Shown piece by piece: positions 1-37,348 of a DNA stretch of 37,348 nt. A model generated the notes under the pieces. That model worked only from the letters and a program-made list of their open reading frames with translations, was not told the origin of the DNA and did no database searches. Position numbers and translations under genes: made by a program. Source of the DNA: a virus (lineage: Duplodnaviria > Caudoviricetes); IMG/VR virus record IMGVR_UViG_3300038316_000088, positions 1 to 37,348 of that record, one strand, 5' to 3'. Each line of letters opens with the position of its first letter. Positions within the stretch are counted from its first letter, which is position 1.

Positions 1-2
1 AC

Positions 3-107
3 ACATACACCCTAAAAATACCCACAAAAAGCATCCAAGACCTAGCAGGCAACCCACTACAAAACCCATTCACCTCCACATTCACAGTAGAGACAACCCC
101 AGAATAA
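3..107 (+). CDS. 3' end of an SbsA/Big_5-like Ig-domain protein (partial)
   Basis: Manual translation TYTLKIPTKSIQDLAGNPLQNPFTSTFTVETTPE*, typical of the C-terminal half of SbsA Ig-like domains; complements the ORF starting at 37107. Confidence 0.8.
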   Translation, partial: TYTLKIPTKSIQDLAGNPLQNPFTSTFTVETTPE

Positions 108-154
108 CCAACCTAAAAAATCAGATTACAGATTAAATTAGGGGTGCTTTTTTT

Positions 155-625
155 TTGAACATTAAAACAATACTATTAGTGATAACCATCATTGTATTAG
201 TCTTATTTACGACTGGTGCAATCCTAAACAACACCACCAACACCACCAACACTAACACCACTGTTAATCAGCGGGAGAACAATTTAACAGACAAGATGCT
301 ACGGGAAGAGTTCACACGCATACACAACCTCCCATACAGTGAATATCAGTGCCGACAAAAAAGCGAATTGCTCAAAACATATATAAGAAAATATGACAAA
401 ACCGGAGAACTCTACACCGTAAGCATACCCCACAAAACTGGTGGATACAGCCATGTATATGTAGAATACCGTGGCTATGCCTATGACCCCACCAGCACAC
501 CACAAAACAAACCACTATACCATATAGATAAGGCATTATGGCAACAACAACTCGAAGCATGGGGATTCACTGGGCAACCAATAGTAAGACAAGGATGGGA
601 TGGAGAGGTTGATACAGATGACTAA
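155..625 (+). CDS. Membrane-anchored transglutaminase-like (Cys-His-Asp) protein
   Basis: N-terminal hydrophobic anchor, Asn/Thr-rich linker, then QCRQKS...SHVYV...AYDPT; GGGGTG RBS before TTG. Confidence 0.6.
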   Translation: MNIKTILLVITIIVLVLFTTGAILNNTTNTTNTNTTVNQRENNLTDKMLREEFTRIHNLPYSEYQCRQKSELLKTYIRKYDKTGELYTVSIPHKTGGYSHVYVEYRGYAYDPTSTPQNKPLYHIDKALWQQQLEAWGFTGQPIVRQGWDGEVDTDD

Positions 626-651
626 GAATTTAACTTGGACGGGGTGAAAGT

Positions 652-1443
652 ATGACCAACATAAGCAACATTAACAAGAAAATCATGAAAGATGTGTACC
701 TAGACATGTACCAAAGGATGGCAGCATGGAAAAAGAAATATAAAAAGGAACCACGTATCATCTACATTAAACCCGGCGGCACCGGTGACTATGTATCCCG
801 TGAACGGTTCCGGGACATGCAACTACGTTTTGATGGGTACTGGAAACGGTATGGACGACAACCTAACTATGTTTGTGTTGTTAAATTTCCATGCGACACT
901 CCCACACCACTACCACCATTACCCACACCAACAAGCGATTGGGTGTTAACAGGCTTATACAAACAAGACTACCAAGACACCAGCTATACCTGTGGACCTT
1001 CATCTGCCCAAATGGTATTCAGTGCCCTAGGATTAACTTTCAGTGAGAAACAAATAGCATCCCTGGCGGGTACTAATACGGATGGAACAAGCCACCAACA
1101 ACTATACAATGCAATGCGTAAATTATACCCTAAACTAGACATAGCAGAGTATTATTTATCCGATATTGGCTTTGACGGCATAATTAAGAAGTTAAAAAAC
1201 AATTGTGAAATCATACTCCACATACAAACCTACCCCGCACTATCCAAAGACGCAGACGGAAACAAAGTATGGACACATAACTATGGACACTACATCTTCC
1301 TAGTGGGAATCAACCCCAAAACCCAGCGGGTGAGGGTTGCAGATCCAACTAAGGGTGTTAAGGAGTTCACCTATACGCAGATTACCAATGCAATCAACCA
1401 AGTCAAAGGACAAAAAAGTGTGATGGTCTTCTATAAACCTTAA
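652..1443 (+). CDS. pei: Pseudomurein endoisopeptidase (endolysin): two pseudomurein-binding repeats, Pro/Thr linker, C39-like peptidase
   Basis: YLDMYQR..KEPRIIY and FRDMQLRF..YGRQPNYV repeats; QDTSYTCGPSS, GHY and VADP catalytic motifs. Confidence 0.85.
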   Translation: MTNISNINKKIMKDVYLDMYQRMAAWKKKYKKEPRIIYIKPGGTGDYVSRERFRDMQLRFDGYWKRYGRQPNYVCVVKFPCDTPTPLPPLPTPTSDWVLTGLYKQDYQDTSYTCGPSSAQMVFSALGLTFSEKQIASLAGTNTDGTSHQQLYNAMRKLYPKLDIAEYYLSDIGFDGIIKKLKNNCEIILHIQTYPALSKDADGNKVWTHNYGHYIFLVGINPKTQRVRVADPTKGVKEFTYTQITNAINQVKGQKSVMVFYKP

Positions 1444-1483
1444 CGTGAAAAGCAATAACCCCCATTTTGACAACCAATACAAC

Positions 1484-1532
1484 AACCCCTATCTTTATAC
1501 ATTTACTTGTATAAGTTTAGGGGGTTTTTTTT
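1484..1532 (+). terminator. Hairpin plus T-tract ending the lysis unit
   Basis: AACCCCTA..TTATACA / TGTATAA..TAGGGGGTT followed by a T-run. Confidence 0.55.
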
Positions 1533-1550
1533 ATCGACCATTTCTGACAA

Positions 1551-1571
1551 AATAACAAAGTATATATATAA
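1551..1571 (+). promoter_or_regulatory. Putative archaeal BRE/TATA promoter of the early operon
   Basis: A-rich AATAACAAAG followed by TATATATATA in the non-coding gap before the early genes. Confidence 0.6.
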
Positions 1572-1623
1572 GCAACAACTTAACAATAACTGTCAAGAGG
1601 TACTAAATTATCTTCTTGCCATT

Positions 1624-1696
1624 GAGGGGGCTTTTTTTATAAGGCCCTCTTTTCTCCTATAACAATGTTTATAGGAGGATAAAGGAGAAAGGAGGG
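1624..1696 (+). promoter_or_regulatory. Structured 5' leader with alternative folds
   Basis: Hairpins 1624-1649 and 1652-1679 compete with a 14-bp helix 1645-1658/1683-1696 that covers the RBS. Confidence 0.55.
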
Positions 1697-1702
1697 AAAA
1701 GA

Positions 1703-1951
1703 ATGATAAAAAACACAAACCAGCTACATCACCTCGTCTTAAATGGCGAGGCAGAAGTGAAGGTACTCAACAGAGAGTACCTGGATGGTCCCATTAACGA
1801 TATGGGAAACCATGAAACCATTATTATTAAGGATCTTGAGGTTACTTTTCAAGGTTCAACTAAAATGTACCGGGATATATGGCAGACCGGTGCATGGCAG
1901 ATAGGAGGGAATTTAGGCCAAGCACGGCCCCTGGAATTAATCCAGGACTAA
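1703..1951 (+). CDS. Hypothetical early protein
   Basis: 82-aa ORF with strong GGAGGG RBS. Confidence 0.7.
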   Translation: MIKNTNQLHHLVLNGEAEVKVLNREYLDGPINDMGNHETIIIKDLEVTFQGSTKMYRDIWQTGAWQIGGNLGQARPLELIQD

Positions 1952-1993
1952 AATCCGTGTCTTGGCCTTTTTTTTTAAAGGAGGGAAAAGTGT

Positions 1994-2155
1994 ATGTCTG
2001 GAATTTTTGATTGGTACCGTAAACCGGTAGAAGAAAGAGAAGCAGACGTGGCAGAAGCCAGGAAACAAAAAATAAAGAACTGGAGTGATATGTTCATGGA
2101 TGAATATAAAGCACATGGACATAACAGACGATTATGTTATGGGGGTGATGACTGA
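1994..2155 (+). CDS. Small hypothetical protein (53 aa)
   Basis: Manual translation [16 protein letters not shown]...CYGGDD*; GGAGGG RBS; TGATG coupling to the next gene. Confidence 0.7.
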
Positions 2156-2703
2156 TGTGTAATGGAATAGCAGTCCTAGTATGGGAGGAAAATGGCAGAC
2201 TAAAAGGACTCTGCAATGGTGAAAAACACCACGACATCCTCTGTAAGGAAAATGAAAACCTACGCCTTGGTATAATTGAGCCTTACAGGTTTGAATTATT
2301 ATACCCTGCCAACATGGTTTATGACAGGGGGGCTAGGAGTTTACCACTTGCAAATGGATGTTTTGGTGAGCAACCACCCGCAGAGGTTTGGAGTGTGGCG
2401 TTTAGTGTTGCACAACCTTTTTTTATGCAACACAGTACAGAGCAACTTGAAGGTGCAAACCTTGAAGGTGCAAACCTTGAATGTGCAAACCTTGAATGTG
2501 CAAACCTTGAATGTGCAAACATTATACGTGCAAACCTTATAGGTGCAAACCTTGAAGGTGCAAACCTTTACTGTGCAAACCTTGAAGGTGCAAACCTTAT
2601 AGGTGCAAACCTTGAAGGTGCAAACCTTGAAGGTGCAAACCTTGAAGATGCAATAACAAACCATTACACTATCCTTCCAGACGGTTCAAGGGGTGATGAC
2701 TGA
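2155..2703 (+). CDS. Pentapeptide-repeat protein
   Basis: 14 tandem L(E/I/Y)(G/C)AN-type pentapeptides in the C-terminal half. Confidence 0.9.
2446..2655 (+). repeat. 14 x 15-bp coding tandem repeat (consensus CTTGAAGGTGCAAAC)
   Basis: Directly visible; encodes the pentapeptide repeats. Confidence 0.95.
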
Positions 2704-2879
2704 TGAGGAAGCATCATCACTATGTTAACTTATTAGGAGCGTCTAAGCCGTCCATGTACGAAAGAGCACAACCATATATTCCATTTGTTTTAACGTTGCT
2801 CACAGTATTCACCTGCCTAATCATATTCATGTGGGTTACACAGAACCCCACAATGCCCATACTACGAGGGGGCATCTAA
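2703..2879 (+). CDS. Small single-pass membrane protein (58 aa)
   Basis: MRKHHHY...IPFVLTLLTVFTCLIIFMWV...GGI*; GGGGTGA RBS; TGATG overlap. Confidence 0.65.
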   Translation: MRKHHHYVNLLGASKPSMYERAQPYIPFVLTLLTVFTCLIIFMWVTQNPTMPILRGGI

Positions 2880-2880
2880 A

Positions 2881-2997
2881 ATGGCTGATGAAAAGAAAAT
2901 CGACCTCGGAAACCGTGACACAGTTTACAACCTCATCTGCGAAGCTTTCGACTACCTGGCAGGCGACGAATACCTGGCAGGAGGGGATGAAGAATGA
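2881..2997 (+). CDS. Small acidic hypothetical protein (38 aa)
   Basis: MADEKKIDLGNRDTVYNL...GGDEE*; GAGGGGG RBS; tightly packed with neighbours. Confidence 0.55.
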   Translation: MADEKKIDLGNRDTVYNLICEAFDYLAGDEYLAGGDEE

Positions 2998-3140
2998 TGG
3001 ATCTAAAAATAAGATTAGGCAACAAACTCTTAGGCGAAATAACCGAATACCTGGAAGGATTACCGGTAGGCAATCCTGAAAATAAGGCTCATGAAATCAT
3101 GCACATCATAGCCAGGAACACAACACCAGAGGAGAGCTAA
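2994..3140 (+). CDS. Small hypothetical protein (48 aa)
   Basis: MMDLKIRLGNKLLGEI...PEES*; GGAGGGG RBS; ATGA overlap. Confidence 0.6.
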   Translation: MMDLKIRLGNKLLGEITEYLEGLPVGNPENKAHEIMHIIARNTTPEES

Positions 3141-3142
3141 AT

Positions 3143-3325
3143 ATGACTACAACAATCCTCGAATTCTGGCAAAGACAATCACAACTCCACAAATGCCGAA
3201 CCGATGATAAAATTTTGGAGGAGATTGTGATGAAAATAGACCACCTCACACCAAGCGAAAGAGAACACTTATCTGATGAATTGGCTTGGATGTGGCTGGA
3301 TAAAGACTACAAAAAGGGGGAATAG
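3143..3325 (+). CDS. Hypothetical protein
   Basis: ORF with GAGGAG RBS, packed in the operon. Confidence 0.65.
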   Translation: MTTTILEFWQRQSQLHKCRTDDKILEEIVMKIDHLTPSEREHLSDELAWMWLDKDYKKGE

Positions 3326-3328
3326 GTT

Positions 3329-3526
3329 ATGGGTCGTCCTTACACGGAATGGGATGAAAAGGAACTAAGACAATTAGAAGAAATGAAAAAGGAAGGCTGC
3401 ACCGTTAAGGAAATCAGCCAAGCATTAGGGCGTGGTGAGGGTGCAATCTACCATAAAAGCCGACAATTAGGGTTAACTAAGAAGACAGCATGGCAAGTTA
3501 TTAGGGAATGGGGGAATTCTAAATGA
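3329..3526 (+). CDS. HTH/Myb-like DNA-binding protein
   Basis: WDEKELRQL...TVKEISQALGRGEGAIYHKSRQLGL pattern. Confidence 0.75.
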   Translation: MGRPYTEWDEKELRQLEEMKKEGCTVKEISQALGRGEGAIYHKSRQLGLTKKTAWQVIREWGNSK

Positions 3527-3825
3527 TGGACATCTTCGAAGTGTTAGATGATTTGGAAAGGGTTGAAACATTATACCGAAATAACAATGAAGCGTTACTC
3601 CAAAAGGAGGACAGCCTCTACCTACACGCTGATTGGGATGTTTTGAAGAAAGAACGAGGCATCACAAACCAACGACAACGAGAAGCCTATATCCATGAGT
3701 GCACCCAGGAACTACGAGAACAAGTCACACAATTACAGTTAGAACGTGACAACCTAAAACGTACATACACAGCACTGTTATGGATGAACAAACCCGACAT
3801 CTTGATTAGCAGCACCGGGAAGTGA
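3523..3825 (+). CDS. Coiled-coil hypothetical protein
   Basis: Helical heptad character; overlaps both neighbours by 4 nt. Confidence 0.7.
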   Translation: MMDIFEVLDDLERVETLYRNNNEALLQKEDSLYLHADWDVLKKERGITNQRQREAYIHECTQELREQVTQLQLERDNLKRTYTALLWMNKPDILISSTGK

Positions 3826-4457
3826 AAAATATGACACTTATCACAACATTTGAAGATTATCTGAAAGCCGCTGAAGAATTAGCAGACAACAGCAGATGGA
3901 TTAAAATAATCACATTCGGAATACATGAAAGCGAATCCATACAAAAATTCTTTGAAACATACAAAGACAAAAAAATAGACGTAATAATCTCTTATTACTT
4001 TAAAGAATGCCATCCAGGATGTGAACACTGCATCAAAAAAAGTCAAGGAGCCAAAGCACACTACAACAAACTCATAGACCATCACCCTAACATCAATTTC
4101 CGATTTATAACAGAATCACACGCAAAACTATTTATAACAGAGAACGGGGCAATCATAGGGGGTATGAATTTCTCAGAATCTGAGTGGGATGATTTTACAA
4201 TTGTAATATCAAACATAAACCCTCATTATCATAAATTGGTTGACTATTTTACTAATTTACAATTATCACACTCCTTTTTAACTTCATTTGAAGGCATAGG
4301 TGATAATATAATTGATTTTGGAAAATACAAGGGTTATACTTTACAGGAAGTATTAAACAGTGATAAACCCTATTTGCGGTGGCTTTATGTTAATGTTGAA
4401 GGGTTTAAAGAAAAATTTGGTATTAAAAAATCAGATTTGTGGAGTAAAACATCTTAA
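3822..4457 (+). CDS. PLD-superfamily (HKD-like) nuclease fused to a DUF3820-like C-terminal domain
   Basis: HAKLFITENGAIIGGMNFS motif; C-terminal FGKYKGYTLQEV...DKPYLRWL. Confidence 0.7.
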   Translation: MKNMTLITTFEDYLKAAEELADNSRWIKIITFGIHESESIQKFFETYKDKKIDVIISYYFKECHPGCEHCIKKSQGAKAHYNKLIDHHPNINFRFITESHAKLFITENGAIIGGMNFSESEWDDFTIVISNINPHYHKLVDYFTNLQLSHSFLTSFEGIGDNIIDFGKYKGYTLQEVLNSDKPYLRWLYVNVEGFKEKFGIKKSDLWSKTS

Positions 4458-4514
4458 TTTTTATGCCCCGAATTGTGGGCTAACAACATAATGGAAATGG
4501 AGAGGTGAATAACT

Positions 4515-5066
4515 ATGGTAAAAGTAAGCGATGTATACAACAGCGGAGGACAATTCCTATCCGCAAAAATAGCCGAAGAACTCGACTTATACCAAACAGA
4601 CATCAAAATAGCAACCGTAGAATTAATGGAAATAAGAGAAGACAAAAAACTAGTAATACACTTTGAAGACATGGACGAACTACTACCACTAAACGTGACC
4701 AACGCCAGAATACTACAAGACAGCTTAGGGAACGAAACCGACGACTGGGAAGGTAACACAATCCAACTACTACCAGTTAAACGTAACTTCCAGGGTAAAA
4801 TGGTTGATGCTATACAGGTGATGGTTGTTGGTCAAAAAAAGTTACAACCGGATGAAAACACCACAGATGGTGATTCATCCAATGACAAAAACGTGATCAA
4901 ACAAGCCGTAAAACAGAACCCTACTATTAAGGACATTGTTGCCAGCCTAACTGATATGGGTGAACAACCCACGGTTAAGGGTGTTGTTGCAGAGTTGAAG
5001 GTGCAACAGGCTGATAATAGTATCACTAAGAAGCATTATGTGGAGGCCCTGGAACTACTAATCTAA
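4515..5066 (+). CDS. Putative ssDNA-binding/recombination protein
   Basis: FLSA...KLVIHF...LPLNVTNA...GNETDDWEG..I.L...FQGKMVDAI pattern, recalled from phage replication modules; lies just upstream of the ATPase. Confidence 0.55.
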   Translation: MVKVSDVYNSGGQFLSAKIAEELDLYQTDIKIATVELMEIREDKKLVIHFEDMDELLPLNVTNARILQDSLGNETDDWEGNTIQLLPVKRNFQGKMVDAIQVMVVGQKKLQPDENTTDGDSSNDKNVIKQAVKQNPTIKDIVASLTDMGEQPTVKGVVAELKVQQADNSITKKHYVEALELLI

Positions 5067-5105
5067 CCCAGGGATCTACCACACCCACTTTTTTTTAATA
5101 AAAGG

Positions 5106-6950
5106 ATGGGGGTGAATATTACGGAGTTTATTAGCCAAATAGGAAAAAGCGAATATTGCATAACCTATGACACGGAGGAAAACACCCTATACTGCCGTTT
5201 GTATTTAAAAAATGATAAAGAAGAAAGGGGTGCGGTATTAACAAAAAAACGAATACCAAAGGGGAATATCAGCACAATAACCCCCCGCAGTCATGTTTTC
5301 ATCCAATTTAAAAGGATGATTAAAAGCCATTCCACAATCCTAAAATACTTCCAGGAGATGGGTGTTGCTGAAAATGCGTATATGGTTAAGGTAGAGGAAG
5401 CTTTGGATAAGTTGCAAATTAGTTTTGATAAATTCATGGATGATCAGGCTAAAAATGCAGAGGATGAAATTAAAGAATTAGAACAGCAGATGAAGGATGA
5501 TGCCGAGGAAAAATATCACAAGTATCATGACTTGTTAGATGATTTAAACATGACTCCCATAGAACACCTTGTTAATCTGAGTTCATGGTTTGCAGCAAAA
5601 GAAAGTATGAATATAACTGCTGGTGTGTTAGCAGCTACATCCACACTATGGGGCTTCTTACCGATATGGATTCAGATCATAGGTGCTGCTGGTAGTGGTA
5701 AGAGTAAAATTGAAGAAAGCATACTTGCCATGATCCCAGAGAGCAATGTGATTTATGGTGAGAGCAGCCTACCCGCATTGTATGCTCAGGCTGAAATGAA
5801 TCCTTACTTTTTTGACCGTAAACTTTTAGCCCTTGGAGATATGGGTAGTGAAAGGGATTTGGAACGTAATGAGGATTTATTCAACATTGGTAAACGGTTA
5901 TATAGTGATAAGGCTGGTGCTACACGGCGTAAGATGGAGAAACTGGAAAAGAACGGCCCGAATGAGATGGTACTTGAAGAGATTAAGGGGCATTGTAGTA
6001 TTATATTTACTACTATCCATGAGTTAACCGATGCACAACATGTTAGCCGTACTATTAGCCTAAATCCTTTAGATGATATGAAAGTGTTTGACGAGTACAG
6101 CCGATACATGAGCACCCTCACCTCCACGAATATTAAACGGAAAAACATTATGGAAGAGGCTGAACTGTTGAAGGGGATGATTTATCATTGTATTGAAAAG
6201 TACCGGGAACTGGAATTTGATTTAATCAATCCATATTATGAATCGATTATTAAATGGACTAACCGCCTCCCAGAACCTAAAAGGGCAAGGGAACAGATAA
6301 ACGCACTGGTTAAAGTTATTGTGCTTTATAATGACAATCCCAAACAGAAATACACATTAGATGATAGTAGGGTGATTTATGTTGTGAGCATGACTGACAT
6401 TCTCCTATTTGAAAAACTATTCAGGGTTAATGTGGGTGTATCTGTTGAGGCTATGAACTTCTATACATGGATGAAATCCAAAAACCGTAAAGGTCAGGTC
6501 AGGGTTACGAGTCGAGATGATGAGGAATGGGATGAGTTAACCTGCATGACAGAACCCACCTTTGACAGTGATTGGAGGTCACTGTTCACGATTAAAAGTG
6601 TTAGGGGTAAGGTTAATGCTAATCAACGTAGTTTTGACAAGAAAAAGATTAGTGAATACATTGATCAACTGATTGATGTTGGATTGGTAGTGGTTAAGGC
6701 TCATGACACCAAGACTGGGAACAATGATCGTATTATGGGTTTTGACCCTTTGAATGAATTTGTGTCCAGTGGGGGTATGGTTTTTGACCGTGAGGATGTG
6801 GATAATTATATTGAGAAGTATGTGGCTGGTCATGTGTGGTTGGATGATGCTGGGCGTGAATGGTTGAATAATTTTGTCTATTTTGATATGAATCGTGTGG
6901 GGGATAGGGTTGATAAGAGGTGTGTTCCTTGGGAGGATGTGGTGATATGA
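5106..6950 (+). CDS. P-loop ATPase, probable replicative helicase/initiator
   Basis: Walker A GAAGSGKS, degenerate Walker B LLALGD, FTT sensor and SR arginine-finger-like motif; position in the replication module. Confidence 0.7.
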   Translation: MGVNITEFISQIGKSEYCITYDTEENTLYCRLYLKNDKEERGAVLTKKRIPKGNISTITPRSHVFIQFKRMIKSHSTILKYFQEMGVAENAYMVKVEEALDKLQISFDKFMDDQAKNAEDEIKELEQQMKDDAEEKYHKYHDLLDDLNMTPIEHLVNLSSWFAAKESMNITAGVLAATSTLWGFLPIWIQIIGAAGSGKSKIEESILAMIPESNVIYGESSLPALYAQAEMNPYFFDRKLLALGDMGSERDLERNEDLFNIGKRLYSDKAGATRRKMEKLEKNGPNEMVLEEIKGHCSIIFTTIHELTDAQHVSRTISLNPLDDMKVFDEYSRYMSTLTSTNIKRKNIMEEAELLKGMIYHCIEKYRELEFDLINPYYESIIKWTNRLPEPKRAREQINALVKVIVLYNDNPKQKYTLDDSRVIYVVSMTDILLFEKLFRVNVGVSVEAMNFYTWMKSKNRKGQVRVTSRDDEEWDELTCMTEPTFDSDWRSLFTIKSVRGKVNANQRSFDKKKISEYIDQLIDVGLVVVKAHDTKTGNNDRIMGFDPLNEFVSSGGMVFDREDVDNYIEKYVAGHVWLDDAGREWLNNFVYFDMNRVGDRVDKRCVPWEDVVI

Positions 6951-6956
6951 ATGGGT

Positions 6957-7061
6957 TTGGTATTCTGTGTACCAAAAATACCAATTTTTGTGGGTGTGCT
7001 TGGTACACAGGTAGTAAGAGAGAAAAGTTGGGATCGGTATTTTTGGTATTCTCAGTACCAA
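6957..7061. repeat. Cluster of TTGGTA/TACCAA boxes forming nested inverted repeats; candidate replication origin
   Basis: Six hexamer copies; 26-bp imperfect inverted repeat 6957-6982 / 7036-7061; followed by AT-rich DNA. Confidence 0.55.
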
Positions 7062-7262
7062 CATAATAAAATTGAGGGAAATATTATGATATTTTTAGAT
7101 GATATGAGAATCAGCATCAAACGTGACAAAGACTATTTCCACAAATATTATGAATGGGTGGAATATGAAATGGTTTGATATTAACTTTTATGAATCTCAT
7201 AAGATTTTTAAAAAATTTTCTTATGAATGGAAAAGGTGAGTTGAAGAGGATGGTGTGTTGTG

Positions 7263-7433
7263 ATGGTTGCGACGGAGAGGGATAGGTGGACGGATTGTAT
7301 ATGCCCTGAGTGTGGGGCGTGGATGCGAGTGTTTGGTGCACCCAAAAATAATGAAGTGCAGTGCATGAACAAATGCCACACCACCCTGTACCTCAAGGAA
7401 TGGTTCGTAAAAAAAGATTTAGAGGATGTTTAG
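7263..7433 (+). CDS. Small zinc-ribbon protein (56 aa)
   Basis: Manual translation MVATERDRWTDCICPECG...VQCMNKC...EDV*. Confidence 0.6.
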   Translation: MVATERDRWTDCICPECGAWMRVFGAPKNNEVQCMNKCHTTLYLKEWFVKKDLEDV

Positions 7434-7478
7434 TTAGGTATATATGTGTTAAACGAAATAGAAATGGAGGGGATATAA

Positions 7479-7817
7479 ATGGAAAAGAAATTTATAATTA
7501 ATCGATGCTGTGATTGTCCATTCAATGATCATGGTCAAGAAAATTGTATTCCAATCATGGAATCGTATCTTGGATATAATTTCAGAGAGTATTTTGGAAC
7601 TTCATTTGGAGGGCCACAACTAGAATGCTGGTATGATCCTGATAAAGATTTAAGGGACAATGTTAGAGGCAGGGCCTGCAATAAGCTGAATTTCATCATT
7701 TGGAGAGCATCTTGGTATGATGATACGGATGTTATGTTCGACTTCGACAAACACAAAGAGTTTAAAAAACAATTACATGGTTTTCCTAAACGGTGCCCTT
7801 TAAAAGAAGATTTGTAG
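7479..7817 (+). CDS. Cys-containing hypothetical protein
   Basis: CCDCPF...CPL motifs; GGAGGGG RBS. Confidence 0.75.
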   Translation: MEKKFIINRCCDCPFNDHGQENCIPIMESYLGYNFREYFGTSFGGPQLECWYDPDKDLRDNVRGRACNKLNFIIWRASWYDDTDVMFDFDKHKEFKKQLHGFPKRCPLKEDL

Positions 7818-7858
7818 TTCGGTATATGTGAATAACGAAGTAGAAAAAGTGAGGGGAT

Positions 7859-8125
7859 GTGTGTATGGGAACTAATTATTATATTCATAAACGAAACCGA
7901 CTGCCAATGGAAGACTTAATCCATATAGGTAAATCTGTCTTTAAAAAGCCAAAAGGAGAATTTATTTGGGCTATAACTCCACAAGAATTAATCCAAAAAT
8001 TCAAGGATAACACAGGGTTGATTGTTGTTGATGAGTTAAACAAGTGTTACACTTATTATGAGTTTATGGGATTGGTTGGAAGTCGTGAATGGAATTATGA
8101 GCATATTGGAACAAGTTTTAGTTAA
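7859..8125 (+). CDS. Hypothetical phage protein (MGTNYY...HIGKS type; start probably 7865)
   Basis: ORF with GAGGGG RBS; motif recalled from phage hypothetical proteins. Confidence 0.7.
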   Translation: MCMGTNYYIHKRNRLPMEDLIHIGKSVFKKPKGEFIWAITPQELIQKFKDNTGLIVVDELNKCYTYYEFMGLVGSREWNYEHIGTSFS

Positions 8126-8143
8126 AAAAAAGATGGAGGGGAT

Positions 8144-8563
8144 GTGTTTATGAGAGAAATAAAATACAGAGCATGGGATATAGAACTACAAGAAATGAGA
8201 GATGAGTTTTTAGGTAAAAGTGGAGATGAACCTGGAGATTGGATTTTATTTTTTAAGAAGGAAGAAAACATTGAAGGAATCCAAAATCCTTACCCACGTC
8301 AGAGATTTGTATTACTTGAATATACAGGTTTGAAGGACAGGGATGGCAGGGAGATTTACGAAGGCGACATAATCAGCGAAGACTCTTCAATATGGAACGG
8401 ACATTTTTATTATTTCATTGTAAATATGAGAGATGGTTGTTGGGAAGCTAAAAGCACAATTCCCTTTGATAAAAATGCAAGAGGATGTCTTTTATTCAAC
8501 ATTAAAAATCCAAAGGTAGAAGGCAATATTTATGAGAATCCGGAATTAATAAAGGAGGAATGA
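8144..8563 (+). CDS. YopX-family protein
   Basis: MREIKYRAWD...YTGLKDRDGREIYEGDII...VEGNIYENPEL. Confidence 0.9.
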   Translation: MFMREIKYRAWDIELQEMRDEFLGKSGDEPGDWILFFKKEENIEGIQNPYPRQRFVLLEYTGLKDRDGREIYEGDIISEDSSIWNGHFYYFIVNMRDGCWEAKSTIPFDKNARGCLLFNIKNPKVEGNIYENPELIKEE

Positions 8564-8763
8564 TAATTATGGGTTGTCCTGGTTGTGGGTGTAGTGTGAA
8601 TATCATGCCCCCACACGACTATGTCCTGGTGGATGTTGAAACAAGCAAGAAGGAGAATATACGGTTTGGCGTGTACCATGTAGACTGTTATGAAAAAGCC
8701 AAAGCACGGGCACGGGTAGGGGTGGTGTGTGATGACTTGGCTACTTGCAAAGTACCGGAATAA
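8560..8763 (+). CDS. Small zinc-binding protein
   Basis: CPGC...YHVDCY; GGAGG RBS. Confidence 0.6.
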   Translation: MIIMGCPGCGCSVNIMPPHDYVLVDVETSKKENIRFGVYHVDCYEKAKARARVGVVCDDLATCKVPE

Positions 8764-8896
8764 ACTCACCGGACATTGTCATTACATCCCGGTGGAGGGG
8801 TGTGAACATGCCGAATGGATACTACGCTGCATGAACGATCCTGGGGAGTATGAGTTTGTCGAGTTATACAAAAAACAAGAAGTAGAGGAGGAATAA
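8732..8896 (+). CDS. Small hypothetical protein (54 aa)
   Basis: Manual translation MTWLLAKYRNKLTGHCHYIP...EVEEE*; GGGGTGG RBS. Confidence 0.55.
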   Translation: MTWLLAKYRNKLTGHCHYIPVEGCEHAEWILRCMNDPGEYEFVELYKKQEVEEE

Positions 8897-9135
8897 GATG
8901 AGTTATCAATTATCATGGTTTTGTCGGAGATTGTATTTGGATTTATTATTTGGCCCTGATGATGGTTACAGTATTGATTTGACGGATTTAATGGGGTGAT
9001 ATAAATGAATAAAAGGATGGATAGTGTGAGGATGTTTTGCCATCACCTCCACTATCTCGAGTATAATTGGGGTCGTGGGGATGACGAGGCAGAGCTAAGA
9101 CAATATGCAATAATAAAGGAAGAGGAGAAGGGGGA

Positions 9136-9330
9136 ATGAAAAATATGAGTGGTATGCCAAACGTGAACGAGAACCGACTGCAAGAATTAACACACGAAAT
9201 AGAAGTGGTAACATGGTGGATGGAGGCTTGTACTGTGGGAAGCCCTAAATATGTTGCATTCCGTGAGGGTTTAAGACGGTTGGAGAAGGAACGTGACAGG
9301 CTACTCACAATCCAAGGAGTAAAAATATAA
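9136..9330 (+). CDS. Hypothetical protein
   Basis: ORF with purine-rich RBS. Confidence 0.6.
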   Translation: MKNMSGMPNVNENRLQELTHEIEVVTWWMEACTVGSPKYVAFREGLRRLEKERDRLLTIQGVKI

Positions 9331-9341
9331 AAAAAAGGGGA

Positions 9342-9701
9342 ATGAAAAATATGAAACAAGCAATAATAGTAAGAAAAGATTTAAAGATGAGTTGTGGGAA
9401 GATAGCAGGTCAAGTGGCTCATGCAAGTCTTAGAGCATATTGGGCAACACCTAAAAAGATGAGAGATAATTGGGTTTATAATTTTAATGAGGTTAAAATT
9501 GTTCTGAAAGTACAATCAGAAAAGGAACTTGAAAATATTATTGAAAGATGTGACGATGAGGATATTCCATATAGTTGGGTTTTTGATGAAGGTAAAACCC
9601 AAATAGAACCAAATACTTTAACTGCTGTTGGAATAGGACCTTGTGATAAAAAAGATATAGAAGAAGTGATTGGAGGGATTGGAGGATTAAAGTTATTATG
9701 A
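9342..9701 (+). CDS. pth2: Peptidyl-tRNA hydrolase 2 (archaeal/eukaryotic type)
   Basis: KQAIIVRKDLKMSCGKIAGQVAHAS...KIVLKV...DEGKTQIEPNTLTAVGIGP...LKLL, full PTH2 signature. Confidence 0.95.
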   Translation: MKNMKQAIIVRKDLKMSCGKIAGQVAHASLRAYWATPKKMRDNWVYNFNEVKIVLKVQSEKELENIIERCDDEDIPYSWVFDEGKTQIEPNTLTAVGIGPCDKKDIEEVIGGIGGLKLL

Positions 9702-9728
9702 TTAAAAGGATAGAGGGGGAATAAAAAT

Positions 9729-9992
9729 ATGGCAATTATGGTTGGAACGCCACGTGAAATGCAAAAAGAAAGAAGCATTTGGAGTAAACTTAAAAAAATG
9801 ATAAGTGGTGCTGTTAATAACGAACTTCCAGTATATGGTGAGTTTAGATTGGTAAAGGAAGATGGTTATGATATGGTGGTAATTAAATTAGGTGAAGACA
9901 CGCCATTAGATAGTTTAAGAAATATTATGAATAACTTAGGGTTGCAGGATGATGATGTTTGGTTTACAGGGGAGGTCAAAATGTATGTTTAA
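9729..9992 (+). CDS. Hypothetical protein
   Basis: ORF with GAGGGGG RBS. Confidence 0.65.
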   Translation: MAIMVGTPREMQKERSIWSKLKKMISGAVNNELPVYGEFRLVKEDGYDMVVIKLGEDTPLDSLRNIMNNLGLQDDDVWFTGEVKMYV

Positions 9993-10060
9993 TTTTTTTA
10001 TGTGTGGTGTGGTTGTGGATCAGCAGGAGTTATTTTACAACTTCGGGAATTTGGGGTGGT

Positions 10061-10366
10061 ATTATAAAGATTTGTCCTATTTGTGATAATGAGTTCCATC
10101 CCAAAAGTAACCGCCAAAAATACTGTGGTGATGAATGTGCTAGGATGGGACACCGTGAAAAAGCCCGTATTAGAATGCAAAGGATGAATGACAAACGTCC
10201 TTATGGTTATAAACATAAAAAGATGATTTTAGGTAGTGGTAATCTTGGTATGACTCCACGTGATGATTTTAGTGTGGAAGCAGAGAAAATATTAAAGGAA
10301 ATGCAAAAATTTAGATTAAAATCGAGTATTAAAAATGCTGTTCTAAATGGTAAAACCTTTAATTGA
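10061..10366 (+). CDS. Zinc-finger protein (start uncertain, probably ATT/ATA at 10061-10066)
   Basis: CPICDNEFHPKSNRQKYCGDEC followed by a basic helix; GGGGTGG RBS just upstream. Confidence 0.7.
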   Translation: MIKICPICDNEFHPKSNRQKYCGDECARMGHREKARIRMQRMNDKRPYGYKHKKMILGSGNLGMTPRDDFSVEAEKILKEMQKFRLKSSIKNAVLNGKTFN

Positions 10367-10441
10367 AGGGAGTGTATTGGGGTATTGTCATGTGAAATCA
10401 TCCAATATGTTCCCAGCATTCTTATTACATAATCAGTTACA

Positions 10442-10768
10442 ATGGGGGAGCTATTTATAACGATAAACGGTGGGGAGGAAACACTTAAACTTGTAACGCA
10501 CAGCCAATGCCCTGAATGTGAAACAGGACACAAAGACTTTGAATATGACCATATACGTGATGAAATAACATGCACCAAATGTGGATTAGTCCTAAGTGGC
10601 CCGCCTGGTTATGTGGCTGGTCATGTGCAGATAAGTTACCCCTTTGAGAACCGGTATTGTCATCAAGTGGGTGATCGTTTCAGTTATTATGCTACTTATG
10701 GGAGTCTTAATTTGAGTGGCAGGTCTTTGGCTGACCGGAACCATCTCAATTATGACCCGTTAAGGTGA
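10442..10768 (+). CDS. TFIIB/TFB-type zinc-ribbon protein
   Basis: CPEC...FEYDHIRDEITCTKCGLVL matches the archaeal TFB N-terminal ribbon; no cyclin folds. Confidence 0.8.
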   Translation: MGELFITINGGEETLKLVTHSQCPECETGHKDFEYDHIRDEITCTKCGLVLSGPPGYVAGHVQISYPFENRYCHQVGDRFSYYATYGSLNLSGRSLADRNHLNYDPLR

Positions 10769-11538
10769 TGTCTGTGGATAGGTACACGTTGAAGGATAAA
10801 GATAAATTATATCTGATCCCTCATTCTGATGCACATGTTGGAAGTGAGCAGTACAATGAACTATTCAGAGAATACTGGCGAGATACAATAAAAAGAATCA
10901 CCAAAAACCCCACACGTGGCTATCTCAATGGAGATATGTGTGAATCAGCCACTAAACACCTTGCAAATAGCAGTTACCGGCAACAGATGAACATAAACGA
11001 CCAGATCGAATACACGGTTGATTTCCTGAAATGGTTTGATAACTGGAAATGTTGCACCATGGGAAACCATGAGATAAGATTAGAGAAAGAATTTGATATT
11101 GATATTAATCGTATTATTGCTAATGAATTGAAGTGTACTCCTTGCTATCAGTTTTATGACCAGTTTATGGTTAATGGTAAACCATTCACAGTGTATGTTG
11201 CTCATGGGAAAGGATCCTCAATGCACCATTACACAGCAGAAAGTAAAATAATAAGAGATAGCAGAGGAATAGAAGCCGACATCCTAATTAACGGGCATAA
11301 CCACAGATGCGGACATTTCAGCCTTCCATTAGTTGATCCGAGTAACCCTATTGGTTTAAAACGCAAACATTATGTTTTTAGTGGTGGATTTGTTTCATAT
11401 CAGGGATCGTATGCGGATGCAATGCAATTACCACCTTTACCTGAGGCGTTTTGTTATCTCACAATTGATAAGAATTTAAGAGTTGAAAGTAATATTTTTT
11501 ATATAGATGAACGATGCCCAGAGCTTCTAAAAGTTTAA
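10765..11538 (+). CDS. Calcineurin-like metallophosphoesterase
   Basis: DAHVG, NGD, GNHE, HG and GHNH motifs. Confidence 0.85.
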   Translation: MMSVDRYTLKDKDKLYLIPHSDAHVGSEQYNELFREYWRDTIKRITKNPTRGYLNGDMCESATKHLANSSYRQQMNINDQIEYTVDFLKWFDNWKCCTMGNHEIRLEKEFDIDINRIIANELKCTPCYQFYDQFMVNGKPFTVYVAHGKGSSMHHYTAESKIIRDSRGIEADILINGHNHRCGHFSLPLVDPSNPIGLKRKHYVFSGGFVSYQGSYADAMQLPPLPEAFCYLTIDKNLRVESNIFYIDERCPELLKV

Positions 11539-11561
11539 ATAATAGTTATAACATATATTAT

Positions 11562-11653
11562 CTTGTGTGAGAGGTGTTCTTAACTCCGCCTCTCACCACG
11601 CCTATCACAAGGCAATTAAATTAGAGTTAAGGGCGTGAATCTACAGGAGTTAA
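11562..11653 (+). ncRNA. Putative pseudoknotted leader RNA of the endonuclease gene
   Basis: 10-bp stem 11567-76/11587-96 whose loop is complementary to 11624-33 and to the RBS. Confidence 0.45.
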
Positions 11654-11657
11654 AAAA

Positions 11658-12560
11658 ATGTATGGATATATTTATCAGATCCAAAATTTGGTTAATGGTA
11701 AATTATACATAGGCCAAACGACTAAAGAACCAGAAGTGAGAAGATTTGCACATTTCAATTCATTAAAAAATTCAACACATAAAAATAAACACTTTCAAAG
11801 AGCTTATGATAAATATGGACAATCTAATTTTAAATTTAGTGTAATTGCATGGTTCAATTCAGAATCTGAACTTAACAATGCTGAAAAATATTATATTAAT
11901 AAATATTCTTGTTTAAATCCAAATAAAGGATATAACATTTATCCTGGAGGAAATAATAGTCAGATCCCTTTAGAATCTCGGTTAAAAATGAGTAGGTCCC
12001 ATACTGGGAAAAAATTAACCAAAGAACACAAATTAAAAATTAGTAAAGCCACTAAAGGAAAAAATAATCCAATGTATGGAATGAGAGGAGAACTATCTCC
12101 TAGTTATGGAAAACATCTTTCTAAAGAAGCAAAACAAAGATTAAGTGAATTTCATACAGGTAAAAAACTTTCCAATGAAACAAAACGAAAATTGAGCGAA
12201 TACCGAACAGGCAGACCTATGTCTGAAGAAACAAAGAAAAAGATTAGTGATGCTACTAAAGGCGAGAAAGCATATTGGTATGGTAAAAAACGCATATTTT
12301 CGGAAGAGTGGAGAAAAAATGTTTCGTTGGCCAGTATGGCAAGTTCAAAGGATTTGAGAAAGGATAATAGTACAAAACAAAGAGGCAAATGTTTATTTGG
12401 TTTTACAAGTGCTATTCTTCAAAAGGATAAAAATCCAGAGATGAGATGTTGGAGAAGCCAAATAAGATATAAAGGTAAACGTACTTCATTAGGGTGGTTT
12501 AACGACCCATTGAGTTGTGAGATTGTTTATTTTTTAGTTTGGAATGAAATTTATAATTAA
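11658..12560 (+). CDS. Free-standing GIY-YIG homing endonuclease with NUMOD3 repeats and an AP2-like C-terminus
   Basis: YIYQIQN..LYIGQT, E..YI, GYN; repeated GKKLS.ETK.K.S units; WRSQIRYKGKRTSLGWF; visibly AT-rich. Confidence 0.9.
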   Translation: MYGYIYQIQNLVNGKLYIGQTTKEPEVRRFAHFNSLKNSTHKNKHFQRAYDKYGQSNFKFSVIAWFNSESELNNAEKYYINKYSCLNPNKGYNIYPGGNNSQIPLESRLKMSRSHTGKKLTKEHKLKISKATKGKNNPMYGMRGELSPSYGKHLSKEAKQRLSEFHTGKKLSNETKRKLSEYRTGRPMSEETKKKISDATKGEKAYWYGKKRIFSEEWRKNVSLASMASSKDLRKDNSTKQRGKCLFGFTSAILQKDKNPEMRCWRSQIRYKGKRTSLGWFNDPLSCEIVYFLVWNEIYN

Positions 12561-12598
12561 TTTTTTATTTTAAATGAATTTTTAGGAGAGGGGGTTGT

Positions 12599-12916
12599 TT
12601 GAATATTAAGGGCTGGATGGATGATATTTTAAAAAAATTAACCAATGACCCAGATATTGAGGCAAACATAAACAACATTCGATGTTATCTTCCTGATGCC
12701 ACTTACAGTCCTACTTATAAAAAGATTGATATTTATGGAAATGCACCGTCTATACTCCGATATGGAATTGCACACCTTTTAGGTCATGAGTTAGCCCACC
12801 ATTATCATCTTAAAAAGTATGGTGATGTAGGAGATGATTCCAGTCCAGAGTTTCAACGGATTGAACGGTGTTTTATTAATCGTATTTGGGATCTGTGTTT
12901 AGAGGAGCATGATTAA
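12599..12916 (+). CDS. Small HExxH zincin-like protein
   Basis: LLGHELAHHYH motif. Confidence 0.6.
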   Translation: MNIKGWMDDILKKLTNDPDIEANINNIRCYLPDATYSPTYKKIDIYGNAPSILRYGIAHLLGHELAHHYHLKKYGDVGDDSSPEFQRIERCFINRIWDLCLEEHD

Positions 12917-12918
12917 GG

Positions 12919-13095
12919 ATGATTATCACCAAAGTTTCTTGTCATAATTGTTGGAAGCAATCCACCATCATGAATAAGGGTGGGGTTGTTTTTTGTCCGT
13001 GTTGTGGTGAGATAGCCGTGATTAACAGTGTCCTAGCAGTTCCAAAGAGTTATGATTATAATCAAATCAAAGATAGTGGAGTGTGTTCGGATTAA
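12919..13095 (+). CDS. Small zinc-ribbon protein (58 aa)
   Basis: Manual translation MIITKVSCHNC...FCPCCG...SD*. Confidence 0.6.
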   Translation: MIITKVSCHNCWKQSTIMNKGGVVFCPCCGEIAVINSVLAVPKSYDYNQIKDSGVCSD

Positions 13096-13418
13096 GAGAT
13101 ACCAGCCTGGAAAGCATGGAACGACTTGAACGGATAATACAACACGACAAATGCCTTAAAATATATCGGGGTGGTGGTGAGCACTGCATATACATCCAAC
13201 CACACCCACAGAGTTATGATGATGGATTGAAATACATAGAAAGGATATACCTCTGGTTGTGTCACGGAGAATTCCCGGGATTGCGTGTTGTGAACGTGTT
13301 CCAACGCTACGACCTTAACACTCTTAAAATATGTTTGAATGATGACCACACGTTTTATAGGTGTATGATTCAGTGTATTGACCGGCATTGTCAGCGTAGT
13401 CGTCCATTTGAGGATTAA
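13083..13418 (+). CDS. Hypothetical protein
   Basis: 111-aa ORF continuing the operon. Confidence 0.6.
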   Translation: MFGLRDTSLESMERLERIIQHDKCLKIYRGGGEHCIYIQPHPQSYDDGLKYIERIYLWLCHGEFPGLRVVNVFQRYDLNTLKICLNDDHTFYRCMIQCIDRHCQRSRPFED

Positions 13419-13475
13419 CTGTTTCCATTATGGAAGTAGTTCATAAAATAATTATTTTTTATTGGTTGATTTTTT

Positions 13476-13721
13476 ATGGAATTAAAAGACTATATTAAAC
13501 ATGTTGACAGGGTTCTGAAAGGATTAGAATCACTCGAAACATTAGAGGATGCAGACATCCCTAATTTTAATGTTCATGGCTTGCTTATCTTTGATGATAC
13601 TCGTGAGTCCTTTGATATTATCAGCCTCCGAGAGTTGAATGGAACATTCCGGCGTGAGTTCCGGGATGCTACTGAGTTCATGGAGAATGGTATAAGGGGA
13701 TATGAAGGCTTTGATTTATGA
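13476..13721 (+). CDS. Hypothetical protein
   Basis: 81-aa ORF, protein-like composition. Confidence 0.6.
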   Translation: MELKDYIKHVDRVLKGLESLETLEDADIPNFNVHGLLIFDDTRESFDIISLRELNGTFRREFRDATEFMENGIRGYEGFDL

Positions 13722-13842
13722 CTGTTTTATCCGAGTTAACTGCGTGTGGTTTTAATCCGATAGGCATGTTCCGTCGTGAAACCGTGGAGTTGTACTGGGA
13801 GAATTATCAATTGCAGAGGATGAGGACTGATTTAATCAACTT

Positions 13843-14208
13843 ATGGTTCAACCAATAAGGGTGGAAAATAGTTTGAGTAATTATGAACAACAAATTTGGC
13901 TATGGATTTATAAACAGTTAGATCGTCTTTTTTTAACCCCCCCAAACCATATAATTGGATATAATTTGTATGGGACTGATATTTCTAATTTAGAAAAATA
14001 TTGTGATGAACCTTTACAAAAATGTCAAAAAATAATGATTGATGAGTTTTCATTTGAAATTAATCATGATGACATTGGTTATTGGAGTTTAAATGAGGAT
14101 GTTTGTAAAGATATACAAATATGGGGAGAAAATGGGGAAGTATATATCCATTTTGAGGATGAGGAAAATTGGTGGGAGTTAAAAATTGTAAAGTCAAATC
14201 CAAAATAG
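13843..14208 (+). CDS. Hypothetical acidic protein
   Basis: 121-aa AT-rich ORF. Confidence 0.6.
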   Translation: MVQPIRVENSLSNYEQQIWLWIYKQLDRLFLTPPNHIIGYNLYGTDISNLEKYCDEPLQKCQKIMIDEFSFEINHDDIGYWSLNEDVCKDIQIWGENGEVYIHFEDEENWWELKIVKSNPK

Positions 14209-14474
14209 AAATAGGTTGTGTATTGTATTTATAGAGGATTACGATTGGGCGTATTACAAGTTAAACATACAGGAACGGTTGTTTGTGGAACGACCCCTCA
14301 CAATACAAAACGAACTTGAATTGTTTAATATGAGTATGTGGATACGGCATTACAGGTGATTATTTATGTATGACTGTACTCGTATCGGAGTCTAAACGAT
14401 AGTGGCACTCTCCGTTATAGCAACAATACAATAACATTATACTAAATTTACTATAACACCAGGAGTGTGATCAA

Positions 14475-14971
14475 ATTAAGGGATATATTTTACTACTTTT
14501 ACTATTTTTGGCATCCACACCCACCGTGACGGCTGGTTATGTGGGAGCATACAACGTCTACGATGATGGGTACACAGTAGGATCCACAGCCCGATGCAGT
14601 TGTGGAGTAGGACATTATGGTTACACAACCAGTTACTTCGTAGACATGTGTCCAAACTGTGGTGGGAACCTGTATTTTGAACAGGGAGCGTACAGCGGCC
14701 CTGCCTATACCAGTCCTGAAGGGTTATGGGCATGCTCTGTGTGTGACATGGATAGGAAATCAGGGATAATTAACCCTATTCCCCAGAATTTTGCGCACAG
14801 TGCGGTAAAAGCCATGACCATCGAGGATACTGGTTAACCCGAACCAACAAACCAGCACCACCAAAACCAGAGCCGGCTCCGGTTGAAAGTGTTAAAAAGC
14901 CAACAGTGGCTGATAAAATAAAAAGCCACATGGATAAAGGTTGGCCGGAGTTATTCTTACTCGGAACATGA
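14475..14971 (+). CDS. Secreted Cys-rich (zinc-ribbon) protein interrupted by a 35-nt insertion; join(14475..14753,14789..14971), 153 aa
   Basis: Signal peptide IKGYILLLLLFLASTPTVTA from an ATT start after an AGGAGTG RBS; removing the insert gives CSVCDMD|FCAQCGKSH, a Pro-rich linker and a stop 32 nt before the next gene. Confidence 0.7.
14754..14788 (+). other. Candidate bulge-helix-bulge (archaeal-type) mRNA intron
   Basis: The insert is a hairpin, the flanking exons pair with each other, and BHB cut geometry removes exactly the 35 nt that restore the frame. Confidence 0.6.
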
Positions 14972-15003
14972 ATAAAAACCTAAATATTTGGAGGGGATAG
15001 TGT

Positions 15004-15308
15004 ATGAGAAGATTTTTAATAACAGCATTAGGGGTGGTGATGCTTGTTGGTTGTGCCTACGCATGTCAAGAAATACCACCAACCGAACCACCAGTGGAAC
15101 CACCCGTGGAGGAACCACCAATAGTGGATGAGCCACCAGCACCAGAGCCACCAGTTGAGCCAAGCGAACCAATCGTTAAGGAAGAGCCAAGGACAGTGGG
15201 GATGCAATGCACGGCATAAACCCCTTTGACATCCTAATAATCTTTTTAATACTATTCATAGGATGGAAAGTGTTACAAATAATATACGAACAGAACAGAT
15301 GGAGATAG
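15004..15308 (+). pseudogene. Pro/Glu-rich surface protein whose MQxTG-TM sorting signal is separated by a 1-nt frameshift near 15212
   Basis: Signal peptide, PE-rich stalk, TVGMQCT; the -1 frame continues GINPFDILIIFLILFIGWKVLQIIYEQNRWR*. Confidence 0.6.
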
Positions 15309-15314
15309 ATAAAG

Positions 15315-15515
15315 ATGGATCAAGGAAAAATAAGCACATACATCATAAGCGGGGCAATGATAATATTCGCAGCAATACTAGCACAACCCGGACTCATAGA
15401 ACCACTACTAGGCGACTATTACAGCCGATTCGTAGCCATAGTACCACTACTCATGGTAGTGTATAATGCCTACTACCCACGAAACAAAGCCCCAGAAGTA
15501 GAGGATGGAGCATAA
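15315..15515 (+). CDS. Two-TM membrane protein, holin-like
   Basis: Two hydrophobic segments, charged C-terminus, GGAG RBS. Confidence 0.6.
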   Translation: MDQGKISTYIISGAMIIFAAILAQPGLIEPLLGDYYSRFVAIVPLLMVVYNAYYPRNKAPEVEDGA

Positions 15516-15534
15516 AACCCACTCTATCCAATTC

Positions 15535-15570
15535 ATTTATTTTTTATTATTTTTTATTGTATTAATATAA
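15535..15570 (+). repeat. 36-bp direct repeat, copy 1
   Basis: ATTTATTTTTTATTATTTTTTATTGTATTAATATAA, identical to 16564-16599. Confidence 0.9.
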
Positions 15571-15582
15571 GGGGGAATAAAG

Positions 15583-16560
15583 GTTTTAAAATTAAACACA
15601 ATCCACAACACCGACTGCATAAAAGGGATGAAAACACTACCAGATAACTGCGTTGATTTAATCATCGCAGACCCACCATACAATATTAAAAAAGCAGAAT
15701 GGGATAAATGGAAAAGCCAAGAAGATTACCTATCATGGATGATGGAGTGGATTGGTGAATGTGAACGTGTTTTAAAGGATAATGGTAGTTTTTACTGGTT
15801 TCATAATCAGATGCCTGTGATTAGTCGTTTGATGTGTCTTTTAGAGGATGAAACAAGTTTCGTGTTTAAACAGTTAATTGTCTGGAATAAACGATTTGTT
15901 GAAAGTCCTCGGAAATGGTATTTTGATAATGTTATAAAATCTAATATGGATCGTAATTATAGGAGTATGGCTGAATATTTATTATTTTATACTTTCCAAG
16001 ACGAAACTGGGTTAACAACTGTTAAGTTGGATTTAAATAATTTCACTACTCTTAGACAGTATTTTAAGGATTTCCAAGAAGCATTGGGATTAGCTAAAAA
16101 AGAAATAGTTGATTTAATTGGTCAATGTGCTGATCATCCCTTTAGATGGGGAAGTAGTCAATGGGATATGCCTACACCAGAAACATATCAACAATTGTGT
16201 GAGTTACCTTTAAAGAATAATGGATTTATACGCCGTGAATATGAAGACTTACGCCGTGAATATGAAGACTTACGATACACATTTAACAACCAAAAAACCC
16301 ATCACTCTATTTGGAACTATGAAATAACACCAAAACAGGGGCATGTAACCCCCAAACCATTACTCATAATCGAAAACATCATAAAACACAGCAGCAACCC
16401 ACAAGACACAATCCTAGACCCATTCATGGGAAGCGGTACAACCGCTCACGCCTGTAAAAACCTAAACCGTAATTATATTGGCTATGAAATTACCCCCACC
16501 TATTTTAATCTTATAAAGGAACGCCTTAAAAATGTTGAAAAACCATTAACAGCCTTCTAA
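15583..16560 (+). CDS. Beta-class N6-adenine/N4-cytosine DNA methyltransferase (first ATG at 15628; real start probably upstream)
   Basis: IADPPY before HVTPKP and LDPFMGSGTT; conserved LNTIHNTDCIKGM precedes the first ATG; internal 21-bp duplication (RREYEDL x2). Confidence 0.9.
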   Translation, partial: VLKLNTIHNTDCIKGMKTLPDNCVDLIIADPPYNIKKAEWDKWKSQEDYLSWMMEWIGECERVLKDNGSFYWFHNQMPVISRLMCLLEDETSFVFKQLIVWNKRFVESPRKWYFDNVIKSNMDRNYRSMAEYLLFYTFQDETGLTTVKLDLNNFTTLRQYFKDFQEALGLAKKEIVDLIGQCADHPFRWGSSQWDMPTPETYQQLCELPLKNNGFIRREYEDLRREYEDLRYTFNNQKTHHSIWNYEITPKQGHVTPKPLLIIENIIKHSSNPQDTILDPFMGSGTTAHACKNLNRNYIGYEITPTYFNLIKERLKNVEKPLTAF

Positions 16561-16563
16561 ATA

Positions 16564-16599
16564 ATTTATTTTTTATTATTTTTTATTGTATTAATATAA
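16564..16599 (+). repeat. 36-bp direct repeat, copy 2
   Basis: Identical to 15535-15570. Confidence 0.9.
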
Positions 16600-16615
16600 C
16601 AGTAGTTGATAATGA

Positions 16616-17092
16616 ATGACCCTAACCACCACCAGCAACCACCCCCACATACTCACCGACGAAAAAGGCAACGAAATAGAATGCCACCAAAAAGACACCA
16701 TACAACGCATATTCACATTATGGAAAGAACTCGAAGCCAAAGAAAAACACAGAGACAAAAAAATAAAACAAGCATTCGACACCACCACAAAGGAACTATC
16801 ATCACTCCGCAAAGACTTGGACGAAAGGAAACTCATCAATAACTACACCAAAAACGAGAAAGACTGGCTAATACAGCGAGTTGAAAGTATCGGAGAGAAA
16901 AGCGAGGAAGTGGACACCACACTATCAGACAGGGTAACCAACCTTGAAAAAGCCGTCGTCGAGATTGCTAAGAATGATGAGAACCAAGATCGGAGTATTA
17001 GTGATATTAAAAAGTTGATGTACGTGGCGATTGGAGCAATTATAACATTTTTCATCACATTCATAGGCAAAACCATAATATTAGGGATATAA
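16616..17092 (+). CDS. Coiled-coil protein with C-terminal TM helix (XhlA/holin-like)
   Basis: Heptad coiled coil, then LMYVAIGAIITFFITFIG. Confidence 0.6.
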   Translation: MTLTTTSNHPHILTDEKGNEIECHQKDTIQRIFTLWKELEAKEKHRDKKIKQAFDTTTKELSSLRKDLDERKLINNYTKNEKDWLIQRVESIGEKSEEVDTTLSDRVTNLEKAVVEIAKNDENQDRSISDIKKLMYVAIGAIITFFITFIGKTIILGI

Positions 17093-17094
17093 AT

Positions 17095-17259
17095 ATGGCT
17101 TTCAAGACAGTTCTAACACCAGGCATCGACCAACCCATCACCAGGGATGAGTACCGGTGCATGGAATTATACCTGGTTAGCAAACATCACCATCCCCTCA
17201 CTATGACTCTCACTAAAAACACACTTGACACAAAAATGACACAACAACACAAAGGATGA
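17095..17259 (+). CDS. Small hypothetical protein (54 aa)
   Basis: Manual translation MAFKTVLTPGIDQP...HKG*; fills the gap exactly with an ATGA overlap. Confidence 0.4.
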   Translation: MAFKTVLTPGIDQPITRDEYRCMELYLVSKHHHPLTMTLTKNTLDTKMTQQHKG

Positions 17260-17897
17260 TCACCACCATGACAGATTACAAACCAATCACAGAAAAACTT
17301 TTACAACAAATAGACAACGACCTAGTGCGAGGATACAGAGACGAAGAAGGAAAAAAACAATATCCAGACGTAAAAGAAGTAGCAGAACACTATAACGTCT
17401 CCTACAACACACTAAGAAGAAAAGTCGGAAAACTCAACTGGAAACAAAGACGCAAAGACTACGCAAATAAAGTACACAAGAAGGTTCAGGAAAAGAAGAA
17501 TCGCAATGATGAGGAAATTAGTGAAGCCGAAGCGGAGGCTATTGTTGTTGAAGATTACCAGTTTAACAAGGCCGCTAATCTTCTTAGGAGGGCGGTGACT
17601 AGAGAGATTCAGAAGATTTTAGACGGCGATCAAATCCTCAAAGTCCTGAATGATGGGACTGTTATCAAGGGTGTGAAAAGTCCGGGTTACCAGTTGATGA
17701 ACCTGGGTAAAGCATTGGAGTCCGCTCAGAAAGTGAGTAAAACAGCAGCTGGAGAACCATCAGAAATCAATGAAACCAAAGTCCAGAGCGAAGGCCGCTA
17801 TGAAGTTACCCGTAGTCTGATTTGTAGTGAAGACCATATTAAGCATGAATTAGAGGTTTTGAATGCCGCAGGCAAATCCCAGGGATGTAGTCGATGA
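17256..17897 (+). CDS. terS: Terminase small subunit
   Basis: N-terminal HTH (VKEVAEHYNVSYNTLRRK...W); directly upstream of and overlapping terL. Confidence 0.75.
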   Translation: MITTMTDYKPITEKLLQQIDNDLVRGYRDEEGKKQYPDVKEVAEHYNVSYNTLRRKVGKLNWKQRRKDYANKVHKKVQEKKNRNDEEISEAEAEAIVVEDYQFNKAANLLRRAVTREIQKILDGDQILKVLNDGTVIKGVKSPGYQLMNLGKALESAQKVSKTAAGEPSEINETKVQSEGRYEVTRSLICSEDHIKHELEVLNAAGKSQGCSR

Positions 17898-19431
17898 CCG
17901 TTTCCCATTAGGCCCTGGCACATTCGCAATCGAGGCAAGCGAGGGACGGTGGAAAGCATTCCCACATCTTATTCTGATTATTGAATTGTTAATGTACATG
18001 GTGAATGGTAGGTGTAACCGGTTAATGGTATTATGCCCACCAAGACATGGTAAATCCTGGCTCATCAGCAAATACTTTTTAACATGGTTCCTAGGCACAT
18101 TCCCAGACCTCCGGATAATATTAGCAACACACCGGGCCAGTTTCAGTGCGAAATGGGGACGCATAACCAAACAACTACTAGAAAGGTATGGTAAAAAATT
18201 ATTCGTCTCCGAAATGCTAACCGAAGAAGGTGAACGAGTCCTCGTAAAAAATGATGTTGAACTTGACAAGTCCAGTAACGCAGCATACCGATGGGACATA
18301 TCAGGCCATGACGGCGGCCTATTCACCGGGGGTATAGGTACAGGCCTGTTAGGTGAGGGTATGAATGGTGGGATCATAGATGACCCTACTAAGGGATTCA
18401 CCAAAGCAAACCGCAAAAGTCACCAGCAAGAACTGAATGACTGGTATTACACTGAATTTAAAACACGGGCTGATACAGACCTGGCCACTGGCAAATCACC
18501 CTGGATATGTTACATTGCACAACGCCTGAATAGGAAGGACCTTGCAGGTCAGATATTATATGGTTTAACCGATGAAGACCCTGGAGAATCACACATTGAT
18601 GCAAGAGAAGCCCTCCACATCCTACGAAACGGGGGCAACATACCAAACGGGACATGGGTTGTGTTAAACCTCCCTGCCCTGGCAGAAGAAAACGACGTTC
18701 TCGGTAGACAACCCGGCGAGGCCCTATGCAGGCAGATTAAGAATGAATCCGAGTTAGAACAGATACAACGTGAAATGGGAAGCTTCCGTTTTGAAGCATT
18801 ATACCAGGGCCAACCCAGGGAACGTGAGGGTAAAATCTTCAAATCAATATGGTTCAAAGACGAGCATGGTAACCTCCTTGAGGATCTGTTTGTAGTTGGA
18901 TCTGATCTCAAAGTACAGAATGAAATACGATACTGGGATGCAGCTAGTAGTGGAGAAGAAGGAGACAAGACAGCCAGCCTCAAATCAACCTATAATAAAG
19001 AAACTAAAACCCTTATTTTCAAAGGACCTTTGGTTAATTATCCTTACAGTGCCAAAGGCGTGATTGACAAATATTATCAAATTAGCAATGATGAACAGAA
19101 CGTCCAATCTATTTTTGAACAGGAACCCGGAAGCGGAACCAAACTATTAGTAGCACGTTTAAGGCGGGATAAAAGGTTAAAACAGCGTAAAACAATCAGG
19201 CTTGATAAAGTCCGGGAGAGTAAAGCTGACCGGGCCTTTGACTTGGAAGTTTTATGTGAAGACCATCGGGTCCGCTTTGACAAGGAATCGTTAACACATA
19301 GGGATGTTGAAACCATCATAAACCAGTGGATTGAGTTCACAGGTGAAGAAGGTGGAGAAGACCATATTGTGGATGTTAGTACAGGCAGTGCAAGATGGTG
19401 GTTACGGCCCCGTAGGAAAGTTGTAGTATGA
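17863..19431 (+). CDS. terL: Terminase large subunit
   Basis: Walker A PPRHGKS, Walker B GIIDDP, LYQGQP, RYWD and EDHIVD nuclease motifs. Confidence 0.95.
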   Translation: MPQANPRDVVDDRFPLGPGTFAIEASEGRWKAFPHLILIIELLMYMVNGRCNRLMVLCPPRHGKSWLISKYFLTWFLGTFPDLRIILATHRASFSAKWGRITKQLLERYGKKLFVSEMLTEEGERVLVKNDVELDKSSNAAYRWDISGHDGGLFTGGIGTGLLGEGMNGGIIDDPTKGFTKANRKSHQQELNDWYYTEFKTRADTDLATGKSPWICYIAQRLNRKDLAGQILYGLTDEDPGESHIDAREALHILRNGGNIPNGTWVVLNLPALAEENDVLGRQPGEALCRQIKNESELEQIQREMGSFRFEALYQGQPREREGKIFKSIWFKDEHGNLLEDLFVVGSDLKVQNEIRYWDAASSGEEGDKTASLKSTYNKETKTLIFKGPLVNYPYSAKGVIDKYYQISNDEQNVQSIFEQEPGSGTKLLVARLRRDKRLKQRKTIRLDKVRESKADRAFDLEVLCEDHRVRFDKESLTHRDVETIINQWIEFTGEEGGEDHIVDVSTGSARWWLRPRRKVVV

Positions 19432-21074
19432 TTAAAAAGAGCAATAAAGGAAACCCAGACGCTTTCATAATCACTAAGGAAGACGGGTCATGGGATATAG
19501 TGGATAATGATGTCCTGGATAAGTACGCTATCAAAGCTGACGTTGATAGTGAGGGTAGTAAACAGATAAAGACTGATGGCTTTGACTACAACTCACTTCA
19601 CGAACCATTATACGACCCAGAACAGTTATGTGAGTTATTGGAGTTGAACACTTTCCACAGTGACTGTTGCGATACGGTCGCCCGGGACGCTGGAGGTTTG
19701 GGTTACACTTTGAATGGTGTTGAAGGTGCGGATAGTTCTGAGGCTAGTAAGAAGCGTGCTGAAGAGTTCCTTAACAATATCACGGATGGGATTAACACCA
19801 TCTTATACAAGTGTAACTATGACCGCAGGGCTATGGGGTATGGTGTTATTGAAGTTATACGTGAAAAACGGAGCAAATCAAACATAGTCAACCTATCACA
19901 TATACCAGCCCAGCACCTCCGAAGACATAAAGATGGGATGCGGGTTAAACAACAAGTGAACACCAAAACTGTTTGGTTCGTACTGTACGGACGCAATAAA
20001 GATGACCGTGGCCGTCCAGTGGATGTTCATGCAGATACTGGAGAAATACATCCATATAACAGTTTAGGCCCAGACGAGCGGGCTAATGAACTATTATGGA
20101 GGATGGATTACACCCCCAAATCACACTACTACGGCATGCCCAAAATCATACCAGCCATACGGGCAATATACGGAGACCTTAGTCGTGCTGAATACAACAC
20201 CGCATTCTTTAAAAATTATGGTATGCCCGCATTCGCCCTCATGGTAAGTGGTGACTTTGACTCCGGAATAACAGACCCCACTGACCCTGAGTATGATGAA
20301 ACCAAAACCCTCAAATACAAGATTAGTCAGCAGATTAAGGAGGTTATGAAAAACCCCCACAGTGCCGTATCCGTCTTAATACCAAGTGAGGGTGAAGAGG
20401 GTAATGTTAAAATAGAATTAAAACCATTGAGTGTTGAAACTAAGGAAGCCAGCTTCAGACTTTTCCGTAAGGATAATCGGGATGAAATATTAGCCGCCCA
20501 CAGAGTACCCGCCTACCGTATAGGTATCAATGAAACCGGGGCACTTGGAGGGTCGAATACTGGCGAAGCAACAAGGATTTATAAGAACAGTGTTGTTGAG
20601 CCACTTCAGAGTGATGATGAGTATGATATAACCCGATTACTACGTGATGAATTTGAAATTAAGGATTGGCAGTTTAAAATTTCAGAGATAGACATAAGAG
20701 ACGTTGCCCAAGATATTCAAATAGCAGGTCAACTCTTTGACAGAGCAAGCATGACACCACGTGAAATGATACAATACTTCAGTGAACGTTTCGGACTTAA
20801 AGATGACCCCGGGAATCCTTACCTTGATGATTATTACCTCCACGGCCAACCACTAGACAGCGTACACACCAATACAGGGATGGAACCCCCAGGAACTAGT
20901 CAGGTATTAGGACGGTTGGAGGATGACTTGCTCGGTGGGGGTGAAAGTGATGACGATAGCGATGAAATCCAAGACATGGATGGCACGGAAGATAGGGCAA
21001 TCAAGAACGCTTTTAACAGGCTTAGAAACCGAGTATCAAATGCGGTTAGCCGCAGAGAACGCCCTGGCTGGTAA
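19428..21074 (+). CDS. Portal protein (PBSX-like)
   Basis: Follows terL; YYGMP, FFKNYGMP, ILAAHRVP..IGI motifs. Confidence 0.92.
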   Translation: MIKKSNKGNPDAFIITKEDGSWDIVDNDVLDKYAIKADVDSEGSKQIKTDGFDYNSLHEPLYDPEQLCELLELNTFHSDCCDTVARDAGGLGYTLNGVEGADSSEASKKRAEEFLNNITDGINTILYKCNYDRRAMGYGVIEVIREKRSKSNIVNLSHIPAQHLRRHKDGMRVKQQVNTKTVWFVLYGRNKDDRGRPVDVHADTGEIHPYNSLGPDERANELLWRMDYTPKSHYYGMPKIIPAIRAIYGDLSRAEYNTAFFKNYGMPAFALMVSGDFDSGITDPTDPEYDETKTLKYKISQQIKEVMKNPHSAVSVLIPSEGEEGNVKIELKPLSVETKEASFRLFRKDNRDEILAAHRVPAYRIGINETGALGGSNTGEATRIYKNSVVEPLQSDDEYDITRLLRDEFEIKDWQFKISEIDIRDVAQDIQIAGQLFDRASMTPREMIQYFSERFGLKDDPGNPYLDDYYLHGQPLDSVHTNTGMEPPGTSQVLGRLEDDLLGGGESDDDSDEIQDMDGTEDRAIKNAFNRLRNRVSNAVSRRERPGW

Positions 21075-21858
21075 ATTGGGTAAACTTTTCTCAGAAGCTG
21101 AGAAGAAAACATTAAGATTATATCTTAAACATGCTGGAGACCCTGATGCGTTACAGTTTCAGGCTCGGGAAATTTTACAACCATTATTTGACATGGAACC
21201 ACGATATGTTGACACTATTCTTTATGATAATGTTAAAGCTTTTAGGAACGGCCGTAAAAACACAATAGACTTGTTGAACATCCAGTTAAGCCGTAGTAAA
21301 CAGTTAACTTTAACCGATTTTAATCAGAACGTGTACACTAACCTGGCGAATCAGACTTTCACAGCATCCGCCAGGACTATGAACCGTGTGCGGAACAATA
21401 TAACTAACATCCTGGCTGAAGCTTATCAGGAAGGATGGGGAATACAGAACGCTACCAGGAAGTTGAAGAAAGAATTCAATGCTCTCAAGACTTATGAGGC
21501 CCGCCGTATAGCCCGAACTGAGTTGAACAGTGCCCAGAACCAGGGTGCTTTCCAGACTTATGAGGATTATGGCGTGGAGTATCATCAGTGGTGGACGGGT
21601 CAGGACAGCCGTGTCCGGGATAGTCACCGTGGTTTGCATGGTCAGATTGTCCAGGTGGGTAAGCCTTTTGAGAATGGTTTAATGTTTCCTGGTGACCGTA
21701 ATGGCCGTATTCGTGAGTGGATTCATTGTCGGTGCACTACTGTTCCTTATTTAATGCCTTTGGGTTTTATGGCTCCTATGGGTATGCCTTATTTCCATGA
21801 ATCTGATATTGTGCGTATTCCTAACTTTAAGATTCCAAGGGATATTTTAGAGTTTTAA
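20950..21858 (+). CDS. SPP1 gp7/MuF-like minor head protein
   Basis: ARRIARTE, DSRVRDSH, L.FPGD, IHCRC; GGGGGTG RBS before ATG 20950; overlaps the portal 3' end. Confidence 0.9.
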   Translation: MTIAMKSKTWMARKIGQSRTLLTGLETEYQMRLAAENALAGKLGKLFSEAEKKTLRLYLKHAGDPDALQFQAREILQPLFDMEPRYVDTILYDNVKAFRNGRKNTIDLLNIQLSRSKQLTLTDFNQNVYTNLANQTFTASARTMNRVRNNITNILAEAYQEGWGIQNATRKLKKEFNALKTYEARRIARTELNSAQNQGAFQTYEDYGVEYHQWWTGQDSRVRDSHRGLHGQIVQVGKPFENGLMFPGDRNGRIREWIHCRCTTVPYLMPLGFMAPMGMPYFHESDIVRIPNFKIPRDILEF

Positions 21859-21879
21859 CATCACATTACCCTTTTTTTG

Positions 21880-21893
21880 TGTATTGATATAAC
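21880..21893 (+). promoter_or_regulatory. Putative late promoter motif TGTATT(A/G)ATATAA
   Basis: Same motif at 15558-15570 and 16587-16599, each after a T-tract and before late genes. Confidence 0.5.
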
Positions 21894-21930
21894 AAGAACC
21901 TATTAATTTTAAAATGGAGGTGAATCTATT

Positions 21931-22932
21931 TTGACAGAAAACGAAAACTACGAATTCTCATCACTCAAAACAAGAATTCTCAAAGTTGAAAAAGCAAAAG
22001 ACCACGTCATGTTCACAGGCACCGTACTAATACCTGGCGAACCAGACTGCGACGCCGCCAACGGCGAAACACCACTCAGCCCCGAAACAGTGGCCAAAAT
22101 GGCCCACGAATACCTACTAAACTACCGACTCGTTGACAAAGACCACAACTACTTCATGACCAACAAAACCGTAGGCGACCCAGTCGAATCATGGCTACTA
22201 GACGAAGCCAAAACGATGAAAAGCATAGACGGCCAGGAACGCAGCTACCCTCGGGGTACATGGGTGGTGAAGAGTAAAATAACAGACCCTGAAACAATGA
22301 TTAAGGCAGAGAAAGGCTTAGTAGCCTATTCTGTGACTGCATTATCCAAGGATAAAGCTGAAGAGTTTAAGGCAACACTCAAAAACAAAACAAGAGTGCT
22401 AATCAAAGACTTGGAAGACCCCGTAGGGTTCACAGTATCCCTCGTGGAGAATCCCTGTGTTAATAACAGTTGCAGTGTTAAAATTGATGATGTGACCCTG
22501 AAGGAGGGTCAGAGTATTTCCAAACAGAACAAGAATGTGTTGGAAAAGGCAGTTGAACTTTTAAATGAACTTATAAGCCAAGCAAAAGGCGATATTGGAG
22601 GCGATAACGTGACTGAAGAAAGTAAAAAAGAAGAGAAGTCTGAGAAATCAGAATCTAAACCTGAATATGTGTTGAAATCTGATTTTGATGATTTCAAAGA
22701 AGAAGTCCTTAATGCAATTAAGGGCAAAGAAGATGAGAAATCCGATAAATCGGATAAAAAAGAAGAAAAAGAAAAAGATGAGAAATCTGAGAAATCAGAG
22801 GACAAAGAATCAGGCAAAAGCAAAGCCCTGAAAAACCATGACACTGAAAAAGAAGGCCCCGCCTTCAAATCAGTTGAACATTACATGGGCCGAACCAAAA
22901 GAGGACGACCCATCCCACAAAACAAAAAATAA
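21931..22932 (+). CDS. XkdF-like prohead protease with charged scaffold tail
   Basis: G.VLIP, D..H, VESW, GTW, YSV, VSLVENP motifs; E/K/S-rich C-terminus. Confidence 0.85.
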   Translation: MTENENYEFSSLKTRILKVEKAKDHVMFTGTVLIPGEPDCDAANGETPLSPETVAKMAHEYLLNYRLVDKDHNYFMTNKTVGDPVESWLLDEAKTMKSIDGQERSYPRGTWVVKSKITDPETMIKAEKGLVAYSVTALSKDKAEEFKATLKNKTRVLIKDLEDPVGFTVSLVENPCVNNSCSVKIDDVTLKEGQSISKQNKNVLEKAVELLNELISQAKGDIGGDNVTEESKKEEKSEKSESKPEYVLKSDFDDFKEEVLNAIKGKEDEKSDKSDKKEEKEKDEKSEKSEDKESGKSKALKNHDTEKEGPAFKSVEHYMGRTKRGRPIPQNKK

Positions 22933-22954
22933 AAGAGAAATGAGGGAATAAAAG

Positions 22955-23947
22955 ATGATTTCAAACGTACAAACCCTAAATGATATAGTTGCAAACAAAG
23001 CATCAGCCCTGGCAATCCAAACCTTTAACAAGGCCATACTCAACCCAGAACAGGCTGGTAAATTCTTAAGGGAAGCTACCGAGGACCAGGTTGTGATGAG
23101 GGAAGCATCCATTATCACAATGAAAAGCCACACCAAAAACTTGGACCGTGTCACCATAGACGGCCGTGTCCTACACAGTGGATATGATGACAGTGGCCTT
23201 ACCAGGGAGTTAGAAAATGATGAAAAAGTGGCCTTCACCACATTCCAGAACCAACTCATAGCCCATAAACTCAAAACCCAGGCAGAGATTGAGGATGATG
23301 AACTGGAAGACAACATTGAAGGCAAAGCATTCATCAACACCCTATTAGAGTTGATTGGTGAACAGGTTGGATCTGACCTGGAAACCTGGGCACTCTTCGC
23401 GGATAGTGAAAACATACTATACGCAACCGATGACCTTTTATCCACCACTGAGGGTTGGATTCCGAAAGCTGGTTACAAAGTCTATGACCTGGCTGACACC
23501 ATTGAAAGTGATGGTATTGAAGCATTATTCGATGCCATGATTAAGGCCATACCTAAAAAGTTCATCAAAAACAGGAACCAGATGAGGTTCTACGTACCCT
23601 ATGAGTATGAAAAGCTGTACAAGGATGAGCTTAAAGGCCGTGGAACCCCATTGGGCGATACCACAGTCCAGGGATTCCGACAGTTAGCCTATGAGGGTAT
23701 TCCTGTTGTGCACTGCCCTAGCATGGATGACACCGTAGCCCAAACCCTCTATGAAACCCCTACTCCACTGTTAACCAACCCTGCCAATATGGTTTGTGGG
23801 TTCTGGAGACAGATTGGAATGGAACCTGACAGGCACGCTGCCAGTGAGAAAACCGAGTATGTGCTCACCCTCCGTGGGGATGTGCACTACTACAATGAGT
23901 ACATGGCTGTTGCTGCCTTCCCAGACATAGAAGCACCCTCCCCATGA
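22955..23947 (+). CDS. Major capsid protein (HK97 fold)
   Basis: Position and size; ILNPEQAGKF, LEDNIEG, R.T.LGD, GIPV motifs of XkdG-like capsids. Confidence 0.92.
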   Translation: MISNVQTLNDIVANKASALAIQTFNKAILNPEQAGKFLREATEDQVVMREASIITMKSHTKNLDRVTIDGRVLHSGYDDSGLTRELENDEKVAFTTFQNQLIAHKLKTQAEIEDDELEDNIEGKAFINTLLELIGEQVGSDLETWALFADSENILYATDDLLSTTEGWIPKAGYKVYDLADTIESDGIEALFDAMIKAIPKKFIKNRNQMRFYVPYEYEKLYKDELKGRGTPLGDTTVQGFRQLAYEGIPVVHCPSMDDTVAQTLYETPTPLLTNPANMVCGFWRQIGMEPDRHAASEKTEYVLTLRGDVHYYNEYMAVAAFPDIEAPSP

Positions 23948-23979
23948 ACATAGGGGATGGTGTTTTTACTTTTTTATTT
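23933..23979 (+). terminator. Hairpin plus T-tract after the capsid gene
   Basis: GCACCCTCCCC...GGGGATGGTGT then T-runs. Confidence 0.6.
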
Positions 23980-23999
23980 GATTTTGGAGGATTTTTAGC

Positions 24000-24677
24000 A
24001 TGTTAAGCGTAGTTAGAGCAATTAAAAAACTTATAGAACAAATGCAGGAAAACAGCCTCGCAGTGGGTGTTATATCATTCACAGAGGCCATAGTATCCAC
24101 AATCACCGCAACCACCGGTAGTGATTTAACCATCGCCGGAGCAACCGGGAAGGACATCAAACTTACCCTTACCGATGCCGCAGGTGCCCGGGCCGTAATA
24201 GTTTATGACAGCGGAGCTGTGGCTGTCTGTGAAATAGACAGTAACGGCCAAATAACAGCCAGTGGGGGGTTTGTTGGTGACTTAACTGGTGACGTGGTTG
24301 GAGATTTAACCGCTGCCAGTGCATCTCACCTAACCCTGGCCAATGCAGCTGCGGATAAAAATGTTGTCATTAATCTTGGTGATAATGCAGCTGCAACAAA
24401 AGTTTCAGTGACGGATAGTGGAGATGCGGAAGTGGCCAGTATCAACAGTAACGGCGAAATAGACGGAGCTGCTATGATAGCACCACTCAAATATGCTGCT
24501 GTTGAAACCACAGGCGCCCCTACCAATGCTGAATGTGCCAGTGCCTTTGGAGCTGCAGCTACTGTGGGGGCTGGATTTGTGGGCGTGTTACAAGACACCG
24601 CTGCCGAGGGAGTTTCATATCTCTGTGTTTCCAACGGAACTGATTACGACGTGTTCACTGGTGTAGCAGCAGCATAA
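24000..24677 (+). CDS. Ala/Gly/Thr-rich virion protein, probable head decoration or fibre
   Basis: Follows the capsid gene; two ~45-aa internal repeats and GDLTGDVVGDL. Confidence 0.55.
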   Translation: MLSVVRAIKKLIEQMQENSLAVGVISFTEAIVSTITATTGSDLTIAGATGKDIKLTLTDAAGARAVIVYDSGAVAVCEIDSNGQITASGGFVGDLTGDVVGDLTAASASHLTLANAAADKNVVINLGDNAAATKVSVTDSGDAEVASINSNGEIDGAAMIAPLKYAAVETTGAPTNAECASAFGAAATVGAGFVGVLQDTAAEGVSYLCVSNGTDYDVFTGVAAA

Positions 24678-24765
24678 ATAAAAACACCCCTATCAATTTA
24701 ACCCCCCTTTATTTTTTTTTAGGGGTTTTATTATAATCTTTATTTTATTTTGGAGGCGGTTCATA

Positions 24766-25197
24766 TTGACTGATTATTGCACAGCCTTAGAGGTCATCCG
24801 ATTAACAGGGGTTAAACCCTCAAGCCTGAAGCTTGACAAAGAAGCGGACCCAGACCTGGCACTTGAAACACTGATCACTGATTGGATACAACAATCAATG
24901 GCCCTTATTGACAGTTACTGCCATCGAACATTCACAGTGGATGAGACCACGTCATGGAATGTTGTCCGTAGTGTTTGTCAGAGGATGACGGCTAATATGG
25001 TTGCTCTTAGCCAGGCACGCCGTGACACACCCTTGGTAAAGGTGAATGATTGGAGGGTTGAAATATCCAGTGCTGGTATATTCACAAAGGAATTGAAAGA
25101 CGACCTGGAACCCTACATCCATACTAGCAGTAAGGTTTCAGGGTCAATAGATTTCAGTGCAATCACTGGCGAAGATGAAGAAGAAGATGAGGATTAA
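24766..25197 (+). CDS. Head-tail adaptor
   Basis: YCT..EV...LI...IDSYCHRTF pattern; synteny. Confidence 0.75.
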   Translation: MTDYCTALEVIRLTGVKPSSLKLDKEADPDLALETLITDWIQQSMALIDSYCHRTFTVDETTSWNVVRSVCQRMTANMVALSQARRDTPLVKVNDWRVEISSAGIFTKELKDDLEPYIHTSSKVSGSIDFSAITGEDEEEDED

Positions 25198-25200
25198 AAA

Positions 25201-25644
25201 ATGCCTACCGGTTACACTCTTATCACCACTCTTAAGAAGGGTGAACCCAGGGGAACAACCCAGAAGGTCGTTAACCGTGCTATGGACCTATCCCAGATGG
25301 AGTTAATCGCAAATTTAAAGAAAAACAGCCCAGTTGATGAGGGAAACATGCAGGGTGGATGGTTCCCATTAAGATACAGTATGTTAAACCGGCTGGTAAG
25401 GTCCCCACAAAAGTATACTCCTTTTGTGAATGATGGTACTGGCATTTATGGACCACGAGGCCAAAAGATAAGGCCTAAGAGTAAGAAGGCTTTAGCATTC
25501 ACTTATAAAGGGGCTAAGGTTGTTGTCAGGTCAGTTAAGGGGATACGACCCCGGAAGTTTGTTGAAAGAAGCATAAATGATACAGAGAAAAGAGGCGACG
25601 AGTTCGTTATAAGGGCAGCGATGGAGTTTAAGGGGTTATTATGA
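25201..25644 (+). CDS. HK97 gp10-like neck/tail completion protein
   Basis: SPVDEGNM, Y..FVNDGTGIYGP, V.GI.P..F. Confidence 0.8.
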   Translation: MPTGYTLITTLKKGEPRGTTQKVVNRAMDLSQMELIANLKKNSPVDEGNMQGGWFPLRYSMLNRLVRSPQKYTPFVNDGTGIYGPRGQKIRPKSKKALAFTYKGAKVVVRSVKGIRPRKFVERSINDTEKRGDEFVIRAAMEFKGLL

Positions 25645-26156
25645 CAGGTTTACCATTACAAGAAGGGATGGCCGCACCACCACGGGCGGTTTTATCCTAT
25701 ATCACAACTGAGAATGTGGAGGGAGGATTATTGGAAGAAGTGGAAACAATTCTACCAGCCAATATGTCCGATGTGGTCCCAGACCCCCCTAGTATCTGGA
25801 TAGTGGAGGGAATCACCACCACTGATGAAGGAAAATCACCTAACCTCAGTCAAACCAATTTTATGAAGACACCCTATGAATTTATTTGTGTAGCCTATGA
25901 CAGTGATGGGATAGAAGAAACGATGGTCGCCGCCAGAAACCTAGCAACAAGGGCTGGGGCGAGCATACTGAAAAACTTTAACAGGGTGAAAGCATTACCT
26001 GAAGACCCTGACCGGGTTTTCACAGCAATAAGGTTCAGTGCATTCAACCCCGCTGGAGTGTTGCAGATTGAAGGAAAATCAGAATCTGTTGCAGCCGCCA
26101 GTATAGTTTTTGACTTTATTTATCCTATTCAATGGCTGTACTGTACACGTAGGTAA
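25641..26156 (+). CDS. Probable tail terminator
   Basis: Size and position between the neck and tail tube genes. Confidence 0.6.
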   Translation: MTGLPLQEGMAAPPRAVLSYITTENVEGGLLEEVETILPANMSDVVPDPPSIWIVEGITTTDEGKSPNLSQTNFMKTPYEFICVAYDSDGIEETMVAARNLATRAGASILKNFNRVKALPEDPDRVFTAIRFSAFNPAGVLQIEGKSESVAAASIVFDFIYPIQWLYCTRR

Positions 26157-26212
26157 ATAATCATATAATTTAATTAGAAAAAAAAGTTTTAGAAAATGGA
26201 GGTAAAGAGAGC

Positions 26213-27535
26213 ATGGCAGATGAAATGCAATTACAACGTGTTATAGGCGTTGTTGAAGAAGAAAATTATGGAACAGCCCCTGCTGCTGGTGCGCCGGATT
26301 TTCATATTGAAGTCACAAAATCCAGTATATCAATAGATGGGGAGCCATTAGAATTAGAAAGCGGGTTAAGCCGTGACCTACGAACCGTACGGCCCGGGGC
26401 GTATGTGCCACAACCAGAATTTGAAGGAGTTGTGGATCTGAAAACCATTGGCCACTTCCTAAAGGCCGCCCTGGGAGAATATGTTTACACTGCAGGATCC
26501 GCAGGGGCTATGAACACTCATGAAATTTATGGCCTTAACAACATGTTATTGCCCTCACTAACCCTGTACGGCCACTTTGACCTTTTCATCAAAGAAGTGA
26601 CCGGGTTCATGGTTGATGAGATAAGTATTGAAGTCTCAGACGAATGGATGACTATCAGTGTTAAGGGTGTGGGGAGTAAGGATAGCAAAGTAGATGAAAT
26701 GCCAGACCCCACCGAGTTGAAGCTCATCGAAACAAGTATACCCATAGCATTCTATGATGTGGCCCTAGAATTCGATGGAGAGGTGCCAGCAGGGGTTATT
26801 TCAAGCTTCAAATGGAGTCTGAAAAATAACCTGGATGTGGATAAGGCTAAAGGAATTGGCAGTCGATTTGTACAGGCCAAACCCATAGCAGGTAAACGTG
26901 AGAATGAACTGGAAATCGAAACCAGCCTCGAACCTGACACTCTGAAATATATTGAAATGTTTGAATATGGTGAAGAGGGAGCTAGCGAACCATCCGCATG
27001 TAAATTAACCACAGCACCATTTAAGGTGGTTATAAGTGCCTGTGAACGTCCAGATGAGAAACTTACAATTAGTTTCCCAGACAACTTATGTACTATTGAA
27101 TATGATGCTAGTGGCAGTGACCCTATTGAACCCAAAATCACACTTAAATCATTAGCAACCACCAACACCACACTTAAAGACGCCGATACAGAAGTTCTAG
27201 CTGCCGTGGTATGCACCTTGGAAAATAACATGCCAGAGATTAAACCGGGCGGTGTGGATATGTTAATTGAACCCGTGGCCGCATTCAGCGGAACACCACT
27301 TAATGGTGAAGCTCCATTAACTGTTCAATTCATCAATGCCTCGACAGGTGAGGGTAACGTGTATGACTGGGACTTCGGGGATGGTAGTAGCCATGTTTCA
27401 ACTGTCAGCCCACAACACACCTATACAGAGGCTGGAACTTACACTGTCACCCTCATAGCAACTAACAGCGAAGGAACCGATACTGAAGAGAAAGTGGAGT
27501 ATGTGGTAGTATCTGAAGAAGAAAGTGGAGGATGA
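26213..27535 (+). CDS. Major tail tube protein with C-terminal PKD domain
   Basis: EENYGTAP N-terminus; PVAAF..APLTVQF..WDFGDGS..P.HTY..AGTYTVTL PKD signature. Confidence 0.88.
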   Translation: MADEMQLQRVIGVVEEENYGTAPAAGAPDFHIEVTKSSISIDGEPLELESGLSRDLRTVRPGAYVPQPEFEGVVDLKTIGHFLKAALGEYVYTAGSAGAMNTHEIYGLNNMLLPSLTLYGHFDLFIKEVTGFMVDEISIEVSDEWMTISVKGVGSKDSKVDEMPDPTELKLIETSIPIAFYDVALEFDGEVPAGVISSFKWSLKNNLDVDKAKGIGSRFVQAKPIAGKRENELEIETSLEPDTLKYIEMFEYGEEGASEPSACKLTTAPFKVVISACERPDEKLTISFPDNLCTIEYDASGSDPIEPKITLKSLATTNTTLKDADTEVLAAVVCTLENNMPEIKPGGVDMLIEPVAAFSGTPLNGEAPLTVQFINASTGEGNVYDWDFGDGSSHVSTVSPQHTYTEAGTYTVTLIATNSEGTDTEEKVEYVVVSEEESGG

Positions 27536-28007
27536 TAATTTGGTACTTTCTAAAAAGGAAATACAAGGTGGAATAAAAGCAACCAGCGATGTACACATAC
27601 CCAGCCTTAACGGTGAGGTGAGAATAAGACCCATCAGCAGCAGGGAATGGCAGCAAGTACAGGAAATCGAGAGTAAAGCCTTTGGCAAAATACAGACCGG
27701 GGGTATGAATGTTAACCCCCGAGCCAAAAAGGAGGCTATGGGTCAGGAGGTTATGAAAAACCTTAACATGAACATGGACCTGGCCAAACTGTCCAAGTCA
27801 GAGTATGATGCTAAGGTGAAATGCTTAACCTACGGCCTATCCATACTGGATGGTGAGAAATGGACTGAGCAAGATGTTCATGAACTGGCAATGATCACGG
27901 TTGACGAGATTTACAGTGAAATTCTCGCAATCAGTGGCATACCTGAAACCAGCCAGGCGGCTAAACAGTTGAAGGGCGAATTGGAATCCTTTCCTGAAGA
28001 CGGGTGA
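27525..28007 (+). CDS. Tail assembly chaperone (G-like)
   Basis: Between tail tube and tape measure; GEVRIRPIS motif. Confidence 0.8.
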   Translation: MEDDNLVLSKKEIQGGIKATSDVHIPSLNGEVRIRPISSREWQQVQEIESKAFGKIQTGGMNVNPRAKKEAMGQEVMKNLNMNMDLAKLSKSEYDAKVKCLTYGLSILDGEKWTEQDVHELAMITVDEIYSEILAISGIPETSQAAKQLKGELESFPEDG

Positions 28008-28152
28008 AGGTCAGCAGATGGCATGGAATGACCATTTTGGTTATAAACTCGCCATGTGTCAGGGTGACTTAACTCCTTTGCAGGAGTTGTGGGTTGGTCT
28101 TAGCCAGGGTTATGTTCATAACAAGTTGAACGACCCTAAAAGTAAAGGATAA
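27991..28152 (+). CDS. Frameshift extension of the tail chaperone (T-like part, 53 aa)
   Basis: +1 frame from TCC TTT C reads FLKTGEGQQMAW...GDLTPLQELW...KG*. Confidence 0.7.
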   Translation, partial: FLKTGEGQQMAWNDHFGYKLAMCQGDLTPLQELWVGLSQGYVHNKLNDPKSKG

Positions 28153-28289
28153 AATGCCATGCAGAGGGGTTCATTCCCCCTTTATCCTTCCTTTATTTTA
28201 TTTTTTAAGTGTTATTATTGTTTGTTTTATTATTTTCATAAATCATTAATTACCCCCTATTAATTTACGATATTTCGGAGCTCTATAAG

Positions 28290-31200
28290 ATGTCTGCATT
28301 GATGGAAATCATTATCAAAGGAGTGGATCAGGCCTCCACAGTCGCTGATAAAGTAAGTGGCAAATTTGTGGGAGCCGCTAGTAAGATAGACTCTGCCCAT
28401 AAGAAGGCCACACAATCCACTGAAAGATTATCTCAATCATATCAGAAGATGGGATCATCTGGGATGAGTGCTTATGCTAGGTTGACTAGTAAACAGCAAC
28501 AGCATTATCAGAATCTCTCGAAGAGCCAGGCTAAAATTGAGAGTTTAGCATCCAGTGGCACACGCATGGGAAACCTCATCAGCCGTGGGTTGGAAACCGC
28601 TAACAATGCCGGTAATAGAGTTAGGGCAACAGCTTCTAAAGTTAAAACCACTCTTGAACAAACACGCCTTGGAAGCTCATTTATCAGCAGCCTTGAAAGT
28701 GCTAACAGTAAGGTAACAGCGTTCAAAGCCAAATTTGACACTGTGAAGAGTAAAATAACAGAAGTTGGAAGCCGTATTGGTAGTAGCATTGGCCGTGGCC
28801 TGGACATGGCCCGGAGCAAAATAGACAGCCTCAATGAGAAACTAGGCACTATGGGTAATATCATCACCAGTGCTGTGGGCATGATCGGGATGGCTGGTAT
28901 TTATGACCTCACTATCGGGCTTGGTATGGCTCGGGAGCAAATGTTAACCCTCATGACCGCCACGACTGGCAGTGCTTCGGCGGCTAATAAACTTGTGAAC
29001 CAGTTGGACCAGATCACCAACAAATCAGTTGTAGGATTATCCGAGTTGGGTAATGCTATGAACAATATCAAGATCAGCACTGGCATGTCCACTGATCAAT
29101 TGTCTAAGATTGCCCCTACCGTGGATAAGGTGGGCCAAGCCGCCATCCTCATGGGTAAAGACACTACTATGGCTCAGGAGCTGATGACTGCATCATTCCG
29201 TGGTTTGAACGGTGAGTTTGAAATGCTCAAAACCAATTTTGGTATCACTAAACAGACATTGATTGATGCGGGTTGGAGTGGTGCTAAGGATGACGTGGAC
29301 GGATATAACGCCGCTTTGGCTAAGGTGTTGGATAAAAACCTTAACCTTGATGGTGTGATGGACAGTACCACTGGTAAGATTGAGAAAATTAAGAAGGCCT
29401 TCCGTACTGCTGGTAAAACTATTGGTGAGCAGGTTGTACCGTATATTGAGAAGGCAGCGGAATGGTTTCTGGCCTTGACTCAGCAGTTCCCGGGTTTGAC
29501 TAGTGGTATGATTTTAGTGGCTGCTGGTTTAACTGGTTTTGCTATTGCATTACCCATCTTGGGTAGTGTGATTGGAGGGCTTAAATCATTAGCTATATTT
29601 TTAGGGATTGTTAAAACAGAAGAAAATGCTTTGACTCTTGCCCAGGTACGAAATAAGGTTGCCACTGCAGCCAGCACTGTTTGGAGTTATGCTAAAGCCG
29701 CCGCATTAGCAGTAGTGGGAGCAGCCCAACAAGCGTATAATTTTATCATGGCAGAGGGAACGATAGCCACTAAGATAGCTACCGTGGCCCAGTGGCTTTG
29801 GAACGCCGCATTAGCTGCTAACCCTGTTGGAATAGTTGTAATAGCGATAATAGCATTGATAGCAATCTTAGCTTATTTATATACTAGTAACGAAACCGTC
29901 CGTAACGCCATTAACTGGTTATGGGGTGCACTACAACAATTAGGAGGTTACATCTACGGTGGATTATTAGCTGCGTGGAACGCCCTAGTCGGTGCCCTGG
30001 GCTGGGTTTGGAACATACTCGTCCAAGTCGGAGGCTACATAGGTGGAGTGTTAATAGCAGCATGGAACAGTATGACCACAGCATTAGCACCAATAACCGC
30101 CGCCCTGGGTAGATTATGGGCTGCATTGCAACAAGTCTTCGGCGGATGGCTTAGCGGTAAAGCTAATGAGACTAATGGAATACTCGGAGCCCTGGGCGGT
30201 GCCTTTGGTGCGTTATGGGGGGCAGTATCCCAATTAGCAGGAGTTATTGGGGAGGTGTTAGCCCCCTATATTGCTCAGTTAATGGTGGGGTTACAGATAT
30301 TATGGAATTTCCTATCAGGGGCGTTCAGTGCTGTTTGGACCACCCTCAGTGGAGTTATATCTGCCTTTGTCAATTACATAGCCACATTTATAGGGTTATT
30401 AGCTGACCTGATAAGTGGAAACATAACAGCAACAGAGTTCATGAGCCAGGCATGGGCTGCGTTCCAGGAAATGATAGGCCAAGTCCTTGGAGCGGTTATG
30501 AGTGGTATTGGAACATTTGTAATCCAATTAATACAAGCCGCCACCAGGGCCGCTATGGGAATGTTAAACTCATTCATAGAATTCCTACCACAAATCCCTG
30601 GCAAGTTTGCAGAATTCCTAGGATTTGCCATAGATAGCATCCTTAAGTTTGGTTTTGATGTTATGACCACTCTTAACACGTTAGGATGGCAATTGATTAG
30701 TTGGGTTATTACCACAGGTATCAACTTCATCCTCAACCTTGGAATGTGGTTATACCAATTACCTGGCAGGGTTTGGACATGGTTATGGTTAACCATTCTT
30801 AAAGCCATTGCATGGAGTGTAGCCCTCCGAGCCTATGCCATCCAAGCTGGGAGCAATTTCATTAAGAATGTCATCCAGTTCATTCAACAATTACCTGGTA
30901 AAATATGGAGACTTCTTTTGGGTGCTATTAGTTACATTGCCAGCTTCGCAAGTCGTGCTGCTAGCATGGCTCGATCCGCAGGTTCGAGGATTCTCACTGG
31001 TTTGGTTGGTGCTATCACTGGTTTACCTGGACGGGTTTGGAATATTCTCATGCAGATTTATAATAAATTAGCAAGTGCCGGTGGGCAACTATACAATGCA
31101 GCGGCTAGTCTTGGTAAACAGATATGGGATGGATTCAAGGCAGGATTGGGTATTCACAGTCCATCATATCTTGAGAAAGCTATTGATGCCATTATTGAGA

Positions 31201-31490
31201 AAAGTCACACCCTACCCATTGAAATGAAAACTGATGCCAAAGCATTAGAGAAGATTAACTGGAAAAGTGGAGCTCCCGGATTCAATGGGAGCACTAACAA
31301 ATCAACTGCTAGTGGAGATGGAAGTAAGGTAGTGGAAATTAACATCAACCTCAAAGGAACACCACAAGGGAACAGTGATATTGAAATAGCTAAGCAACTT
31401 CTTAAAGGAATTAAGGATGAACGTGTGTTGAAGGAGATTAACATTGGCCTTGGACGTATAAATGGTAACATAAAAAGGAGTATGGGATAA
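28290..31490 (+). CDS. Tape measure protein
   Basis: 1066 aa, Ala/Gly-rich and helical, ANPVG motif, periodic W/F repeats, C-terminal LGIHSPS. Confidence 0.95.
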   Translation: MSALMEIIIKGVDQASTVADKVSGKFVGAASKIDSAHKKATQSTERLSQSYQKMGSSGMSAYARLTSKQQQHYQNLSKSQAKIESLASSGTRMGNLISRGLETANNAGNRVRATASKVKTTLEQTRLGSSFISSLESANSKVTAFKAKFDTVKSKITEVGSRIGSSIGRGLDMARSKIDSLNEKLGTMGNIITSAVGMIGMAGIYDLTIGLGMAREQMLTLMTATTGSASAANKLVNQLDQITNKSVVGLSELGNAMNNIKISTGMSTDQLSKIAPTVDKVGQAAILMGKDTTMAQELMTASFRGLNGEFEMLKTNFGITKQTLIDAGWSGAKDDVDGYNAALAKVLDKNLNLDGVMDSTTGKIEKIKKAFRTAGKTIGEQVVPYIEKAAEWFLALTQQFPGLTSGMILVAAGLTGFAIALPILGSVIGGLKSLAIFLGIVKTEENALTLAQVRNKVATAASTVWSYAKAAALAVVGAAQQAYNFIMAEGTIATKIATVAQWLWNAALAANPVGIVVIAIIALIAILAYLYTSNETVRNAINWLWGALQQLGGYIYGGLLAAWNALVGALGWVWNILVQVGGYIGGVLIAAWNSMTTALAPITAALGRLWAALQQVFGGWLSGKANETNGILGALGGAFGALWGAVSQLAGVIGEVLAPYIAQLMVGLQILWNFLSGAFSAVWTTLSGVISAFVNYIATFIGLLADLISGNITATEFMSQAWAAFQEMIGQVLGAVMSGIGTFVIQLIQAATRAAMGMLNSFIEFLPQIPGKFAEFLGFAIDSILKFGFDVMTTLNTLGWQLISWVITTGINFILNLGMWLYQLPGRVWTWLWLTILKAIAWSVALRAYAIQAGSNFIKNVIQFIQQLPGKIWRLLLGAISYIASFASRAASMARSAGSRILTGLVGAITGLPGRVWNILMQIYNKLASAGGQLYNAAASLGKQIWDGFKAGLGIHSPSYLEKAIDAIIEKSHTLPIEMKTDAKALEKINWKSGAPGFNGSTNKSTASGDGSKVVEININLKGTPQGNSDIEIAKQLLKGIKDERVLKEINIGLGRINGNIKRSMG

Positions 31491-31492
31491 AC

Positions 31493-31681
31493 ATGACAGG
31501 ATTGGACGAACACAACCCCACCAGTTGGGGTGTACTTGGAAATTTAGTTAATACGGATATAGGGGAGCCTAAAAGTACAACTCCATTCACACCTTCTAAT
31601 TGTAGTCTTACTTTGGGTGTTCCGGTTTTGATTGACGGTCACACCTTAACACCGTTAAAGGTGGAGTCGGATTGGCCTTAA
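31493..31681 (+). CDS. Short tail-region ORF (possibly a gene fragment)
   Basis: Starts 2 nt after the tape measure stop; 62 aa. Confidence 0.5.
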   Translation: MTGLDEHNPTSWGVLGNLVNTDIGEPKSTTPFTPSNCSLTLGVPVLIDGHTLTPLKVESDWP

Positions 31682-31708
31682 AAATAAAATGTATGGAGGA
31701 CTGATAAT

Positions 31709-31996
31709 ATGGCAGCAGGAGACAACGTAAACGCGTATAATAGTGTGGCAAACGGAGCATACCTTAACATACAACCCGGAGCCGGGGCGGTGTGGCAAAT
31801 ATTCAACTTATACTTTGGTGATGACTGGGAGTTATACCTTAGTAATGGAACCAACAACATTAAAATAGATGGGAACTATGGCAGTGGTTCTATACAGAAA
31901 AGAAGTATGGTAGTGACCAACACCCAATACTTAAGAATTAAAAATGTAAGTGGGGGAAGTAGATTCTTCGGATATGATGGGGTGATCTGGAAATGA
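31709..31996 (+). CDS. Small beta-rich virion protein
   Basis: GGAGG RBS; Gly/Asn/aromatic-rich. Confidence 0.7.
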   Translation: MAAGDNVNAYNSVANGAYLNIQPGAGAVWQIFNLYFGDDWELYLSNGTNNIKIDGNYGSGSIQKRSMVVTNTQYLRIKNVSGGSRFFGYDGVIWK

Positions 31997-32553
31997 TACA
32001 GGATAATCTTGTTGCTGGCAACCCCTACGAAGTGATTTATGCAGATAACATCCCCTCTGGTTCTCCGGTGGCTTCTTTGGATGTGGAATTTCTTGCAAAC
32101 AAGTATGACACCATCAATATACAACTTGTTGGTTTTTGTAATGCTAACAATGGTAAGAGGCAGATATACTACGATTTGGACACTCCACATAATTGGAGTG
32201 CTTGTTACGATCATGGTGGGATTGCTAACAATGCTAACTTTGAAATCGGGGGTGGCTATGGAGCCAAGACGTATGCACTACTAGCACATTGTTCCCTTAC
32301 TGGAAACTTTAATTTCGCAATCAACCACACCCTTTACCTTAACCCGGGAGTTGTAGGGTATATTAATTCCCTCGGAAATTATTTAATAAGAAGAAGTGAG
32401 GGCTATTACGCGGCTAATTGTGGGAACATATCCACAACAAAAACACCCCCTGTGGAACCCACCACTATCACAATAGGGGTTACTGGCGATGGAACATCAT
32501 TTTATGGTGGGATTAAAGTTATTGGTGAGCGTAGAATACTGGAAGGATGGTAA
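31993..32553 (+). CDS. Beta-rich virion/receptor-binding candidate
   Basis: GGGGTGA RBS; composition and location in the tail module. Confidence 0.65.
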   Translation: MIQDNLVAGNPYEVIYADNIPSGSPVASLDVEFLANKYDTINIQLVGFCNANNGKRQIYYDLDTPHNWSACYDHGGIANNANFEIGGGYGAKTYALLAHCSLTGNFNFAINHTLYLNPGVVGYINSLGNYLIRRSEGYYAANCGNISTTKTPPVEPTTITIGVTGDGTSFYGGIKVIGERRILEGW

Positions 32554-32580
32554 ACAAAGATTAGAAGGAGTATAATTATA

Positions 32581-35103
32581 ATGGTATATCTTACAACTGA
32601 TGGACGGCTGATAATAAGCGGCCTTAAAAGTGATGAGGGAGACCTCATAAGAACCGGAACCTTATGGCTGGTTGATGGTACGCCTCTTATACTCCCAGTT
32701 GACCATAACATACCAGCCTATGCTATCACCAGCACACTACATGATAAGGGCCTTGTTGGTGACATACTAAGCTATAACATTAAAATAGAGTGCACTAACA
32801 ATGTTGACCCTGGCAACGCCCTTAACGTGTCCATACCCATCCCCGCAGGGTTTACACTTGAAACATGGAACAGTGACAATGGAACGTATAATACAGATAC
32901 AAGTACATGGACTCCTATCATGGAAGGCCAGGAATGCAGTATTAACATTATTGTAACTTGCACCACCACCGGATCACAAAGCCAAACCGTGACTTTGAAT
33001 GATACTGGTGATTCTTTAACCTCTACGTGTACGATACAAGCAACAGATACGGATGGGGCTATTTATTACACTGACATTCCAGTAACAAACGTTAATACTT
33101 TGGCTAATCTCCAAGACGGGGAAACCTACACCGTAATGGTGTATGGTTATGTGAATGATTCCACCCTTGGAGCAATCCATGACGGGGTTTATAACAACCG
33201 TATGAGCGTTCTTAATGAAGATTTGTTTGATAATCTTGTTGATGGTAACATTGCAACCGCAACAAGCAAACTTAAAAACACGTCAAAATTCTCAGGGTTC
33301 GGGGCCACGATTTCGAGTTCGGATGATATTGTCGATATTGAAACGGGGAAAACAAAAAGCTTAAAAATAGTTACTGATGGCTTAGGGGCTTCGGAGGGAT
33401 ACAGATTATATGCAAACGCACCCCCCGCAACCCCTGGAAAAGAATATACTATTAAATTAAGATTTGCAGGAGCTTCAGGAACAGTAAGGGTATATCTTGC
33501 TTTTAGGGACATTGTTGTAAGTACCATAAAAACCTTTTATTCTTCAAATATTACTTTGGATGGTTCGATTAAAGAGGTCACTGTGACGGGAACAGCCCCG
33601 GCTAACACTGTTTATCTTGATGCTTTCATAGCAACAGATAGCACACAATCTATAACTTACTATTTGCTAGAAACAATCGTGTTAGAAGGAAGCAGTGTTC
33701 CGGATTTCAATTATATGGAAATTAACACTGGGGATTTGATTGTAGGGGGAAATAGATACATTGGTGAAAAAGTAAGTGTGGAAAGTCAATATCAGAAATT
33801 AATATTACCCTTCCAATATGATTCAGCAAACCCTCTCACAATAAGGTTGTATGGGCAGTATGAATCTATAAGCACCGCATGTGATGACCGCTGGGCAGGT
33901 ATAGGGTTATACCAAGGATACCAAACAATATACAGTGCACCGGAAAACCTCCTAGAAACACCAGGAGCACTCCTAAACGATTCAAGTTATTCAGATATCA
34001 CGCTAGAAAGTGAGGGGATGAGTGCTGAATACGAGTACCACGTCCCTATCTCAGCATTCACAAATCCCCTCAATTTCTATACAGGGATAGAGGTGAAAGT
34101 TAACAGTTTCGGAGCAAGTAACAGTGGAATGCAAGTAACAATAGAAAGTAGTGATGGAACAGTAAGCCATTCAATGTCCAGTTTTGTCAGTAGAACCGGC
34201 CAAATCACCTTTGGGGACATGATGGACTTGTGGGGTTTGACAACTAAAAACATTGATGGAAAAACCTTGACAGTTAAAATCAGGTTCAAAAACACCGGCC
34301 TCAGTGAAAAAACATTAAGTTATGGCAATATTTCTCTCGTTTTATATTATGTCACAGACCAGACAGGGGACACTCCGGGATTCACAGCTAAAGGCATCCA
34401 CAGCAGCAACTATCAACTACGAGTCTTAGAAATAGAGGTTCCCGAAGGCCCTGATCGGGATGTGGGAACAGTGAACTTCCCATTATCGGATGGAGAAACA
34501 ATAGTCAACTATTCATTGAAGAGTAAGGAGATAAAGATCATATTTGCAGTGGTGGGTGATACCCTGGCAGAGGCTAAACAAATCCTCCGAAACATCAACC
34601 AATGGCTAACCAACACCCGAAATAATTTATCCATACCCACTCCATACCCCCTTATACTTGACTTTGAACCTGATATGAGTTATGACGTGATTCTGGGCGA
34701 ATCCATAGAGACTGAAATTAAGTATGCTTCAATAGAATGTGAAGTGACATTAACTGTTGAATCTGGTGTGGCCTTAACCACAGAGGCCAAAATAACAGGG
34801 CCTGTGGGGAGTAATGATGGTATTGTCAAGGTCAAACCAATAGTAACTATTTTGGCCAGTGGTGCGGCCAGTATAACAGTGTTCGACAATGTAAGCGGTC
34901 AGAGCTTAACAATCAACCACACCATCCCTGATAACACCACTCTTTTAATTGATTGTGAGGATAGAACAGTAACTGACACCACAGGCACTGATTACACCCA
35001 ATACGTGGATATAGAGAGCATATGGTTTAATTTCACCACCAACTACAGCCTAACATGTACGGGTGGGGTGGTTCAAATGGTAACATTCCATGAGGGATAC
35101 TAA
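32581..35103 (+). CDS. Distal tail protein with N-terminal DUF11-like and carbohydrate-binding-like modules
   Basis: VGD.LSY.I...IPAGFTL...GTY....TW (DUF11-like); TPGKEYT...VTGTAPAN (CBM-like); C-terminal F..GIHSS...DG...KEIKI Dit pattern. Confidence 0.75.
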   Translation: MVYLTTDGRLIISGLKSDEGDLIRTGTLWLVDGTPLILPVDHNIPAYAITSTLHDKGLVGDILSYNIKIECTNNVDPGNALNVSIPIPAGFTLETWNSDNGTYNTDTSTWTPIMEGQECSINIIVTCTTTGSQSQTVTLNDTGDSLTSTCTIQATDTDGAIYYTDIPVTNVNTLANLQDGETYTVMVYGYVNDSTLGAIHDGVYNNRMSVLNEDLFDNLVDGNIATATSKLKNTSKFSGFGATISSSDDIVDIETGKTKSLKIVTDGLGASEGYRLYANAPPATPGKEYTIKLRFAGASGTVRVYLAFRDIVVSTIKTFYSSNITLDGSIKEVTVTGTAPANTVYLDAFIATDSTQSITYYLLETIVLEGSSVPDFNYMEINTGDLIVGGNRYIGEKVSVESQYQKLILPFQYDSANPLTIRLYGQYESISTACDDRWAGIGLYQGYQTIYSAPENLLETPGALLNDSSYSDITLESEGMSAEYEYHVPISAFTNPLNFYTGIEVKVNSFGASNSGMQVTIESSDGTVSHSMSSFVSRTGQITFGDMMDLWGLTTKNIDGKTLTVKIRFKNTGLSEKTLSYGNISLVLYYVTDQTGDTPGFTAKGIHSSNYQLRVLEIEVPEGPDRDVGTVNFPLSDGETIVNYSLKSKEIKIIFAVVGDTLAEAKQILRNINQWLTNTRNNLSIPTPYPLILDFEPDMSYDVILGESIETEIKYASIECEVTLTVESGVALTTEAKITGPVGSNDGIVKVKPIVTILASGAASITVFDNVSGQSLTINHTIPDNTTLLIDCEDRTVTDTTGTDYTQYVDIESIWFNFTTNYSLTCTGGVVQMVTFHEGY

Positions 35104-36369
35104 ATGATTGAAAAGGAACTAACCACCGCCATATTATCCCAGGATGAAAACCTCCTGGGCTTCCTGGACACCGACCGGGTGGAAATTAAGGAAAACGCAG
35201 AGTTATACAAATTAAGGAACATCAAATTATCTTACCCCATGTTCGACCCGGGTAGTGATGATCACACTAAATATAAGGATTGGCTTGTTTCAGGCAATAA
35301 AATATGGAGAACCGAAACCTGCGACGGTGTGCCCTGTTTATATGTTATTATGGGTGAAATAGAGTACGATTACTTAGAGAACACCATTAACTGTTATGCG
35401 GAGGAGGTGGCCACGGAATTATCACAATACAAGGTTTTCCGTAGCAGTGCATTTAATTGGACAGTGAACAGTAGCTTCATTAACACGTATTGTGGTGACC
35501 TTTTCACCCCTGGAGTGTTAACCGGCCCCGGGAGCACCACGACAACAGATTATAGTGGAGCATTAACCGCAATGGCCATACTCCGCAAGATTGAAGAAAA
35601 GCGTGGTGGAGAATTCCAATTCCGTTACGAATATAACCCTGTTAGTAAGGAGATAATAAGATATATTGACTATTTTGACAGTATAGGCACCACTCACACC
35701 ACAATCATAGACATGGCCTATAATGCCCGGAACATTGAGTTGAAGGTGAATGAGAGTTCAACAAGGATTGCAGCAGCCCCGGTTGGTCAGCCTAGTAATG
35801 ATAGTGATGAGTTTCATAAGAATATGAAGGCATTTGAGGACCAGGCTATCAGTACCAGTGTACAGATACCATTATATGTTACCCAAGATGATAGTGGAAA
35901 CCCTGTGAACGGCCCCCTAGTGTATCCTCCTTATAATAAAGGTGCGGGTGAGAACTTTGTTGAATGTGATAACACTGGTGACATAGTAGCGAATTATAAC
36001 TACATTAACGAAAAGGAAGGTGGAGGAAGCACATTCCCACGATTATACACCTTTGATACATCAGAAAACAATAAATACAACCTTTACTGGGAGTGTGTAG
36101 ACTTTATAAGACAATACCTTGAACCAGAGATCAATATTACCTGTACGGTTGTGGATCTGAAAAAGTTAGCAGACAAACCCTCGGAATATTATAATTTGGG
36201 GGACGTGGTTTTGATCAACCTCCCTATTTATGGGGTGATCAGTGCACGTATAACCACCACTACCAAAGACCCTCGGAGGCTTGAAAATGATAGTGTGGGC
36301 ATCGGTAATTATCAGACTGGCTTCCTGGAGCAACGTTATAAGAGTGCTGGTATGATTAATTTGGGTTAA
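35104..36369 (+). CDS. Tail tip/baseplate hub protein (Tal-like)
   Basis: Follows Dit; GGEFQFRY and YNLGDVV...RI......DP patterns. Confidence 0.7.
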   Translation: MIEKELTTAILSQDENLLGFLDTDRVEIKENAELYKLRNIKLSYPMFDPGSDDHTKYKDWLVSGNKIWRTETCDGVPCLYVIMGEIEYDYLENTINCYAEEVATELSQYKVFRSSAFNWTVNSSFINTYCGDLFTPGVLTGPGSTTTTDYSGALTAMAILRKIEEKRGGEFQFRYEYNPVSKEIIRYIDYFDSIGTTHTTIIDMAYNARNIELKVNESSTRIAAAPVGQPSNDSDEFHKNMKAFEDQAISTSVQIPLYVTQDDSGNPVNGPLVYPPYNKGAGENFVECDNTGDIVANYNYINEKEGGGSTFPRLYTFDTSENNKYNLYWECVDFIRQYLEPEINITCTVVDLKKLADKPSEYYNLGDVVLINLPIYGVISARITTTTKDPRRLENDSVGIGNYQTGFLEQRYKSAGMINLG

Positions 36370-36401
36370 ATAAAAAAAAGAGAGATGGAGGCGTATATGC
36401 G

Positions 36402-37076
36402 ATGTATTTTGATGAAGATAAAGGTGAACATGGTGGATACAGACGTTTAAAAGGAGATACTGTTGGTCCTTATGTGGTGGTGGTTGATGGTGAGGGTAAT
36501 CCCTTGGGCAACATCAAATTGGGTGCTGTGGAGTTGAAAGACGCAACAAGTGATAATCGTGTTGCAGTTGATAGTTCTGGCCGGTTAACATTAACCGCTG
36601 GTGAATTGCACCTTGGTGAGGTTGGTGGGAGTAGTAAGATTGTATCTCCCACTATTACTGTGGATACCGCTGCGTATGAAGCAGGGGATTGTGTTGGTGG
36701 TAAGGTTACCATTACGGATGCTATGAGAGTCATTGGAGGGTCTGGTGTCTTGCAGAGTTTGACTGTGATTGATGTGAGTAACACTAAACCCGCATTAGAA
36801 CTGTTACTGTTTAATGCTGACCCCACCGCAGCCACTTTAACCGACCAAGCCCCCATAGCCCTAAGTACCGATGTTTCCAAGGTAATACACCGCATACCAA
36901 TCTACACATACGATTACACCACCGTTGCAAGTGTAGCCTTTGCAGATATAAACATATCTAAAGTAGTTGAGGCTGTGGGAAATAAAAACTTGTACCTCGC
37001 AATTGCTGCGACTGGTGCTCATGAGTTTGTGGCTGCAACAGACCTTAAAATGAGTTTCGGATTCTTACAAGACTAA
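36402..37076 (+). CDS. Virion structural protein (minor tail/fibre-associated)
   Basis: GGAGG RBS; IGAVELKD-like and AYEAGDCVGG motifs. Confidence 0.6.
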   Translation: MYFDEDKGEHGGYRRLKGDTVGPYVVVVDGEGNPLGNIKLGAVELKDATSDNRVAVDSSGRLTLTAGELHLGEVGGSSKIVSPTITVDTAAYEAGDCVGGKVTITDAMRVIGGSGVLQSLTVIDVSNTKPALELLLFNADPTAATLTDQAPIALSTDVSKVIHRIPIYTYDYTTVASVAFADINISKVVEAVGNKNLYLAIAATGAHEFVAATDLKMSFGFLQD

Positions 37077-37106
37077 AAAATATCATAACCAAGGAGTGAT
37101 TATGTT

Positions 37107-37348
37107 ATGATAAAAATTAAACGGATGATGGTGCTGGATAATTCGCACAGAAACCCCACAATAACAAACGTCATACCCACCAACGGCTCAACAGTTCCCG
37201 TAAACCAAGAGATAAAAGTTACCTTCAGCGAAAACATACAACAAGGAACCACCTACAACAACATCATCCTCTGGAACGACAGCGCAAACGGACTCAAACC
37301 AACCACCAACACCATAAACGGCAACAAACTCACCATAACCACAACCAC
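37107..37348 (+). CDS. 5' part of an SbsA/Big_5-like Ig-domain protein (runs off the window)
   Basis: Manual translation MIKIKRMMVLDNSHRNPTITNVIPTNGSTVPVNQEIKVTFSENI...INGNKLTITTT; AGGAGTGA RBS. Confidence 0.8.
   Translation, partial: MIKIKRMMVLDNSHRNPTITNVIPTNGSTVPVNQEIKVTFSENIQQGTTYNNIILWNDSANGLKPTTNTINGNKLTITTT

What the first reader, a model, noticed from the sequence alone, without database searches (positions are those of the whole stretch)
14733..14804. Candidate bulge-helix-bulge intron in a viral protein-coding gene
Seen: the ORF reads ...WACSVCDMD and then drifts into motif-less sequence, while another frame resumes at 14789 as FCAQCGKSHDHRGYWL...PELFLLGT*. Deleting the 35 nt AGGAAATCAGGGATAATTAACCCTATTCCCCAGAA (14754-14788) joins them into CxxCDxDFCxxCG. 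The insert is a hairpin (GGAA/TTCC, AGGG/CCCT). The exons pair: 14737-46 CTGTGTGTGA with 14791-800 TTGCGCACAG, including three G-U pairs. A central 4-nt helix AUGG(14748-51)/CCAG(14783-86) sits between opposing 3-nt bulges AUA and AAU. Known: archaeal EndA cuts after the second base of each bulge, which here is after 14753 and 14788, exactly the frame-restoring sites; such mRNA introns are known from crenarchaeal cbf5. Inference: the virus uses host tRNA splicing to express a secreted protein; I know of no such case in a methanogen virus. Caveats: the central helix has an A.G mismatch next to a C.U mismatch, and other registers would remove 33 or 34 nt and not restore the frame. Alternatives are ribosome hopping from GAU to GAA over the hairpin, or a dead insertion.
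Basis: partly seen in the sequence, partly recalled or inferred. Interest (0 to 1): 0.92.

Follow-up and report, generated by a model that had tools for sequence, protein, structure and literature searches.

The report
Spliced tRNA-type intron in methanogen virus
A gene of a virus that likely infects methane-making archaea is interrupted by a 35-base insert that RNA assemblies from a biogas digester lack to the exact base, so the virus likely borrows its host's tRNA-splicing enzymes to make this protein, a route described for almost no archaeal protein genes.

Summary
Confirmed and extended. The 35-nt insert (14754-14788) breaks a conserved Cys motif in a predicted secreted protein of a tailed virus, likely of Methanobacteriales. 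It folds into a relaxed bulge-helix-bulge (3 of 4 central pairs) whose predicted cuts are the frame-restoring sites. Two metatranscriptome runs of one sample give contigs joining 14753 to 14789 exactly, with the exon letters of the insert-bearing allele; DNA with those letters keeps the insert. Relatives carry unrelated 35- and 59-nt BHB inserts 35 nt upstream; the 59-nt one is skipped at its predicted cuts in RNA of two studies. Of 33 broken homologous proteins, 26 break at these two junctions, one in Methanobacterium ferruginis. Best reading (0.87): an mRNA intron removed by host EndA and RtcB; the enzymes are inferred. Only contigs were seen and no DNA run of the RNA samples, so an insert-less strain is not excluded. 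My searches found no such viral case in print; this scan earlier noted BHB inserts in other archaeal virus genes (Ro60, capsid) and in carB.

The parts
14475..14753 (+). Exon 1 (93 codons): predicted signal peptide, CSCG, CPxC and CxxCDxD motifs. The ATT start is inferred.
   Evidence: L013 has the same ATT-I-K start behind a GGAGG-type site
14737..14746 (+). 5' arm of the outer exon-exon helix h
   Evidence: A14746-U14791 pair probability 0.85
14748..14751 (+). 5' strand of central helix H; A14748 is mismatched
   Evidence: three pairs, probability 0.75-0.78
14752..14754 (+). 5' 3-nt bulge; predicted and observed cut after 14753
14754..14788 (+). Intron at site B, 35 nt; inner helix 14755-58 / 14779-82 and hairpin 14762-65 / 14774-77
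   Evidence: skipped in RNA contigs of X15 and X16; 34-nt version in L009
14783..14786 (+). 3' strand of central helix H
14787..14790 (+). 3' bulge inside a 2x5 internal loop; predicted and observed cut after 14788
14789..14971 (+). Exon 2 (60 codons and stop): FCxxCGKxH, W-L, Pro-rich linker, variable tail. Joined product 153 aa.
   Evidence: homologues
14791..14800 (+). 3' arm of the outer helix h
14718..14719 (+). Site A: empty in the window; relatives L001/L020 (35 nt) and L013 (59 nt) carry a BHB insert here, inside the Glu codon of TSPE
652..1443 (+). Pseudomurein-binding repeat plus C39 peptidase (host clue: Methanobacteriales)
   Evidence: Pfam PMBR 35.9 bits, cut-off 24.9; Peptidase_C39_2 48.6, cut-off 24; phrog_37889

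Best explanation
The 35-nt insert interrupts a conserved Cys-rich gene, is absent at the exact base from RNA contigs that carry this allele's exon letters, and is likely an mRNA intron cut out by the host's tRNA splicing endonuclease (EndA) and likely resealed by host RtcB. Shown: the insert, the frame break, the junction in RNA contigs, a second insert site in relatives with a junction in RNA. Predicted: the pre-mRNA folds so that exon letters and insert form a bulge-helix-bulge with cuts after 14753 and 14788. Inferred: the enzymes (the virus encodes neither), the host, and that only the spliced message gives a protein with its last Cys-x-x-Cys-Gly-x-x-His ligands. The intron is most likely an old, tolerated element held at two fixed positions of one gene family and moved between alleles with its flanking exon patch by recombination; it would tie expression to host splicing capacity.
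For: RNA: X15 and X16 each have one contig joining 14753 to 14789, skip 35, no slide possible. The X16 contig has 3 other letters in 317, while the nearest insert-less DNA allele differs from the window at 9 of 40 nt round the site and 17 of 120. DNA with the window's exon letters keeps the insert: X1, X12, L009, and X13 (probably DNA). Length is free to change frame (35 in the window, 34 in L009). Second site: L001 has a canonical BHB (4 of 4 central pairs), L013 a near-canonical one; RNA runs X16 and X19, of two studies, join L013 1417 to 1477, the predicted cuts within a 1-nt slide, with 3 and 2 other letters. Exons fit their insert: the window insert folds at -26.0 and -28.6 in its own two exon contexts and -14.8 to -18.8 in 9 others; 16 of 1000 synonymous recodings fold as well. 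Family: 26 of 33 broken unique proteins break at site A (13) or B (13). No EndA or RtcB in the virus (0 of 1 each).
Against: Only assembled contigs of depth 6-8 were seen, one contig per run; site B rests on one RNA sample; no DNA run of the RNA samples was available. X13, filed as RNA-Seq but judged probably DNA, holds the insert unspliced. [quoted passage not shown] The synonymous control was weak for L001 (85 of 1000) and marginal for L013 (45 of 1000); the forced BHB in L013 is 3.5 kcal/mol above its minimum-energy fold. Alleles are mosaic (P0046 has L013's exon 2 without an insert), so an insert-less recombinant with identical flanks can exist. Most family breaks are known from protein only.
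Confidence: 0.87

Rival explanations
1. The RNA samples hold strains whose DNA lacks the insert (precise loss, or the pre-insertion allele); insert-bearing copies are dead pseudogenes.
For: No DNA run of samples S15 or S18 was laid; 16 of 19 distinct DNA contigs lack any insert; X19 also holds an ordinary insert-less allele at depth 44; the gene is mosaic.
Against: It must hold at two sites and in two studies. No insert-less DNA or protein with the window's or L013's flanking letters was found. All six members of the L013-type cluster read into the insert, one on 31 contigs. Exon 2 stays open and conserved behind every insert seen in DNA, and unrelated inserts end in the same BHB geometry.
Confidence: 0.06
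2. The junction is a reverse-transcriptase jump across a stable hairpin; the RNA in the cell is unspliced.
For: Both inserts sit in strong stems; all RNA data are cDNA libraries.
Against: Such jumps are tied to direct repeats (PMC13149111, passage); the site B junction has none (slide 0) and L013 has 1 nt. Both junctions restore the frame and match the BHB cuts, and no RNA contig of X15, X16 or X19 holding an insert was listed (table 8 was cut by 29 rows).
Confidence: 0.03
3. The RNA is truly spliced, but by something other than EndA and RtcB (another host nuclease and ligase, or a viral factor).
For: The site B motif is relaxed, and the first-position mismatch seems kept in P0106 and P0133 (inferred from protein); many viral ORFs have no known function.
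Against: Cuts fall after the second base of each 3-nt bulge, the EndA rule (PMC2738675, passage); site A inserts in the same gene are canonical or nearly so; 35 nt is too short for self-splicing and Rfam has no match.
Confidence: 0.035
4. Ribosomes hop over the hairpin (translational bypass).
For: A hairpin follows the take-off codon.
Against: RNA contigs lack the insert; take-off and landing codons do not match; inserts of 34, 35 and 59 nt at two sites share splice geometry.
Confidence: 0.005

Closest known systems
BHB intron in crenarchaeal cbf5 pre-mRNA (PMC2738675, passages read; Watanabe 2002 and Yoshinari 2006 seen as citations only)
   Same: Short intron inside a coding sequence, often relaxed BHB, cuts after the second bulge base, must be removed for a working protein, present in some alleles and absent in others.
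   Different: Here the gene is viral (with copies on Methanobacterium-sized chromosomes), the likely host is a euryarchaeal methanogen not expected to cut relaxed motifs, and one gene has two alternative intron positions.
BHB intron in the 5' UTR of Haloferax volcanii HVO_1309 (PMC7714728, passages read)
   Same: Euryarchaeal mRNA processed by the splicing endonuclease; splicing appears to matter for expression.
   Different: That intron is untranslated and cellular; this one breaks the reading frame of a viral gene.
Putative 12-bp introns in an archaeal virus genome (Peng et al., as described in PMC2738675; original not read)
   Same: Short inserts in viral protein genes of an archaeon.
   Different: Those keep the frame and splicing was not demonstrated; these shift the frame, have BHB ends and are missing from RNA contigs.
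Archaeal tRNA introns (BHB, 11-175 nt by PMC2738675)
   Same: Size, hairpin body and cut geometry.
   Different: No tRNA body (0 tRNA genes in the window); sequence kinship to host tRNA introns could not be tested.

Membership tests
Canonical BHB (hBHBh') intron | 4-bp central helix | tested here: not met
   Window and L009: 3 of 4 pairs, A.G mismatch. Met in L001 and L013 (4 of 4).
Canonical BHB (hBHBh') intron | Two clean 3-nt bulges on opposite strands | tested here: not met
   5' bulge clean; 3' bulge lies in a 2x5 internal loop. Met in L001; in L013 the 5' bulge faces one unpaired base in the minimum-energy fold.
Relaxed BHB (HBh'-like) EndA-type intron | One intact bulge with helix H and inner helix h', other bulge disrupted | tested here: met
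   Predicted fold equals the minimum-energy fold; inner pair G14755-C14782 probability 0.98; definition from PMC5829648 (passage).
Relaxed BHB (HBh'-like) EndA-type intron | Junction falls after the second base of each bulge | tested here: met
   RNA contigs join 14753 to 14789; L013 1417 to 1477, slide 1.
Relaxed BHB (HBh'-like) EndA-type intron | Exons joined in RNA while the same organism's DNA keeps the insert | tested here: inconclusive
   RNA contigs lack and DNA contigs with the same exon letters keep the insert, but they come from different samples.
Relaxed BHB (HBh'-like) EndA-type intron | Cleavage by the splicing endonuclease and ligation by RtcB | not testable with these tools
   Needs an in vitro assay or depletion; the virus encodes neither enzyme.
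Relaxed BHB (HBh'-like) EndA-type intron | Excised intron found as a linear piece or circle | not testable with these tools
   Only contigs of long-RNA libraries; a 35-nt product would not be held.
Self-splicing group I or II intron | Catalytic RNA core matching a family model | tested here: not met
   35 nt; no Rfam match at gathering score in the window, L009, L013, L020.
Translational bypassing element | Gap retained in the mRNA | tested here: not met
   RNA contigs lack the gap.
Rieske-type domain (the interrupted protein) | Rieske fold | tested here: inconclusive
   Model of insert-less P0018, pLDDT 89.5; best Z 7.8, rmsd 3.2, 74 aligned to 5cxm_A; the top 44 rows (Z 7.8 to 3.5) are chains of Rieske proteins or of complexes holding one, next unrelated row Z 2.8; Foldseek best E 0.13. 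Z under 8 may be a common arrangement.
Rieske-type domain (the interrupted protein) | Two-Cys two-His [2Fe-2S] ligand set | not tested
   Ligand geometry was not examined; the family shows CPxC, CxxC and CxxCGxxH.

The most novel reading that the evidence does not exclude
One secreted, metal-binding protein family of Methanobacteriales viruses and chromosomes keeps tRNA-type introns at two fixed, alternative positions over wide sequence divergence because splicing is a selected switch that gates the protein on host EndA activity; and Methanobacterium EndA cuts a relaxed motif outside a tRNA, against the current rule that only (alpha-beta)2 and epsilon2 enzymes do. mRNA splicing would then be a routine, overlooked layer of gene expression in methanogens and their viruses.
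Probability: 0.4. Interest if true: 0.93.

Novelty: new variant of a known kind. Interest (0 to 1): 0.85.

Why it matters
The papers read list only cbf5 and one Haloferax 5' UTR as archaeal mRNA substrates of the splicing endonuclease. A frame-breaking intron in a viral gene, with RNA junctions at two sites, shows a virus depending on host tRNA splicing for a protein and means that such genes are annotated as truncated hypotheticals (for example WP_286243101.1). It gives a direct test of EndA specificity in Methanobacteria and of intron gain, loss and sliding, with a cultured species at hand.

Tried and rejected
A plain pattern scan for BHB geometry without energies gave far too many hits to use. 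A degenerate site B pattern in viral contigs gave 40 matches, 0 of 40 in this gene family. The insert core had 0 matches in viral contigs and the full insert 0 of 65 loci: no sign of the same insert in other genes. No homologue among annotated phages. A search for longer proteins with the window's exon 2 gave 1 hit of 19 candidates, the insert-less P0002 with another tail (weak evidence). P0052 as query gave one distant insert-less viral locus. RNA run X17 held only two short pieces of another allele; a window-type contig in X19 showed only 30 of 87 loose letters, so its splice state is unknown. An alternative register (C14747-G14786, A14748 bulged) is 1.5 kcal/mol worse, probability 0.05, and gives the same cuts. 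Host genomes could not be reached, so the DNA of P0052 and P0167 and the comparison with host tRNA introns are open. A sigma-70-like promoter match over the insert is at chance level (6 found, 4.3 expected) and the wrong model for archaea. Pfam gave no family over cut-off for the protein.

Full report
Context. The window is a whole 37,348-nt IMG/VR virus record, classed linear, completeness 100. It encodes terminase, portal, head, tail and tape-measure proteins and a pseudomurein-binding C39 peptidase. Homologues of the gene in question are named Methanobacterium sp., M. ferruginis and M. bryantii. A Methanobacteriales host is inferred from this. The virus has no tRNA gene, no EndA and no RtcB (0 of 1 each; the control rang in 4 and 10 of 14 genomes).

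Observation. Unspliced, the frame from 14475 gives 120 aa and loses the motif after CxxCDxD. Removing 14754-14788 gives 153 aa with CxxCDxD-FCxxCGxxH, as in insert-less homologues such as P0002 (94% identical over the matched part). The fold with both bulges open is the minimum-energy fold, z -3.28, 0 of 200 shuffles. The motif is relaxed: 3 of 4 central pairs and a C.U mismatch put the 3' bulge in a 2x5 loop. It ranked first of 3 BHB-like candidates on both strands of the window under a filter that I relaxed knowing this site.

DNA of relatives. Searches gave 22 loci on 19 distinct contigs. Sixteen have no insert (L017 covers site B only). L009 has the window's insert with one base fewer (34 nt, another frame) at the same junction. 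L001/L020 (35 nt) and L013 (59 nt) have unrelated inserts at a second site A, 35 exon nt upstream. L001 is a canonical BHB (4 of 4 central pairs; forced fold -23.9 against -24.4). L013 has 4 of 4 central pairs and an intact outer helix, but the strictly forced form is 3.5 kcal/mol above the minimum. In all four, cutting after the second base of each bulge restores the conserved protein. No DNA allele seen has both inserts.

RNA. One search listed 23 runs; I laid 7 of them, all as assembled contigs. On the window, RNA runs X15 and X16 (one sample) each gave one contig joining 14753 to 14789, skip 35, no slide, depth 6.2 and 7.25, shorter side 168 and 72 nt. The X16 contig has 3 other letters in 317. 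The X15 contig has 19 other letters and 17 gap letters before the joint, the listed ones mostly upstream of 14503, and 6 after it; 9 rows of the difference table were not shown. X1 (DNA, possibly the window's source) and X13 (filed as RNA-Seq, judged probably DNA) hold the insert. On L013, RNA runs X16 and X19, of two studies, each gave one contig joining 1417 to 1477, skip 59, slide 1, with 3 and 2 other letters over 380 and 686 nt. X17 was uninformative. DNA run X12 showed the 3' end of the window-type insert in a loose end. X19 also holds an ordinary insert-less allele at depth 44.

Is it splicing or an insert-less strain? The nearest insert-less DNA alleles (L004, L006, L007) differ from the window at 9 of 40 nt round site B and 17 of 120 exon nt; for site A the nearest differ from L013 at 8-9 of 40. 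The RNA contigs carry the letters of the insert-bearing alleles. Those letters suit the insert: -26.0 and -28.6 kcal/mol in its own two exon contexts, -14.8 to -18.8 in 9 others; 16 and 3 of 1000 synonymous recodings fold as well for the window and L009, but 85 and 45 of 1000 for L001 and L013. All 6 members of the L013-type protein cluster read into the insert, one of them on 31 contigs. No insert-less protein with these flanks turned up. Against this, no matched DNA was available and the gene is mosaic: L009 joins the window's intron patch to the L004-type tail, and P0046 has L013's exon 2 with another, insert-less middle. A reverse-transcriptase jump is unlikely: such jumps are tied to direct repeats (PMC13149111, passage), and the junctions have 0 and 1 nt of repeat.

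Family. A profile search found 185 clusters at 50% identity (best 150 listed). Of 219 unique proteins held, 27 lacked the N-terminal core columns and were set aside. Of 192, 159 are whole (144 by rule, 15 by eye) and 33 are broken. Thirteen break right after CxxCDxD (site B; 8 lineages by eye), 13 right after S/TSPE (site A; 7 lineages) and 7 elsewhere. At site B the next residue is Arg in 7 of 8 lineages. P0106 and P0133 read on into the shifted exon 2 frame through Gln-Ile or Gln-Asn, which implies inserts of 32 and 62 nt ending like the window's, with the first-position mismatch kept (inferred from protein only). P0052 is WP_286243101.1 of M. ferruginis on a 2.80-Mb contig, and P0167 lies on a 3.10-Mb contig; whether these are proviral or cellular is unknown. 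Caveats: DNA was seen for only 4 inserts; some breaks may be contig ends or errors; earlier breaks score lower and are under-sampled.

The protein. It has a hydrophobic N-terminal helix (signal peptide or anchor, inferred), a Cys-rich beta domain, a Pro-rich linker and a variable tail. The model of insert-less P0018 is confident (pLDDT 89.5). Its best structural matches are Rieske domains (Z 7.8, rmsd 3.2, 74 aligned), below the level the tool calls clear; Foldseek found nothing at E 0.001. Both intron sites lie inside this domain, so an unspliced product would lack the last Cys and His residues. A surface metal-binding protein is the likely role; this is inference.

Mechanism. Shown: insert in DNA, exact junction in RNA contigs at two sites. 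Predicted: BHB fold. Inferred from known archaeal splicing (PMC2738675, PMC4090602, passages): host EndA cuts after the second base of each bulge and RtcB joins the exons. One tension: PMC5829648 (abstract and passages) states that only (alpha-beta)2 and epsilon2 EndAs cut relaxed motifs and that euryarchaeal enzymes are mostly alpha4 or alpha'2; its figure of types per species was not visible, and an alpha4 type for Methanobacteria is recalled, not checked. Either that enzyme is more tolerant in vivo or the motif forms better than predicted. Why one gene collects introns at two sites is open: a selected splice switch, or tolerated elements at sites whose exons already pair.

Literature. PMC7714728 (passages) names cbf5 as the only earlier archaeal mRNA intron and adds a 5' UTR intron in Haloferax. 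PMC2738675 (passages) mentions in-frame 12-bp inserts in an archaeal virus with no splicing shown. PMC12397907 and bioRxiv 10.64898/2026.10.13.758758 (passages) added no further mRNA case. Nine searches (listings and abstract starts) showed no BHB intron in a viral or methanogen protein gene. The library lacks most subscription journals, and no supplements were read, which may list further EndA substrates. This scan's own notes (unchecked here) report BHB inserts in other archaeal virus genes (Ro60, major capsid) and in carB and an arcE-like gene, so the theme is not unique to this window; the lines shown for the viral ones mention no RNA support.

Verdict. Real feature; relaxed BHB mRNA intron, spliced, probability about 0.87 for the EndA route and about 0.9 for true splicing by any route. 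New variant of a known kind. Interest 0.85.

Noticed in passing
L013:1412-1481; L001:174-220 (site A; window 14718/14719): Second intron site in the same gene, with canonical or near-canonical BHB inserts of unrelated sequence; the L013 insert is skipped in RNA of two studies.
   Followed up: yes
P0052 (WP_286243101.1, Methanobacterium ferruginis) and P0167: Family members on 2.8- and 3.1-Mb contigs that stop just after site B and site A: candidate introns in chromosomes of methanogens, one cultured.
   Followed up: partly
P0112, P0214, P0143: Breaks at other places: one residue after site B (on 5 and 12 contigs), and after EGL with a long insert and the shifted exon frame behind it. Possible third and fourth intron positions.
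   Followed up: no
model of P0018; window 14475-14971: The interrupted protein is predicted to have a Rieske-like beta fold (Z 7.8) behind a signal helix; no Pfam family covers this 185-cluster family.
   Followed up: partly
window 14870-14971 against L009, L004, L007, L013; P0046, P0048: The C-terminal tail and the middle segment are swapped among alleles independently of the intron: a recombination mosaic.
   Followed up: partly
window 11345-11410 (+) and a minus-strand site near 18580-18652: Two weaker BHB-like folds passed the scan; the first lies in an intact exonuclease ORF, the second is antisense to the terminase gene; probably chance.
   Followed up: no
window 11658-12560: Free-standing GIY-YIG homing endonuclease gene right after the exonuclease gene.
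   Followed up: no
window 16220-16270, in ORF 15628-16560: The DNA methyltransferase has a short tandem duplication (RREYEDL twice).
   Followed up: no
L021, L022: Contigs with this methanogen-type gene sit in bins labelled Saccharibacteria and Gammaproteobacteria; likely mis-binned viral contigs.
   Followed up: no
P0058, P0215, P0216 and kin: A subfamily in Methanobacterium bryantii and relatives replaces several Cys (YDP, STVTD) but keeps the second half of the motif; P0156 and P0167 of this subfamily break at site A.
   Followed up: no
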